A DNA stretch of 64,000 bases from contig JAADHC010000022.1 in NCBI GenBank assembly GCA_013152085.1, positions 64,345 to 128,344 of the forward strand. The letters run 5' to 3'. Under the pieces are notes generated by a model, which was not told the origin of the DNA, did not search any database, and worked only from the letters and a program-made list of their open reading frames with translations. This document shows, piece after piece, positions 1-64,000 of the stretch. The stretch's first letter is position 1. Each line of letters begins with the position of its first letter. The position numbers and the translations under genes are program-made. Origin of the DNA: Chlorobiota bacterium. GTDB taxonomy: Bacteria; Bacteroidota; Bacteroidia; Bacteroidales; VadinHA17.

Positions 1-1
1 G

Positions 2-109
2 ATGGAAGCCCTGGGAAAAGATGTTGAATCCAAAGCAGAAGAAAAGGCTGATGCAAAAGCTGAAGATGAATCCGAAGAAAAAAGACCGGCTGAAAATAAG
101 GAAGAATAG
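2..109 (+). CDS. 3' end of an upstream CDS (partial; Glu/Lys-rich C-terminal tail)
   Basis: Open frame from the window edge (..EALGKDVESKAEEKADAKAEDESEEKRPAENKEE*) ending at TAG 107-109, 2 nt before the pepF ATG. No function inferable. Confidence 0.3.
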   Translation: MEALGKDVESKAEEKADAKAEDESEEKRPAENKEE

Positions 110-111
110 AT

Positions 112-1842
112 ATGTCCGGAAATCTTAATCCTGGTAAGGCCAGGTTAAAACGACGGTTCCTTCCGGATACTTTTTCTGTTACTGATCTTGATTCCCTGCG
201 CCCGTATTTTACACAACTTCTTGATCGCCAAATAACCACGTTAGAGGATGCGCATCGCTGGCTGGATGATCGCAGTGAACTGAGCTTTGTACTGGAAGAA
301 GAAATGGCGTGGCGTTATATCCGGATGAATTGTCATACCGATAACAATGAATATTCAGAGTCCTTCCGGTATTTTGTAACCGAACTGGAACCACAGATAT
401 CACGTTGGTCTGACCAACTGGATGACAAATGGCTGGGTTTGTCCCTGGTAAGCCGTATGGAAGCTCCGGAAGAAAAAATCGTCATCCGGCAGATCCGGAA
501 CCGGCACGATCTTTTCCGCGAAGAGAATGTCGAAATTCAGGCGGAGTTACAGGTTCTGGAACAGGAATATGGAAAAATCGCTTCTGCCATGACGGTACAT
601 GTCGGCGGGAAGGAACTGACCCTCCAACAGGCGGCAAATTACCTTCGTCAGAATGACAGGGATTTGCGTCGGGAGGTTTTTGATAAGATCGCTGTACGGC
701 GCTTGCAGGACCGGGAGGTTTTACAGGAAAACTTTTCCCTGCTGGTGGAAAAAAGATCCCGGATTGCCCGAAATGCCGGCTTCGATCATTACCGGGATTA
801 TCGTTTCCGTGAGCTTGGAAGATTTGATTATACTACAGAGGAATGCTTTGCTTTTCATGATGCTGTGGCGGCAACCGTCGTTCCCCTGGTAAATGAAATC
901 AATGAAAAACGTAAAAGAAAACTGGGTGTTGACATCCTTCGGCCGTATGATCTGGAAGTTGATCCCCTTAACCGGCCACCGTTACATCCCTTTTCCCGTA
1001 TTGAAGAGCTGGTAGATAAAGCCATAACGGGCCTGAGCCGGATTGATCCCCGTTTTGGCGAATTGCTGGATTATATGAACCGGAACGGATTCCTGGATCT
1101 TGAATCACGTAAGAACAAAGCTCCGGGAGGGTTTAATTATCCGTTGTATGAGCAGAATATCCCGTTCATTTATATGAATGCCACCGGCAATCTCAGGGAT
1201 CTGGAAACGATGTTTCATGAAGGCGGACATGCTGTGCATTCATTCTTAAGCAGCCATTTGAAATGGGTTGAAAACAAAGAACTACCGGCTGAAATTGCAG
1301 AGTTGGCATCCATGTCTATGGAACTTCTTTCCATGGATTACTGGGATTTATGGTTTTCAGATCCTGCCAGTCTGCGTAGGGCAAAGCGCGAACAACTCGA
1401 AGGTATTGTGCGCATATTGCCATGGATTGCTGCCATCGACCGTTTTCAGCATCTTCTCTACACCACACCCGGCCATTCTCCCGAAGAGCGAAACAGAATT
1501 TGGCTTGAAATTATGGATCAGTTTGGTTCGGACATTGTCTCCTGGGACGAATATGATGAATACAGGGCTTTCTACTGGCAGACACAACTTCATCTTTTTG
1601 AAGTCCCCTTTTATTATATCGAATACGGGATTGCACAAATGGGGGCCATAGGCGTGTGGCGGAATTACCGGAACGATCCTGTTACAGCGTTGAAAGCCTA
1701 TAAGAAGGCCTTATCTCTGGGATATACACATCCCGTACCTGAAATTTACCGCAAAGCCGGAATACGGTTTGATTTCAGTCAACCTTATATGCAGGAACTT
1801 ATGGAATTTGTAAAAAAAGAGCTGAACGAGCTGGAAGATTAA
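112..1842 (+). CDS. pepF: Oligoendopeptidase F family, M3B zinc metallopeptidase
   Basis: 576-aa ATG ORF. HExxH zinc site in FHEGGHAVH. Length and overall pattern typical of PepF. Confidence 0.85.
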   Translation: MSGNLNPGKARLKRRFLPDTFSVTDLDSLRPYFTQLLDRQITTLEDAHRWLDDRSELSFVLEEEMAWRYIRMNCHTDNNEYSESFRYFVTELEPQISRWSDQLDDKWLGLSLVSRMEAPEEKIVIRQIRNRHDLFREENVEIQAELQVLEQEYGKIASAMTVHVGGKELTLQQAANYLRQNDRDLRREVFDKIAVRRLQDREVLQENFSLLVEKRSRIARNAGFDHYRDYRFRELGRFDYTTEECFAFHDAVAATVVPLVNEINEKRKRKLGVDILRPYDLEVDPLNRPPLHPFSRIEELVDKAITGLSRIDPRFGELLDYMNRNGFLDLESRKNKAPGGFNYPLYEQNIPFIYMNATGNLRDLETMFHEGGHAVHSFLSSHLKWVENKELPAEIAELASMSMELLSMDYWDLWFSDPASLRRAKREQLEGIVRILPWIAAIDRFQHLLYTTPGHSPEERNRIWLEIMDQFGSDIVSWDEYDEYRAFYWQTQLHLFEVPFYYIEYGIAQMGAIGVWRNYRNDPVTALKAYKKALSLGYTHPVPEIYRKAGIRFDFSQPYMQELMEFVKKELNELED

Positions 1843-2651
1843 GATTTTTCCTCCTGTTCTGCAGCTTTGGTTTGCCGCCAGAGATCTTCCATCTCCTCAA
1901 GGGTCAACGCTTTCAGTTCCGTACCGTTATTTCTGCTGATATCTTCCATCTGCCTGAAACGACGTATAAACTTCCGGTTACTGCGTTCGAGGGCTATTTC
2001 CGGATCCAGGCCGTATAACCTGGCCGCATTGACCAGTGAAAAAAGTAAATCACCGAATTCCAATTCGACATTATCCGGATTCTTGGTTTGCTGATTTTCT
2101 TTCAATGCCTCCTTAACCTCGGTTATTTCTTCCTTAACCTTTTCCCATACTTCACTCTTTTCCGTCCAGTCAAATCCTATACCTCTTACCTTTTCCTGGA
2201 TTCGGAATGCTTTGGTAAGCGCCGGAAGAGACTCGGGGACTCCGGAAAGAACGGAATTTTTTCCTTCTTTCAGTTTCAGCTTTTCCCAGTTTTCCATCAC
2301 CTCACCGGCATTTTTTACCTGGGTTTCTCCATATACATGCGGATGCCTGTAAATGAGTTTGTCACATAATCCGTTGATCATTTCAGCCAGGGTAAAGGCC
2401 TGCTGTTCGCGTGCCAGCCGGGTATAAAATACAATATGCAATAACAGGTCTCCCAGTTCTACCCGTATTTCATTCATATCCTTTTCAACAATGGCACCGG
2501 CAAGTTCGTAAGTCTCTTCAATAGTCAGTTTACGCAATGATTCGAAAGTCTGTTCACGGTCCCAGGGACATTGTTCCCTCAACTCATCCATGATGGTTAC
2601 CAGCCGGTCAAATGCCATGAGATAATCTTTTTCGCTGTCCGTAGTCTTCAT
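1839..2651 (-). CDS. mazG: Nucleoside triphosphate pyrophosphohydrolase MazG
   Basis: 270 aa with tandem MazG-type helices (IEETYELAGAI, ELGDLLLHIVF, EFGDLLFSLVN). ATG start confirmed at 2649-2651. Confidence 0.85.
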   Translation of the reverse strand: MKTTDSEKDYLMAFDRLVTIMDELREQCPWDREQTFESLRKLTIEETYELAGAIVEKDMNEIRVELGDLLLHIVFYTRLAREQQAFTLAEMINGLCDKLIYRHPHVYGETQVKNAGEVMENWEKLKLKEGKNSVLSGVPESLPALTKAFRIQEKVRGIGFDWTEKSEVWEKVKEEITEVKEALKENQQTKNPDNVELEFGDLLFSLVNAARLYGLDPEIALERSNRKFIRRFRQMEDISRNNGTELKALTLEEMEDLWRQTKAAEQEEKS

Positions 2652-2659
2652 ACTGTTTG

Positions 2660-3439
2660 CTAATCTTTAAATTTTACCCGTATGGCCGAATGAATATTAA
2701 GTCCGAGTAATTCGGCGGCATTGCCCTGATAAATCCCGATTTCCAACAGGTCGAGTGAGTTGAATACGGCAAAAATATCTCCCGGGTCGATCTCATGATA
2801 TCCTTTACTGATCCTGGTGATCTGGTAATGATTGCTCCCGGGAAAAATCAGGAAAGATCTTTTCTTGCCAATACGTTCAAATAACTTTTTCTGGATATTG
2901 GTTATCGCATTCCGGTACGAGTCGATATGGATCACACTGCCTGTAATGACCGATTCTTCAATAGCAGCCCTTACAGGTGTCACTTCCAGGTAGGTATCTG
3001 TTAACTCACCGAGTTTTTCGGGTTTTTCTCCAGTAATCAGCGCGGCAGCTAAAGGAATATAATCATCCAACACCGGAAATGTGGAGTCTTTTTTATGCTT
3101 TTTAACTTTATAGACCGCTCCGGGAGTATCGGGAAACATCAAACTGACGAGTCCTGAGTCGGAAAGGATAAAAAAGTGGTTGTTGTTAATGACCAGCAAC
3201 GGTGCATGAGAAGATGTATTACTGTGGCTCAGGACTGAGATGATATGAATGGTTCCGGGCGGAAAATGCCGGTAGGCATTGCGGATAATATAAGCAGCAT
3301 GACGAAGATTAAAAGGAGGAATCTGGTGAGCCAGATCAACTACCGTGGTATCGGGACAGGAAGCATAAATCATCCCTTTTACGGCACCAATGTAAAAGTC
3401 CTGTGTCTGCCAGTCGGTGGTAAGTGTAATAATCTGCAT
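2660..3439 (-). CDS. SAM hydrolase / SAM-dependent halogenase family protein (DUF62)
   Basis: Family-typical N-terminus MQIITLTTDWQTQDFYIGAVKGMI begins at the internal ATG 3437-3439. The 50 aa upstream in the tracked ORF overlap the phoH start region and look non-coding. Lies 8 nt upstream of mazG on the same strand. Confidence 0.75.
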   Translation of the reverse strand: MQIITLTTDWQTQDFYIGAVKGMIYASCPDTTVVDLAHQIPPFNLRHAAYIIRNAYRHFPPGTIHIISVLSHSNTSSHAPLLVINNNHFFILSDSGLVSLMFPDTPGAVYKVKKHKKDSTFPVLDDYIPLAAALITGEKPEKLGELTDTYLEVTPVRAAIEESVITGSVIHIDSYRNAITNIQKKLFERIGKKRSFLIFPGSNHYQITRISKGYHEIDPGDIFAVFNSLDLLEIGIYQGNAAELLGLNIHSAIRVKFKD

Positions 3440-3527
3440 GAACGGAAAAAATAGCTGAAAAATATGACCGTCAGAAAAAATAAACTTATTTTGCAGGAAC
3501 AAATGTAATAATAACTTACAAATCTTA

Positions 3528-4526
3528 ATGCCGGAAAAAATTATATCTCTTGAAGGGGCAGACCCGCGTGAACTTTTTGGACCACACAATAGTTTGCTGG
3601 AACGGATAAAACAGGCATTTCCAAAGCTGAAGATTATTGCCCGTGGTAATGAACTTAAGGTTGTCGGAGATCAGGCGGAAATATCCCGTTTCGAACAACA
3701 CGTCCGTTCGTTTCTCAAACATCTGGATGAATTTAACCGGATTACCGGGGAGGATATTGATAATCTTTTGGTTAACAATGTACCCCGGACGGACGGTCAG
3801 GACAATAAGGAACAGGTAATTATTCACGGTATCGACGGTCGTCCCATACGGGCGAGGACAGCAAATCAGGCCCGCCTGGTGCAGGAGCAGGAAAAACATG
3901 ACCTGGTACTGGCAATTGGCCCTGCCGGGACGGGCAAGACCTATACGGCTATTGCCCTTGCAGTCAAAGCGCTGAAAAATAAACAGGTTAAACGGATCAT
4001 TCTAACACGGCCCGCAGTGGAGGCTGGCGAACACCTGGGATTTCTGCCCGGTGATGTGCGGGAAAAACTGGACCCTTATCTCCAGCCTTTGTATGATGCG
4101 CTGCGGGATATGATCCATTATAAAAAGCTAAGCACTTACCTGGAGGATGAAACCATACAGATTGCTCCCCTTGCATTTATGCGGGGACGTACCCTGGAGA
4201 ATGCCTTTGTTATTTTGGATGAGGGTCAGAATGCTACCGTTAATCAGCTTAAAATGTTTCTTACCCGGATGGGAATGAATGCCAAATTTATTGTTACCGG
4301 AGATATTACACAGATCGACCTTCCCGGAAAACACCAGTCGGGTCTGCTGCAGGCTATACACATCCTGGAGCCGGTATCCGGAGTATCCATTGTTTATTTT
4401 GGAACTGAGGATATTGTCAGGCATCCGCTTGTCAGGGATATTGTAAATGCCTACGGGCGTGAAAATGACAACGGAGGAAACAATGCAGATGAAGACAAAA
4501 GTGAAAATGAAAATACCAAAAACTGA
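3528..4526 (+). CDS. phoH: PhoH-like ATPase
   Basis: 332 aa with Walker A GPAGTGKTY. ILDEGQN and TGDITQIDLP motifs typical of PhoH/YbeZ. Confidence 0.9.
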   Translation: MPEKIISLEGADPRELFGPHNSLLERIKQAFPKLKIIARGNELKVVGDQAEISRFEQHVRSFLKHLDEFNRITGEDIDNLLVNNVPRTDGQDNKEQVIIHGIDGRPIRARTANQARLVQEQEKHDLVLAIGPAGTGKTYTAIALAVKALKNKQVKRIILTRPAVEAGEHLGFLPGDVREKLDPYLQPLYDALRDMIHYKKLSTYLEDETIQIAPLAFMRGRTLENAFVILDEGQNATVNQLKMFLTRMGMNAKFIVTGDITQIDLPGKHQSGLLQAIHILEPVSGVSIVYFGTEDIVRHPLVRDIVNAYGRENDNGGNNADEDKSENENTKN

Positions 4527-4532
4527 AATAGA

Positions 4533-5483
4533 ATGACAGAAGCCATATTGCACTCCGGATTCCATTTCCCGGGACAGACGGAAAAATATGAAGGTAAGGT
4601 ACGGGACACTTACACTATTGACGGAAAATATCTCGTGATGGTCGTTACTGACCGTATTTCTGCTTTTGACGTAATCCTCCCCCGGGGGATCCCTTTTAAG
4701 GGACAGGTGCTTAACCTGATTGCAGCAAGGTTTCTGGATGCTACCAGTGATATTATTCCCAACTGGAAGATTGAAGTTCCCCATCCGAATGTAATGATCG
4801 GACGAAAGGCTGAACCCTTTATGGTGGAGATGGTCGTCCGGGGATATCTTACCGGCCATGCCTGGCGGGAATATCGGGATGGAAAAAGAGAACTTTGCGG
4901 TGTCCCGTTGCCCGAAGGTATGCGTGAGCATCAGAAGTTCCCGGAACCGGTAATTACACCTACTACCAAAGCGGTAACGGGTCACGATGAAGATATCTCA
5001 CAGGAAGAAATTGTAGCGCAGGGCCTTCTTTCATCCGACGAAATGAAGAAATTGTCCGCACTTTCCCTGGATTTGTTCCGGAGAGGAACAGAACTGGCTG
5101 CCCGCAAAGGTCTGATACTGGTAGATACCAAATATGAGTTTGGTAAGGTTGACGGGGAGATAGTGTTGATTGATGAAATACATACCCCCGACTCATCACG
5201 TTATTTTTATACTGACGGTTATCAGGAGAGATTTGATAAAGGTGAAAACCAGAAACAGCTTTCAAAAGAGTTCGTCCGGGAATGGCTTATTCAACAAGGG
5301 TTCCATGGTCAGGAAGGTAAATCCGTCCCGAATATGTCCGATGAATTTGTGCTGGCGGTTTCTGACAGATACATCGAACTCTATGAGAAAATTACGGGAG
5401 AACCTTTTCAACGTGGAGATCTGAAAGATATTTCCGGCTCAATTGAGGAAGCTGTCAATCTTACATTGAAAAAGTTACGGTAA
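4533..5483 (+). CDS. purC: Phosphoribosylaminoimidazole-succinocarboxamide synthase (SAICAR synthetase)
   Basis: 316 aa, long-form PurC pattern (GKVRDTY..., [20 protein letters not shown]). Confidence 0.9.
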
Positions 5484-5627
5484 GCCAAAAGCAGGGAAAC
5501 CCTCATGTATCCGTATCTGACTTTTGTGGAATAACAGGTCGGATCATTTTACCGAACAGATTTATATTTATAATATGCATAAATCCTGCACTGATTCTGC
5601 ATCAGTCTTTCAAGAAAACCGTTTGGT

Positions 5628-6686
5628 TTACAGAGTATACCGATTAATCAATTGTTGGATATGCTGTTCGATTTGATCAAGTTCTGTAAAGGGTTTTTCC
5701 GCAAAGATTTTTTTTTGTCTTACCTCCTCAAGGCTTTCGGGCTGGCCGGGATGATAACGGAGTTGTGTTTCGGTAACCCCCATAATGACGGGCATTTCTT
5801 CAAAAACAAAACCGTAAACTTTGCCGAGAACTTCGGCTTTCTTATCCTGGATCCCCAGGAAATCAAGCGCACATAAAAAAGATTCCTGTTCTTCAAAACC
5901 GCGTACTTTATTAAAGTACTGATCTTTTCTTTTATGAAAATCCCCGATCTGTGCGGGATCCAAAACGCGGGCCATATCCATGGCAAACTCTAAAAAACGG
6001 TAGGTAAGGTAATCGCTTTGTTCTTTACGGCTTTTACCCCTGGCGGCAATATTTGCGGCAGAACGGAACCATCTCCGTTGCATACGTATCAGTAGCGAGC
6101 GGTTGATACCGGTATCCCAGAAAGTTTTCGCTCGTTGAAGGTATTCCCTGGCTTTGTGCATTTCTCCTTCATTCCCATAAAAATCACCAAGTTTTATCAG
6201 GTGATAATAGGTGTCGGCTGAAGGAGGATGTTCCCGCAGGAAATTTTCCAGGTATGCAATGGCTTCCCTGCGGTTTTTTACTTCAATCAGTTCAGCCATG
6301 GTAATATGCAGGTTCAGAAAATAAGGATCTGCCGCGGGGATTTTTCTCAGAATATCTACCAGATAATCATATGTGGAAGAGTAAGTCTCTTCCGTATCTT
6401 TTTTCATATAAGGAATCAACTTATTTATACAGGTAACCAATGCCGTATTTTCCTGCTGCAGGTAAATTCCGGCCAGATCTTTTAAAAAATGAACAGCTTC
6501 GGTATATCCTTTTTCTCTGCGGATACCGGTTGCCTGGATCATTAAACGGTGTACATCCGCATCCGGACGGCGTGGCCGGGTATGTGACACAGCGGGACCC
6601 AGATCAAGGGTCGGTTCCGTACTGGCTTTAGTGTTCCCGCTATGACGAACATTTCCTGAAAACCACTTTCTTAAGAATTCAAGCAT
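5628..6686 (-). CDS. Hypothetical protein, predicted all-helical (TPR-like repeats possible)
   Basis: 352-aa ATG ORF flanked by intergenic DNA on both sides. No motif I recognise. Helix-rich composition. Confidence 0.55.
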   Translation of the reverse strand: MLEFLRKWFSGNVRHSGNTKASTEPTLDLGPAVSHTRPRRPDADVHRLMIQATGIRREKGYTEAVHFLKDLAGIYLQQENTALVTCINKLIPYMKKDTEETYSSTYDYLVDILRKIPAADPYFLNLHITMAELIEVKNRREAIAYLENFLREHPPSADTYYHLIKLGDFYGNEGEMHKAREYLQRAKTFWDTGINRSLLIRMQRRWFRSAANIAARGKSRKEQSDYLTYRFLEFAMDMARVLDPAQIGDFHKRKDQYFNKVRGFEEQESFLCALDFLGIQDKKAEVLGKVYGFVFEEMPVIMGVTETQLRYHPGQPESLEEVRQKKIFAEKPFTELDQIEQHIQQLINRYTL

Positions 6687-6834
6687 AGTATATATCTTCT
6701 TTATGGCTCCTTAAAATACAAATAAATTCCTGATTAATCAAACCTTATCATCAATCGGTGTCAGCAATATTTCCCGGGGATTAACGTTTATCCATATTTA
6801 ATCTTACCGGCTATGGCAAAGACAAAGAATTTGT

Positions 6835-6842
6835 TACCTTTG
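6835..6842 (+). promoter_or_regulatory. Bacteroidota-type -7 promoter box TACCTTTG
   Basis: Exact TAnnTTTG match 41 nt upstream of the ATG at 6883. Confidence 0.4.
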
Positions 6843-6882
6843 TAGTAACCAAATATTTCATAAGTAATTGATAATTAGAGTA

Positions 6883-8835
6883 ATGCCAAGACGTGTCCGG
6901 TTTCTTTTTGTGTTGTTAGGTCTCGTTGTTTTGAGCACTTATTCTCAACAGGTTCCTGTGCCTGTTGAAAAATCAAATGAAAAGGTCATCATCGAGGGAA
7001 AAATTTATTTTATCCATGTGGTGAAACCGGGACAGACATTGTACGGGATAAGCCGGGCATACCATGTGTCAGAGAAAGTAATCTCGGCAGAAAACCCGGT
7101 TTTGGTTACAGGATTGCAACCCGGCCAGGTGTTGAAAATCCCTTTTGTCCGGGATATTAAGCAGAATGAAGAGGTCAGGGATACGGAGAAATACATTTAT
7201 CATACACTGGTTGAAGGAGAAACGCTTTATTTCCTTTCCAAAAAATATAATGTCCGGGTAGATGAAATCATGTCGGGTAATCCGGAACTGCAAATTGATG
7301 ATATTCCCGTAGGGACGGTTATAAAAATCCCTAAACAGCAAATTGCGCCTAAACGTGAATCCTTTGCGCAACAGCCGGAACATTTCAAATATCACCGGGT
7401 GAAAAAGGGCGAAACATTGTATGCTATTGCCCGGATGTACAAATTGTCTGTAAGGGATATACGAAAAGTGAACAAAGGAATCCGAAATCAGCTTAAACCC
7501 GGCGAATTTATTAGAATCCCTGTAATTTCACCGGAGGAACAGGCTTCCGGTAAACCGGAAAAACAAGGAATGCCGGTTACGGGTTCGGGAACGGTGCCTT
7601 GTGATTCCCTGCCGGGAACGTTTCGTTACCATGACGGACAGGTAGTCGTTATGCTGCCGTTATTTATTCGTGAGAATGCTGAACGTTTTTACATTGATTC
7701 CTCCGAAGTAAATCCCGAGACCGGGAAAAAGATCAGGAAAGTAATTTACCGGGATGCCAACTGGATCTATCCTCCCAGCAAAACTTTTCTTGAGTTTTAC
7801 GAAGGGGTAAAGCTGGCTGCCGAAGATCTTTCCGAAAAGGGGGCAACATTGTCTGTTGCGGTCTATGATACCCGCCGTAACCCGGCTACTGTTGATTCGC
7901 TGATTGGTGCAGGAGTATTGGATCATGCCGATTTGATTATCGGCCCTGTGTATCCGTTTAATGTTTCCCAGGTAGCTGAATATGCCCGGCAACGAAGTAT
8001 TCCCATGGTTTCTCCATTATCGAGGAATGCCGGTTTTCTCCGTTTTAATCCGTGGGCAATACAGATCAGGCCTTCCGGGTTGGCAGAGCAAAAGGTAATG
8101 GCTCAATATATTGCCCGGAACTACCAGGATAACATTGTCCTTGTACATACGCTGGACAGTACCCGTTATCATGAAATTACGCAGATAAAATCATTTCTCA
8201 CCGAGGATGTATCGGAATATACTTATCCCGAAGATGTAAGCATCAAGGAGGTTTATCTTCCTGAAATTATTTCACCCAGAGATACGGTAAATACCCTTGA
8301 ACTGGCTTTAAAAAAGGATATGCGGAATATCGTGTGGGTAGTCTCAGACAGGGAAAGTTTTGTAAGCGAAATTGTCTCCCGGCTAAATTCCATGTCCCGT
8401 AATTATGATATCAGTCTTTATGGTAACAGCTCGTGGCTTTATTTTGTAAATATCCAGCCGGACTATTTTTTTAATCTGCACTTACAAGTGTTTACTCCAA
8501 GATTTATAAATTACAAGGATTCTGTTCAGGTGTCTTTTTTACGAAAATTCAGAAGAAATTATTACACGGATCCGGATATATACAGTCTTGCCTGGGACGG
8601 ATATGATATTACCTGGTATTTTTTATCAGCCTGGTCGCTTTATGGTAAACAGTTGCCTGAATGTATTCCCTCATGGCATCCACAGCTTACAACCACATCC
8701 TATTGGTTTAAACGTACCGGATGGTTCAGTGGCCTGATGAATACTCATTTCTCCCTTGTCAGGTATGATGATCATTTTATGATCAACCATATTCCCTGGA
8801 CAGATGATAAGCGCCTGACGGATCCGGTTCCTTAA
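6883..8835 (+). CDS. LysM-repeat protein fused to a type-1 periplasmic-binding-protein-like domain
   Basis: Signal peptide, then three LysM repeats (HVVKPGQTLYGISRAY, HTLVEGETLYFLSKKY, HRVKKGETLYAIARMY), then a ~400-aa PBP1/ANF-receptor-like C-terminus. The tracked start 6868 is TTG, so I use the in-frame ATG at 6883. Confidence 0.75.
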   Translation: MPRRVRFLFVLLGLVVLSTYSQQVPVPVEKSNEKVIIEGKIYFIHVVKPGQTLYGISRAYHVSEKVISAENPVLVTGLQPGQVLKIPFVRDIKQNEEVRDTEKYIYHTLVEGETLYFLSKKYNVRVDEIMSGNPELQIDDIPVGTVIKIPKQQIAPKRESFAQQPEHFKYHRVKKGETLYAIARMYKLSVRDIRKVNKGIRNQLKPGEFIRIPVISPEEQASGKPEKQGMPVTGSGTVPCDSLPGTFRYHDGQVVVMLPLFIRENAERFYIDSSEVNPETGKKIRKVIYRDANWIYPPSKTFLEFYEGVKLAAEDLSEKGATLSVAVYDTRRNPATVDSLIGAGVLDHADLIIGPVYPFNVSQVAEYARQRSIPMVSPLSRNAGFLRFNPWAIQIRPSGLAEQKVMAQYIARNYQDNIVLVHTLDSTRYHEITQIKSFLTEDVSEYTYPEDVSIKEVYLPEIISPRDTVNTLELALKKDMRNIVWVVSDRESFVSEIVSRLNSMSRNYDISLYGNSSWLYFVNIQPDYFFNLHLQVFTPRFINYKDSVQVSFLRKFRRNYYTDPDIYSLAWDGYDITWYFLSAWSLYGKQLPECIPSWHPQLTTTSYWFKRTGWFSGLMNTHFSLVRYDDHFMINHIPWTDDKRLTDPVP

Positions 8836-8884
8836 GCATTTGTTTTTATGGTTAACAGGCATAGTGGTAAAAGCATTGAAAAAT

Positions 8885-9919
8885 CTACAGACGCACGGCG
8901 AGGGCCAGAAACCCGAAAACAGCCCCAACGGTCATATTGATAAGTTTAACGTAAACAAATTGTAAGCGGGATTCAGCCAATAATGGCAGCGTTCCATGTC
9001 CGTCCTGTACAACAGAGCTGGTCAGTAAAACACTGAAAGGGATCGCCCCCTGGGCAAAGAGGGTTACGAAAATCAGATGAGGGCCTGATTCCGGAATGAT
9101 CCCGATCAATATTGCAAGAACGATCATATAGGCCGGATTAGCACGTATCCAGTGATTGATATCGATAAATTGTCCGGCTAACAGCAGAAAAATAAATGTT
9201 CCCCATGTCCAGAGAAAGATACGCAAAAGGTGTTTCCGGACAACATGATCCCACAAATGTTTGCTTAGAAAATGGTCGGGAACGGTAGCAATAATAAAAA
9301 TAGTAACGGAGAGCAGAATTACAAAAGTAACTTTTACCCAGTTCCATTTTCCCGGACCGATTTCACCGGCAATCAGGAAAATAAGGTAGATGAGAAACCC
9401 CAGCAGCATTAACACTCTTTCAGTGGTTATATTGTGTAACTGTTGCTTTAATGTTTTAAGATTCAGGCATGTGCAGCCTTCAAATCCTTTGTGGAGCTCC
9501 AGTTGCCCACGTACCGGAAACCGTGCAGGTCGTTTTTTTTCATAGGCCAGAAGCAAGAATCCGACAGCTATCCCGATAAGGAAGGTTATGCCGATGATGA
9601 TTAAACCGGTTTTCGGAATCATCGCCAGCATAACGAAAGCTTCGTCACCTGCCGTGGCAATCATCACCGTGACCAAAGATGAAAAGCTTACGATTCCATG
9701 TGTATAAAAAGATACGACGGTAAAAGCACCGATACATCCTGGTGTGGCTCCCAGCAATGCGGAGATCAGGATCTGTATCCAACCCTTCTTCTTAAGAGCA
9801 TTGGTCCAGCGGCCTGTGGTTTGCACATGGATATATTCCACTACCAGCAGTATAATCAATACAAAACTGGTAATGGTTAATGCCTCCTTAAATGTTCCGA
9901 AAAAGGACTGAAACGTCAT
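8885..9919 (-). CDS. Polytopic (~10 TM) membrane protein, putative heavy-metal exporter family (ArsP_2/DUF2899-like)
   Basis: 344 aa, about 10 hydrophobic helices. Family assignment is from memory of similar Bacteroidota proteins and is not verified. Lies 11 nt downstream of gpmA on the same strand. Confidence 0.5.
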   Translation of the reverse strand: MTFQSFFGTFKEALTITSFVLIILLVVEYIHVQTTGRWTNALKKKGWIQILISALLGATPGCIGAFTVVSFYTHGIVSFSSLVTVMIATAGDEAFVMLAMIPKTGLIIIGITFLIGIAVGFLLLAYEKKRPARFPVRGQLELHKGFEGCTCLNLKTLKQQLHNITTERVLMLLGFLIYLIFLIAGEIGPGKWNWVKVTFVILLSVTIFIIATVPDHFLSKHLWDHVVRKHLLRIFLWTWGTFIFLLLAGQFIDINHWIRANPAYMIVLAILIGIIPESGPHLIFVTLFAQGAIPFSVLLTSSVVQDGHGTLPLLAESRLQFVYVKLINMTVGAVFGFLALAVRL

Positions 9920-9930
9920 GAATCAGCGAA

Positions 9931-10611
9931 TTATATTTCCACTTTTTGTAAGGATGTTCCGGTATAGTCGTATAAAATGGGTTTTCCTGTGGGAATTTCC
10001 AGACCCAGGACCTCAGCTTCGGTGAGGTTTTCCAGGTACATGACAATCGAACGCAGGCTGTTGCCATGTGCTGCTACAAAAACCTCCTGATTCTCTTTAA
10101 GCCGGGGTAGGATGTTGTCCTTGAAAAAGGGGATGGTCCTGGCTGCAGTGTCTTTCAGACTCTCACCGTTTGGCGGGGGGACATCATAACTCCGGCGCCA
10201 CAGATGTACCTGTTCATCCCCATACTGTTCAGCCGTTTTGGCTTTATTTTTTCCCTGGAGTTCACCATAGTATCGCTCGTTAAGATGCCAGTCACGGATT
10301 ACCGGTATAACAGCTTGTTCCATATTGTCATCATAAATTTTCGCCCATGCACTTTCCTTTCCCTCTTCATTATGAATGATTACCGGTAAGCGGTCACTTT
10401 GGTTGTATGCCATGCAGATCATAGCCGTTTCCATTGCCCTGACCAGTGTTGATGTGAAAATGATATCAAAGGAGAAATCCTGCAGCTGTTCCCCTGCCTT
10501 TTTAGCTTCGGTAATGCCCTGCGTTGAGAGCGGAACATCTACCCATCCCGTAAAAACATTCATTTTGTTCCATACGGATTCTCCGTGTCGGAGTAATACG
10601 AGTTTTGCCAT
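9931..10611 (-). CDS. gpmA: 2,3-bisphosphoglycerate-dependent phosphoglycerate mutase
   Basis: 226 aa. Catalytic LLRHGESVWN motif near the N-terminus and HGNSLR near the C-terminus. Confidence 0.9.
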   Translation of the reverse strand: MAKLVLLRHGESVWNKMNVFTGWVDVPLSTQGITEAKKAGEQLQDFSFDIIFTSTLVRAMETAMICMAYNQSDRLPVIIHNEEGKESAWAKIYDDNMEQAVIPVIRDWHLNERYYGELQGKNKAKTAEQYGDEQVHLWRRSYDVPPPNGESLKDTAARTIPFFKDNILPRLKENQEVFVAAHGNSLRSIVMYLENLTEAEVLGLEIPTGKPILYDYTGTSLQKVEI

Positions 10612-10631
10612 AATTTTTTTATTTGATCATG

Positions 10632-10639
10632 CAAAAGTA
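10632..10639 (-). promoter_or_regulatory. -7 promoter box TACTTTTG (minus strand) for gpmA
   Basis: Plus-strand CAAAAGTA is the reverse complement of TACTTTTG, an exact TAnnTTTG match 21 nt upstream of the gpmA ATG. Confidence 0.4.
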
Positions 10640-10654
10640 ATGAAAAAATATTTG

Positions 10655-10678
10655 TATAATGAACATATGTTCATTATA
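10655..10678. promoter_or_regulatory. Perfect 24-bp palindrome TATAATGAACAT|ATGTTCATTATA (operator candidate)
   Basis: Verified base by base to be its own reverse complement. Lies in the gpmA / DUF5320 divergent region. Its right arm overlaps the TATATTTG -7 box. A third half-site-like copy, ATGTTTCATTAT, lies about 20 nt downstream. Confidence 0.5.
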
Positions 10679-10682
10679 TTTG
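10675..10682 (+). promoter_or_regulatory. -7 promoter box TATATTTG for the DUF5320 gene
   Basis: Exact TAnnTTTG match 45 nt upstream of ATG 10727. Overlaps the palindrome. Confidence 0.35.
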
Positions 10683-10726
10683 CAAAAGAAAAAATATGTT
10701 TCATTATTCTTAAAAAGGAGGTAATT

Positions 10727-11056
10727 ATGCCACTTGGAGACAAAACAGGACCAGAAGGACGTGGTCCGATGACAGGTCGTGGATTTGGATTTTGTGCCGG
10801 ATACAGGCACCAGGGATATATGCATGGTGTATCCGCCGGCCTGGGGCGTAGCTTCGGATATGGCAGAGGGTATGGCCGTGGTTACAAATGGGGTTTTGGA
10901 GCAGGTTATACCGGTCATTATCCGGAAGATTTTTTTCCGGCCGAAACGGAAAAATCGTTTCTGGAGAATGAAATCAGGTATCTGGAAAGACGCCGGAAGG
11001 ACATTCACAAAAGACTGGATGAATTGAATCAGGAGGATAAAAAAAATGAATCCTGA
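10727..11056 (+). CDS. DUF5320 domain-containing protein
   Basis: 109 aa from the internal ATG. Gly/Arg-rich N-terminus MPLGDKTGPEGRGPMTGRGFGFCAGY plus a C-terminal coiled coil, as in DUF5320. Preceded by a strong AAGGAGGT (10715-10722). The upstream part of tracked ORF 10376.. is antisense to gpmA. Confidence 0.7.
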   Translation: MPLGDKTGPEGRGPMTGRGFGFCAGYRHQGYMHGVSAGLGRSFGYGRGYGRGYKWGFGAGYTGHYPEDFFPAETEKSFLENEIRYLERRRKDIHKRLDELNQEDKKNES

Positions 11057-11114
11057 CAGGAATGGATGTTTTAATTAGCAGGTCGTGTGATTCAGTTGGG
11101 TTAGTAGAAAGCAA

Positions 11115-11143
11115 GCCGGCATTTACGTGCCGGCCTGTTTTTT
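11115..11143 (+). terminator. Rho-independent terminator
   Basis: GCCGGCA-tttacg-TGCCGGC stem-loop followed by CTGTTTTTT, 59 nt after the DUF5320 stop. Confidence 0.7.
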
Positions 11144-11165
11144 AGCGTAAATTGAAAAACAGGAT

Positions 11166-11279
11166 ATGAAGATTGCTGTTGCCAGTGGAAAAGGGGGTAC
11201 CGGGGAAACGACAATTTCGGTAAATATAGTGGGTTTTTTAAGAGATGTTGCCGGAAGACAAAAGTATGTTGAAAATTAA
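11166..11279 (+). pseudogene. 37-aa stub of a MinD/Mrp-type P-loop ATPase (remnant)
   Basis: MKIAVASGKGGTGETTISVNIVGFLRDVAGRQKYVEN*. This is the N-terminus of the ATPases that normally accompany DUF5320, but the Walker A Lys is Glu (GKGGTGETT versus GKGGTGKTT). The frame stops after 37 codons. Confidence 0.6.
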
Positions 11280-11358
11280 AGAGGCCATTCAACTATTTCT
11301 GTCTGAAGACCATTGCCGTTCCTGATATGAAGGGGGATTGAAGGGATACAGAAAGTGT

Positions 11359-11366
11359 TACCTTTG
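11359..11366 (+). promoter_or_regulatory. -7 promoter box TACCTTTG
   Basis: Exact TAnnTTTG match 21 nt upstream of ATG 11387. Confidence 0.4.
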
Positions 11367-11386
11367 TATTTAAAAATATTTAGTGT

Positions 11387-12031
11387 ATGGAAAAGCTATA
11401 TCCCGATTCTGAAGTAGAATTAACACCTTTTACGGCAAAGCATTATGACAAGCTTTTAAATGTAGCAACCCTTGGTTTTTACCGGGGATTTATTCGTCGT
11501 GCTATTGCTGCCATGCAAATCGGACCTGATGATCAAATCCTTGATATGGGTTGTGGCACAGGCCGGAATGCATGCCTGATGTATAAATATCTTAAAACAG
11601 GGAAGGTTACCGGGCTTGATATTTCGGAGATTATGGAAAAACAATTTATCCGTAAATGTGTCGGACCCAAAGGTGCTGAATTTAGCAGGCAACGTATTGA
11701 TATACCTTTTGATCTGGACAGAAAATTTGACAGGGTATTTATCAGTTTTGTCCTGCATGGATTTCCGCATGAGATCAGAGGAATTGTCATTAATAATGCA
11801 GCTGGCCATCTAAAGGAAAATGGTGTTTTTCATATTCTGGATTATGCCGAATTTGACCTTGAAGCTGCCCCGGCTTATGCGCGGATTCCGTTTAAAAAGA
11901 TTGAATGTCCGTATGCCTTTGATTATATAGAGAAAGAGTGGAAGGAAATCCTGAAAAAGAGTGGATTCAGGGAATTTGAAGAGCAATATTTTATGAAAGG
12001 ATATGTAAGATTACTTTCAGCAAGGTTGTAA
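11387..12031 (+). CDS. Class I SAM-dependent methyltransferase
   Basis: 214 aa. Motif I ILDMGCGTGRN, then VTGLDIS and VFISFVLHGF. Confidence 0.8.
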   Translation: MEKLYPDSEVELTPFTAKHYDKLLNVATLGFYRGFIRRAIAAMQIGPDDQILDMGCGTGRNACLMYKYLKTGKVTGLDISEIMEKQFIRKCVGPKGAEFSRQRIDIPFDLDRKFDRVFISFVLHGFPHEIRGIVINNAAGHLKENGVFHILDYAEFDLEAAPAYARIPFKKIECPYAFDYIEKEWKEILKKSGFREFEEQYFMKGYVRLLSARL

Positions 12032-12053
12032 ATATTCTGATAATCTTAAGAAA

Positions 12054-12257
12054 ATGCCGCGTATTGAGCCTTTTAACCTGTTTCCGCATGAATACAAAGC
12101 ATGGTTTGAAAAATACCATATTGCTTATCAGCCGGAATTGAATACCATCCGGAACCTGATACCCCGGGAGGAGAAGGGATTGAGATTGGCATCGGAGATA
12201 CCAGAGAGTTCGGAGAAACTTATGATGCCATTCGCGATGGCTATCCTATTATATTAA
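12054..12257 (+). pseudogene. N-terminal fragment of a second SAM-dependent methyltransferase (truncated remnant)
   Basis: The 67-aa ORF begins like the family ..FPHEYKAWFEKYHIAYQPELNTIRNLIP... A shifted frame reads GIEIGIG (motif I) at 12176-12196 and then loses all similarity. No methyltransferase body follows. Confidence 0.45.
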
Positions 12258-12281
12258 TACTTTTATTAACAACTGAAAAAG

Positions 12282-13232
12282 ATGAAAGCATTTGGACCGA
12301 TTCCATCGAGAAGGCTTGGGAAAAGTTTGGGAATAAACAATATCCCACCAAAAATATGTTCATATTCCTGTGTTTACTGCCAGTTGGGGAAAGCCATTAT
12401 TATGGATACCGAACGGCAATTTTATTTCGATCCGGATGAGCTGGTTTCAGAAGTGAAGGATAAAATCCGGCAGGTGAATGATGCCGGAGAAACCATTGAT
12501 TACCTTACTTTTGTGCCGGATGGTGAACCGACACTGGATATAAACCTCGGGAAAGAGATCAGGGCGTTGAAAAATACGGGAATTAAAGTTGCAGTGATTA
12601 CCAACAGCAGTCTGCTATGGCGCGAGGATGTACGGGAAGACCTGTCAGCAGCCGACTGGGTATCGGTAAAAGTGGATTCGGTGCTCCCGGATAACTGGAA
12701 AAAAACGGATTGCCCGCATAAAACCCTTGACCTGAATAAAATCAGAAAAGGAATTCTTGATTTTGCAGATATATACCAGGGTAAACTGGTAACCGAAACA
12801 ATGCTGGTCAAAGGATACAATGACGATCCGCAGTCCATTCTCATGACAGCCACCTGCCTGGAAAAGGTGTATCCTGATGTTGCCTATATCGGAATTCCCA
12901 CACGACCGCCGGCAGTACCAACGGCTGAACCGGCAGGCGAGGAAGCCATCAATCTCGCATATCAGGAATTCAGCAGAATGGTGCCTCATGTCGAACTGAT
13001 ACTGGGCTACGAAGGCAATGCTTTTGCATATACCGGGAATATCGAAGAGGATATTCTCAGTATTACGGCAGTGCACCCCATGCGCCGCGAGGCTGTTGAA
13101 GAAATGCTCAGAAAAGCTGAGCTTGACTGGTCGGTGATTGATCAGTTGATCAGGCAGGAAAAAATCAGTGAAGTTGATTTTAACGGGCATCATTTTTATA
13201 TGCGGAAACTGAAGAAAGACCTTTCGGTTTAA
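12282..13232 (+). CDS. Radical SAM protein (COG0731/TYW1-like architecture)
   Basis: 316 aa. CxxxCxxC cluster site CSYSCVYCQLG right after GPIPSRRLGKSLGIN. Specific function unknown. Confidence 0.8.
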   Translation: MKAFGPIPSRRLGKSLGINNIPPKICSYSCVYCQLGKAIIMDTERQFYFDPDELVSEVKDKIRQVNDAGETIDYLTFVPDGEPTLDINLGKEIRALKNTGIKVAVITNSSLLWREDVREDLSAADWVSVKVDSVLPDNWKKTDCPHKTLDLNKIRKGILDFADIYQGKLVTETMLVKGYNDDPQSILMTATCLEKVYPDVAYIGIPTRPPAVPTAEPAGEEAINLAYQEFSRMVPHVELILGYEGNAFAYTGNIEEDILSITAVHPMRREAVEEMLRKAELDWSVIDQLIRQEKISEVDFNGHHFYMRKLKKDLSV

Positions 13233-13443
13233 TTTTATGAAACGAACATGAACTGGGCGAAGCGATATCAAGAATGAAATGAATAAAATATTTTGCATGA
13301 ATAATTAGTAAAATATTTTAAACGTTTGAAAAATATAAAAAAACTTTTTGCCCGTTCGGAAGATGTTTGTGTGTTTGATGATAGAGAATCCTGGAAATAA
13401 ACCCGGAAGATTCAGCGGCTGGAAAACACATCCTTTATCCTTC

Positions 13444-13821
13444 TCACCTCGTTTCCCTGATCTCTCTGCCAAAGGGTGTCAGGCTGACAGCAGCAAGCTT
13501 GATATGCTGCCGCGCAAATGGAATTCCGATAATAGTTATGGACAGTAAAATGGCAAGGATCAGATGGGAGAGGGCAATCCACAGCCCTCCAATGAGAATC
13601 CATAAAACATTCATAATAACAGCCAGACAGCCGTTTGCTCTTTCGGTTTGCACTGCTTCACGGCCGAAAGGCCACAAAGCCAGACTGGCCATTTTCAATG
13701 TCTGCAGCCCGAAAGGAATACCAATGATGGTAATCATCAGCAGGATACTTGATACCAGATATTCGAGGGCCATCAGAAACCCGCCGAAGATCAGCCAGAT
13801 TAAATTTCCCAATGTATTCAT
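13444..13821 (-). CDS. yccF: YccF family inner membrane protein (two DUF307 repeats)
   Basis: 125 aa from the internal ATG 13819-13821. Duplicated IIGIPFG..K.A...L.PFGRE repeat. 28 nt downstream of the C69 dipeptidase gene. Confidence 0.75.
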   Translation of the reverse strand: MNTLGNLIWLIFGGFLMALEYLVSSILLMITIIGIPFGLQTLKMASLALWPFGREAVQTERANGCLAVIMNVLWILIGGLWIALSHLILAILLSITIIGIPFARQHIKLAAVSLTPFGREIRETR

Positions 13822-13849
13822 ACAATGATTTTTAAAAGATGAGATGGTT

Positions 13850-15493
13850 TTAAAAGTTCCATCTGAATTTAACCCAGAGTTTATCTCCCAGTTCCCACCA
13901 CCGGTTGATGGCTGCCCGGGCAAAATCGTTGGAATATCGTGTCAGATACTCATTACACAAACGGGTTTCTTTGCCTGCTTTGGCATTTTCCACATCCTGA
14001 TTGTACAGTGCAAGTGCTTTTGTCTCTACAGCCATGGTTTCGTCAAAAGCTTTGTCTTCAAAAGCTTTGACTTCAGGCTCGATGATCTCTTTTCCTTCTC
14101 CCCACTTCACCATGGCCAACCGGTTTGCCCTTCGGAAGGCCCACAAAGCAGATCTGGTTGTAAACTGGTCCTGTCCGCAGATCAGAAAAGATTCCGGGAC
14201 AGATAAGTTACCGGCATAGAAGGGAATTCGCGGGCTTAAACGGGGTATATCGAAGCTGAACCATAACCTTCCGCCAATGGCATCCGGCATTCCTTCGCGC
14301 AGTTGCACGATCCAGGAATAGGCACAATATTGTACGGCAATGGGCCGGTCGCGCTTAACGACCCCTTTTTTCAAACTATTCAGCAATTCCCTTTTATCGC
14401 GGGAAAGCCAGGGGTGTGCTGCCGGACTGATAATGGTATCGGTATGCAGGCTGTCCTGTTTATCACGAAAGGTGTTGGGTACTTTCAGGTTCCGGATCAT
14501 TTCCCACTCCGTTCCGTCGTATGTGCTCCTGTAAAATGCGAGAATGTCACGTATATCCACTTTCTTTTCCGGTTTGACAGAAAAAGGAAGCTCATCGCTG
14601 TTAATATCCAGATCGAGTGACGGCGCCAGGGTACTTAAAACAAAGTATTCCCGTATTGAAAACGGTTTTCTGGAATTTCCGTAAGCTTTCCAGAACTTAA
14701 AAGGTTGCTTTCCATCCCAATATCCCATTTTCCGGGCAACATCAAATACATTTTCCGATGCCATAAAATAGTCTTTATTTTTCAGGTCGATGATTCCGAT
14801 CCTGGCAATATTGGCTGCTATGCCAACATGGTTATCCGGAATGCGTTGTGCAGCCCATACACCGCCAACTTTATCGGGTCCCTCACCTGTAATCTCCATC
14901 TGCCAGACTTCTTTGGTGTCGGCTATCGTAATACACTCACCATAATCACCGTAACCATAGTTGCGGATCAGATCACCAATGAGCCTGATGGCCTCACGGG
15001 CATTGGTACATCTCTCCAGTGCAATCCTTTCCAGTTCTTCGATAAGGAACAGACCTTTCTTATTCCGTAAATCCCGTTTACCGCCAAAAGTGGTTTCTCC
15101 AATAGCCAGTTGCTTTTCATTGAGGCAGGGGTAAGCTGTATTAATATAGGCGTAAGTATGTTTGATTTCCGGAATCTCACCCATTTTAACCATTCCGTTT
15201 TGACTCCATACATCGCGGGTATGTAAGGTACCCCAATAAACAGGATGCATTTCATCAGCCTGGTGATCTGCTGCAGGTATGATATTGAGCCAGGTACGGT
15301 AGTAAGCGTCGCATGTGTGACTGGTAATTACGGAACCATCGGCACTCGCTGCGCGTCCTACCATTATACTGGTACAGTCGTCATCCGGTGTCGTGACGGA
15401 AGGAGATGTAATTTGATCCTGTCCAGAAAGTAATGATACCGGCAGTATAAGACAAGTCGTGAAGGACAAAATATTTTTTTTCAGGCGATTCAT
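13850..15493 (-). CDS. C69 family dipeptidase (secreted)
   Basis: 547 aa. Signal peptide followed by the nucleophile context DDDCTSIMVGRAASADGSV typical of peptidase C69. Confidence 0.8.
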   Translation of the reverse strand: MNRLKKNILSFTTCLILPVSLLSGQDQITSPSVTTPDDDCTSIMVGRAASADGSVITSHTCDAYYRTWLNIIPAADHQADEMHPVYWGTLHTRDVWSQNGMVKMGEIPEIKHTYAYINTAYPCLNEKQLAIGETTFGGKRDLRNKKGLFLIEELERIALERCTNAREAIRLIGDLIRNYGYGDYGECITIADTKEVWQMEITGEGPDKVGGVWAAQRIPDNHVGIAANIARIGIIDLKNKDYFMASENVFDVARKMGYWDGKQPFKFWKAYGNSRKPFSIREYFVLSTLAPSLDLDINSDELPFSVKPEKKVDIRDILAFYRSTYDGTEWEMIRNLKVPNTFRDKQDSLHTDTIISPAAHPWLSRDKRELLNSLKKGVVKRDRPIAVQYCAYSWIVQLREGMPDAIGGRLWFSFDIPRLSPRIPFYAGNLSVPESFLICGQDQFTTRSALWAFRRANRLAMVKWGEGKEIIEPEVKAFEDKAFDETMAVETKALALYNQDVENAKAGKETRLCNEYLTRYSNDFARAAINRWWELGDKLWVKFRWNF

Positions 15494-15662
15494 AACAGGA
15501 TCGTTTTTAAGGTTATTCGGAAAATGACAGAGATCCGGATAAAAATAGCCTGTAAAATTTATAAAAACAAGGAAAATCGTTTTACAGCACCTTTTCTGAG
15601 TTAAATTGCATGACTGTTGAGTTTAGGATAATCAAACGGGGAAAGGGACTCACCAGGGAAAA

Positions 15663-15686
15663 TAAAATATTTTGTAAAATATTTTG
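15663..15686. repeat. Exact tandem duplication of the 12-mer TAAAATATTTTG (core AAAATATTTT is palindromic)
   Basis: Read directly at 15663-15674 and 15675-15686, 50 nt upstream of the kinase ATG 15736. The same 12-mer occurs at 13284-13295. The variant ending in A occurs at 13309-13320 and 32442-32453. Confidence 0.6.
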
Positions 15687-15735
15687 GAAGCGGAGGGAGA
15701 AGAAACTAATTTTAAGGGTTTTTTGAGACAAGCTG

Positions 15736-18138
15736 ATGAATATAAAAGAGGAGATCGTATTTCCTGATCATATATTCCTTTTACCTGGTCATTCCGGACT
15801 TGCCAGACTGGATAGCAGGGGAATGATCAGGGAAGGTGATTCTGTATTTGCGTCCCTGCTTCATGGATGTCATATTCAACCGGATAAAGTCAACCTGTTG
15901 GAGTTTCTGGAAAAAAAAGCCGAAAAAATTCCTGGCGAAAGTATCTCCGGAAAGCAAAAAGGGATCTCTCAGCAAAAGATTTACCGTTATCACTATACCG
16001 GGCAAGGGAAAGGAACGGGAAAGAAAATTCTTGATTTCCGGGTTTGTCCTGTTTCAGGTGAAGCATCTCAGGAATATATTGTCAGTGTATCTGATATTAC
16101 CAACATCTGGAAAAAGGAAATATTGCTCCAATTACTTGTGGATATTTCCAATGCTGTTATCCTGTCTCATGATTTGACGGAATTGATCCATGATGTGAGG
16201 GAAGGCCTTGGTAAGATCATGGATACAACCAACTTTTTTGTGGCATTATATAATGAGGAAGATGATTCACTTTCTTTTCCTTTCTTTGATGATGCCATGG
16301 ATCATTTTGAAAAAGTCCCTGCGAAGGGAACCCTTACGGCACATATTCTGCATTCGGGAAAAGCATCCCTTTTGAAAGAAGAAGATTTCCGGTTGCTCCG
16401 GAAGGATGGAAGTGTGGATCTTGTGGGTACTGACTCCAAGGTATGGATGGGGGCGCCCCTGCGTGCAGATGGTGAGGTTTTTGGCGTGATCAGTGTACAA
16501 AATTATGAGGATGAGGATACATATGACGATACGGATAAAGAGATTCTGGATATTGTTGCTTCTCAGATCGGGCTTGCCATAGACCGGAAACGTAAACAGG
16601 AAGATATTTCTGCCGGAAAGACTTATTTTGAAAAGTTATTTCATTATGCTCCGGTACCCATTGTTATTCAAAAGCATCCCGGCATTATTTCTGATGTAAA
16701 TGATGCCTTCGAATCCCTGTTTGGTTATAAAGCCGATGAAGTGATCGGGAAATCTATTGATGAAGTAGTTGTCCCTGAAGAATACCGGGATGAAGGTGTT
16801 GAGATTACGAATAAAGCTTTTTCCGGAGAACTCATTGAACGGGAGGTGTTTAGAAAGCACAGGAATGGCACGCTGCTGCAGGTGGCACTGAAAGCCAAAT
16901 CTTTTCAGATCAGCCCCGGAGAAACCATCGTATATGCTATCTACCAGGATATTTCGCAGAAAAAAGAGTATGAACGAAAACTTGTTGAGGCTAAGAATAA
17001 AGCTGAAGAAGCTGATCGTTTGAAAAGTGCTTTCCTGACCAATATGTCGCACGAGATCCGAACCCCGATGAATGCCATTTTAGGATTCAGTCAGCTGTTG
17101 GCATCAACTGGTATCCCTGTGGGAAATAAGCGGGAGTACACCCGGATCATCCTTGACAGCGGGGAAAACCTGCTTCGTCTGATTGATGATATTCTGGACC
17201 TCGCTAAAATCGAATCAGGACAAATGGAAATCCGTAAGGAAAGTGTGGATGTTGAAGATATGATGAACGCCCTGCAGGCCACATTTCTGGAAATGATAGA
17301 GAAGAAACTGCAAAAAGATCTTGAACTTAAGCTGGTGATACCCAGATCGGCAAATCCCCTGTTATTAAATACGGATCCGCTTCGCCTGAAACAGATCCTG
17401 GTGAATCTGATCGGGAATGCCATCAAATTTACGCAGAAAGGAAAGATCGAAATGGGTTATACCCTGCATGAGGATAAAAACGAAGTCGAGTTCTTCGTGA
17501 AAGACACGGGTATCGGTATTCCTACAAACAAACTGCAGCTGATCTTTGACAGGTTTCAACAGGTAGATAATTCCCGGACACGCCAGTATTCCGGTACGGG
17601 TCTGGGTCTGGCGATATCCAAAAAACTCACCACACTTTTGGGCGGAGATATACGGGTTAATTCGAAAGAAGGGAAAGGATCGGAATTTACCTTTACCATC
17701 CCACTCCCCGGAGAGATAAGAAAACCGGAAATAAAACCGCAGCCTGGAGTTATTACTGATTTTCCCGATTTAAGCCGGTTTAAAGTACTGTTAGCAGAAG
17801 ATGACGAGATCAATTTCCTTTTTATGAGGGAAATCCTGAAAAAAACCGGCGTAAAACTTATCAGGGCAACAAATGGCTTTGAGGTAATGAAATATATCAG
17901 AAAGAATAAGGGTATTGACCTGATCCTGATGGATATGGAGATGCCCGAAATGAACGGATATGAAGCCACGATGCAATTGAAAAAGGATTATCCTCAAATC
18001 CCGGTTATTGCCCAGACAGCTTATGCCTCACCTGAGGAGAAAAATAAATGCCTGGAAACCGGATGTGACGATTATATTGCCAAACCCATACAAATGCACA
18101 AACTTTATACCCTGCTCCGGCAGTATTTAAAAGATTGA
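15736..18138 (+). CDS. Hybrid sensor histidine kinase / response regulator (GAF-PAS-HisKA-HATPase-REC, cytoplasmic)
   Basis: 800 aa. H-box FLTNMSHEIRTPMNAILGF, G-boxes DTGIGI and GTGLGLAISK, C-terminal REC (LLAEDDEINF...LILMDMEMPEMNG). No TM segment. Confidence 0.9.
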   Translation: MNIKEEIVFPDHIFLLPGHSGLARLDSRGMIREGDSVFASLLHGCHIQPDKVNLLEFLEKKAEKIPGESISGKQKGISQQKIYRYHYTGQGKGTGKKILDFRVCPVSGEASQEYIVSVSDITNIWKKEILLQLLVDISNAVILSHDLTELIHDVREGLGKIMDTTNFFVALYNEEDDSLSFPFFDDAMDHFEKVPAKGTLTAHILHSGKASLLKEEDFRLLRKDGSVDLVGTDSKVWMGAPLRADGEVFGVISVQNYEDEDTYDDTDKEILDIVASQIGLAIDRKRKQEDISAGKTYFEKLFHYAPVPIVIQKHPGIISDVNDAFESLFGYKADEVIGKSIDEVVVPEEYRDEGVEITNKAFSGELIEREVFRKHRNGTLLQVALKAKSFQISPGETIVYAIYQDISQKKEYERKLVEAKNKAEEADRLKSAFLTNMSHEIRTPMNAILGFSQLLASTGIPVGNKREYTRIILDSGENLLRLIDDILDLAKIESGQMEIRKESVDVEDMMNALQATFLEMIEKKLQKDLELKLVIPRSANPLLLNTDPLRLKQILVNLIGNAIKFTQKGKIEMGYTLHEDKNEVEFFVKDTGIGIPTNKLQLIFDRFQQVDNSRTRQYSGTGLGLAISKKLTTLLGGDIRVNSKEGKGSEFTFTIPLPGEIRKPEIKPQPGVITDFPDLSRFKVLLAEDDEINFLFMREILKKTGVKLIRATNGFEVMKYIRKNKGIDLILMDMEMPEMNGYEATMQLKKDYPQIPVIAQTAYASPEEKNKCLETGCDDYIAKPIQMHKLYTLLRQYLKD

Positions 18139-18145
18139 TGAATAA

Positions 18146-20446
18146 ATGAAAGATTCTCATTTGCTTGAGCAAAATGCAGGATTTCCGTGGTCTGCTGCCG
18201 GAATGTCATTTATTCCTGAGGTTTTGGGGAATCTCAATCTGGCCTGGTTCTCACTCAACCCCGAAGGGTTGATTACTGCAGTCAGTGAGAATCTGTCAGC
18301 GTTGGTTGGGCAACCTGCTCAAAAGGCAGTGGGTAAGAAATTTACAAATTTCCTTCATCCGGATGACAGGGAAAGGGTGATGGAACGCTTTGCCGAGCTG
18401 GAACAAAACATTATAGAACCATTCGAATACAGGATCACATTCCGGGATAATGACTTTTTTTACGTGCGTACATCAAGTTTTCCTGAATTTGAGAATGACA
18501 GGCTTGTTGCCATTCACGGTTTTATTCTGGTAACGGATTCACGAAAAAATACTTCTGAAAATGAACGTTTAAAGCAACTTGTCAGGCATCTTCCTGTTAT
18601 GGTCAATGCCATTGACGAACAGGGAAATTTTGTCGTGTGGAATCATGAATGTGAAAGGGTTACCGGCTATAGTGCTGACGAGGTTATTCGTAATCCTGAG
18701 ATAATGTCGAAGCTTTATCCTGATCCCGAATTATACCATAAAATGGTGTTGGAAGGAAATTTTCGTAAGGATTACAGGGACTTCGTTGCTCCGTTGCGTA
18801 CAAAAGACGGAGCCATAAGAACTATTAGCTGGACCAATGTCTCCTCGTCCATACCGATTCCCGGTTGGCAGGAGTGGGCGGTTGGACTTGATGTAACGGA
18901 TAAAACCCGTGACAAACAAAAGCTGATCGAACAGGAAAGACTTTTTCAGTCGGTTTTTGCACTCTCACGGGATGGTATGGTACTTACGGATATAAATGGA
19001 AATATCTTTGAAATAAATCCTTCGGCTCTTGAGATTATAGGACTTCAGGACAAAGAAGTGGCTGAAGGTTTGAATCTTTTTGAAAAACTCGGATATGATC
19101 ATGAACTTTTTTTTCGGCAATTTGTGCAACCGGATAATAGTCCTGTACTGAATAAGATAAGCCGGTTAAAAAGGGATGAAGGAGACGAGTTGGTTATAGA
19201 TATGTCTGTTGCCCCGGCATACGACCACACAGGAGATCCCTGGTATCTTACCGTTACCTTACGAAACATTACTGAAAAAATAAAACAGGAACAGGAACTT
19301 AAAACCGCTCTGGAAAAAGCCGAACAGTCTGACAGACTGAAAACAGCTTTCCTGACCAATATGTCGCATGAGATCAGAACCCCGATGAACGCGATCGTGG
19401 GTTTTGCCAATATTCTGGCACAACAAACACTGCCCGAAACCGAACAGAAAGAATATGCTTCATATATTGAACAAAGCAGCGATACATTACTTCATTTAAT
19501 CAACGATATCCTCGATATCTCCAAAATCGAAGCCGGCGAAATCAACCTGCATAAAGAACAGTTTTTGCTGAATGATTTTATGAAATCGCTCATACCGGTA
19601 TTTGAAGAACATAAGAAAAAATATCAGAAAGGGAACCTGGATATTCAGCTTATTGCTCCTGAAAATAATGAACCTATTGTCCTTTATACCGATAAGACAA
19701 GGCTACAACAGATAATAACCAACCTGGTTACCAACGCAATCAAATTTACTGCCGAGGGATTTGTTAAGATTCGTTTTTATAAAAAAGAAAAAAAGGTTGT
19801 TTTTTCTATTGAGGATTCCGGCCCGGGGATTCCCCCGGAAGAACAAAAAGTTGTTTTTACCAGGTTCCGCCAGGTAGATAACTCTTTAACAAGAAAATCC
19901 GGAGGAGCAGGCCTGGGCCTGGCTATCTGCCGGAATCTTGTAAACCTTCTGGGAGGAAAAATTTCACTTGAATCTGCCCCTGACCGGGGGTCCTGTTTCA
20001 TATTTAACCTTCCTGTACAAGAGGTTGAAAATATTCCTGATCGAATTGTCCCCCTTTCAGCATCAGAACATCCTGACTGGTCGGATAAATCAATTATCGT
20101 AGCCGAGGATGAAATATTTAATTATGTATATGTTGAGCAGGTTTTAAAACCTACCGGGATCAAAATAATCCGTGCCGGGAATGGAGCAGAAGCTGTTGAC
20201 TTTTGCCGGAAGGGGAAGCTCCCTGATCTGATCATACTGGATTTGAGAATGCCTGTGATGGATGGTTTTTCCGCACTTACTGCTATCCGGGAACTTTATC
20301 CGGAAGTACCGGCCATTGCCATGACCGCTTTTTCCATGTCTAATGAAAAACAAAAATGCCTGGAAAACGGGTTTAATAGTTATTTGGCAAAACCTGTCCG
20401 GCCCGTCCAGTTACTGAATGAGATTAACCGTATCATGAAATCATAA
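18146..20446 (+). CDS. Hybrid sensor histidine kinase / response regulator (multi-PAS-HisKA-HATPase-REC)
   Basis: 766 aa. H-box FLTNMSHEIRTPMNAIVGF, DSGPGIP, GAGLGLAICR, REC (IVAEDEIFNY...LIILDLRMPVMDG). Starts 7 nt after the previous kinase. Confidence 0.9.
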   Translation: MKDSHLLEQNAGFPWSAAGMSFIPEVLGNLNLAWFSLNPEGLITAVSENLSALVGQPAQKAVGKKFTNFLHPDDRERVMERFAELEQNIIEPFEYRITFRDNDFFYVRTSSFPEFENDRLVAIHGFILVTDSRKNTSENERLKQLVRHLPVMVNAIDEQGNFVVWNHECERVTGYSADEVIRNPEIMSKLYPDPELYHKMVLEGNFRKDYRDFVAPLRTKDGAIRTISWTNVSSSIPIPGWQEWAVGLDVTDKTRDKQKLIEQERLFQSVFALSRDGMVLTDINGNIFEINPSALEIIGLQDKEVAEGLNLFEKLGYDHELFFRQFVQPDNSPVLNKISRLKRDEGDELVIDMSVAPAYDHTGDPWYLTVTLRNITEKIKQEQELKTALEKAEQSDRLKTAFLTNMSHEIRTPMNAIVGFANILAQQTLPETEQKEYASYIEQSSDTLLHLINDILDISKIEAGEINLHKEQFLLNDFMKSLIPVFEEHKKKYQKGNLDIQLIAPENNEPIVLYTDKTRLQQIITNLVTNAIKFTAEGFVKIRFYKKEKKVVFSIEDSGPGIPPEEQKVVFTRFRQVDNSLTRKSGGAGLGLAICRNLVNLLGGKISLESAPDRGSCFIFNLPVQEVENIPDRIVPLSASEHPDWSDKSIIVAEDEIFNYVYVEQVLKPTGIKIIRAGNGAEAVDFCRKGKLPDLIILDLRMPVMDGFSALTAIRELYPEVPAIAMTAFSMSNEKQKCLENGFNSYLAKPVRPVQLLNEINRIMKS

Positions 20447-20457
20447 AAGAGTACATC

Positions 20458-21432
20458 ATGAAAAGCTTTTTTTACGTATTAATTTTTAGTGTGTCTTTAG
20501 TATTTACAGGTTGCACCCATAAAGATAAACCGGTTTCATGGGCTATTGTTATACATGGTGGGGCAGGTACCATTCTCAGGGGAAATATGACTCCTGAAAA
20601 AGAACAACAGTACCGGCAAAAGCTGAATGAAGCCCTCGATACCGGTGCTGCCATTCTTGAAAAGGGAGGGAATGGCCTCGACGCTGTGGAAGCCACAATT
20701 CACGTTATGGAAAATTCACCTTTATTCAATGCCGGTAAGGGTGCCGTCTTTACACACGATGGTCATAATGAAATGGATGCTGCAGTGATGTCTGGAAGTG
20801 ACCTGAATGCCGGTGCTGTGGCAGGAGTCGGGGATATAAAAAATCCAATATCTGCTGCCCGGGCTGTTATGGAAAAATCCGAACATGTCCTGCTTTCCGG
20901 TAAGGGTGCGTCCGAGTTTGCCCGGCTACAGGGACTGGAAATGGTTGACAGCAGTTATTTTTTTACCGAGCGCCGCTGGAAATCCTTACAACGGGCCATC
21001 AATGCCGAAAAACATGGTACCGTAGGTTGTGTTGTCCTGGATAGCCATGGTAATCTTTATGCCGGTACATCTACCGGTGGTATGACCAACAAGAAATTTG
21101 GCAGAATCGGGGATTCTCCGATTATAGGAGCAGGAACGTATGCAAATAATCATACCTGCGCACTGTCTGCCACCGGACATGGCGAGTTTTTTATTCGTTA
21201 TACCGTAACCCATGATATCAGCGCACTGATGGAATACCGTCATCTCTCCTTACAGAAAGCGGCCGGGGAGGTAGTGATGAAAAAACTGGTAAATGCAGGT
21301 GGAGCCGGTGGAATTATCGGGGTTGACAAAAACGGAAATGTCGCTATGGTGTTTAATACCCCCGGTATGTATCGTGGCTACAGGAAAGCCGGAGGCGAAA
21401 ACCACATTGCTATTTACAAAGACGAGAAATAA
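20458..21432 (+). CDS. Isoaspartyl peptidase / L-asparaginase (Ntn hydrolase), lipoprotein
   Basis: 324 aa. Lipobox LVFTGC. Autocleavage and nucleophile site HGTVGCVVLD. GDSPIIGAGTYA. Confidence 0.85.
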   Translation: MKSFFYVLIFSVSLVFTGCTHKDKPVSWAIVIHGGAGTILRGNMTPEKEQQYRQKLNEALDTGAAILEKGGNGLDAVEATIHVMENSPLFNAGKGAVFTHDGHNEMDAAVMSGSDLNAGAVAGVGDIKNPISAARAVMEKSEHVLLSGKGASEFARLQGLEMVDSSYFFTERRWKSLQRAINAEKHGTVGCVVLDSHGNLYAGTSTGGMTNKKFGRIGDSPIIGAGTYANNHTCALSATGHGEFFIRYTVTHDISALMEYRHLSLQKAAGEVVMKKLVNAGGAGGIIGVDKNGNVAMVFNTPGMYRGYRKAGGENHIAIYKDEK

Positions 21433-21450
21433 CGATTTCCGGAATAAATT

Positions 21451-22290
21451 TTACAGATAATCAGGAAAATTTTGTTGAAAGCCTGCTGAGACAGCAATAA
21501 ACCATGGATTTAGGAGATCCTTCTTGTTAAATTCAAGCCTTGAGCCGTCGGCAACGGTAACCGTCCCCCCTGCCTCTTTTACAATGGCCACACCGGCAGC
21601 AATATCCCATTCCATTGTCGGTCCGAAACGCGGATAAATACCTGTTGCCCCTTCTGCAATACGACACAGTTTCAGTGAACTTCCGGCTGTAACCTGTTCC
21701 AGAGGACCGGTTTTTTGTTCCAGGTTTGTGATATAGGTACGTGTTTCGTCTGATAAATGCGAACGGCTTACCATGACAGACATGATATTTTGTTGTCGGG
21801 CCGGCAGGGCGGTGCTGTGGCTTATGAGTTGGTTCCGGTTCTTTCCCTCAGCATTGAAAAGGGAGAATCCTTCCATTTTCCATGCGCCCGATCCTCTGGA
21901 TGCATAATAAAGTTGATCGTAAACCGGAATGTATATAACCCCCAGCACAGGTTCTCCTTTGCGGATGAGTGCAATATTTACCGTAAATTCATCATTCCGT
22001 GAAATAAATTCTTTGGTTCCGTCAAGAGGATCTACCAGCCAGAAAGTATCCCAGGAGATCCGTTTTTGGTATTCCTGATGTTTGGATTCCTCGGATAAAA
22101 CAGGAAATGGCGTCTTGTTTAAAACGGCAGTAATCTTTTCGTCTGCACGCCGGTCTGCCAGTGTAAGGGGAGAGTGGTCCGACTTTATTGAAATATGAAA
22201 ATCGTTGCCTGAATAGACTTCAAGAATCGCTTTCCCCGCAGTTGCTACAGCTTTTATGGCAGGATTTATCCAGTTTTCAAGATTTTCCAT
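21451..22290 (-). CDS. cysQ: 3'(2'),5'-bisphosphate nucleotidase CysQ (inositol monophosphatase family)
   Basis: WLVDPLDGTKEF and WDIAAG motifs. Directly downstream of an SLC13 permease, as in sulfate assimilation loci. Start uncertain: ATG 22290 (MENLENW) preferred over ATG 22329. Confidence 0.75.
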   Translation of the reverse strand: MENLENWINPAIKAVATAGKAILEVYSGNDFHISIKSDHSPLTLADRRADEKITAVLNKTPFPVLSEESKHQEYQKRISWDTFWLVDPLDGTKEFISRNDEFTVNIALIRKGEPVLGVIYIPVYDQLYYASRGSGAWKMEGFSLFNAEGKNRNQLISHSTALPARQQNIMSVMVSRSHLSDETRTYITNLEQKTGPLEQVTAGSSLKLCRIAEGATGIYPRFGPTMEWDIAAGVAIVKEAGGTVTVADGSRLEFNKKDLLNPWFIAVSAGFQQNFPDYL

Positions 22291-22336
22291 AAAATAATTA
22301 ACTGAAAATGAGATATATTCATGGTACATTATATTG

Positions 22337-24115
22337 TTAGAAGTATTTCCAGCTTAGGATGGTCAGGGCAACAACCATATAAATGAGAGTTAACGGAAGG
22401 CCGATGCGCATAAAATCTTTAAAACGATATCCGCCCGGCCCGTATACCATCAGGTTGGTTTGATAACCGATAGGTGTGATGAAATTTGCAGCTGCAGCAA
22501 AAGCCACCGTAAGGATAAACGGCATTGCCGGGAGTCCCAGCTCCAGCGATGCGGAGAGTGAAATAGGGAACATAATGGCAACGGCAGCTTTATTGGTTAT
22601 ATATGCAGCCAGAAATACCGTAACCACATAGATTCCGATGAGTACGGCCAGCTTTCCCATCGGAAATAAAAAAGCGATGAAATAGTGCGCAAGGATCCCG
22701 GCTGCCCCTGTCTTGATCATCGCCGTGCCAAGGGCCAGTGACATCACAATAATTAACCCCAGGTTATAATCGATACTTTTGGGCAGATCTTTGGGATTTG
22801 TCATTTTAAGGATGAAAGCGGCCATCAGAACAACAACAAGACTCATAAATAATGAAACCAGGTTAAATGCTGCGAGAATAATGGATATGAGAAGTCCCCC
22901 CAGCAGTATGACAATTTTGTATATTTCGATTTTTTCCAGTTCATCTACTTTGGAGAGAAAATAGAAATCACGTGCATCTTTGGCACGTTTGAGAAAATCG
23001 GTACCTGCATAAAGCAGAAGAACATCCCCGGCACGTATAACCGAATCCCGGATACGCGGTGGCAGAACCTCTTCATTACGGTAAATGCCGATGACCGCAG
23101 CATCGTATTGGGCCCGGAAATTGATATTCTTCAGTTGTTTCCCGATCATTTCCGAATTGGGAGATATGACGATTTCAATCAGGTTAGCCTGACGTTTCTT
23201 TTGAAGCATTCCGGCAGAAGGAATGGTCAATCCGAAATCAGGTTTTGTCAACAGTACGATTTGCGTATTGTCTCCGGCAAATTTCAGAACATCCCCTTTT
23301 TCAATAATAAGATTATTGGAAACGACAAATATCTTTTTTTGCATTCTGTGTATCTCAACAAGATATATCCCGGGCAGGTTTCGAAGGCCCGATTCTTCAA
23401 TAGTCTGGCCGATAAGCGGAGAATTTTTCTTTACCTGGGCTTCTATAAAATAGGTCCTGCTCCTGATTTCATTCTCTTCATCCGGAGCTTTATAAGCAGG
23501 TAAAAACCTGTTACTGAAAAGGAGCAGGTATAAAACCCCCAGAATAATCATCGGGATACCAACCAGTGAAAAATCAAAGATGTGCAGGCCGGTAAGCCCT
23601 GGAATGATCTGTTGGTCAATGACCATTCCGTTAACGATCATATTTGTGGAAGTGCCGATAAGGGTTGCACATCCACCAAGAATAGCAGCATAGGAAAGGG
23701 GAATGAGCAGCTTGGAAGGTGAAATACCATAACGCCGGCTCCAGCTATTTACATAGGGCATCATCACAGCTACGAGTGGCGTGTTGTTTAAAAAGGCGGA
23801 AAAAGCGGCAACCATCAACAGCATACGCCGCATAAAACCATCGTAAGTCCGGGCTCTGCGGAAGTAACGGTCAAAAACAATCTCAGCAATGGCTGTCTTC
23901 CGGATGATCTCGCCGATGAGTAAAAGGATCAGAATGACCATTACCTGTTCATTGGCAAACCCACTCAGAATCTCCCGGGGTGTGAGAACACCGAAAAATC
24001 CCAGGATTACCACACCTACTACAAAGGTAAATGCCGGGCCGAGAATACCGACATAAAGAGAGATTATGATGAAAACCACCACAACCAATACCAGAATTAC
24101 CTGAAAGTCAAACAT
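22337..24115 (-). CDS. SLC13/DASS family permease with central TrkA-C domains (probable sulfate or dicarboxylate symporter)
   Basis: 592 aa. Polytopic N- and C-terminal halves around a ~200-aa soluble insert. Pattern typical of Bacteroidota SLC13 permeases. Confidence 0.8.
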   Translation of the reverse strand: MFDFQVILVLVVVVFIIISLYVGILGPAFTFVVGVVILGFFGVLTPREILSGFANEQVMVILILLLIGEIIRKTAIAEIVFDRYFRRARTYDGFMRRMLLMVAAFSAFLNNTPLVAVMMPYVNSWSRRYGISPSKLLIPLSYAAILGGCATLIGTSTNMIVNGMVIDQQIIPGLTGLHIFDFSLVGIPMIILGVLYLLLFSNRFLPAYKAPDEENEIRSRTYFIEAQVKKNSPLIGQTIEESGLRNLPGIYLVEIHRMQKKIFVVSNNLIIEKGDVLKFAGDNTQIVLLTKPDFGLTIPSAGMLQKKRQANLIEIVISPNSEMIGKQLKNINFRAQYDAAVIGIYRNEEVLPPRIRDSVIRAGDVLLLYAGTDFLKRAKDARDFYFLSKVDELEKIEIYKIVILLGGLLISIILAAFNLVSLFMSLVVVLMAAFILKMTNPKDLPKSIDYNLGLIIVMSLALGTAMIKTGAAGILAHYFIAFLFPMGKLAVLIGIYVVTVFLAAYITNKAAVAIMFPISLSASLELGLPAMPFILTVAFAAAANFITPIGYQTNLMVYGPGGYRFKDFMRIGLPLTLIYMVVALTILSWKYF

Positions 24116-24167
24116 AAAGATTTAACGGGTCATTAGATAAAATACATCTGAATATGTTAATTACAAT

Positions 24168-24175
24168 CAAAGTTA
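24168..24175 (-). promoter_or_regulatory. -7 promoter box TAACTTTG (minus strand) for the SLC13-cysQ operon
   Basis: Plus-strand CAAAGTTA is the reverse complement of TAACTTTG, 53 nt upstream of ATG 24115. Confidence 0.35.
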
Positions 24176-24209
24176 ACAAAACCGTTCGATTTATATCAGT
24201 GGGCGGGAT

Positions 24210-24752
24210 TTATAACCTTTCTTTAAACGGAAGGTAGGTCATGAAATCGGCATGATGAACCACATACGCTTCTACCGATCTTTTTATCAGATCCCCTTCT
24301 GCTGCATGTGCGGCAATGATGTGACAAACTTCCGGGGGAAGGCCATGGGCTTCGGCAAGCGAAACGCCCGAAAAGGGATGACGTATAAACCTGCCGTAAT
24401 TTCCCTGGATAGCATTCCCATTTTCATCAAGTTCATATTCAAATAATTTCCCGACATCAGCCAGAATCGCCCCGGAAATTAAGATATCCATATCCACCGG
24501 AAGCGTATCGCCGAAAAAACTTTTCATCTTCAGGCCGCTTTCCCGGGCAATATGTACAACACATCTTTTGTGGGCCATGAAACTAACGTTAAGGGCAGCG
24601 CCTGCTTTTAATGTGAAAGGGATGCGCTGCAGATCATCGGCATCAAGCACACTTTTTTCCAGGGCAGATTTCCAGACTTCAGCTGTTTTGTGTCGCAGTT
24701 CTTCATCTTCAATCCAGTTTAGTTCGGGCCATAATTTATAAACGGTTTCCAT
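24210..24752 (-). CDS. HD domain-containing protein
   Basis: 180 aa. His/Asp metal-ligand pattern (..HKRCVVH.., ..AILADVGK.., ..VVHHADF..). 10 nt downstream of the dehydrogenase gene. Confidence 0.55.
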   Translation of the reverse strand: METVYKLWPELNWIEDEELRHKTAEVWKSALEKSVLDADDLQRIPFTLKAGAALNVSFMAHKRCVVHIARESGLKMKSFFGDTLPVDMDILISGAILADVGKLFEYELDENGNAIQGNYGRFIRHPFSGVSLAEAHGLPPEVCHIIAAHAAEGDLIKRSVEAYVVHHADFMTYLPFKERL

Positions 24753-24762
24753 AGGCCGGGTT

Positions 24763-25965
24763 TTAGATTAAACTTATTTTTTTTATGATGGCATCTGTCA
24801 TCTGACGGGTGGATACCGCACCGCGGGACAATACATCCGGCTTTCCCGGAAGTTTTAACATATCGTAGGTTTTAACTTTACCTTCGGCAACAACCGCAGC
24901 GATTGCATTCCTGATTTTTTCAGCCATGGTATGTTCTTCCAAATGCTCCAGCATCATACATGCCGAGAGTATCATGGCTATGGGATTTACGATAGATTCG
25001 GGATAACCGGCATATTTGGGAGCTGATCCGTGTGTCGGTTCGAAAATAGCTGTACCGGATTCGTTAAACTGGGCACTGCAGGCAAATCCTAGTCCCCCGG
25101 TGAGGCCGGCAAATCCGTCGGAAACGATGTCTCCGAACATGTTCCCGGCAACAATAACCCCGTAGTCTTCCGGATTCTTGGTAAGCCACATCATCTGCGC
25201 ATCGATATTCGTATTCCGGAGTTCTATGTCCGGATATGATGCCTCTTTAATCTCCCTGGCCAGCCGGTACATCATCCCGGAGGTTTCACGGATCACATTT
25301 GGTTTTTCACATAGGGTAACCGAAGGATATTTGAATTTACGGGCGTAGGCAAATGCAGCTTTAAGTATATGTTCGGTGGCTTTGCGGGTAAAAATACGGG
25401 TGGATACAGATAATTCTTCCCGCGGAACATGACTAAAATTTTTTCTGAATTTAGGATGTGTCATAAATGCCTGGTATACCTCTTCCGGTGGGTTGGTCCA
25501 TTCAACACCCGAATAGAGTCCTTCGGTATTTTGTCTGAAAATGACAACATCGACCCGGGGTTCCTCGATTTTTCCGTCCTTCCCGCGCCGGATAAAATTC
25601 AACGGATTCCCGGTAAAGCTTTTACAGGGACGTATGCTGACATCCAGACCAAAATACTGCCGCAAGCCTACAATAGGGCTTGAATAAACAAATCCCTTGT
25701 CGTGCAATGAAGGATCCAGTTCCACGGCGGCTTCTTCTTTAGGTTTTGAGGTAATGGCTCCGAAAAGTCCGGTATGGTATTTTTCGATCAGGTCAATCGT
25801 TCGCCGGGGCAGGGGATCCCCTTCATGCTTCCAGAATTCCCAACCGATATCTCCTTCAATATATTCGGCCTGAAATCCGGCGGCATCCAATACACGAAGA
25901 CTTTCAAACAATACGGTTTTACCAATACCGTCACCCGGTAAGATAACAATGGTACGCCTGGTCAT
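24763..25965 (-). CDS. Isocitrate/isopropylmalate dehydrogenase family protein
   Basis: 400 aa. N-terminal ILPGDGIGK, SPIVGLRQYFGLDVSIRPC, GNMFGDIVSD, FEPTHGSAPKYAG. Substrate not assignable by eye. Confidence 0.8.
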   Translation of the reverse strand: MTRRTIVILPGDGIGKTVLFESLRVLDAAGFQAEYIEGDIGWEFWKHEGDPLPRRTIDLIEKYHTGLFGAITSKPKEEAAVELDPSLHDKGFVYSSPIVGLRQYFGLDVSIRPCKSFTGNPLNFIRRGKDGKIEEPRVDVVIFRQNTEGLYSGVEWTNPPEEVYQAFMTHPKFRKNFSHVPREELSVSTRIFTRKATEHILKAAFAYARKFKYPSVTLCEKPNVIRETSGMMYRLAREIKEASYPDIELRNTNIDAQMMWLTKNPEDYGVIVAGNMFGDIVSDGFAGLTGGLGFACSAQFNESGTAIFEPTHGSAPKYAGYPESIVNPIAMILSACMMLEHLEEHTMAEKIRNAIAAVVAEGKVKTYDMLKLPGKPDVLSRGAVSTRQMTDAIIKKISLI

Positions 25966-26164
25966 GGTTTTAAAGTTTAGCTGTTTTTATGGCGTAAATA
26001 TATGCCTTTTCTGCTTGACTTCAACCTGCTGTCATGACCAAAATCTTCCTGTTTTGCAACAGCAGGGTCTGTAGTCCTGATATCCCGAATAAAACGATAT
26101 GATATGAAACATATTCGTTCAGGAATCGTTTTTCTATATTTACCGGCTCATTGAAAAGAACTGT

Positions 26165-27616
26165 ATGACTACTCCAAAAAATATTAACATCTGGGATTTT
26201 TTCGATGCAATATCGAAAATCCCCAGAATCTCCAAACATGAAGAAAAAATTGTTGCCTGGCTGGTAGAATTTGGCAAAGAGCATCACCTGGAAACGCATA
26301 TTGATACAGTTGGAAATGTGCTGATCAGAAAAAATGCGACAACGGGTTTTGAAAAAAGGCAACCTGTTATCCTTCAAAGTCACCTAGATATGGTAGCAGC
26401 CAAAGCCCCATCTTCAAACCATGATTTTTTACAAGATCCTGTTTCCTGGTATAAAGACGGAAATTGGATACGTTCACGGGGAACAACCCTTGGTGCTGAC
26501 GATGGTATTGGCGTTGCAGCTGCGCTGACCGTTTTAACTGATGATACCCTGGAGCATGGTCCGCTGGAATGTCTCTTTACGGTGGATGAAGAATCCGGAA
26601 TGACCGGAGCTAAAAACCTGCGGAATGACTGGCTTAAAGGTAAAATCTTAATCAACCTGGATTCTGAAGATGAGGGAGAACTTTTTATCGGATGTGCCGG
26701 AGGTTTGGATACTACGGCATTTTTCAAACCGGAAACTACAATGCTTCCGGAAGAATATGCCGGGTTTACCCTGACACTTAACGGCCTGACAGGCGGGCAT
26801 TCGGGAGACGAAATTCATAAAGGTCATGCAAATGCCATTAAACTGATGACCCGTTTTCTTTGGCATGCAGATAAAATGTTTGGAATTTATCTTTCCGGCT
26901 TTGAAGGCGGAACACTGCGAAATGCCATCCCTCCCGAAGCGGAAGCATCATTTTTCTTACACAAGAAAGATACGGAAACTTTTAAAGAATGGGTTGATGT
27001 TTTCACCAGGACGCTCCGGGCCGAATACCATGCCACCGATCCCGGAATGAAGTTTAACCTGTCCGAAACACTTCTTCCTGAAAAAATCCTTTCTGATGAT
27101 CTGAAGCGCAGACTGATACTTTCACTTTATGCTTGCCCGCATGGTGTTTATTCCTGGAGCCGGACGATTCCAGGGCTTGTGGAAACTTCTGCCAACCTGG
27201 CACTTCTCAGAATGGCTGAAGGTGAAGATATTATGGTGGGGACCAATCAACGAAGTGCGGTAGAATCAGCGAAAACAGACGTTTCGGATATGGTAGCCAG
27301 TGTTTTTCTTCTTGCCGGTGCTGAAGTCCGGCAGGACGGGAACTATCCCGGGTGGGAACCCAATCCTGATTCTGAAATTCTGAAAATTACTTCAGAAGCA
27401 TACCGGAATCTGTTCGGTCAGGAGCCCGCTATGAAAGCCATACATGCCGGACTGGAGTGTGGATTGTTCCTTGAAAAATACCCTGCGCTGGATATGATCT
27501 CTTTCGGACCCACCATCCGGGGTGCCCATACACCCGAAGAACGCCTGGATATCGAAAGTACCGGAAAATTCTGGAAACTTCTCACAACGGTTCTCCGGAA
27601 CATCCCGGAATGTTAA
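26165..27616 (+). CDS. pepD: Aminoacyl-histidine dipeptidase (Xaa-His dipeptidase, M20C)
   Basis: 483 aa. N-terminal IWDFFDAISKIPRISKHEEKI, LQSHLDMV, GADDGIGVA, TVDEESGMTGA. Confidence 0.85.
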   Translation: MTTPKNINIWDFFDAISKIPRISKHEEKIVAWLVEFGKEHHLETHIDTVGNVLIRKNATTGFEKRQPVILQSHLDMVAAKAPSSNHDFLQDPVSWYKDGNWIRSRGTTLGADDGIGVAAALTVLTDDTLEHGPLECLFTVDEESGMTGAKNLRNDWLKGKILINLDSEDEGELFIGCAGGLDTTAFFKPETTMLPEEYAGFTLTLNGLTGGHSGDEIHKGHANAIKLMTRFLWHADKMFGIYLSGFEGGTLRNAIPPEAEASFFLHKKDTETFKEWVDVFTRTLRAEYHATDPGMKFNLSETLLPEKILSDDLKRRLILSLYACPHGVYSWSRTIPGLVETSANLALLRMAEGEDIMVGTNQRSAVESAKTDVSDMVASVFLLAGAEVRQDGNYPGWEPNPDSEILKITSEAYRNLFGQEPAMKAIHAGLECGLFLEKYPALDMISFGPTIRGAHTPEERLDIESTGKFWKLLTTVLRNIPEC

Positions 27617-27647
27617 AATGAGCTTTCCCGCCGGCTATCGGTATAAA

Positions 27648-27812
27648 TTAATTCTCCGGAGGTTCAAAATCTTCTTTGGAGATCCCGCAAATCGGACAAG
27701 TCCAGTCTTCGGGAATATCCTCAAATGCCGTTCCGGGTGCAATATCCCCGTCCGGATCACCCAGATCGGGATCATAAATATATCCGCAAACCATACACCT
27801 GTATTTTTTCAT
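27648..27812 (-). CDS. Rubredoxin
   Basis: Hand-translated 54-aa ORF missing from the track (below its 60-aa cutoff): [54 protein letters not shown]. Carries both CxxCG and CPxCG iron knuckles. ATG at 27810-27812, TAA at 27648-27650. Confidence 0.9.
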
Positions 27813-28012
27813 TATCCCTTGTTTGTTTCGTTTTTAGAAATATCTTAACCGTATAAGTTTTGTAATCTGTTCATTGTTAAGGCTCTTATTGCTTTTTAAT
27901 CATCGTGCAGCGATACACGGCATCTTTTTAAGATTAAAACTATATATTTTTTAACTTCGTACCCAATTCGAATTAAAGATAAACCAAAGATCGATAAAGA
28001 ATTTCTGTTAAT

Positions 28013-28687
28013 ATGATTTTTTCACTTTTGTTATCGGATCCCCTTCAGCTTTTTGGGATTAATGTTATCAATACCTTTGATTTCTGGGAACTGGTGGTAC
28101 GTTTCCTGTTTAATCTGGTTGTAATTCTGGTTCTGGTAAGGCTGGTGTATTATCCCGTAGCCCGTCGGAAAGACTATTATTTTAATTTTTTACTTACCGG
28201 GGTGATTATTTTTCTCATCACCTTTTCTCTGATAAATGTTAAGGATATCTCTGTGGGTGTTGCGCTGGGCCTGTTTGCCATTTTTGGGATCCTCCGTTTC
28301 AGGACATCACAAATACCGATCAAGGAAATGACCTATCTTTTTATGGTTATCGGACTGTCGGTTATCAATGCACTGGTAACACAAAAGATCAGCTATGCTG
28401 AAACCCTGTTTATCAATCTGGTTGTTATTTTGACGGCATGGATCGGAGAAAAGCTCCTCTCGGTAAATAAAATCAGTCGCAAAACCATTCTCTATGACCG
28501 GATGGACCTGCTGAGTCCTGAAAACCGTGACCAACTGATTGCTGATCTTAAAAACAGAACTGGATTAAATATTATACGAATTGAAATCGGGAAAATAGAT
28601 CTTGCCCAGAATATGGCGCGAATCCGGATCTTTTTTCAACAGAAAAATCAGGAGAATGGTGGTTTATTCATTAATGGACAATCCTGA
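28013..28687 (+). CDS. DUF4956 domain-containing membrane protein
   Basis: 224 aa. Four or five TM helices with the GLFAIFGILRFRT motif I associate with DUF4956. No VTC-domain partner gene nearby. Confidence 0.55.
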   Translation: MIFSLLLSDPLQLFGINVINTFDFWELVVRFLFNLVVILVLVRLVYYPVARRKDYYFNFLLTGVIIFLITFSLINVKDISVGVALGLFAIFGILRFRTSQIPIKEMTYLFMVIGLSVINALVTQKISYAETLFINLVVILTAWIGEKLLSVNKISRKTILYDRMDLLSPENRDQLIADLKNRTGLNIIRIEIGKIDLAQNMARIRIFFQQKNQENGGLFINGQS

Positions 28688-28794
28688 ATTCCGGAACATA
28701 TTTATTTAATACATAGCATAACAGCTATGTTCTGATTTAAGGAGTTCTAATATATTCCAGACTTAACAAAAATCTAAAAACCTGACAATGAATA

Positions 28795-28816
28795 ACCCCA
28801 GGCTTCAGCCTGGGGT
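28795..28816. other. GC-rich hairpin ACCCCAGGC-ttca-GCCTGGGGT
   Basis: Perfect 9-bp stem with a tetraloop. No U-tract on either strand. Confidence 0.5.
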
Positions 28817-28836
28817 AGTAGATACAGTTTAAACAA

Positions 28837-28889
28837 GAAAATTAAAAAATTTTGTAGCTTATAAAAAAAATCAAAATTTTTTAATTTTC
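28837..28889. repeat. Perfect 17-bp A/T-rich inverted repeat (16 of 17 positions A/T) with a 19-nt spacer
   Basis: GAAAATTAAAAAATTTT (28837-28853) and AAAATTTTTTAATTTTC (28873-28889) are exact reverse complements. Confidence 0.6.
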
Positions 28890-28910
28890 ATCGGTTTTGT
28901 TTGTTTTTAT

Positions 28911-28932
28911 ACCCTGTCCTAAAGGACGGGGT
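28911..28932. other. Hairpin ACCCTGTCC-taaa-GGACGGGGT (possible citF terminator stem)
   Basis: 9-bp stem with one G-U pair, 22 nt downstream of the citF stop on the minus strand. Shares the ACCC...GGGGT ends with the 28795 hairpin. No U-tract follows. Confidence 0.4.
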
Positions 28933-28953
28933 TATTTATTTGGCGAATTGTGG

Positions 28954-30540
28954 TTATCCGGTTTTTATTTTTCTTACCGTATCAATAACGGTTCCGTCAA
29001 CCCATTTTATGACAGCCACCGGCTGGTCTTCAAATTCAGGCTTATCAGGAATCCCGCAGATCGAATCGGCCATATCTTTTAGCTCTGCCATGGTTTTTAG
29101 CGGTAATCCTGCCTGACGGGCTTTCCCCAGAAGATCTTTACGCCGCGGGTTTACTGCTATACCACGTTCTGTCACCACAACATCAATCAGTTCTCCCGGC
29201 CCGCACAAGGTAGTTACCTGATCGACAATAATGGGTATGCGGTCCCGGAATAAAGGAACAGGTAAAATAACGGTTTTTGAAAAAAGACAATTTTGCCATC
29301 CTCCGATACCATGAAGCAGGTATCCGTCCGAATGAGTAACAACATTGGCATTAAAATCAAGATCAACTTCTGTAGCTCCGAGAATGACAACATCAACCAT
29401 TCCCGCAAAATTTCCTTTACTGTGGTAGTTATAGGATGTAAAAGGACTGGTCCAGGTATGGTGTGGATTCTCAGCCATTGAGCGTATTCCTTCAAGGTCG
29501 AAAGTTTGTCCGTCCAGGATATACTCAATCATCCCTTCTTCAAGCATGGACACCAGGTATTTGTTGCTGCCACCTCGGGCAAAACGGGCTTTGATCCCCT
29601 TCTTACGCATGATCCGGGCAAAATAATCACTCACAGCCAGAGAGGTGCCTCCGGCGCCGGTCTGGAACGAAAATCCGTCATGAATGATTCCTGTGGCATC
29701 GCAAAACTGAGCGGTTAGTTCAGCCAGATACAGCCGGTCCGGACTGCGTGTGATGCGTGTGGTTCCGGAAATGATTTTTTCAGGATCTCCCAGTTTTTCT
29801 ATTTCTACGGTATAGTCTACATAGTTTCCCTGAATTTGCCAGGGGACACAAGGGAAAGGAACCATATGATCAGTCACCACGATTACCTTGTCGGCATACT
29901 GCGAATCTGCCAGAGCAAATCCCAACAGGCCTGTGGCCGAGGGTCCTTCAAGTCCGTTGGCATTCCCAAACGGATCAGCCTTCCCGGCTCCGATCACTGC
30001 AATATCAATGTGTACTTCCCCGTCCTGTACCGCCTGATACCGGCCGCCATGTGAACGCAGTACCCCAATCCCTTTCATTTTTCCTTCGGAGGTAAACCTA
30101 CCCAAAGGACCGTTCATACTTCCTTCAATATGATGAATGGTCCCGTCTTCGAGATAGGGGATCAGGTGTTCATGACAGGGAAACGATGCAGAAGGGAACC
30201 AGCGTAGGTTTTTAATACCCAGTTCATGGGCAATATCAAAGATCATGTTGGCAAGAAAATCACCGTTACGGAAATGGTGATGGGTAGATATGGTCATGCC
30301 ATCATGTAACCCGGATTTGATCAGTGCTTCCTTCAGGCTTACTACCTGCTTGTTTCCGTCTGCCGGAAAATCTTTGCAACTGGGGATAGGTGGGCCGTAT
30401 TTCCGGCCTTTGGGTAAATATTTTCCTATCCCCTGGTATGGAATGACAGGATGGCCATTAACCTCTGACGGAACCTTCCGGCCGGCGGCATTTTCAATCC
30501 ATTTCCGGTTGTTTTTATTCATTATTGTCAGCTTTTTCAT
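28954..30540 (-). CDS. citF: Citrate lyase alpha subunit (citrate CoA-transferase)
   Basis: 528 aa, with the length and N-terminal pattern (..NAAGRKVPSEVNG..PYQG..) typical of CitF. Overlaps the upstream citDE gene by 26 nt. Confidence 0.8.
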   Translation of the reverse strand: MKKLTIMNKNNRKWIENAAGRKVPSEVNGHPVIPYQGIGKYLPKGRKYGPPIPSCKDFPADGNKQVVSLKEALIKSGLHDGMTISTHHHFRNGDFLANMIFDIAHELGIKNLRWFPSASFPCHEHLIPYLEDGTIHHIEGSMNGPLGRFTSEGKMKGIGVLRSHGGRYQAVQDGEVHIDIAVIGAGKADPFGNANGLEGPSATGLLGFALADSQYADKVIVVTDHMVPFPCVPWQIQGNYVDYTVEIEKLGDPEKIISGTTRITRSPDRLYLAELTAQFCDATGIIHDGFSFQTGAGGTSLAVSDYFARIMRKKGIKARFARGGSNKYLVSMLEEGMIEYILDGQTFDLEGIRSMAENPHHTWTSPFTSYNYHSKGNFAGMVDVVILGATEVDLDFNANVVTHSDGYLLHGIGGWQNCLFSKTVILPVPLFRDRIPIIVDQVTTLCGPGELIDVVVTERGIAVNPRRKDLLGKARQAGLPLKTMAELKDMADSICGIPDKPEFEDQPVAVIKWVDGTVIDTVRKIKTG

Positions 30541-31756
30541 GTGTTACCGGTAAGAATTCCAACTCCATAGCTTTTGCCAATTCCAGGATATGCAGTGCTC
30601 TTTGAACCACCGGCGGATCGATCATTTTTGTTCCCAGCGAAACCACACCCAGCCCTTTCTCCCTCGCTTCATCATAAGCCTTTATGATTCGTTTTGCTTT
30701 ATCAATTTCTGCAGGAGAAGGGGCAAAACCTTCATGGATTGCCCTGATCTGACGGGGATGAATACATCCCATACCTTCAAAGCCCATGGCTTTTGACCGT
30801 TGTACGGTTTTCAGCAATCCTTCCATATCCGAAACATCGGAAAACACCGAGTCGATAGGCTGGATGCCTGCGGCTACACAGGCATTAACCATTCTGCTTC
30901 TTGCCCAGAGTGTTTCGTTCCCTTCGGATGTGCGGGTAACACCAAGGTCAGCAGTCAGGTCTTCCAGCCCGATAGCCATCGCTACGATCCGGCCGGATGA
31001 CATTGCGATCGAATATGCATTTTCAATTCCTTTAGCCGTTTCGAGTATAGGCATAAAGTATACGGATTGACCGGTATTGTGTTTAACCGGAATTTTATCC
31101 ACAAGAGTATCCACCTCAGTGATCTGATCCGGATCTTCGGCTTTCGGAATGAGAATGACATGAACATTGTTCGGAATAACTTCCTTCAGGTCTTCAGCTC
31201 CCAGTGGTAGCGGATTGATTCTGACCATCCTTTCAGCACCATAAAAATCCAGTGCCCGCAAAGCATTTCGAACCAGCAGGCGGGCTTCAGTTTTTTTTTC
31301 CGGGGCAACAGAATCTTCAAGGTCAAGGATGATACCATTGGGTTTGTGGATTCCTGCGTTAAGCATCAACGCAGGTGAATTACCGGGCAGGTATAACCGG
31401 GATAGCCTGAATCGTTCGGGACCGGTGGAATATAGATTTTGAGTCAACATCTCCGGTAAAAACTTTTGTGAAGTTGACGAAATTTTTTGCACTGCCGCCT
31501 CCAACCGGGCCATAATCACAAAATCCAGGGCACCGGAATCTGTGATTTGAACCCGGGCATCTGTCAGGTTGTAAAAATTCATCTGTTTGGAAACCAATGC
31601 GCGGATATGCCGGCCAAACATGCTGTTAACCTTGGATCTTAAATCAATCACGAGGCCTTTTCCGGTACCGGTTTCTATCTGCACATGGCAATCAGACCTG
31701 ACTTTTTCACCTCTGTTGCCTGCTTCCGTTACCTTTTTCCGGGTTGCCTTTTCCAT
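30515..31756 (-). CDS. citDE: Fused citrate lyase acyl carrier protein (CitD, aa ~1-95) and beta subunit / citryl-CoA lyase (CitE, aa ~115-413)
   Basis: The N-terminus aligns by eye to E. coli CitD (AGTLESGDVMIRI vs AGNRGEKVRSDCHVQI; DDKGALDCILRARLEALL vs TDSGALDFVIMARLEAAV). The rest is HpcH/CitE-like (SRLYLPGNSPALM..., LDLEDSVAP, AIGLEDLTADLG). Confidence 0.75.
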   Translation of the reverse strand: MEKATRKKVTEAGNRGEKVRSDCHVQIETGTGKGLVIDLRSKVNSMFGRHIRALVSKQMNFYNLTDARVQITDSGALDFVIMARLEAAVQKISSTSQKFLPEMLTQNLYSTGPERFRLSRLYLPGNSPALMLNAGIHKPNGIILDLEDSVAPEKKTEARLLVRNALRALDFYGAERMVRINPLPLGAEDLKEVIPNNVHVILIPKAEDPDQITEVDTLVDKIPVKHNTGQSVYFMPILETAKGIENAYSIAMSSGRIVAMAIGLEDLTADLGVTRTSEGNETLWARSRMVNACVAAGIQPIDSVFSDVSDMEGLLKTVQRSKAMGFEGMGCIHPRQIRAIHEGFAPSPAEIDKAKRIIKAYDEAREKGLGVVSLGTKMIDPPVVQRALHILELAKAMELEFLPVTHEKADNNE

Positions 31757-31786
31757 ATATTGAATAAATTAATTTTAAGAAAATGA

Positions 31787-32212
31787 TCAGCTTTGATCTT
31801 CATCCGCACCGGCAGGTTTACATAACTCAATGAGTACCCCTGAAGTGGCGGAAGGGTGCAGGAACGCAATTTCCATCTGATCGGAACCGGGCCGGGGTCG
31901 CTTGTCAATCAGCCTGACCCCTTTTTTATCCAGCTCGGAAAGCGTCCGGGTAAGTTCACCGGTTTTGAAGGCGAGGTGATGTATTCCTTCGCCTCGTTTC
32001 TCAATAAAACGGGCTACGGGTCCTTCCGGGTCTGTGGATTCCAATAACTCAATTTTTACTTCCCCTATCCGGTAAAAAGCTGTCTTTACTTTCTGGTCCT
32101 CAACCGTTTCTGTCTTGTAACAACGGAGTCCCAGAATCCCTTCATAAAAGGTACGGGCTGTTTCCAGATTCCTGACAGCTATCCCTATATGTTCGATCTT
32201 TTTAATGTCCAT
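31787..32212 (-). CDS. Methylmalonyl-CoA epimerase (VOC/glyoxalase fold)
   Basis: 141 aa. IEHIGIAVRNLETARTFYEGILGL, KIELLESTDPEGPVARFIEKRGEGIHHLAF. Confidence 0.8.
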   Translation of the reverse strand: MDIKKIEHIGIAVRNLETARTFYEGILGLRCYKTETVEDQKVKTAFYRIGEVKIELLESTDPEGPVARFIEKRGEGIHHLAFKTGELTRTLSELDKKGVRLIDKRPRPGSDQMEIAFLHPSATSGVLIELCKPAGADEDQS

Positions 32213-32624
32213 ACACGGTTATTTTTTGTAAAAATACACACCTAATCCTGATTCTCCTAATGATATTTTCCGGTTGTTGTTAATCTCCCGGAAATGTTAT
32301 AGAATGAGGCATATACAAAAAAAATGTATTCGTTCATTCCATATTTTGATGATATATCTCATTATTAAATGGTTAAATATATCATTGCTTTTCCTGAAAC
32401 ATATTGAAACAGATGTGTTATTTTTAAACTAAATATTGAATTAAAATATTTTATTAACTTTCAGGTCAGTTTATTAACCATACCTGTAGGATTGATAAGA
32501 ATGTTATATGGTCATCCGGTAATAGATCGGACCGGTAAAAATAAAATATGCTTTATTAAACAATCGGATTATGCCTGTGAAATAAGATAAAAACAACTAA
32601 AATTTAAACTTAAAATTAAATGTT

Positions 32625-33581
32625 ATGGAAACCAAAACTGCCACAACTTTTTCTGTGTTGAAGGAGACTGAAGTTCAGTATCTCCAATCGATCCTCGCTA
32701 AAGGTGGACCCGACCTGGAAGATTATCCGGTATTTGAGGAGTATGTTAACAAGCTCAATGATCAGGGAATCGAAGAGTTACGTATATTACTGAAACCGAT
32801 TTTGAATAAAGAGAATATGATCGGCTACGGTTATGTAAAACCTTACGGTTATGCCGGGGATTTTCATGTTATTGACATGATCTACCAGGTAAAAACCAGT
32901 GATGATCCCCGCTATCACAAATGGGATAAATGGTATCATGAGCAGCATGCTCCACAGGCTGTAAGAAACCGGAAAGAATTTTTCCTGAACCTGTGTGCCG
33001 AACTGGATGCCAAAAATGACAAACCCAAGGAAATGTTGATCCTGGGAAGTGGTCCGGCGGCGGATGTTTTTGAATATCTGGAAAGTAATCCGGACTCAAG
33101 GATTCATTTCGATTTGCTTGACCTTGACCAACGGGCGATCGATTATGCCCGGGAAAAAAATCTGAAGTATCTAGATCGACTCAACTTTATCCGTATAAAT
33201 GTTTTGCGTTTCAAAACGCACAAGTTTTATGACACGATCTGGAGTGCCGGGTTGTTTGATTACTTCAAGGAAAAACATTTTGTCTATTTGGTCAACAAAT
33301 ACAGGGAATTTATTGCCGAAGACGGGGAAATGGTTATTGGTAATTTTGCCGACGGTAATCCCTCTGTTAAATTAATGCATGTATTATGCGACTGGAATCT
33401 CAATCTCCGCTCGAAGGAGGATTTGACGCATTACGCTGTTGCGGCAGGTGCCGACCCGTCATCAATCAGGGTTGATAGTGAGCCGCTGGGCGTGAACCTT
33501 TTCCTGAGAATCAAAAACAATAAAAATTCTTTCAAAACTGCTGAAAACTTCATATCTTGGCTCGAGTTTAACAACAACTAA
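32625..33581 (+). CDS. Class I SAM-dependent methyltransferase with an N-terminal extension (PhcB-like signal-synthase candidate)
   Basis: 318 aa. Motif I MLILGSGPAADV, then LLDLDQRAI and IWSAGLFDYF. The upstream KPYGYAGDFHVIDMIY and RNRKEFF motifs resemble, from memory, the 3-hydroxy fatty acid methyl ester synthase (PhcB) family. Confidence 0.65.
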   Translation: METKTATTFSVLKETEVQYLQSILAKGGPDLEDYPVFEEYVNKLNDQGIEELRILLKPILNKENMIGYGYVKPYGYAGDFHVIDMIYQVKTSDDPRYHKWDKWYHEQHAPQAVRNRKEFFLNLCAELDAKNDKPKEMLILGSGPAADVFEYLESNPDSRIHFDLLDLDQRAIDYAREKNLKYLDRLNFIRINVLRFKTHKFYDTIWSAGLFDYFKEKHFVYLVNKYREFIAEDGEMVIGNFADGNPSVKLMHVLCDWNLNLRSKEDLTHYAVAAGADPSSIRVDSEPLGVNLFLRIKNNKNSFKTAENFISWLEFNNN

Positions 33582-33586
33582 TATGG

Positions 33587-35569
33587 ATGTGGGATTCGGT
33601 CAGGAGGAAAGATAAACCTTCTGAGGATGGGGCTCCCAGTTCCCTGGGAATGAAGCTCCATCCTCTTTCTTTGCGCTTTATTGACGATCAGGCTTATCTG
33701 GAAAAAGAATACAGGGAAACCTATTTTCGTGAGTCGGTTGGTCAGTTGCGTTTTGCCATTTTACTTTCACTGATCTTCTATACGCTGTTTGCCGGCCTGG
33801 ACGTGGCTGTTGCACAGTCTTTTAAGAAAGAACTCTGGCTGATTCGTTTCGCTTTTGTCGCTCCGGCAATGATCATCTTCGTTGCCATCTCTTATCTTCC
33901 CTGGTTTAAAAGATACTGGCAAACCTTGCTTGGCCTCATTATGTATCTGGCCGGATTAGGAATTGTATTGATGATTTTTTATGTCTCGAAGATTGAGGTC
34001 TATTCCTATTACGCCGGACTGCTGCTTATTTTTATCGTTGGTTATACTTTTATCCGGGCGCGGATCATTTCCGCTACATTGGCAGGTTGGACATTGGTAC
34101 TTACTTACGAAATTGTAGCTTTTTTCTTTACAGATACTCCGCTGCAAAACCTGATCAATAATAATTTCTTCTTTATTTCTGCCAATATTATCGGGATGAT
34201 GATCTGTTATTATCTCGACCGAACCAACAGGAAAGACTTTTTTATGCGGAAACTTCTCCAGATTGAACAGGAGAAGGTAAAAGCTGCCAATGAGGTTCTT
34301 GAGCAAAAAGTCGAAGAACGCACCCGTGAACTATCCGAGACAAACGTCGAACTTAAAAAAGAAATTGAACTTCGTAAACAATACGAAGCGGAACGGGCAA
34401 AACTGGAAGCCCAGCTGTTTCAGCTTCAGAAAATGGAAACTATCGGGACCCTGGCAGGTGGTATCGCTCACGACTTTAACAATATCCTGACCCCTATTCT
34501 CGGGTATACAGAAATGGCATTGGAGGAAATAGAAGAGGATAATACCCTTCGGTTTGATATAGAACAAATAAACCATGCAGCACAACGGGCCAAAGACCTT
34601 GTGAAACAGATCCTGACCTTCAGCCGCCAGGTAGATGTTGAAAAGAAACCTTTAAGACTGGATCAGATCATTAATGAGGTGTTAAACCTGGTCAGGGCTT
34701 CCCTCCCCAGAACGATTGAGATACAGACCGACCTGGATCCGTATTGCGGAACCGTCATGGCTGATCCTACCCAGATGCACCAGGTGTTGATGAACCTCTG
34801 TACCAACGCTGCCCATGCCATGAAAGATAATGGCGGAATTCTTGAATTACGCCTTCATGAAGAAGATATTGACTCAGCCAGGTCAAAGGATTTAAATAAT
34901 GTCTCCCCCGGTAAGTATGCAGTATTCACGGTAAGAGACACCGGCCATGGCATGGATACCCAAACCATGCAGCGGATTTTTGAACCCTTTTTCACCAAGA
35001 AGGAAGTAGGAGTTGGTGCAGGCCTTGGCCTTTCGGTTGTCCATGGAATTATCAATAGTTACCGGGGCACTATAACCGTTCATAGTAAACCTGGCGATGG
35101 AACCATCTTTATGATCTATTTACCGCAGTTTGCCGCAGAAAGTGAAGTGGAAATTTCTGAAGAATTTATTAAAGAAGGCATGGAACATATCATGTTTGTG
35201 GATGACGAGGAAGAAGTAACCTTTATGGGGAAAAAGATGCTCGAGAGCCTCGGTTATTCTGTAACCGTGAAAACCGATGGTCACAGGGCCTATCAGGAGT
35301 TTAAAAAACACCCCGATGAGTATGACCTTCTGGTTACCGATCAGACGATGCCCGGTGTTCTGGGTACTGACCTGGCTTCAAAATTCAGGCAACTGAATCC
35401 GAAACTGAAAGTGATTATTATTACCGGAACACATAATTCGGTAAATGAGCAGATGCTTGAAGATTCTAAAATTGATGAATTACTTTTAAAACCGCTAAAA
35501 ATTAGCGAATTTAGCAAGGTCATCCGGAAAGTCCTGGATGAAAATAAAAATGTAAATAATAACAATTGA
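33587..35569 (+). CDS. Membrane-embedded hybrid sensor histidine kinase (about 6 TM, coiled coil, HisKA, HATPase, REC)
   Basis: 660 aa. Six hydrophobic helices between aa ~55 and 215 with minimal loops. H-box GGIAHDFNNILTPILGY, DTGHGMD, GAGLGLSVVHG, REC (IMFVDDEEEV...LLVTDQTMPG). Starts 5 nt after the methyltransferase stop. Confidence 0.9.
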   Translation: MWDSVRRKDKPSEDGAPSSLGMKLHPLSLRFIDDQAYLEKEYRETYFRESVGQLRFAILLSLIFYTLFAGLDVAVAQSFKKELWLIRFAFVAPAMIIFVAISYLPWFKRYWQTLLGLIMYLAGLGIVLMIFYVSKIEVYSYYAGLLLIFIVGYTFIRARIISATLAGWTLVLTYEIVAFFFTDTPLQNLINNNFFFISANIIGMMICYYLDRTNRKDFFMRKLLQIEQEKVKAANEVLEQKVEERTRELSETNVELKKEIELRKQYEAERAKLEAQLFQLQKMETIGTLAGGIAHDFNNILTPILGYTEMALEEIEEDNTLRFDIEQINHAAQRAKDLVKQILTFSRQVDVEKKPLRLDQIINEVLNLVRASLPRTIEIQTDLDPYCGTVMADPTQMHQVLMNLCTNAAHAMKDNGGILELRLHEEDIDSARSKDLNNVSPGKYAVFTVRDTGHGMDTQTMQRIFEPFFTKKEVGVGAGLGLSVVHGIINSYRGTITVHSKPGDGTIFMIYLPQFAAESEVEISEEFIKEGMEHIMFVDDEEEVTFMGKKMLESLGYSVTVKTDGHRAYQEFKKHPDEYDLLVTDQTMPGVLGTDLASKFRQLNPKLKVIIITGTHNSVNEQMLEDSKIDELLLKPLKISEFSKVIRKVLDENKNVNNNN

Positions 35570-35573
35570 CATT

Positions 35574-35939
35574 ATGGCCAGAATTATTGTAATAGATGAT
35601 GAACCGTATATCCTCCTGATGTTGAAAAAAATGCTTGAGAAAGAAGGACATGAGGTGGAAATGGCAACTAACGGTGTTGAAGGTTCCGAACTTTTTGAGC
35701 AAAATCCTGCCGACCTGATTATTACGGATATTGTGATGCCTGAAAAAGAAGGTCTCGAAACAATAATGGATTTACGGGTTAAAAATCCACAATTAAAGAT
35801 CATTGCCATTTCGGGCGGTGGCAGGGTAGATTCGAGAGAATACCTGAATTCCGCGCAATTGCTCGGTGCAAATAAAACCATTCAGAAACCGTTTAAAAAG
35901 GATGAGATCATCCAGGCGGTCAGAGAACTGTTGAAGTAA
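35574..35939 (+). CDS. Stand-alone response regulator receiver (CheY-like)
   Basis: 121 aa. RIIVIDDEPYIL, LIITDIVMPEKEG, IIAISGG, KPF. No output domain. Starts 4 nt after the kinase stop. Confidence 0.9.
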   Translation: MARIIVIDDEPYILLMLKKMLEKEGHEVEMATNGVEGSELFEQNPADLIITDIVMPEKEGLETIMDLRVKNPQLKIIAISGGGRVDSREYLNSAQLLGANKTIQKPFKKDEIIQAVRELLK

Positions 35940-36005
35940 CCCGTAATTATTTGTTTTTACTTCCGGATTATGCCGGAGAACAGTTCCGGTTGATATCGGT
36001 TTTTA

Positions 36006-36013
36006 TACTTTTG
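36006..36013 (+). promoter_or_regulatory. -7 promoter box TACTTTTG
   Basis: Exact TAnnTTTG match 40 nt upstream of ATG 36053. Confidence 0.4.
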
Positions 36014-36052
36014 AAGACGATTATTCCATGCATATTTAAAAAATAGAGAGAG

Positions 36053-39000
36053 ATGAAAAGATTTTTCTTAATATGCCTTGTCAGTGTATTCTGGCTTGGT
36101 TTACAGGCTGCTGATACCGGTGAGGCCCGCTTGATGAGATTTCCGGATATTTATGGAAACCAGATCGTTTTTTCCTATGCCGGAGATCTTTACCTTGTTC
36201 CTTCCGATGGTGGCGTTGCCCGCCGGCTTACATCGTCGGTGGGATATGAATCCTTTCCCCGGTTTTCACCCGACGGTAAATACATTGCATTTACCGGTCA
36301 GTATGACGGAAATACTGAAGTTTTTCGTATCCCTTCATCCGGAGGGGAACCACAGCGGCTTACCGTTACGGCTACACTGGGAAGAGATGATATCGGCGAC
36401 CGGATGGGACCGAATAATATTGTAATGGATTGGACCCCTGACGGAAAATATATTGTTTATCGATCGCGAAAACAATCTTATAATTCTTTTGTCGGACAGC
36501 TTTTCAAGGTCCCTGCTGACGGAGGAATGTCAGAAGAGATCCCGATCTCCAAAGGAGGATTTTGCAGCTTTTCTCCCGACGGAAACCGGATGGCCTTTAA
36601 CTGGGTATTCCGCGAATTCCGTACCTGGAAATATTATCAGGGAGGTATGGCAGATGATATCCGTATCGTGGATTTTAACAAGGGTACGGTAATAAAAATT
36701 ACCGACAATCCGCACCAGGATATCATTCCCATGTGGATAGGCCGTACGATCTATTATCTTTCTGACCGTGACAGGACAATGAACCTGTTTGCTTACAATC
36801 TGGATACTAAAGAGACGAAAAAAGTTACCGACTTTACGGATTATGATATCAAATTTCCCGGATTTGACCGGCAGTATGTGGTTTTTGAAAAAGGCGGCTA
36901 CATCTATAAGTATGATGTGGAAAACGGAAATACGGCGCAGGTGCATATCCGTATCGCCAATGATATCGAATGGAGCAGATCCGAATGGAAAGATGCATCA
37001 AAAATGATAAGAAGTGCCGACCTGTCACGGAACGGTGAACGTGTGCTTTTCGGAGCACGTGGCGATATCTTTTCTGTTCCTGCAAAACATGGAATTACAC
37101 TGAATCTGACAAAAAGCTCAGGAGTACATGAGCGGGAAGCCACATTCTCACCAGATGGCAGATATATGGCCTATCTTTCTGATCAGTCGGGTGAGTATGA
37201 AATTTATATGCGCCCTGCAGATGGCAGCGGAACCCCGGTTCAGATTACCTCGAATACAAAAACATACATTTTCAATCTGGCATGGTCACCGGATTCAAAA
37301 AAGATACTTTTTAATGATAAGAAACAAACGTTGAAGTATGTTGATATCGGGACAAAAAAAGTAACGATGGTTGATCAGTCGGACGAAGCTCCCTGGTTTA
37401 GTTTTGACTGGTCTCCCGACAGCCGCTGGATTACCTATACAAAAGCGGAGAAAAGGATGACCCGTATCCGGCTGTATAATCTCGAAACAGGAAAATCATA
37501 CATCCTTACCGATAGCTGGTATAGTTCAGGGAATCCTGTTTTCAGTACCGATGGTAAATATATCCTCTTTACCTCGGCACGGGATTTTAATCCGATATAC
37601 AGCCAGACAGAATGGAACCATGCGTATGTCGATATGAGCAGGATCTATATGATCCTCCTGTCCAAAGATACACCTTCCCCTTTTGCACCTGAGAATGATG
37701 TCATAGAAGTAAATAATGTAAAACCAACTGCCAGGGCACCGGAGAAAAGCAAACCCGGAAACAAGAAAAAATCAACCTCAGAAACCAAGGATACGGGAAA
37801 AATAATAATAGACATTGACGGTATCAACGAGAGGGTTGTCGGTTTGCCGGTCAAACCTTCCAATTATTTTGGTATAAATGGTGTAAATGATAAAGTGTAT
37901 TTCCTTGAACGTTCGTCTACCGGCCGGGACGGAGCGCGTTTTGCTTTTTTTGATCTTAAAAAGAAAAAGGAAACGGAACTGGGGCAGGGGATGAGTTACG
38001 GTTTATCTGCCAACCATAAAAAAATGCTGGTCAGACAGAAAAACCGTTATGCGGTGATCAACCTGCCCTCTTCGAAAATTTCACTGGAAGAAACCGTCGA
38101 CCTCTCCGGCATGAAAGTAAAAGTAGACCTGCACGCCGAATGGAAGCAGATATTTAACGAGAGTTGGCGTCAGATGCGGGATTTCTTTTATGCACCTAAT
38201 ATGCATGGTGTTGACTGGCCTGCTATGCACGATAAATATGCCGTTTTGCTCCCTTATGTAAATCATCGTTCCGATCTTACCTATATTATCGGTGAAATGG
38301 TAGGCGAACTGAGTATCGGGCATTCTTATGTGATCAATGGTGAAGCTCCGAAACCTGAGCGGATAGCTCTTGGTTTGCTGGGTGCTAAAGTAAGCCGGAC
38401 ACCGGAGGGATGGTTCAGAATTGACCATATCCTCCCCGGAGCCAACTGGAGCCGTCAGCTGCGGTCGCCCTTAACGGAAATAGGAGTTAATGTGAAAGAG
38501 GGAGACTATATCCTGGCTGTTAACGGCCGGAATGTGAAGGAGAAAACGGACATTTTCAAAACATTAATCGGCCAGGCCGGCAAAACAGTAGAACTTACGG
38601 TGAATAACCAACCCGACATGAACGGAAGCAGAAACGTACTGGTCCGTCCTCTCAGGGATGAATCGGCCCTTTACTATTACGAATGGGTAGAGAATAATAT
38701 CCGTAAAGTTAGCGAGGCCACTGACGGGAAAGTGGGATACATCCATATTCCGGATATGGGCGTTGACGGGCTTAATGAGTTTGTAAAACATTACTATCCG
38801 CAACTGCAGAAAAAAGGCTTGATCATTGATGTCCGTGGTAACGGAGGCGGGAATGTTTCGCCTATGATCATTGAGCGGTTGATGCGTACCATAACCTACA
38901 TGACGATGCATACAGGGGAGAAACAGGGAGATCCCAATCCGGTAGGTACCTTTGTCGGACCGAAGGTTACTCTGCTGGATAAGTATTCGGCTTCGGACGG

Positions 39001-39343
39001 AGACCTGTTTCCTTACCGGTTTAAATACAAAAAACTCGGGAAACTGATCGGTACACGTTCCTGGGGTGGCGTAGTTGGTTACAGCGGTTCCATTTCATTG
39101 ATTGACGGCGGTTCGCTCATTACACCTTCCTATGCACCGTATGCTGCTGACGGAAGCGGCTGGATCATTGAAGGGCATGGTGTTGACCCGGATATTTTTA
39201 TTGAAAATGATCCGGTACGGGAATATAAAGGGATTGATGATCAACTAAATAAGGCGATTGAAGTGATTAAGGATGAGTTACGGAAAAATCCGCCCAAACT
39301 GCCATCTATTCCTCCATTTCCCGACAAAAGCGGCAAAAAATAG
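36053..39343 (+). CDS. Tricorn protease homolog (S41 peptidase with TolB-like beta-propellers and a PDZ domain)
   Basis: 1096 aa. Signal peptide, LMRFPDIYGNQIVFSYAGDLYLVP start typical of tricorn, repeated PD40-like SPDG motifs, C-terminal S41 core (DVRGNGGG, SASDGD). Confidence 0.85.
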   Translation: MKRFFLICLVSVFWLGLQAADTGEARLMRFPDIYGNQIVFSYAGDLYLVPSDGGVARRLTSSVGYESFPRFSPDGKYIAFTGQYDGNTEVFRIPSSGGEPQRLTVTATLGRDDIGDRMGPNNIVMDWTPDGKYIVYRSRKQSYNSFVGQLFKVPADGGMSEEIPISKGGFCSFSPDGNRMAFNWVFREFRTWKYYQGGMADDIRIVDFNKGTVIKITDNPHQDIIPMWIGRTIYYLSDRDRTMNLFAYNLDTKETKKVTDFTDYDIKFPGFDRQYVVFEKGGYIYKYDVENGNTAQVHIRIANDIEWSRSEWKDASKMIRSADLSRNGERVLFGARGDIFSVPAKHGITLNLTKSSGVHEREATFSPDGRYMAYLSDQSGEYEIYMRPADGSGTPVQITSNTKTYIFNLAWSPDSKKILFNDKKQTLKYVDIGTKKVTMVDQSDEAPWFSFDWSPDSRWITYTKAEKRMTRIRLYNLETGKSYILTDSWYSSGNPVFSTDGKYILFTSARDFNPIYSQTEWNHAYVDMSRIYMILLSKDTPSPFAPENDVIEVNNVKPTARAPEKSKPGNKKKSTSETKDTGKIIIDIDGINERVVGLPVKPSNYFGINGVNDKVYFLERSSTGRDGARFAFFDLKKKKETELGQGMSYGLSANHKKMLVRQKNRYAVINLPSSKISLEETVDLSGMKVKVDLHAEWKQIFNESWRQMRDFFYAPNMHGVDWPAMHDKYAVLLPYVNHRSDLTYIIGEMVGELSIGHSYVINGEAPKPERIALGLLGAKVSRTPEGWFRIDHILPGANWSRQLRSPLTEIGVNVKEGDYILAVNGRNVKEKTDIFKTLIGQAGKTVELTVNNQPDMNGSRNVLVRPLRDESALYYYEWVENNIRKVSEATDGKVGYIHIPDMGVDGLNEFVKHYYPQLQKKGLIIDVRGNGGGNVSPMIIERLMRTITYMTMHTGEKQGDPNPVGTFVGPKVTLLDKYSASDGDLFPYRFKYKKLGKLIGTRSWGGVVGYSGSISLIDGGSLITPSYAPYAADGSGWIIEGHGVDPDIFIENDPVREYKGIDDQLNKAIEVIKDELRKNPPKLPSIPPFPDKSGKK

Positions 39344-39366
39344 GAAACCTGTAATCCCGTTATATT

Positions 39367-39396
39367 AAAAGCCGGAATCAACCGGCTTTTCTTTTT
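39367..39396 (+). terminator. Rho-independent terminator
   Basis: AAAAGCCGG-aatcaa-CCGGCTTTT followed by CTTTTT, 24 nt after the tricorn stop. Confidence 0.75.
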
Positions 39397-39434
39397 ATTA
39401 TGTATTATAATATAGATTATAATACATAATAAAA
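39393..39434. repeat. AT-rich inverted repeat (19-bp arms, 4-nt loop)
   Basis: TTATGTATTATAAT-atag-ATTATAATACATAA is perfect, and pairing extends 5 more A/T pairs. Lies between the convergent tricorn and OmpA genes. Confidence 0.55.
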
Positions 39435-39486
39435 TACATAAATTATTCAAATTATTGAGGTTAAACCGGGAACCGGGAACCCTTCT

Positions 39487-41433
39487 TTATTTTCCCATCT
39501 TAACAATCCGTATTTCCGTGCGGCGGTTCGCAGCGCGTCCTTCTTCTGTATTATTGTCTTGAATGGGTTTGGTTTCACCATAACCGACATAGGTCAACCG
39601 GGAGGCTTCAATACCATCCTTGATCAGATAAAGATAAACAGCCCGGGATCGTTGTTTGGAAAGTTCGAGATTGTATTCATTGGTTCCTATCCAGTCGGTA
39701 TGTCCGCTGATCTCAATATGCAGATCGGGGTACTGTTTCAGAAATGTTTTGAGTTTTTCAAGTTCAACCATACTTTCCCTTTTAAGCTTGTAGGAATTAA
39801 AAGCAAAAAAGATATTCCGCAGGATCGTAGACTCACCAACACGGATGGGATTCATGGGTACATCTTTTATAAATGGATGATCCACGGCGTGCATCCCTTT
39901 CAACGGGAAATGGTCTGAAAAGAACAAATATCCTTCTTTGGAGACATTCAGGGCATAGTTGTGATCTGTTGGGATACAGACCAGGAAGGAGCCGTCAATC
40001 CCTGCATAAGCTTCCATGATCAGCGTGTCATTGTCAAGGTCTGTCAGCTCAAAGTGGGCATTGAGCGGGCGGTTGGTTTCGGAATCATATACTTTACCTT
40101 TCATGTAGGTAACAAAACCCGGTCTTGCTTCTTTATAAAGATCAAAAGCATAAATGTCTTTCCCGTTTTCCTTGATACGGTCAGAAGAAAAATAGGCGGT
40201 AGTCCCGGCGGCATTTACAATAAATCCGATTTCGTCTCCATGAGTATTAATGGGGTATCCCAGGTTTTCAGGTTTACTCCATGTGGTGTCCGTCCCTTTA
40301 TTCCGGGTGAAAAAAAGGTCAAATCCGCCAAATCCGGGATGACCGTCTGAGGAGAAATAGAGGGTTTTCTTATCAGGATGGATGAAAGGAGACATTTCAT
40401 TTCCTGATGTATTGATCGCTGCTCCTGCATTCAGGGGTTGCTGCCATTTCCCGCCGGCATAATGACTGATCCAGATATCCATCTTCCCGAATCCTCCGGG
40501 CCGGTTGCTGACGAAATAGAGGGTATGGCCGTCTGCGGATATGGAAGGCTGGGCATCCCAGTATTTTGAATTAAGTGGCGGTGACAGCGGATTGGGGTTG
40601 GTCCATCCGCCGGGATGCCTGTAGGAAAGATAAATATCACAACTTCCCATTCCGTCCGATCGGTTACAAGCTGTAAAATACATCATCCTGCCGTCGACCG
40701 AGAGAGACTGTGCGCCTTCATTGCGAGGTGAGTTGATGGGCTTTCCAAGAGGTTTTCGTGTTTGCCAAACACTGTCGGTGCGAACAGAAATATAAAAATC
40801 TTCCTGAAATTTCTTTTGACTGAAACCGGCGATCATAAATTCACCTTCCGGAACCAACACGGTAAAAACCAGAGTTTGTTCATCGGCAGTCAGGGAGGGC
40901 CAGTACTCATTCATCGGGGTATTTACCCCCGGACCAAGGTTTTGTAATGAAAGGGGAACGGGATGTTTAACCCCTTCGATTGAAAAAAGGCAACCAGCCA
41001 GGTCTTTCCGGGCCTTTTTTATGATAGAGGGCTGTAATCCCTTAAACTTTAAAAAAGAGGTTAAATGCTGCCTGGACGCTGTGTACATGCCCGAGAGAAA
41101 CTCGATATGACCCAGGTTGTACATGGCATTTGGATAAAATGAAGAATCGATACTGACAACCTTTCTGTATGATTCTATTGCTTTGGAATACTTTTTAATA
41201 TCTGCATTGAGTTCGGCCCTGAGCAAATGAGCTTCAAGAAAATCCGGATCGGCCTTTACTGCCATATCAATTTGATTGGATGCCTTATCCAATTCCATGA
41301 ATTCATAAAAATGCCTGGCTTCGTTGTATAACTTCAAGGCCTTCCCCGAACGTGTATGCAATTGACTAAATCCGGTTATAGGTATATACAGCAGGAAAAT
41401 AAAGAAGATATGTACGGATAATTTTTTCATCAT
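39487..41433 (-). CDS. OmpA family protein with TPR, TolB-like (PD40) repeats and a CarboxypepD_reg-like domain
   Basis: About 648 aa. Signal peptide. C-terminal OmpA domain (FAFNSYKL..., ISGHTDWIGTNEYNLELSKQRSRAV, NRRTEIRIV). The tracked start 41439 is TTG, so I use ATG 41431-41433. Confidence 0.85.
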   Translation of the reverse strand: MMKKLSVHIFFIFLLYIPITGFSQLHTRSGKALKLYNEARHFYEFMELDKASNQIDMAVKADPDFLEAHLLRAELNADIKKYSKAIESYRKVVSIDSSFYPNAMYNLGHIEFLSGMYTASRQHLTSFLKFKGLQPSIIKKARKDLAGCLFSIEGVKHPVPLSLQNLGPGVNTPMNEYWPSLTADEQTLVFTVLVPEGEFMIAGFSQKKFQEDFYISVRTDSVWQTRKPLGKPINSPRNEGAQSLSVDGRMMYFTACNRSDGMGSCDIYLSYRHPGGWTNPNPLSPPLNSKYWDAQPSISADGHTLYFVSNRPGGFGKMDIWISHYAGGKWQQPLNAGAAINTSGNEMSPFIHPDKKTLYFSSDGHPGFGGFDLFFTRNKGTDTTWSKPENLGYPINTHGDEIGFIVNAAGTTAYFSSDRIKENGKDIYAFDLYKEARPGFVTYMKGKVYDSETNRPLNAHFELTDLDNDTLIMEAYAGIDGSFLVCIPTDHNYALNVSKEGYLFFSDHFPLKGMHAVDHPFIKDVPMNPIRVGESTILRNIFFAFNSYKLKRESMVELEKLKTFLKQYPDLHIEISGHTDWIGTNEYNLELSKQRSRAVYLYLIKDGIEASRLTYVGYGETKPIQDNNTEEGRAANRRTEIRIVKMGK

Positions 41434-41518
41434 AATCAAAACGGCTTACTCCCGGTTACATTATGTAAAGTTAAATAAAATAGACCACATCTTATGTTAA
41501 TGGGAAAGCATTCGGGAG

Positions 41519-42160
41519 CTAAGGAACATGCATGAATTTATGGGCCTGTAGTGATATTCGCCATTTGGGGTTTCTCTTGACGTATTCAACGAGTATACCG
41601 ATGATTCTTTCGTACTGACTCCATTCCGGTTGGAGGAAAAGGAAACATTTGTCGGGAACTTTTCCGGCATTTTCCTCAGCCCAGGCCAGGTCATTTTTTG
41701 TCTGAATGATTACTTTCAGTTCGTCGGCCTGTGTATAAATGTTGCGGAGCGGTTTTTTACTCTGTTTCGGAGAAAGGCATATCCAGTCGAAAGTCCCCTG
41801 CATGGGCCATGCCCCCGAAGTTTCGAGATAAATATTGAATCCCCGGATCTTTAATTGTCTGGTAAGATAAATAAGATTAAACATCAGTGGTTCTCCTCCG
41901 GTAATGACCATATCCCGGGCTCCGGATTGTAGTGCATTTTTTATAATACGATCCGTCTCAACCATAGGATGAAGATAAGGATCCCATGAAAATTTCGTGT
42001 CACACCAGCTACAACCTACGTCACACCCGCCAATGCGTATAAAATAAGCTGCCTTACCCGTATGGAAACCTTCTCCCTGAATGGTATAAAACTCCTCTAC
42101 CAGGGGCAGCATCTTCCCTGCGGCAAAAAGGGTCTCTTTCTTTTTATTTAATGATTTCAT
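41519..42160 (-). CDS. queE: 7-carboxy-7-deazaguanine synthase (radical SAM)
   Basis: EEFYTIQGEGFHTGKAAYFIRIGGCDVGCSWCDTKF is the QueE signature. The tracked start 42178 is TTG and would overlap the -7 box, so I use ATG 42158-42160. Confidence 0.85.
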   Translation of the reverse strand: MKSLNKKKETLFAAGKMLPLVEEFYTIQGEGFHTGKAAYFIRIGGCDVGCSWCDTKFSWDPYLHPMVETDRIIKNALQSGARDMVITGGEPLMFNLIYLTRQLKIRGFNIYLETSGAWPMQGTFDWICLSPKQSKKPLRNIYTQADELKVIIQTKNDLAWAEENAGKVPDKCFLFLQPEWSQYERIIGILVEYVKRNPKWRISLQAHKFMHVP

Positions 42161-42175
42161 AACCCGCAATGGCCA

Positions 42176-42183
42176 CAAAATTA
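42176..42183 (-). promoter_or_regulatory. -7 promoter box TAATTTTG (minus strand) for queE
   Basis: Plus-strand CAAAATTA is the reverse complement of TAATTTTG, 16 nt upstream of ATG 42160. Confidence 0.35.
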
Positions 42184-42233
42184 GTAATTTTACTTCTGCA
42201 TAAAATCAAATATTTATTAAACATCGGAAACCC

Positions 42234-45056
42234 ATGAAATATCTGCCCTTTTTCTTTTTTCCCGTGCTGCTTATGATCTCAACCGGATGCCATTCAGACC
42301 GTTCCGGAAAGTTTATTGCGCGGGCACCCGCCGGTGAACGGTACACCGGTATAGATACTACGGGCGTTACGGTGATCCCCAATGGCCGGTTGGTTACGCC
42401 GGTCGGGCAATCTTACCGTATCGCTCCTCATCCTTTCGGCCTTACACTCAGTCAGGATGGTTCTATTGCCGTCACTGCCAATTCCGGTGTCCGTCCGCTT
42501 TCCGTTTCCATACTTCAGGGTATCGGAACAGATTCGGTTCGTATTACTCAAATCCCTCCGGGCCCGGTTACCGATAAGGGTGTTCTGGCCTCGGTTTTTA
42601 TGGGTTTGTCCGTATCACCGCAGAATGATACCTTGTATGTTGCAGGAGGCCAGGAAAATAAAGTGTATATGTTCGGGATATCTACCGGTGAATCTCTTGG
42701 ATTTATCAATTGTGCCTACAAAAATGACTCCGTAGATTATTCAGACGGATACATTGGCGACATGACGATCACACATGACGGAAACTTTATCTATGCGGTA
42801 GACCAGATCAATTTCAGAATGGTCATTCTGGATACACGTACACAACAATTGATCCGCAACGTTCCTGTAGGCCGGTATCCTTTCGGAATAACCCTTTCAC
42901 CGGATGAAAAAACCGCATGGGTAGCCAATGTGGGAATGTATGTGTATAAACCTATTGAGGGAATTGATCCTGACAACCTGCAGGAGACTGCCCCGGCATT
43001 TCCACCTTTCGCCTACGGTACCCCGGAAGCTGAAAAGGGTATTAAAACCGATACACTCGTTGTTCCGGGTTTGGGAAAATCCAACGTCCCCGAATCATTT
43101 TCTGTCTGGTCTGTTGATATTTCACAACCTGACGATGCCCGTGTTGTATCGAAAATAAAAACCGGTGTACTTGTTGGTGAGATGGTGGAGGATTTTCCGG
43201 CCGTTGGCGGGAGTTCCCCCAACTCCGTTGCAGCAACCCCGGCTTATGTTTTTGTCAGTAACGGAAACAATGATAATATTTCCGTTATCGGGGTCCGTGA
43301 AGATACGGTAGTGCATACCATCCATCTTGATCTGGATCCCAGGATAGACCACTTGCGTGGGAAAATACCTTTCGGGTTGGATGTTTCTCCTGATTACAAA
43401 AGATTATATGTGGCTGAATCGGGGATTAATGCTGTTGCCGTTATTGATATCCCTTCATTTCGTGTTGTCGGGCACATTCCCGCAGGATGGTTCCCGTCTA
43501 AAGTATGCGTAACCCCGGACGGCAAAAAACTGGTGGTGGCTAATGCCAAAGGATATGGTAGCGGACCTAACGGTGGAAAAAACTTTGACCCGGGGAACAT
43601 CGGTTCATACATCGGTTTTCTGATGCGTGGAACCGTTACCGTGATGGATATCCCGTCGGACCGGGAATTAAAGGAATATACCCGAAAAGTCATTGCCAAC
43701 AACTTTTCTTTTACCCGGATTGATGATCCCGGTTTTGCCCGGAGAAAAGAGAATCCCATTCCATTGTACCCCGGAGAACATCGTGAAGATAGTCTGTCGC
43801 CTGTGAAATATCTTGTTTTTGTTACCAAGGAGAACCGCACTTTTGATGAAATATTTGGCCAGATTGCAGGTGCAGACGGGGATTCATCACTGGCACGTTA
43901 CGGGGAAGGTGTGACATTTTCAAATCGAAAGCATACGGATACCGTTCGGGATGCTGTAGTGATGCCTAACCATCTGGCCCTGGCAAGACATTTTGCCATC
44001 GGGGATAATTATTACGTCGATTCTGATGTTTCGGCCGACGGGCATCGCTGGCTGGCCAATACCTATCCGAACGAATGGGTGGAAACCTGCGCACCGGCAA
44101 GCTATGGTGGAAACAGGAATTTTAAGGAGGGATCACCTTCTCCGGGTTATCTTGCTTTTACAGGAGCTGCAGGGGCTATTTATCCCGAAGATTATAACGA
44201 AGCGGGCTCGCTTTGGGATCAGCTCGATCGGTATGATATACCCTTTTATAATTTTGGAGAAGGGGTAATGTTTGAACCTGCTTCTTACGAGCGTTCCTAT
44301 AAATATACCGGGATGAGATATCTGTTCAATTATCCGCTGCCGGCCCCGCTCTTTGAAAATACTTCACATACCTATCCGACATTTAATATGGGAATCCCTG
44401 ATCAGTTCAGGATTGATATGTTTATAAAGGAAGTTAATGAAAAGTGGCTGAAACCCGGGAACCCATTGCCCCCGTTGCTGACGATTATTTTGCCGAATGA
44501 CCATGGTGCCGGAGAACGGCCTGAAGATGGTTATCCGTACCGTGAGAGTTATATGGCCGACAATGACCTTGCCCTTGGCCGGATGGTGGAGTTCCTGTCT
44601 CACACACCTTACTGGAAGAATATGGCAATTATCGTAACTGAAGATGATGCCCAGAATGGTGTTGACCATATAGATGCCCATCGAAGTGTCCTTATGGTAA
44701 TATCTCCCTGGGCAAAGAAGAATTATGTGGGACATGTACATTATAGTTTTGGTAGCATTTTTAAAACGATTTGGAATGTGCTGGGTGTGCCCTATTTAAA
44801 TGAATATGATGCCACAGCGACAGACCTGGCAAATATGTTTACATCTGTCCCGGATTTTACACCCTATAATGCTTTGCCTGTAGATAAACGGATTTTCGAT
44901 CCTGTTGTGGCATTAACTCCCCTGGATGAGAACTTTAACTGGCAGGCTGTCGAAGAGAGCCCCGAAATAGATAATGTGAAGGATATGATCAGGGATAACA
45001 AGGAAAATGAGGCTGACAGAATGAAGTTCCGTGAGTCTGAAAAGATAAAAAAATAG
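42234..45056 (+). CDS. Fusion of a YncE/YVTN-type beta-propeller with a phosphoesterase (PLC/AcpA family) domain, lipoprotein
   Basis: 940 aa. Lipobox ISTGC. N-terminal half has repeated YVAxxG / V.V.D propeller motifs. C-terminal half starts with VKYLVFVTKENRTFDEIFGQ, typical of the phosphoesterase family. Confidence 0.75.
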   Translation: MKYLPFFFFPVLLMISTGCHSDRSGKFIARAPAGERYTGIDTTGVTVIPNGRLVTPVGQSYRIAPHPFGLTLSQDGSIAVTANSGVRPLSVSILQGIGTDSVRITQIPPGPVTDKGVLASVFMGLSVSPQNDTLYVAGGQENKVYMFGISTGESLGFINCAYKNDSVDYSDGYIGDMTITHDGNFIYAVDQINFRMVILDTRTQQLIRNVPVGRYPFGITLSPDEKTAWVANVGMYVYKPIEGIDPDNLQETAPAFPPFAYGTPEAEKGIKTDTLVVPGLGKSNVPESFSVWSVDISQPDDARVVSKIKTGVLVGEMVEDFPAVGGSSPNSVAATPAYVFVSNGNNDNISVIGVREDTVVHTIHLDLDPRIDHLRGKIPFGLDVSPDYKRLYVAESGINAVAVIDIPSFRVVGHIPAGWFPSKVCVTPDGKKLVVANAKGYGSGPNGGKNFDPGNIGSYIGFLMRGTVTVMDIPSDRELKEYTRKVIANNFSFTRIDDPGFARRKENPIPLYPGEHREDSLSPVKYLVFVTKENRTFDEIFGQIAGADGDSSLARYGEGVTFSNRKHTDTVRDAVVMPNHLALARHFAIGDNYYVDSDVSADGHRWLANTYPNEWVETCAPASYGGNRNFKEGSPSPGYLAFTGAAGAIYPEDYNEAGSLWDQLDRYDIPFYNFGEGVMFEPASYERSYKYTGMRYLFNYPLPAPLFENTSHTYPTFNMGIPDQFRIDMFIKEVNEKWLKPGNPLPPLLTIILPNDHGAGERPEDGYPYRESYMADNDLALGRMVEFLSHTPYWKNMAIIVTEDDAQNGVDHIDAHRSVLMVISPWAKKNYVGHVHYSFGSIFKTIWNVLGVPYLNEYDATATDLANMFTSVPDFTPYNALPVDKRIFDPVVALTPLDENFNWQAVEESPEIDNVKDMIRDNKENEADRMKFRESEKIKK

Positions 45057-45329
45057 GTTTTGAATATCACGAAATGCTATGGAACGGGGGATAAACTTTT
45101 TGCCATACATATGAATATCTATCCGTTTTCCCGAAAATGAACGATACAATTTGCAAAACCATTAAAATTATTTTACGAGTTAAATAACGATATATCAGCA
45201 TAATAGAAGTTTATCTGATCGCATGGCAAAAAAAAACATCTTTTGTTGTAGGGGTAAGTATACGGTTGGAGTGTGATATTCTCGAAAACCGTTTATTTAA
45301 CGAAAATGTTTAACTAAAAACAAATAATT

Positions 45330-46439
45330 ATGAAAAAGCTAAGTTTATTTTTCGGTTCTGCTCTTTTAATAGCATCACTGTTATTCAGCGGATGTGAAAA
45401 AAATCCCGCACCCGGTCCGGGAGAAGATTCGATTTTACCCCAGTCTTTTAAGGTGGATATCCCGGATGCCATCAGCCGCCAGGCATCTACAAACAAAAGT
45501 GCCACGGTAGATACGCTCAAGGGAAATGATATCTATGAGCACCTGGCCAACTTTATCAATATTGGTGAAGGTGCCGCAGGGATCGTCCAGGATGTTATAG
45601 GTGCCATTACGGTTTATCATATCAATAAACCGATGAGTTTCAGTTTCCAGAGTGATGATGACGGCAGGACAAAAAATGTCACTGTCGTAGCCAACAGTTC
45701 TTATGACAATGCCACCTGGGAATTCCAGATGACGATTACGGATGCCGAATCAGAAGGCAATGATGACGGTGGAAAAGCGATCCAGATCTTTTGGAACCGT
45801 GATCCGGTTGAAGGCATAGCTTTGCTGAAACCTTATAATATAGATCGAAGGAATGACGGAAAGGATGCCAGTGCCATGTTCCGTATTGATTATAGCGAAA
45901 CCGGAGATCATGGTTATGATGCACACATGCTTGTTTATATTGCCGGATTGCCTGTTGCCGATCCTCTTGAAGATCCTTATAGCATGAGTGCCCTGAAAAT
46001 GTTTGTCGGTAAAAAAGGTGATTATGTGGATGTGTATGGAAATTCAAACCATCCCAATGCCACTTTCTTTGCCGGTCATGCGGGATTTAACTGGGCATTT
46101 GTTGCTGCAGGCAATGGTAGCGATGACATTGGCGTAGCTGAAGTCGGACTGCCACCCAGCAACCTGGATGAACCCAGCCGCAGTGTCCTGCTTGGTTATT
46201 ATTCCATCAAGGATGTCTTTACCCGCGAGATTATGGAGGTATGGCCGGGTATTGATCCTGCAAGTATTGAAGCTTTCCTTTACAATACCTCAGCTCCGGG
46301 ATTCTTTGATGCTGCCGGTTTTGTTTCCGGAGGAACATCTCCCGGATCACAATATGATGACCTGGTGGCCAGAATTCAGGACCTGAGTCCCTATAATCCC
46401 AAAGAGATCTCCAACCTGGTGATCGCTTTCAAAGACTGA
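45330..46439 (+). CDS. Hypothetical lipoprotein
   Basis: 369 aa. Signal peptide plus lipobox LLFSGC. No recognisable domain. Confidence 0.6.
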   Translation: MKKLSLFFGSALLIASLLFSGCEKNPAPGPGEDSILPQSFKVDIPDAISRQASTNKSATVDTLKGNDIYEHLANFINIGEGAAGIVQDVIGAITVYHINKPMSFSFQSDDDGRTKNVTVVANSSYDNATWEFQMTITDAESEGNDDGGKAIQIFWNRDPVEGIALLKPYNIDRRNDGKDASAMFRIDYSETGDHGYDAHMLVYIAGLPVADPLEDPYSMSALKMFVGKKGDYVDVYGNSNHPNATFFAGHAGFNWAFVAAGNGSDDIGVAEVGLPPSNLDEPSRSVLLGYYSIKDVFTREIMEVWPGIDPASIEAFLYNTSAPGFFDAAGFVSGGTSPGSQYDDLVARIQDLSPYNPKEISNLVIAFKD

Positions 46440-46453
46440 CTTGTGCAGGAATG

Positions 46454-46486
46454 AAAAAAGCCGGGCATATATGTCCGGCTTTTTTT
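46454..46486. terminator. Bidirectional rho-independent terminator
   Basis: AAAAAAGCCGGGCAT-at-ATGTCCGGCTTTTTTT, with an A-tract and a T-tract flanking an 8-9 bp stem. Lies between convergent genes. Confidence 0.75.
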
Positions 46487-46514
46487 ATTGTTTTACGGCT
46501 TTTATCAGTTGATG

Positions 46515-47600
46515 TCAGTATAGCTTGACACTTCCGTAACGGGTCTCAATGCTAACCGTGGATGAAGGGTTTTGTTGCTTGCCAACAATCCCGCTGTAGG
46601 TTGATGAGGTGTTTTCAACAATACGACTCAACTGTGAGGATTCCGGAACCGAGATCTTGCAGTATTGTGCTTCAGCTTTCAGCTTGTAGGATGCGTCTTC
46701 ATCGATCCCCAGAGAGATACTACCATATTTATTATCAATTTTGATACTTTTAAAACCGGCCGGAATATGTTCGATATTGATTCCTGTATATCTGGATTCA
46801 ACAGAAACTTTGGCGGTTACTTTATTGGCACTTACATGGCCGTAAGCAATGTCCAGGATCAGATTCTTAACGGTTCCAAGTTTATAAGTATCATATTTGG
46901 ACTCTGCAACCAGCGAGCTCAATTCGTCAATGGTAAGTTTGGAGTAAGCTGTTTCGCCGGCAAGTGCCTGTGCTTTGCCAATTTCCAGTTTTGAATATTT
47001 CATATCCAGTTTTAACCACTTTGCTTCATCAATAACTCCTTTGCCGTAACCGATTACAATTATATTCAGAGGTTTGGCATCGGCACGTGTTAATTTGTTG
47101 ACTTTGAGATTTCCGTATTTGACGGAAAGAAGTGCATGTCCCGATATCTTGCTGACAAAGGTGTCACCGTATTTATTCATCAGTTCGGCATCTATCGATG
47201 CGGGAGCATGAATTGTGTAATCGATACTGAATTTCTTTCCTTCCTTACCCCAGCGATTCCATCCTGAGCGTGAAAACCGGTTGTCAATGGTGGTGGTGGC
47301 TTCAATACGGCTGCCAGCCTGTGAAAATTCCACATCAAGATAGTCCAGCATCTTCTGTGCCCTTTCGCGATCGGGAAGATCAACAGATATTTTGACATCT
47401 ATCTCAATGGCATTTTTATCCCAGTCTTCAAAATTGACATCTCCGTATTTATTGGAGATTACCAGTGTGGTCTGATTATCTACCGCATACTCTTTATGGT
47501 ATGTTTTCGATATCTCATCCTGTGCGGCAGCAGGTTGTAATGTTCCTGCCGTGAATACAAGCAGGGTGAAAACTCCTGTATTAGAGATTCGTTTTTTCAT
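46515..47600 (-). CDS. DUF4097-like beta-strand repeat protein (putative adhesin fold), secreted
   Basis: 361 aa. Signal peptide, then repeated (G)xIxV / YGDV / YGSI strand motifs. Last gene of the ECF sigma operon and overlaps the anti-sigma gene by 20 nt. Confidence 0.5.
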   Translation of the reverse strand: MKKRISNTGVFTLLVFTAGTLQPAAAQDEISKTYHKEYAVDNQTTLVISNKYGDVNFEDWDKNAIEIDVKISVDLPDRERAQKMLDYLDVEFSQAGSRIEATTTIDNRFSRSGWNRWGKEGKKFSIDYTIHAPASIDAELMNKYGDTFVSKISGHALLSVKYGNLKVNKLTRADAKPLNIIVIGYGKGVIDEAKWLKLDMKYSKLEIGKAQALAGETAYSKLTIDELSSLVAESKYDTYKLGTVKNLILDIAYGHVSANKVTAKVSVESRYTGINIEHIPAGFKSIKIDNKYGSISLGIDEDASYKLKAEAQYCKISVPESSQLSRIVENTSSTYSGIVGKQQNPSSTVSIETRYGSVKLY

Positions 47601-48129
47601 GGTCTGTCTGTTTGGTTTGATGTTGCAAAGCGTTTAATTGTTGTATAATATTATTGAGTACATCCAGTTTGACCTGATAGTATTCGATCATGGCCTGTAA
47701 CACCCTTTCGTCACCCGGATTGGCATTCAGGTCATGTTGCAGTTCAAGATATAAGCTGTCCATGCCGGTAAGTTCTTTCAGCATGATCTCTTTCTGGGCA
47801 GTATCCCCTAGAAAACGGATATGTTTCAGCTCATTATATTTCAGATTTACCTGGGTGGCATAAAAATGTTCTGCTTCGGCATATTCGGGTATAGGTATAA
47901 AACTTGCTGTCACAGTCGATTGCTTTAAAGTATGATCAATAATCCACATTCCGGAAAAAATAATCAGCAGGATAACAGCGGCAATTTTTGTTGCAGGCCA
48001 CATTAACTGTACAAGTTTTCTGCGCTGCTGCCGGGCCATCTTCCGTTGAAAACGGTCTGCATGTCCTTTTTCGGGTTCCTGCTCAAAGGTATCCCTGTGG
48101 TTGATGATATATCGTTCCAGGTCAGTCAT
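47581..48129 (-). CDS. Putative anti-sigma factor (single-pass membrane protein)
   Basis: 182 aa. One TM helix (IAAVILLIIFSGMWII). Overlaps the ECF sigma gene by 8 nt. Called from position only. Confidence 0.45.
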   Translation of the reverse strand: MTDLERYIINHRDTFEQEPEKGHADRFQRKMARQQRRKLVQLMWPATKIAAVILLIIFSGMWIIDHTLKQSTVTASFIPIPEYAEAEHFYATQVNLKYNELKHIRFLGDTAQKEIMLKELTGMDSLYLELQHDLNANPGDERVLQAMIEYYQVKLDVLNNIIQQLNALQHQTKQTDHEKTNL

Positions 48130-48685
48130 TTCCTTTTTCCTTTTTTAATATTTGAATCAGCCGCAGCCTCGCCCGCGAATATTGCGACCTTGAGGTAGAA
48201 GGGCTTATCCCCATGATCTGGCTGATTTCATCATGGTCATATCCTTCAAACAGGTATAGTGACAATATGGTTCTGTAACCTGTAGAAAGTTTCTCCATGG
48301 CACTTTTAATCTTCCCGATATCATAATTATTTTCCTCTGTGAAAGTTCCGGTTTCATCAATAACCTCTCCTATTCCTTCCATGTCCTGCAGTCCCGGATT
48401 TATTTTTCGCAGATGGTCAAGAGACCGGTTAATAACGATTTTTTTCAGCCATGCCCCGAAGCTCACTTCACCTTTATAGGTATCCAGCTTTTCAAAAGCC
48501 GACAGGAAAGATTCCTGCATGATATCTTCGGCTTCATGTGTGTGGTTTACAATACGTAGGCTGGTGTTATACATGGCTTTATAATAAAGTTTATAAACCT
48601 TAAACTGTGCCCGCTGATCACCTGCACGACATTGCTCGATCAGGTCCTGATGCAGATTCGTAAATATTTTTTCAGCTGCACTCAT
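48122..48685 (-). CDS. ECF-type RNA polymerase sigma-70 family factor
   Basis: 187 aa. Region 2 (AEDIMQESFLSAFEKL, FGAWLKKIVINRSLD) and region 4 (YRTILSLYLFEGYDHDEISQIMGISPSTSRSQYSRA). Confidence 0.9.
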   Translation of the reverse strand: MSAAEKIFTNLHQDLIEQCRAGDQRAQFKVYKLYYKAMYNTSLRIVNHTHEAEDIMQESFLSAFEKLDTYKGEVSFGAWLKKIVINRSLDHLRKINPGLQDMEGIGEVIDETGTFTEENNYDIGKIKSAMEKLSTGYRTILSLYLFEGYDHDEISQIMGISPSTSRSQYSRARLRLIQILKKEKGND

Positions 48686-48789
48686 CGGTTAATTTCATGA
48701 TAAAGACGCAGGAAAGTTGCAGGTGTTGCATTGTAAGAAAAATACCTGGCACACCAAGGTTAACGGGTAATTTTGATCAATCTCGGTTT

Positions 48790-51700
48790 TTACTGAATAA
48801 TCATTCTTGCTTTCCATAGCTGGCGCGAAGAGGTAACCGTTAATATGTATAACCCAGGTGACAGGTTTGCAGGTTGCAAATGTATATTCTCGCCGGGAAT
48901 GATGTTCGAAACGGCTTTTTCCAGGAGTATCTGTCCCGTGGAAGAATAGATTCGGATGATTCCCCTGTTTCCCACAGGTGAATTGAAATGCAGCGTAAAA
49001 CTTCCGTTATTCGGATTGGGATAAATATCAATTTCCCTGCCGGTATTTTCGGTTTCTGCATCGTTTACTCCAAGAGGCGAGTCATAAAGATCCAGATAAA
49101 ATGTCCCTTCACTGTTTCCCCCACTGCCATCAACCTGTACCCAGTATGTTTTACCTTCCGTAAGTCCGCTGATTTCGGTAATGGCAGCGGCAAAACTCAT
49201 TGATGCATCATGGTAATCATCGTTAGCTGCCAGCAATGTATATGCACCACTTAACAAACTGTCGGCATTATCCGCCTCATAAACGGCTATTTGTTCATCA
49301 AATCCCCGTGAATCAATCGAGACAATTCCACCGGCAGGTCCTGAAAAAGTAAACCAAACCGAATTTCCCAGATAATCCTTTCCTGTATTAAACTCGTCAC
49401 ACCAGGTACTTTGTGTATTGCAATCCCCTGCAGGAGGCATCGGTTCATTCACTTCCACCGATGCCCCGTTATTGATAAATGGTCCGTTTGTGCCGGTTTG
49501 CAGGGACAGGGCATAGCGGATAAAATCATTCGGATAGACATCTATCCGGATGGAATCTTCATCCTGGCAGTTTCCTTCTGCGGCAGAGATATAATAAGTA
49601 ATCGAGCTGTCAGGAGAGGCAAATACTACAGAACCTGAAGTGGTATCCAGTCCGGTGGCCGGCGACCAGGTATAGGTTTCTGCCCCTGAGGATACGAGCT
49701 GTGCGGTATCTCCTCTCCAGAAATAAGTATCAAAATCAGTGGCTATGGAGATATCCAATGATAAAACAGACTTAACATACCCGATACGGGTCAGCGTATC
49801 TGTATTTCCGTTTTTGTAAACAATGAGCGTAATGTCATGCTTTCCGGACAGGTTAAAGTCAACCAAAACCGTATCGCTGTTTAAAACACTTTCCGGAGTG
49901 GCATTTGCTCCGAAGATCCAACGCATACTGTCCCGCACTTCGGAACCATGATAGAAAAACCGGAATGGGCTTCCCAGACAATGGGAGAGCTTATCAACGG
50001 AGAAATCCGCATAAGCGCTGGTGTCGGGAGGATAGATCAACGGACTTTCCCATAATCCCCGGCCATAGGTTGCTGCCCGGATGACACTGTCAGGATAAAA
50101 GATTTCCAGCTCATTGACGATAACATTGGGTAAACCGTTACCGAAGTCTTTCCACCGGTCCATACTTTTGGTACGGTAATATACCCCAAGGTCAGTACCG
50201 GCATATAACGTTCCTTTGCTGTTGTTCTGATATACAAGGCAGTTGACCGGGATATTAGGCAACCCTAGTGAATAATTTGTCCACGTATTTCCACCATCTT
50301 CGGAATAATACACTTTATCCCCGATCGAATAGTTGGAAAGCGCTGCCCATACGGTATGCGGATCATACTGATGTATGGCAAAATAACGAACCGTGCCAGT
50401 GCCCAGGCCATTTTGGATATTTACCCATGTTTTTCCATGGTCGTCACTGCGCCAACTGTTGCTGCCGGTGGTAGCATAGATAACATCGGTATTAAAGGAA
50501 GATATGGCTATTTGCCTGAAATTGTTACCCTGACCCAGATTAGAAGTGATCGCTGTCCAGCTTTTCCCCTGATTAAATGTTTCATAAATTTCTTCATACC
50601 CGGCCAACAAGGATTTATGATTGTCCGGATTGATAATATAAGGCGTAATCCAGCCTCCTTTGCCTGCACCATTGGGTTTAATGGAGTGAAAAGTAAACCC
50701 GCCATCTGTAGAGCGCTGTATTTTCCCGTATTGTGAACTGACATACAGGGTGTTGGTGTCTGTATAATCCACAATACATTCCATACCGTCGCCTCCGATA
50801 ACCACATACCAGTTTGTGTCTGTAGCCATGATCGAGCTGTTATCCTGGCTGCCCATCAGGGTGAGGGAGCGTTTCTGTGGTGATATTCCGATACGGTATA
50901 TCTGTAAAACGCCCAGGTTGCTGCTTATGTCAGTCCAGGTTTCACCCTTGTCATAACTGCGGTATATACCGCCGTCATTGCCCGAGTAAAGAGCACCGGT
51001 AGCCGGATGAAATTTCAGGATATGTTGATCTACATGTACATAAGGGGCAGAACTGACTCCCCATTCCGGATAACCGAAAGAGGCAAGTTGCCAGCTGCCT
51101 CCGCCATTTATGGATTTCCAGATGTTAATGCCGCCGGTAAAAAACTCCGTATAACTGTCCGGCGACATGGTTATCGTAAGATCATACCATCCCTGGCCTC
51201 CGGTTCCTGTGCCATCCGGTTCGGTAGCCAGCAGGTTTTTTGTATTTCCGGATAAAAGGGATGTCCACGATACAGCGGCATTGAATGACCGGTAAATAGC
51301 CTGTAATCCACTGGATTCCTTGTCAGAGCAAATTGCCATGACCATATCAGGACGGGCAGGTGTGACCGTGAGATCAATACGCCGGATACTGGTGGTGTTC
51401 ATCCCGGAACTGCTTTCCGTAAAAGTTTTACCCCCATCGGTCGATTTATAAACGGATGCACCACCATACTGATAGCTTGCCGCATAAACGATCTCCGGAT
51501 CATCCGGTTTAAATTCCATGTCCTTAATATGTTTGCCCAAAACATTGGAAGCAAAGGTTACTCCGTTGGTGATAAAATACAAACCGTTGTTGGTTCCGGC
51601 AAGGAGGGTATCCGGATGATTGGGATTGATCAACAGTCTGTTAACGACATATTTGTCTGATTGCTGAAAGTTAAAACCGGTGTTTTGCCAGGTTGTCCCC

Positions 51701-52332
51701 CCATCATAGGATGCAAGGATACCAGCTGCATAAATATCACCGGCATCACGATCTCCGGTTGCAACATATATCGTATCCGGGTGCCTGGGATGAATAGCTA
51801 TATCCGCAATACCGAGACTCGGCAGGTTGTCTGTCAACGGGATCCATGTTGCCCCGTCATCTGTAGTCTTCCATAAGCCTCCGGTTGGTGAACCTATATA
51901 AAAAGTAGATGTGTCGGTGGGATCAAATGCAATGCAGTCGATCCGGCCTGCGCCGACGATCTGGCCGGTTCCCAAATCGGTAGGAGGTGATTGTGGTCCG
52001 AGAAAATACCAGTTGCCCGGAATGCTTTTCCCCTGTGAATATTCCTGTTTTGCCAGGTATTCCTGCCATAGAATATCCGCACCGATTCTCCCGTCAGCCT
52101 GTATCCGTTCCCCTACCATCCAGGCCCATCGCATAAACGGTTTATAGCCACTGCCGTGACCGGGTTCTTTGTCTTTCCAGTAAGTATCAAAAGCTTTTAC
52201 CAGGGCATCGTATTCTTCCTTGGGATTTGTAGACTTCCCCGGTGAATAATATTTTAACCAGGGCTGTGCCGTGATGTTTAACGAAGTCAGAAATATAACC
52301 AGCATGTATATGATCCGTCTCATAATTTGCAT
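48790..52332 (-). CDS. BNR/Asp-box repeat (sortilin/VPS10- or GH74-like) secreted protein with a T9SS C-terminal sorting domain
   Basis: 1180 aa. At least 8 Asp-box motifs (TDDGATW, YDGGTTW, TDGGKTF, INGGGSW, YDKGETW, TDGGFTF, DDHGKTW, EDGGNTW). C-terminus IDIYPNPNNGSFTLHF...GLYILTV is a type A T9SS CTD. Confidence 0.8.
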   Translation of the reverse strand: MQIMRRIIYMLVIFLTSLNITAQPWLKYYSPGKSTNPKEEYDALVKAFDTYWKDKEPGHGSGYKPFMRWAWMVGERIQADGRIGADILWQEYLAKQEYSQGKSIPGNWYFLGPQSPPTDLGTGQIVGAGRIDCIAFDPTDTSTFYIGSPTGGLWKTTDDGATWIPLTDNLPSLGIADIAIHPRHPDTIYVATGDRDAGDIYAAGILASYDGGTTWQNTGFNFQQSDKYVVNRLLINPNHPDTLLAGTNNGLYFITNGVTFASNVLGKHIKDMEFKPDDPEIVYAASYQYGGASVYKSTDGGKTFTESSSGMNTTSIRRIDLTVTPARPDMVMAICSDKESSGLQAIYRSFNAAVSWTSLLSGNTKNLLATEPDGTGTGGQGWYDLTITMSPDSYTEFFTGGINIWKSINGGGSWQLASFGYPEWGVSSAPYVHVDQHILKFHPATGALYSGNDGGIYRSYDKGETWTDISSNLGVLQIYRIGISPQKRSLTLMGSQDNSSIMATDTNWYVVIGGDGMECIVDYTDTNTLYVSSQYGKIQRSTDGGFTFHSIKPNGAGKGGWITPYIINPDNHKSLLAGYEEIYETFNQGKSWTAITSNLGQGNNFRQIAISSFNTDVIYATTGSNSWRSDDHGKTWVNIQNGLGTGTVRYFAIHQYDPHTVWAALSNYSIGDKVYYSEDGGNTWTNYSLGLPNIPVNCLVYQNNSKGTLYAGTDLGVYYRTKSMDRWKDFGNGLPNVIVNELEIFYPDSVIRAATYGRGLWESPLIYPPDTSAYADFSVDKLSHCLGSPFRFFYHGSEVRDSMRWIFGANATPESVLNSDTVLVDFNLSGKHDITLIVYKNGNTDTLTRIGYVKSVLSLDISIATDFDTYFWRGDTAQLVSSGAETYTWSPATGLDTTSGSVVFASPDSSITYYISAAEGNCQDEDSIRIDVYPNDFIRYALSLQTGTNGPFINNGASVEVNEPMPPAGDCNTQSTWCDEFNTGKDYLGNSVWFTFSGPAGGIVSIDSRGFDEQIAVYEADNADSLLSGAYTLLAANDDYHDASMSFAAAITEISGLTEGKTYWVQVDGSGGNSEGTFYLDLYDSPLGVNDAETENTGREIDIYPNPNNGSFTLHFNSPVGNRGIIRIYSSTGQILLEKAVSNIIPGENIHLQPANLSPGLYILTVTSSRQLWKARMIIQ

Positions 52333-52364
52333 GTTTCCGTATTAACTTTTATCCGGTTCCTGTA

Positions 52365-52372
52365 CAAAGCTA
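52365..52372 (-). promoter_or_regulatory. -7 promoter box TAGCTTTG (minus strand)
   Basis: Plus-strand CAAAGCTA is the reverse complement of TAGCTTTG, 33 nt upstream of ATG 52332. Confidence 0.4.
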
Positions 52373-52593
52373 CCAATATTTTTTCGAGGTATAAAAAACC
52401 CGGATGGATAACATTAAACTATTTTATGGTTCCGGTTTCTTCCGGTGGCAATGTATAAAAATTCATGATCAACATGAAATTGGTATCCTATTTGTTAGAC
52501 TGTGAATTCATATCCTTCCGTCAGAGATGAATGATCTTAATGACCCGAAGGTTTTATGTGATATTGGCAGAGATAAAAATCGTTTGAAAAGCT

Positions 52594-52601
52594 TAACTTT
52601 G
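52594..52601 (+). promoter_or_regulatory. -7 promoter box TAACTTTG for secA
   Basis: Exact TAnnTTTG match 73 nt upstream of ATG 52674. Confidence 0.35.
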
Positions 52602-52673
52602 TATGCTTATTTTAAATCCTATAAGTGACAATCCCTCCGGAATGCGCGGAGAGAAGAATAAAGAGATTGAAAG

Positions 52674-55600
52674 ATGAATGTACTCAATACTGTATTGGAA
52701 AAGGTTTTCGGCAGCAAATCAGAACATGATATCCGTGATGTGCAACCGATGGTTGAAAAGATCAAAGCCGAATATGAAAAATTGCAGTACCTGACACATG
52801 ATGAACTGAGAGAAAAATCTGCTGCATTGCGACAACTTGTCAGGGAGCAAGTCGCTGAAGAGGAGAAAGAGGCCGATGCTTTAAAAGCAAAGGCTGAATC
52901 CGATGAAACACCTGTAGCAGAGAAAGAAGATCTCTATACACGCATTGATAAAGCCACCAAACACCTGGATGAAAAAATTGAGAAGATTCTGGAGGCAGTT
53001 CTTCCCGAAGCTTTTGCTATCGTAAAGGATACTGCCAGGAGATTTTATGAGAATGAGACAATTACGGTAACGGCAACCGACTTTGACCGTAATCTTGCCG
53101 TACGTAAGGATTTTGTCGAAGTACAGGGAGATAAGGCTGTTTATAAGAATCACTGGATGGCCGGTGGGAATGAGATCACCTGGGATATGATCCATTATGA
53201 TGTTCAGCTTATCGGTGGCGTGGTACTGCATCAGGGTAAGATTGCCGAAATGGCCACGGGTGAAGGAAAAACACTGGCAGCTACCCTGCCTATATTTCTT
53301 AATGCCCTTGCCGGCAAAGGCGTTCATCTGGTAACGGTAAATGATTACCTGGCCCGCAGGGACTCCGAATGGATGGGCCCGATTTATGAATTTCATGGCC
53401 TTTCCATCGATTGTATCGATAACCACCAGCCCAATTCTCAGGAGCGAAGAAACGCTTATAATGCTGATATTACCTACGGAACAAATAACGAATTCGGATT
53501 TGATTATTTGCGTGATAATATGGCCATTAATCCCGAAGACCTGGTACAGCGTAAACATCATTATGCTATCGTTGATGAGGTTGACTCTGTGCTGATCGAT
53601 GATGCCCGTACCCCGCTGATCATCTCGGGCCCGACAGCCAAAAGTGATACCAGCCAGTTTGATGACCTGAAACCCAAAGTGGTCAAACTGGTCGAAGCTC
53701 AGAAAAAACTGATTAATCAGATTCTGATAGATGCCAGAAAGGCCCTTCAGGAAGATGACCGGGATAAGGCCGGGCTGATGTTATTACGGGCGCATAAAGG
53801 ATTGCCCAAAACAAAAGCTTTGATTAAACTTTTGAGCGAGGAGGGGAACAAATCATTGATGCATAAAACAGAAAACTTTTACATGCAGAACAACAGTAAA
53901 GACATGTATAAAGTAACGGACGAACTCTATTTTATCATCGATGAAAAGCAGAATACCATCGAACTGACCGACAAAGGACTGGACCTGATATCCACTTCGT
54001 CTGAAGATGCTTCCTTTTTTGTCCTTCCGGATGTCGGTAGTGAAATCGCTGATATTGAAAAATCCTCCCTTGAGCCTAAAGAAAAACTCCGTGCCAAGGA
54101 TAAACTGCTGCAGGATTATGCGGTTAAGTCCGAAAGAGTGCATACCATGAATCAATTGCTTAAAGCCTATACGCTTTTTGAAAAAGATGTCGAATATATT
54201 GTTATCGACAATAAAGTAAAGATTGTGGATGAACAGACCGGAAGGATCATGGAAGGCAGGCGATATTCCGAAGGTCTCCACCAGGCTATCGAAGCCAAGG
54301 AAAACGTAAAAATTGAGGGGGCAACCCAGACATTTGCGACCATTACCCTGCAAAACTATTTCCGCATGTATCATAAGCTGGCAGGGATGACGGGAACGGC
54401 TGAAACCGAAGCCGGCGAGTTCTGGAATATTTATAAACTTGATGTAATTGTCATTCCGACCAATGTCCCGATAATCCGGCAGGACTTTGAAGATTTGGTT
54501 TATAAGACCAAGCGTGAGAAATATAATGCCGTGATTGAGGAAATTACAAACCTGGAGAAGGCCGGACGACCTGTACTGGTTGGAACCACATCGGTGGAGA
54601 TTTCCGAATTACTCAGCCGGATGCTGAAAATCCGCGGACTGAAACATAATGTTCTCAATGCGAAAATGCACCAGCGTGAGGCTGAAATCATAGCTCAGGC
54701 AGGTCATAAAGGGATGATTACCATTGCAACCAATATGGCCGGCAGGGGGACGGATATCAAACTAACCGATGAAGTAAAACAGGCAGGTGGCCTTGCCATT
54801 ATCGGTACCGAACGACATGAGTCCCGGAGGGTTGACCGCCAGCTCAGGGGACGTGCCGGCCGTCAGGGAGACCCGGGAACATCACAGTTTTATGTCTCCC
54901 TCGAAGATAACCTCATGCGACTCTTCGGATCGGAAAGAATTGCCGGATTGATGGACCGCCTGGGTCTTAAGGAAGGAGAGGTAATCCAACATCCGATGAT
55001 CTCCAAATCCATTGAGCGGGCTCAGAAAAAAGTTGAAGAGAATAACTTCGGCATCCGTAAACGGCTGCTTGAATATGATGACGTGATGAACTCACAGCGT
55101 GAGGTGATTTACAAAAACCGCCGTCATGCCCTCTTTGGAGAAAGACTCGATGTGGATATTGCCAATATGATGTGGGATGTTACCGAATCACTGGTTCAAC
55201 AGTATCATGATGCAGGTGACTTTGAGGGATTTAACTTTGAGCTTATCCGTACTTTCTCTATTGAATCACCGGTATCTGCAGAAGAGTTTTTGAAAATGAG
55301 TGCAGGTGAGATTATCGAAGCGCTGAATAAACTGGTTATTGAAACCTACCGGAGAAAAGAAGAAACTATTGCCCGTCAGGCTTATCCGGTTATCAAGGAT
55401 GTTTATGAAAAACAATCTCATGTCTATGAAAACATTGTCGTACCTATAACCGACGGTGTAAAAACTTTCCAGGTAATTACCAATCTTAAAAAAGCATCCG
55501 AAACAGAGGGACGCGAACTGGTAAAATCCTATGAGAAATCGGTTATCCTGATGACAATTGATGAAGCATGGAAAGAACACCTTCGCGAGATGGATGATCT

Positions 55601-56006
55601 GAAACAGTCGGTACAAAATGCAACTTATGAACAAAAGGACCCGCTGCTGATCTACAAATTTGAGTCTTTCGAATTGTTCAGCCAAATGATTATCCGGATT
55701 AATCGTGATGTGATCGCAACGCTGATGAAAGGTCAGATACCTATACAGGATGCCAGCGATGTACAGGAAGCACGGCAACGCAAACGGTTGGATATGAGCA
55801 GGATGCAGACTTCCAAGACGGATATTCCCTCATATTCCGGGTCGGATACAACAGCCGATACCCGCGAATCAAAACCCCAACCCGTACGTACGGGTAAGAA
55901 AATCGGCCGGAATGATCCCTGCCCCTGTGGCAGTGGCAAGAAATATAAAAATTGTCATGGACGGCCCGGTTCTCCGCCGCTGAATATTGATCAGTTACCC
56001 GCCTGA
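52674..56006 (+). CDS. secA: Preprotein translocase ATPase SecA
   Basis: 1110 aa. MATGEGKTL Walker [31 protein letters not shown]-terminal zinc finger [14 protein letters not shown]. Confidence 0.97.
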
Positions 56007-56060
56007 TTGTTGATGGCTCCCTGAAAAGAACGATGATAATGTGCCAGGTAACCGGCGATC

Positions 56061-56282
56061 TCAAGTGACCTGATCCGGCTTGTCCAGTTCTTTGCCGATA
56101 ACGGAGACAATAAACAGGATGACAGCAGAAGCAGCAAAAATGACCAGCAACGATGCCAGTATTTTACGAAGTACTTCATCCACATCTATGACATCCCAGA
56201 TACCCAGGATGGCAATAACGGTAAAAAGCAATACCAGGGAGATAAGAAACCAGGTGACAATTTTTTTCAGCGTTCTTTGCAT
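56061..56282 (-). CDS. Small two-TM membrane protein, hypothetical
   Basis: 73 aa with two clear hydrophobic helices. ATG start 12 nt after the ABC ATPase stop on the same strand. Confidence 0.5.
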   Translation of the reverse strand: MQRTLKKIVTWFLISLVLLFTVIAILGIWDVIDVDEVLRKILASLLVIFAASAVILFIVSVIGKELDKPDQVT

Positions 56283-56294
56283 AATCGTTGATTT

Positions 56295-57287
56295 TTAGTG
56301 ATTGGTTTTCAGGAATAAAATTAACGCATAAACCGATGAAAATCGTATTTTCCGGTCATTTTTTTCCAAAACAATTTCATTTTTCGAGCAAAAGATATGT
56401 GCGAAAGGATGTTGCTGCACTTCTGTTATGATCCCAAAACCTGCCCTTTTCAGCGCTCTTTTAATCCACTGACACTGACTTGAATCCCCGGTGATCACCA
56501 AATATTTTTCCGGTTCAGGTTGGGGAAACATAAGCCCTTTTTCCGGATGAAATGTGATCCCGGAGTGTCGAAACAGCTTATCCAGTATCCCTCCGGAAAT
56601 AATATCTTCGGGTGCCCCTTCAAAAAATTCGCCGGGAAGCAGCATCCATATTTTATCAGTCATATCCGATACAAATTCAAGATCGTGGGATGCAAAAAGA
56701 AACAAACGATGCTGTGAAACTGCGATTTGCCTGAGTAGCCGGTAAATCTCAAAGCGGTTCGGAATATCCAGAAAAGCCGTCGGTTCGTCCAGGATGACAA
56801 GGGGGGTTCCCTGTGCCAGTGCCCGTGCAATCCAGGTACGTTGCTTTTCGCCATCCGAGAGTTCATCAATAAATCTTAACCTCAGATCTTGCAGGTTTAA
56901 TGAATAAATGGCCTCTTCCACAATCCGGATATCTTCCGGAGAAAGTTTTCCAAACCACCCGGTATGTGGGTAACGTGCCAGCGTAATGATTTCTTCTACC
57001 GTGAGACGGGCAACGGGAATTTTCCCTGCCGGAACAAAACTGCAAAACCGGGCAAAATCACGGGTGCTGAAACCGGAAGTATTACGGCCGTCAATGTCAA
57101 TAGTGCCTCCAAGAGCCGGCTGCAAACGCATAATGGTCCGTAACAGCGTGCTTTTTCCAATCCCGTTTGGTCCGACGATTGCTGTAAGTTCACCTTCGCG
57201 TGCGGATAAATCCAGGCCGGATGCCAATATCCGTCGCTGCCCTTGCGTCGTGATAAACCCTGTATCAAGTTGTTTTAATGTAAGCAT
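56295..57287 (-). CDS. ABC transporter ATP-binding protein (FecE/BtuD type) with a ~80-aa C-terminal extension
   Basis: 330 aa. Walker A GPNGIGKST, signature LSDGEKQR, Walker B LVILDEPT, H-loop ASHDLEF. An extra C-terminal domain follows about aa 250. Confidence 0.9.
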   Translation of the reverse strand: MLTLKQLDTGFITTQGQRRILASGLDLSAREGELTAIVGPNGIGKSTLLRTIMRLQPALGGTIDIDGRNTSGFSTRDFARFCSFVPAGKIPVARLTVEEIITLARYPHTGWFGKLSPEDIRIVEEAIYSLNLQDLRLRFIDELSDGEKQRTWIARALAQGTPLVILDEPTAFLDIPNRFEIYRLLRQIAVSQHRLFLFASHDLEFVSDMTDKIWMLLPGEFFEGAPEDIISGGILDKLFRHSGITFHPEKGLMFPQPEPEKYLVITGDSSQCQWIKRALKRAGFGIITEVQQHPFAHIFCSKNEIVLEKNDRKIRFSSVYALILFLKTNH

Positions 57288-57508
57288 CCTGAAATCATTA
57301 TATTACCTGATTCTGACCTATGCATTTCATGTTAAACACAGTTATGCGGCTCTTTGGAGTAGTACACCATGGTGTTCCACTGGTGACCTGGAGTCCCGGT
57401 GGCATGCAAATCATCCTTAATCACCATAAAGGCACTAAGGCACAGGGAATTCACAAAGGAATAAAACATATATGTCCGTATACAGGTTACCATATTATTA
57501 AAATCAGG

Positions 57509-58552
57509 TTACATAAGTGCCGAAAGTTTCCGGTTCCGTAAAATCATCCACATAATGACCGGAACGCCCAGAACAGCGGTTACCGCATTGATGGGAAGTA
57601 CAGCTGCTTTGCCCGGGATATGGGAAACCAGGTCTCCGGCCAGCAGGATTACGGCGCCAAGAACAATGGTTCCGGGAAATAAACGACCCACATGCGAAGT
57701 GTTGAACATCATCCGGGCAATGTGCGGTACAATAATTCCAATAAATCCTATGGGACCGCAATATGCCGTTACCGCTCCGACAAGCAGGCCGGTAACCAGA
57801 AAAATAACGGCTCTGTTCAGGTATAGGTTCATGCCCATGCTGACTGCCATTTCTTCTCCAAGCATCAGGATATTCAGGTTTTTCAGCATCATTGCCGTGA
57901 CCAGCAATCCCAGGATTACCATTACAGCAAGAAGATAAACCTGCTGGTTTGTGGTAGACGAAAGACTGCCCATTGTCCAGATGATAAATGCCTTAAGCAT
58001 TGATTCGTTGCTGAAATATTGAAGAATGGCCACCAGTGCCGTTACCGCACTGCCAAACATCACCCCAAGGATCAGAATGGTCATAATATCTTTTACCCTT
58101 GCGGAAACAATGAGCAATAATAATAATACCAGAATAGAGCCGGTGGCTGCTGCCAGTAACATGGCACTGTTACCGGGGAGGCTGATTTTGTTAAATGCGA
58201 ACAAGGAGGAAAATCCAAGTACCACCAGGGCAACGCCAAGACTTGCTCCGGCACTGATTCCTAATACATAGGGACCGGCCAGCGGATTCCGGAAAACGGT
58301 TTGCATCAATAACCCGCTTACCGACAAAGCCATTCCGGCAAATACGGCGGTCATGACACGTGGTAAACGAAACTGCCTGATAATCGTTGCTGCCGTATCG
58401 TCTGCAGGGAAAGTTGCGGTTAGACTGTTCCATACCTCACCTGCCGATAAACGTACCGAACCCATGAGCAGATCACCCAGGATGAGCAGGATCAGTAAAG
58501 TAATGATAACCGGCCAGATGATCCGTCTTATGCTGTCTTCAGGTGAACTCAT
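57509..58552 (-). CDS. FecCD/BtuC family ABC transporter permease (iron-complex or corrinoid type)
   Basis: About 347 aa, around 9-10 TM helices, with LPRVMTAVFAGMALSVSGLLMQ and NPLAGPYVLGISAGASLG motifs. The tracked start 58639 is TTG and overlaps the upstream gene by 65 nt. ATG 58550-58552 leaves a 22-nt gap. Confidence 0.85.
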   Translation of the reverse strand: MSSPEDSIRRIIWPVIITLLILLILGDLLMGSVRLSAGEVWNSLTATFPADDTAATIIRQFRLPRVMTAVFAGMALSVSGLLMQTVFRNPLAGPYVLGISAGASLGVALVVLGFSSLFAFNKISLPGNSAMLLAAATGSILVLLLLLIVSARVKDIMTILILGVMFGSAVTALVAILQYFSNESMLKAFIIWTMGSLSSTTNQQVYLLAVMVILGLLVTAMMLKNLNILMLGEEMAVSMGMNLYLNRAVIFLVTGLLVGAVTAYCGPIGFIGIIVPHIARMMFNTSHVGRLFPGTIVLGAVILLAGDLVSHIPGKAAVLPINAVTAVLGVPVIMWMILRNRKLSALM

Positions 58553-58574
58553 TTCCTTTGGCTTATCAGAAATA

Positions 58575-59732
58575 TTACGGTAGTTTACGGTAGTAATACA
58601 AGGTATGTCCGGGAAAGATGTCAGGATGGAATATCGCAATAAGGTCGGAGAGAATCCTGTCCGGGCTGGTTACACCGGATTCCCAGTAATCATTTCCACC
58701 ACGTGATGTTACCCGCTTATCGTTATTAAAAACCATTCCCGTTTTCACCGGTCTGAACATTCCAAGCCGGGAGTCCATTGCTTTGATCTCCTCCAGTGAT
58801 TTAGCTGAACCTGCATTGACCCAGATATCTGCATTCTTACCAATCTTATATACTTGTTCAATGTCCATCGGGATCGCTTCGGAGCTTTTAAGCGAGGAAA
58901 AAATATAACGTCCTCCGGCGTCCCGCAAAGTATTGGACAACAGGGAACCCTGTCCGGATACATACCATACTTCGTTCCAGGGTAGCCCCGCCATTACCTT
59001 TGGCTGATGATCCTGCGGGACACTGCTTAACAGGCGATTATATACGTACGATATGGAATCAAAATAATGTGCTCCACGTTCATCTTCATCAAAAAAAGCG
59101 GCAAAAAACCTGATCCATTCGGCTCTTGCCAGAAGTGAGGGTTCGAGATAGTCTCCCACCACGACAACCGGAATGCCTAAGCGCTGAATTCTCTCTATAA
59201 CTCCGGAAACCTGTTTATCCACACCATACATAAAAATAATGTCCGGTTGTAAAGCCACAATCTTTTCATAATCTATTTGCCGGTCATAACCGATATCTTC
59301 TATCGTTCCCTTGATGATATTTTCTAAAACCGTACTGTCCGAGATCAGTGTTTTTCCCGAGATTCCCACTATATGATCTGTCTTACCCAATGCTTTAAGA
59401 AAGGCAATATGTGTTGTTGAAGTACAGATGACACGCCGGACAGGGATCCGGATATCATCTCCCGGTTTCCATCCCTGGTGTTCCGCGGGCAGGTTCCGGT
59501 CGAGAATATACGTGAATTGCGGTTTCTCTGATCCCTGCCACGGATTGGTAACCGTTAAGTCAAACCCTTTTTCTGTGATTATCTCCCTAAACCCTGTTTC
59601 AGCAGCATGTACTATTTGTTGACTCCGTGTCGTATCCACCGGGTCTGATATTTTCCGGTGACAACCAGACAACAGGAGAGAGCATACCATTCCTGTGTGT
59701 ACCAACAGGCGGACATTTGAAAATGATAACAT
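58575..59732 (-). CDS. ABC transporter substrate-binding lipoprotein (BtuF/FhuD-like, Peripla_BP_2)
   Basis: 385 aa. Lipobox LLLSGC. RVICTSTTHIAFLKALG and IVALQPDIIFMYG motifs typical of class III binding proteins. Confidence 0.8.
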   Translation of the reverse strand: MLSFSNVRLLVHTGMVCSLLLSGCHRKISDPVDTTRSQQIVHAAETGFREIITEKGFDLTVTNPWQGSEKPQFTYILDRNLPAEHQGWKPGDDIRIPVRRVICTSTTHIAFLKALGKTDHIVGISGKTLISDSTVLENIIKGTIEDIGYDRQIDYEKIVALQPDIIFMYGVDKQVSGVIERIQRLGIPVVVVGDYLEPSLLARAEWIRFFAAFFDEDERGAHYFDSISYVYNRLLSSVPQDHQPKVMAGLPWNEVWYVSGQGSLLSNTLRDAGGRYIFSSLKSSEAIPMDIEQVYKIGKNADIWVNAGSAKSLEEIKAMDSRLGMFRPVKTGMVFNNDKRVTSRGGNDYWESGVTSPDRILSDLIAIFHPDIFPGHTLYYYRKLP

Positions 59733-59733
59733 G

Positions 59734-61929
59734 CTATCTGCTCTTAATCAGCAATTTTGTACGATAATCTGCTGCCGGTGCCGTAATCCTTAAAATATAG
59801 AGCCCATCTGGTAATGGCGGCAGATGAATGGTTTCCCGGGTCCCGGAAAAGACCTGCTTCCGGCTGAATACCACTTTCCCGGTCATATCCGTCAGGCTAA
59901 CCATCGATTCGTCCGGTATCGAAACCGGAAAAGTCACGACTATATCACGGTTGGCGGGATTCGGATAAATGCTCATGGCATTTGCATCAACGGTCCGTGG
60001 AAGCTTAGCAATGCCAACAGCAGGTATTTCCCCGCACAGTACAGGTTGTACGGCCAGGGAAGTATACATGTAATCAGGAGGTGTTCCGCTGAAGGTTGTC
60101 CACTGCCCGTTTTGATAATAATAGGCAGTGTTTTCACCATATACGTTTCTGGCCTCTGCCTGCATGACTGCAAACTGGTCAGTCAGGGCGCCGGTAGGGT
60201 TGTCATAATAGATCTCATATCCGGCATAGAAATTGCCACTGATCGTGACCAGGGTGTCAAAATCAATAAAATTCCATACCGAATCCTGAAAATAGTTTCC
60301 CGGAACATCCTTTGAAACAACGACCTCTCCCGGGAAAGAGCCTCCTTCCCATATTTTTATGGTTACTTTATCAGCAGGACTGTCAAAACTAATGATCCCC
60401 GGCATGATGTAAATACCGGTCATGGAAAAGAGTTCCGAATTATAAAACACATCTGCATAGGCAGTGATACGGCCTTCGTTGTGTCCCGTGCGGTAGCCGG
60501 CGTCTACTCCCTGGTACTCGTATAATCGCAGAATCTCTCCATCGGCAATATTGGTCAGGGTGTCACATGTTTTCCGGGCCGCAGCATACGGGTCATTCCC
60601 GTTCCAGAAAGGGAAACCCAGCTGATCGGGATCAAGCCAGTATTTGACCTGTTCGTTTGCTCCGGGATAAGCATCCCACGAAAACGCGAGCATCTGGTAA
60701 TAATCGTTTATGGAACTGCCGCAGTGGGCATCGCCACCCGATAAGGTCCCGATGACACGGTGGTTGGGATCGAAAAGAGGAGCCCCTGAGGACCCGGGCT
60801 CCGTGGTACCCATATCCCATTGTTTGATCCGCCAGAAGGTACTGTCATCGTAAACGTCATAATTTGAAATACCGGGAGCATCCCCGTCAATGGAAATCTT
60901 TTTAACATCCCCGTTGGGATGATGTATGGTAACCGTGGAAGATGGCGTATTTTCCGAGCTGTTCCATCCCGCATAATAAGGATAGTAAGTAAACGGGGGT
61001 ATCCGGCTCATTTGTACCAGGGTGAAATCAAGGGAAGATGCCCCTGTTGCTTTAAACGCCGAGCCGGAAATCGATTTATTGACAGAACCGTCAGGTCCGT
61101 TACAGTATGGGGATTCGTAACCAAAAACAAAAACAGCATTGGCAGCATCCGCACTGTCTGTAATACAATGTCCGGCCGTTAATATGTAAGGTGTGGCATC
61201 ACTGTTAACCGTATTCATCAACACACCGGAACATAATTCCGTACCATTGACAAATATCCTGACCACACTGTTTTTCTCTTCCTGCCATTCTTCACCTTCG
61301 GGGCAGGAGATATCGATGTTACAAAGTCCGGAGCTGCCGAAAAAACGATCTTTGGTCTCCTGATCACGGAATATTTCCCTGTAACCCAGTCCGATTTTAC
61401 CAACGGACAATTTTCCGGCCGGCGAATGCCCGGCAGGTATTTCCCATGACACGATAGCTGTTGATCCTTTAACCGGTACCAGGGCAAGGTTTCCTGCGGC
61501 TTTGTTGTTTTTTGAAGTAAAGGCACCCAGTATCTGTTTTCCAAAGGGATCGAATACAAAAACCTTTTCTCCGGGATCAAGCTTAAAACGGTCGAAAATG
61601 ATAGAAAGTGAAGATGCTTCCTTGCATTCCAACTGTACACGCCATACACGTGTTCCGTCTTTGGCCGTTGCCCAGATACCATCCCGCAACGGGTCAATAT
61701 TTACCTGAACCGGTAAAGCGTATTGTAAAGGGATTTTTTTGTCCGGGAGGGTGGTTGTCAGTTCTTCTTCTACCGTTGCCAGCCGGCCCGTAAAGTCTAT
61801 GGCCGGAATGCCATCCGGTAAATAAACCGGATGGGGTACCCCTCCTGATGAAATCTGCCCCTGTACCGGGGATATCCATACCAGGGCTGCCAGGAGGAAC
61901 AATATGATCCATCTTGTTTTTTGCTGCAT
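59734..61929 (-). CDS. Trypsin-like (S1 family) serine endopeptidase with a T9SS C-terminal sorting domain
   Basis: 731 aa. Signal peptide, catalytic His in LTAGHCITD, catalytic Ser in EPGSSGAPLFD. C-terminus MSIYPNPANRDIVVTF...GLYILRI is a T9SS CTD. The stop codon is 1 nt from the binding-protein ATG. Confidence 0.8.
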   Translation of the reverse strand: MQQKTRWIILFLLAALVWISPVQGQISSGGVPHPVYLPDGIPAIDFTGRLATVEEELTTTLPDKKIPLQYALPVQVNIDPLRDGIWATAKDGTRVWRVQLECKEASSLSIIFDRFKLDPGEKVFVFDPFGKQILGAFTSKNNKAAGNLALVPVKGSTAIVSWEIPAGHSPAGKLSVGKIGLGYREIFRDQETKDRFFGSSGLCNIDISCPEGEEWQEEKNSVVRIFVNGTELCSGVLMNTVNSDATPYILTAGHCITDSADAANAVFVFGYESPYCNGPDGSVNKSISGSAFKATGASSLDFTLVQMSRIPPFTYYPYYAGWNSSENTPSSTVTIHHPNGDVKKISIDGDAPGISNYDVYDDSTFWRIKQWDMGTTEPGSSGAPLFDPNHRVIGTLSGGDAHCGSSINDYYQMLAFSWDAYPGANEQVKYWLDPDQLGFPFWNGNDPYAAARKTCDTLTNIADGEILRLYEYQGVDAGYRTGHNEGRITAYADVFYNSELFSMTGIYIMPGIISFDSPADKVTIKIWEGGSFPGEVVVSKDVPGNYFQDSVWNFIDFDTLVTISGNFYAGYEIYYDNPTGALTDQFAVMQAEARNVYGENTAYYYQNGQWTTFSGTPPDYMYTSLAVQPVLCGEIPAVGIAKLPRTVDANAMSIYPNPANRDIVVTFPVSIPDESMVSLTDMTGKVVFSRKQVFSGTRETIHLPPLPDGLYILRITAPAADYRTKLLIKSR

Positions 61930-62011
61930 GGTCCTTGTATTTTTCGCAGGGCAAATTACAATTTTTGAGCCGGAAAGCTGTCACCGGGAAGACATTTTCC
62001 CGGAATGCGGG

Positions 62012-63082
62012 TTAATTAAAAAATACACCGTTAGGAGCGATACCCACATCAACGGAATCTGCAAGCGTGCCATCAGGATAATAACGGAACAGTGTTCCCT
62101 GTCCGGTAAAACCTTTGGCATCAAGTGCATAAATGATCCCGGTTGACGGGTCAATATCGAGCCCGTAAAATGACCGGTGGATAAACGGGGTTTGCGGTGC
62201 GGCATTGTCGCTGATCAACATGCGATAGATACCGTCGTGTTCCACATAATAAAGGATTGTCCCATCACCATTAATGGCCAGCCGGATGGGATTAAAGGAA
62301 TCACCGGTCTGCCCGATAACCCAGGAGTGCTCTACCGATTGCCCGGTGCGGCTGATTTTTTCCAGCCTGGAGTCCGTTTCCTCGGTTACAGTCCAGTTCT
62401 GGTCGTAAACCACTTTCCCTTTACACAGTACCCAGATATCATGATTCATATCCACTACAAGATCAGTGGGATTATCCCCTACCGTAATGGTATTGATCAG
62501 TTGGTCCGTTTCCGTATTTATGACACTGATTGTTTGATCATAGTCCCAGCCTCCGCTATTCGCAACATAAACCATGTTCTGGTCCTGTACCATGTTTTCG
62601 GGACCTTTGCCAACGGTAATCTGGTTGACAATAGACAGGTTTGTCAGATCAAGAACATAGACATATCCCTGAAAAGCACCATCGGTCAGGTAAGCTTTGG
62701 TATCGCTTAACCCCAGAATGTAGCGCGGATAGTCCGCTCCCGTAATCGTCCCCAGGGAAATAAAATCCTGCAAATCCACCACTTCAACCTTTGCAGAATG
62801 ATTAACCACGATCAATCCCTTATTACCGGCAACACCAAACGATTGCACAATATCACCCGGGCCGTATCCATTTATTGCCTGAAAGATATTGTTAACGATA
62901 TAAGAGGAATCGAGATCAATATAACTGATCGATCCGTTGTTCTGGTTAAACGCACCTTCGTTGGTAATGAAAGCCCCGTGGAGGAATCCTGTATCGGCAG
63001 GACCCTCATTCTTTTTATTACACGAGATAGCCGTTGCGGCCAACAGCAAAATCACTGAAAACAATTTAAACTTTTTCATCAT
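62012..63082 (-). CDS. Surface lipoprotein, beta-propeller (YncE/DUF5074-like; positional analogue of BtuG)
   Basis: 356 aa. Lipobox TAISC. Repeated blade motifs (YVANSGG, LINTITVGDNP, IYALDAKG). Starts 9 nt after the TonB-dependent receptor stop. Confidence 0.6.
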   Translation of the reverse strand: MMKKFKLFSVILLLAATAISCNKKNEGPADTGFLHGAFITNEGAFNQNNGSISYIDLDSSYIVNNIFQAINGYGPGDIVQSFGVAGNKGLIVVNHSAKVEVVDLQDFISLGTITGADYPRYILGLSDTKAYLTDGAFQGYVYVLDLTNLSIVNQITVGKGPENMVQDQNMVYVANSGGWDYDQTISVINTETDQLINTITVGDNPTDLVVDMNHDIWVLCKGKVVYDQNWTVTEETDSRLEKISRTGQSVEHSWVIGQTGDSFNPIRLAINGDGTILYYVEHDGIYRMLISDNAAPQTPFIHRSFYGLDIDPSTGIIYALDAKGFTGQGTLFRYYPDGTLADSVDVGIAPNGVFFN

Positions 63083-63091
63083 ATAGTAAAT

Positions 63092-64000
63092 TTAAGGTTT
63101 TGACATCGGGTTAAATGCTATTTTTACCTGCAGCCTGAAAGAGCGTCCCGGGAGGGGCCAGGCACTCACCAGACGGTAGGACTTATTGAACAGGTTCCTT
63201 ACCATTACCTGCAGGGAAAGTTTCCATGTTCCATAGTTGTGATGGTACCCTGAAGCCAGGGACGTTATCGCAAATGGCTCCAGTTTGTACCATTCCTGGT
63301 TATCCATCGTGGTAAAGCGGCTACCGGTAAAGGTTTCAAACACCGTACCATATATTTTCCCGTAGCGTAGCCTGACGGCAGCTGTGGCAGAATGACGCGG
63401 AATATAAGGATTGGTGTTTCCAATATACCCGGAAAACGCAGTATTGTCCATAATTGCCGACCGGGTGAAGTGATAAGATTCGCTGATATCCATCGAAAAA
63501 TTTCCGCTTTTAATTTTTACCGACCCTTGTTGTTCCATACCGTACATCTGAGATTTCTGCAGGTTTACCGGAGACCAGTAACTTTGTTCCGGTATCCACA
63601 TAATCTGATCCCGGATCCTGTTGTAAAAGACATCCACAGAGAGTGAAAGGTTGCTCACGGCAGGGGCAGTCCATTGCCCCTCGATGCCGGCCGTAGTTCC
63701 CCATCCTTTTTCAGGTTTTAGTTCCGGGTTTCCGCCAGGATTCCAGTACTTGTCGTTAAGCGAGGGTATCCGGTAGTGGGTATAAGTGCGGGCCCGGAGA
63801 AACCAGTTCCCGGGAACCAGCTCATAGCGTATACCGGCAGAAACCTGGGGCGTGGAATACGCTGCCGGAAAAATTTGCCGTGCAGTGAGATTTACAACGG
63901 TACGCCTTCCCTTGTATTTTGTTCCTGCTGAGAGGGTTCCCCTGACCTCGGAAACAGGTTGATTATAGGCATCAACCGTGGCTTGGTCCAGGATGAAAGA
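63092..64000 (-). CDS. TonB-dependent receptor, C-terminal 303 codons (partial; 5' end beyond the window)
   Basis: I extended the tracked 188-aa ORF (its 'M' is a GTG). The frame stays open to position 64000 with no in-frame stop. It reads ..GGNPELKPEKGW.. plus terminal beta-barrel strands (GRSFRLQVKIAF). Confidence 0.8.
   Translation of the reverse strand, partial: SFILDQATVDAYNQPVSEVRGTLSAGTKYKGRRTVVNLTARQIFPAAYSTPQVSAGIRYELVPGNWFLRARTYTHYRIPSLNDKYWNPGGNPELKPEKGWGTTAGIEGQWTAPAVSNLSLSVDVFYNRIRDQIMWIPEQSYWSPVNLQKSQMYGMEQQGSVKIKSGNFSMDISESYHFTRSAIMDNTAFSGYIGNTNPYIPRHSATAAVRLRYGKIYGTVFETFTGSRFTTMDNQEWYKLEPFAITSLASGYHHNYGTWKLSLQVMVRNLFNKSYRLVSAWPLPGRSFRLQVKIAFNPMSKP

Follow-up and report, generated by a model that had tools for sequence, protein, structure and literature searches.

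Why should a member of the Bacteroidales encode a methyltransferase, a membrane-embedded kinase and a lone receiver in immediate succession, and could the three make and sense a signal of their own? To our knowledge, almost no cell-to-cell signalling is known in Bacteroidota, and we know of no well-established dedicated pair of autoinducer synthase and receptor in this phylum. A sequence-only reading of the window, i.e. the whole analysed stretch of 64,000 nucleotides, had likened the cassette to the phcBSRQ operon of Ralstonia. ORF calling returned three co-oriented genes, referred to here as g1, g2 and g3 (Table 1), and their coordinates bear out the spacing of only 5 and 4 nucleotides claimed in that reading. 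A hairpin followed by five T residues, found by consensus scan only, lies just 3' of g3 and is likely the predicted 3' end of the operon. Inspection of the window ORFs revealed neither a PhcA-like regulator nor an Hpt protein nor a DNA-binding output in the cassette, and no regulator adjoins it either, in agreement with the earlier statement that such an output is not encoded locally.

Table 1 Features of the cassette and its surroundings in the window
Feature	Position	Strand	Description
Upstream intergenic region	32213-32624	+	412 bp, AT-rich, divergent
Palindrome	32442-32453		TAAAATATTTTA; second copy at 13309
g1	32625-33581	+	318-aa PhcB-like class I SAM-dependent methyltransferase
PhcB-homologous part of g1	32787-33506		residues 55-294
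g1-g2 gap	33582-33586		5 nt
g2	33587-35569	+	660-aa six-TM hybrid histidine kinase
Sensor of g2, MASE8-type	33650-34291		residues 22-235
g2-g3 gap	35570-35573		4 nt
g3	35574-35939	+	121-aa stand-alone CheY-like receiver
Terminator-like hairpin	35986-36004	+	CCGGTTGATATCGG then TTTTT; consensus scan only

The first question concerns the identity of g1. The motifs LLDLD (residues 164-168) and AGLFDYF (208-214), on which the sequence-only reading had based a class I SAM methyltransferase, were located together with KPYGYAGDF (72-80) and LILGSGPAADV (138-148), and the weak class I methyltransferase matches to PF08242 and PF13649 (residues 138-234, below cut-off) agree with this assignment; Pfam and NCBIfam returned generic, sub-cut-off matches of this class only. 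The protein comprises an N-terminal helical bundle (about residues 14-129) and a Rossmann core (about 130-298). A Foldseek search with the AF2 model (pLDDT 87.8) placed it nearest to small-molecule and natural-product methyltransferases, and as these matches are generic (11-16% identity), the substrate of g1 cannot be read from the structure. Searching the PDB with the g1 sequence gave no match at E < 0.05.

The sole strong relationship of g1 is to PhcB. BLASTP aligned it with PhcB of Ralstonia pseudosolanacearum over 264 aa at 25% identity (E 2e-21; PhcB residues 204-458), and a family-against-family comparison with hhalign, as had been proposed for the 318-aa protein, yielded a probability of 99.85% (E 9e-31) over 237 columns, pairing the homologous part of g1 with PhcB residues 202-458. 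Alignments were likewise obtained with PhcB of Cupriavidus and Paraburkholderia, the identity to PhcB proteins ranging from 21 to 25%. The homologous region takes in the lid helices that precede the Rossmann core and the motif of the N-terminal extension (KPYGYAGDF in g1, KPLGYAGDY in PhcB). Among members from Bacteroidota, Cyanobacteria, Burkholderiales and Rhizobiaceae, 18 residues do not vary, those of KPxGYxGD, RxR, AGLxDY and WxLxxR among them. These four motifs and an N do not belong to the generic SAM-binding motif; an alignment of 9 sequences, with PhcB of Ralstonia, Cupriavidus and Paraburkholderia among them, shows all five to be invariant, as they also are in 26 Bacteroidota members. 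The protein thus carries PhcB-family motifs and does not group with an unrelated methyltransferase family. Many Bacteroidota homologues of about 50% identity bear the JGI label 'EF 3-hydroxypalmitic acid methyl ester biosynthesis protein'; in KEGG, the PhcB family of 3-hydroxy fatty acid methyl ester synthases goes by 'EF 3-OH-PAME biosynthesis protein'. PhcB proteins are 464-468 aa long (PMC7694676); the Ralstonia PhcB compared here has 467 aa and is encoded directly upstream of a MASE8 kinase (locus L099). Neither residues 1-201 of PhcB nor the first 54 residues of g1 find a match in the other protein. An adaptive R22C mutation maps to the N-terminal ~200 residues of PhcB (PMC6989110), and g1, in which this part is missing, may therefore depart from PhcB in its substrate and regulation. 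As judged from these alignments, the assignment of g1 as a PhcB-family homologue in its catalytic region, which does not have the full-length PhcB architecture, is supported.

The second gene was described in the earlier reading as a hybrid kinase with six closely packed TM helices and minimal loops. Both parts of this description hold: six hydrophobic segments were computed (about residues 54-73, 83-103, 110-132, 138-156, 160-180 and 190-209) with loops of at most 10 aa, and the sensor is followed by a coiled-coil linker and by HisKA (residues 288-347, with His295), HATPase (393-514) and receiver domains (535-646, with Asp585), matched in Pfam at E 5e-12, 1e-21 and 2e-17, respectively. Gene g3, correctly taken for a stand-alone receiver, consists of a receiver domain without output domain and contains Asp52, Ser80 and Lys105, so that the hallmarks of a hybrid-kinase two-component system, namely a phospho-acceptor His, the N/G boxes of HATPase and the DD, D, T/S and K residues of receivers, are present. 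Compared with the receivers of PhcR and PhcQ, the receivers of the cassette show 21-28% identity, a generic likeness rather than specific orthology.

Is the six-TM sensor itself related to that of PhcS? Pfam annotations were not unanimous on this point. Precomputed matches (PF20968.4) place MASE8 on orthologues of g2 and on PhcS of Cupriavidus and Ralstonia, whereas the local model PF20968.2 gave no match to g2 at a threshold as permissive as E <= 10 and also missed the orthologues and Cupriavidus PhcS. Owing to this disagreement, we relied on our own HMM and on hhalign with shuffle controls. The HMM of the Bacteroidota TM domain scored 38 bits with Paraburkholderia PhcS and 12.6 bits with Cupriavidus PhcS, the best of 200 shuffles reaching at most 8.1 bits, and hhalign aligned the TM domain of g2 with the PhcS N-terminus over about 200 columns at 97.9% probability in global mode (E 3e-12) and 96.4% in local mode (E 1e-9). 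By these profile comparisons, the sensor domain of PhcS (MASE8) and the six-TM domain of g2 are homologues, the probability being 96-98%. Used as database query, the PhcS N-terminus retrieved 22 proteins, mostly partial, and led to the Ralstonia locus mentioned above. The MASE8-type domain occurs in 2211 representative clusters with many architectures, its partners being HisKA, PAS, REC, GGDEF, SpoIIE and HD; being this promiscuous, it need not always bind the product of a methyltransferase. The literature searched documents no ligand for MASE8. As a side observation, the TM region of eukaryotic adenylyl cyclases (AC_N), a possible homologue, matched the TM domain in the same register, weakly and sporadically.

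A methyltransferase encoded next to a signalling protein need not make a ligand, and g1 might instead methylate the kinase or the receiver and thereby tune signalling in the manner of CheR. The helical N-terminal domain of g1 resembles that of CheR, the gene is always encoded beside signalling proteins, and two homologues gave sub-threshold matches to PF01739 (E 4e-4 in locus L062, 1e-3 in locus L011). Those matches are short, however (42-60 residues from the generic Rossmann core), and g1 itself has no CheR match in Pfam. We found neither the combination of CheR_N and CheR SAM-binding domain nor an MCP substrate or CheB partner for the cassette, and every layout of the locus is devoid of an MCP-type methyl-accepting domain and a CheB-like demethylase. 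As the family shares its ancestry with PhcB, an enzyme that yields a diffusible ester, and as the nearest folds are those of natural-product methyltransferases, we regard such an adaptation role as very unlikely.

Are the three genes a unit at all? The sequence-only reading had proposed that methyltransferase, six-TM kinase and CheY-like receiver co-occur across Bacteroidota and had held loss of synteny in related genomes to speak against its interpretation. We inspected 65 testable loci from Bacteroidota, each from a distinct species genome other than that of the window, where testable type-1 loci were those with enough downstream sequence. In this type-1 layout (methyltransferase, TM kinase, receiver), the three genes were syntenic in all 50 testable loci, with the g3 counterpart directly after the kinase in 50/50. 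The type-2 layout of Draconibacterium and Prolixibacteraceae adds a PhcR-like REC-HisKA-HATPase protein and a LytTR regulator, and its methyltransferase was joined to a kinase with the g2-type TM domain in 15/15 loci, hence 65/65 for both layouts. The three-gene arrangement recurs far above chance, and its flanks are not conserved. In the window, the cassette is flanked by glyoxalase and citrate-lyase-like genes upstream and by a tricorn protease downstream; the former recur in just 6-8 of 46 related loci (the glyoxalase in 6/46) and the latter in 1/41, and we therefore discarded the idea that either side is functionally linked to the cassette.

At least 580 species-level genomes contain the pair of PhcB-like methyltransferase and PhcS-like six-TM receptor, and the best 80 matches are all labelled Bacteroidota except for one MAG labelled Ignavibacterium. 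Beyond this group, a more distant methyltransferase relative stands beside the same TM domain, carried by a kinase (E 2e-26), in the cyanobacterium Pseudanabaena, and in Rhizobium, Sinorhizobium and Roseateles the TM domain is carried by GGDEF-EAL proteins paired with distant methyltransferase relatives. This distribution bears on the idea that g1 is a housekeeping or secondary-metabolism methyltransferase merely co-transcribed with an unrelated two-component system. The generic Pfam and NCBIfam matches of g1 would allow for that, as would a homologous MT domain found inside a type I PKS. Against it stand the pairing kept in all testable loci in two gene orders with unconserved flanks, its recurrence, combined with different outputs, in another three lineages, and the homology of both partners to a genetically coupled pair, which together render mere adjacency extremely unlikely.

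We searched the upstream intergenic region for regulatory elements. It had been called the longest and most AT-rich gap of the window; it is indeed the most AT-rich (GC 0.26 versus 0.44 for the window) but, by crude ORF calling, only second in length because the gap at 9920-10375 spans 456 bp. A putative promoter of the cassette is presumably situated here. Generic matches were all that a sigma-70 scan of this leader gave, and Bacteroidota-type promoter expressions (TAnnTTTG; TTTG 17-23 nt before TAnnTT[T/A]G) had zero matches in it. The palindrome noted earlier was located in the gap. As an operator it was rejected, being seen in the window only and absent upstream of 52 related cassettes. 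No conserved motif emerged from the 52 homologous upstream regions, in which enriched 8- and 10-mers reflected AT-rich background only; within the 412-bp leader, no Rfam family matched that would indicate a riboswitch or known RNA, and no conserved small upstream ORF or peptide was found.

What, then, might the cassette do? Going by homology and gene order, we suggest that it is a distant, rearranged relative of PhcB-PhcS and, with somewhat more confidence than doubt, most likely a unit that makes and senses a methylated lipophilic signal. In this scenario, g1 would transfer a methyl group from SAM to a small molecule of lipid origin; if it acts as PhcB does, the acceptor would be the carboxyl of a 3-hydroxy fatty acid and the product a membrane-permeant methyl ester. 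The six-TM domain of g2 would bind the methylated compound within the membrane, and binding would shift the kinase/phosphatase balance at His295. Domains and residues for the subsequent phosphotransfer are in place, and phosphoryl groups would flow to the fused receiver (Asp585), to Asp52 of g3, or to both, with g3 probably contacting other proteins or serving as a phosphate sink. As the type-1 layout encodes no output, an unlinked Hpt protein or regulator would complete the path; the DNA-binding LytTR regulator in the Draconibacterium and Prolixibacteraceae operon suggests that the output is transcriptional.

But, could the same genes serve a purpose other than communication? The kinase might detect an exogenous or membrane-accumulating lipophilic acid, which g1 then esterifies for neutralisation or export, a role in detoxification or lipid homeostasis without any density signalling. 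The conserved linkage of methyltransferase and intramembrane sensor fits this explanation too, as do the small-molecule methyltransferase fold and the absence of a local transcriptional output; product release or build-up is something we infer, and the function of the g1 group may have diverged given that its members do not have the PhcB N-terminal region. On the other hand, a substrate-induced detoxification operon would be expected to hold a DNA-binding regulator, which the type-1 layout does not have, and a pair that recurs with c-di-GMP outputs looks like signalling. The sole characterised homologous pair moreover consists of a signal synthase, PhcB, which makes 3-OH PAME or 3-OH MAME, and a sensor, PhcS, which senses the product (PMC7694676, PMC13532016). 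We therefore consider modification of a sensed compound unlikely and favour the production and perception of a methylated signal.

If a methyl-ester signal is indeed made and sensed, the cassette offers a testable signalling candidate in abundant sediment, wetland and gut-associated Bacteroidales. The phc paradigm would then reach from a single lineage of plant pathogens to several phyla, and MASE8, a promiscuous sensor found on kinases, c-di-GMP enzymes and phosphatases, would gain a ligand class. Comparative material would moreover become available for the question of how PhcS perceives its ligand, which even in Ralstonia it is still only 'thought to perceive' by direct binding (PMC13532016). 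A wider proposal, which we put forward tentatively and hold to be possible rather than probable, is that a PhcB-like methyltransferase and a PhcS-like six-TM receptor constitute an ancient, modular pair of autoinducer synthase and receptor well beyond Ralstonia, recurring in Cyanobacteria and, with a receptor that drives c-di-GMP enzymes, in Rhizobiaceae, and that the pair serves environmental Bacteroidales for quorum sensing as a dedicated, cognate system. In that case, as g1 does not have the N-terminal domain of PhcB, its product might not be 3-OH PAME or 3-OH MAME but another methyl ester, for instance one made from iso-branched 3-hydroxy fatty acids, which are typical of Bacteroidota. Our literature search found no paper on Phc-like systems in Bacteroidota, in line with the earlier statement that they are not known to have been described there, although automatic pipelines have already attached the names PhcB and PhcS to some homologues.

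How close is the cassette to known systems? The phc output runs through the LysR regulator PhcA, which the cassette does not encode, and its host belongs to the Bacteroidales, not to the Burkholderiales. [quoted passage not shown] The likenesses claimed for the layout are nevertheless supported at the level of homology. A methyltransferase homologous to PhcB ~202-458, with shared motifs, is immediately followed by a PhcS-type TM kinase and by a receiver in the same gene order and in close spacing, the last gene again encoding a receiver protein without DNA-binding domain, and by profile comparison the six-TM sensor itself is homologous to PhcS, which goes beyond analogy of layout. A similar arrangement is known from CqsA/CqsS of Vibrio and LqsA/LqsS of Legionella, in which the synthase gene adjoins that of a kinase with a six-TM bundle and minimal loops that senses a lipophilic autoinducer, in this case alpha-hydroxyketones, CqsS being a hybrid kinase. 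CqsA and LqsA are PLP-dependent acyl-CoA transferases, whereas g1 is a SAM methyltransferase; going by the descriptions of these systems, what they share with the cassette is their logic.

The cassette has homology to PhcB and PhcS of Ralstonia, its catalytic and phospho-acceptor motifs are intact, its genes are packed as in an operon, and their linkage is conserved. It consists of a PhcB-like methyltransferase (g1), a six-TM hybrid histidine kinase (g2) and a stand-alone receiver (g3), separated by 5 nt (g1/g2) and 4 nt (g2/g3). The phospho-acceptor residues (His295 and Asp585 of g2, Asp52 of g3) are all present. The sequence-only reading described the cassette accurately, with two small exceptions. 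The 412-bp region 5' of g1 is indeed the most AT-rich intergenic region (GC 0.26 versus 0.44 for the window), but not the longest, as a 456-bp stretch without an ORF of at least 90 aa exceeds it. The palindrome TAAAATATTTTA is present but not conserved, and the window holds a second exact copy. No Rfam family reached its gathering score across the whole window.

Features of the cassette and the surrounding sequence (positions in the window)
Feature	Position	Strand	Description
Stretch without ORF of at least 90 aa	9920-10375		456 bp
Second exact palindrome copy	13309-13320		
Neighbouring genes	28954-32212	-	glyoxalase-family 141-aa protein; CitE-like and CitF-like citrate-lyase subunits
g1	32625-33581	+	ORF, 318 aa
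g2	33587-35569	+	ORF, 660 aa
g2 TM domain	33650-34291		
g3	35574-35939	+	ORF, 121 aa
Terminator-like hairpin and T-run	35986-36004		3' of g3
Neighbouring gene	36053-39343	+	1096-aa tricorn-like protease

Pfam yields for g1 only generic class I methyltransferase matches, all sub-threshold, at residues 138-234. A search of 5.8 billion proteins returned 1854 homologues, and many of those of about 50% identity and ~300 aa bear the JGI name 'extracellular factor (EF) 3-hydroxypalmitic acid methyl ester biosynthesis protein'. NCBI lists the protein identical to g1 (P0001) under a MAG labelled 'Chlorobi bacterium'. As every close relative of g1 (45-67% identity) belongs to a MAG with a Bacteroidales or Bacteroidota label, that name probably arose as an artefact of binning or taxonomy. 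In Ralstonia, production of 3-OH PAME or 3-OH MAME depends on PhcB, with PhcS as the kinase presumed to sense the signal (PMC7694676, PMC13532016); PhcB measures 464-468 aa, the operon is named phcBSRQ (PMC7694676), and homologues occur in Cupriavidus and Paraburkholderia (PMC6989110). A tblastn search of plasmids found an operon on a Paraburkholderia graminis plasmid encoding a methyltransferase (468 aa), a kinase (445 aa) and two receiver proteins (134 and 344 aa). This methyltransferase shares 64-92% identity with proteins of 452-522 aa, most of them 460-470 aa long, from Paraburkholderia, Cupriavidus, Massilia, Pseudoduganella and Janthinobacterium. The canonical layout was seen in a Cupriavidus locus (methyltransferase, 463 aa; MASE8-HisKA-HATPase, 443 aa; REC-HisKA-HATPase, 381 aa; REC, 332 aa), while on a Ralstonia pseudosolanacearum contig (L099) a 467-aa methyltransferase, 70% identical to the Cupriavidus protein, lies immediately 5' of a MASE8 kinase.

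The PhcB likeness postulated for g1 held when the 318-aa protein was compared with the PhcB family. Residues 56-293 align to Ralstonia PhcB 204-458 with 25% identity over 264 residues (E 2e-21), and profile-profile comparison of the two families by hhalign gave a probability of 99.85% (E 9e-31, 237 columns). The motif that had been pointed out in the N-terminal extension is part of this match (KPYGYAGDF in g1, KPLGYAGDY in PhcB), and nine aligned members representing five lineages share 18 invariant residues, comprising KPxGYxGD, RxR, a motif I Gly, D166, AGLxDY, G234, N240 and WxLxxR; PhcB residues 1-201 have no counterpart in g1. Judging from these alignments, g1 is a PhcB relative. Its AlphaFold model (pLDDT 87.8, pTM 0.85) places an N-terminal helical bundle against a Rossmann core. 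The nearest solved folds, at 11-16% identity, are small-molecule and natural-product methyltransferases (SibL, DsyB, the uncharacterised Bordetella protein 3ocj and the citrinin PKS C-methyltransferase domain), and a PDB sequence search found no close solved-structure relative. Set beside these fold neighbours, a CheR-like role, in which the enzyme would methylate a protein of the pathway, appears highly improbable. As a separate observation, a type I PKS C-terminal methyltransferase domain on the Enterobacter ludwigii IncFII plasmid NZ_CP134637.1 (locus L098, 5001-5666) is 30% identical to g1 55-267; polyketide synthases therefore also employ the PhcB-like fold, together with its lid, as a domain.

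In g2, Pfam recognises HisKA, HATPase_c and a receiver and reports no domain for the first ~260 residues, in which a hydropathy scan finds six hydrophobic segments (residues 54-209) joined by loops of at most 10 residues. Precomputed Pfam assigns MASE8 (PF20968) to kinases adjoining g1 homologues and likewise to Cupriavidus and Ralstonia PhcS. The calls disagree, however: precomputed PF20968.4 marks the kinases of comparison loci L001, L005, L007 and L014, whereas local PF20968.2 is silent on these and on g2, does not match Cupriavidus PhcS and hits only the Paraburkholderia protein (E 0.0044). As the local copy fails to reproduce the MASE8 call on g2, we tested the relationship to PhcS with our own HMM of the TM domain, for which 81 aligned Bacteroidota kinases supplied their N-terminal 235 columns; 226 ORFs served as the background. 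The Paraburkholderia PhcS-like kinase scored 38-41 bits (E ~1e-12) and Cupriavidus PhcS 12.6 bits (E 7e-4), compared to E 0.23 for the best unrelated ORF and a maximum of 8.1 bits in 200 shuffles per target. Aligned by hhalign to 14 PhcS N-termini, the Bacteroidota domain matched globally (g2 22-235 with PhcS 1-203; 97.9%, E 3e-12, 200 columns) and in local mode (96.4%, E 1e-9). By these profile comparisons, the six-TM sensor of g2 is a PhcS relative. Its conserved residues include R87, G145 and the motif YSYYAGL. This domain is found widely and with many partners: 2211 representative clusters carry it at E <= 1e-3, and in 75 of these it was combined with HisKA (47), REC (30), PAS (23), SpoIIE (3), GGDEF (2) and HD (1). 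Weak matches to AC_N (PF16214), the Pfam family for the membrane part of eukaryotic adenylyl cyclases, were noticed at profile positions ~182-387 in the g2 TM domain, the kinases of L001, L007 and L009 and one further protein (P0361). E-values range from 0.16 to 0.004 (best among 75 relatives, 4e-7), and the matches listed, which do not include the score of the 4e-7 match, reach 11.5-16.8 bits, all below the 30.9-bit cut-off; the resemblance could reflect composition bias or a genuine remote relationship.

Is the cassette a unit? All six metagenome contexts show methyltransferase, TM hybrid kinase and receiver in this order. When each species was represented by one genome, a scan turned up a relative in at least 580 genomes, and the best 80 of these loci lie on MAGs with a Bacteroidales or Bacteroidota label, apart from one labelled Ignavibacterium. 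At 68 loci the sequence continues for 2.8 kb or more 3' of the methyltransferase, and 50 of them have all three genes in the order seen in the window (type 1). The other layout (type 2; 18 of 68; Draconibacterium, Prolixibacteraceae, Maribellus) runs from a non-hybrid TM kinase (496 aa) through a receiver (131 aa), a REC-HisKA_2-HATPase protein of PhcR architecture (359 aa) and a REC-LytTR protein (259 aa) to the methyltransferase, the TM-domain kinase being present in 15 of 15 loci with enough upstream sequence. Methyltransferase and TM-domain kinase are thus linked in 65 of 65 testable loci (50 type 1, 15 type 2), which bears out the co-occurrence that the sequence-only reading proposed to check; against these counts, accidental adjacency of a methyltransferase and two-component genes is very unlikely. 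In contrast, the flanks are unconserved (glyoxalase neighbour, 6/46 type-1 loci; tricorn protease, 1/41), and conservation thus belongs to the cassette and not to its neighbourhood. The upstream glyoxalase and citrate-lyase-like genes are syntenic in 6-8 of 46 loci; as synteny is confined to the closest relatives, these genes and the tricorn-like protease were ruled out as cassette parts. In one locus (L006, 6934-8758) the kinase is split between two predicted ORFs that share 23 nt (296-aa MASE8 and 318-aa HisKA-HATPase-REC), probably a frameshift or assembly error. An FAA-hydrolase-family gene follows the type-2 methyltransferase in a Draconibacterium MAG (L062, 3205-8491) and 17 similar loci. 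Cultured species exist for Draconibacterium and Maribellus.

The pairing extends further. A Pseudanabaena plasmid encodes a 280-aa methyltransferase homologue and, arranged tail-to-tail with it, a kinase with an N-terminal match to the TM-domain HMM (E 2e-26). In Rhizobium, Sinorhizobium and Roseateles (L096, L097, L013), ~345-aa homologues stand head-to-head with GGDEF-EAL proteins, the N-terminal multi-TM regions of which score a modest 21.5, 13.9 and 7.0 bits against shuffle maxima of 5.8, 4.2 and 4.3; hhalign of this trio gave 82% (E 1e-5, 160 columns). In Roseateles, a PAS-GGDEF gene also lies 3' of the methyltransferase. Hence, a single enzyme family appears to be paired repeatedly with a single membrane domain while the output module varies, as expected for a ligand synthase and its receptor. 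We suggest that g1 would produce a methylated lipophilic compound bound by the g2 TM bundle, and that phosphate would pass from His295 to Asp585 and/or Asp52 of g3 towards an output outside the cassette. The same pairing of sensor and methyltransferase might instead serve to sense and detoxify a lipophilic acid rather than to communicate, which we regard as unlikely. As to the output, g3 consists of a receiver domain only, and neither an Hpt nor a DNA-binding protein was found local to the cassette. The type-2 layout (L062 and the 17 similar loci) includes a predicted DNA-binding output, REC-LytTR, which hints at transcriptional control of the pathway.

Automatic annotation already hints at the Phc relationship of the homologues, and no description of a Phc-like system in Bacteroidota was found in the searchable literature. 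Read as synthase and receptor, the two proteins are a concrete candidate for a signalling pair in Bacteroidales that can be tested, and they suggest a ligand class for MASE8 domains. Immediately 5' of phcB in Ralstonia pseudosolanacearum lies a gene for a response regulator of 345 aa (L099, 2950-3987), which may be the PhcB-neighbouring PrhX or PhcX (PMC10788593, PMC10653808); no counterpart adjoins the Bacteroidota cassette. The cassette falls short of full phcBSRQ membership, because g1 lacks the N-terminal region of PhcB, g2 is, unlike PhcS, a hybrid kinase, a fused and a minimal receiver of only generic relationship to PhcR and PhcQ replace these two, and PhcA, the LysR output regulator, was not found at the locus. 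To the PhcB-PhcS core of Ralstonia, however, it is homologous, and we propose that it works alike.
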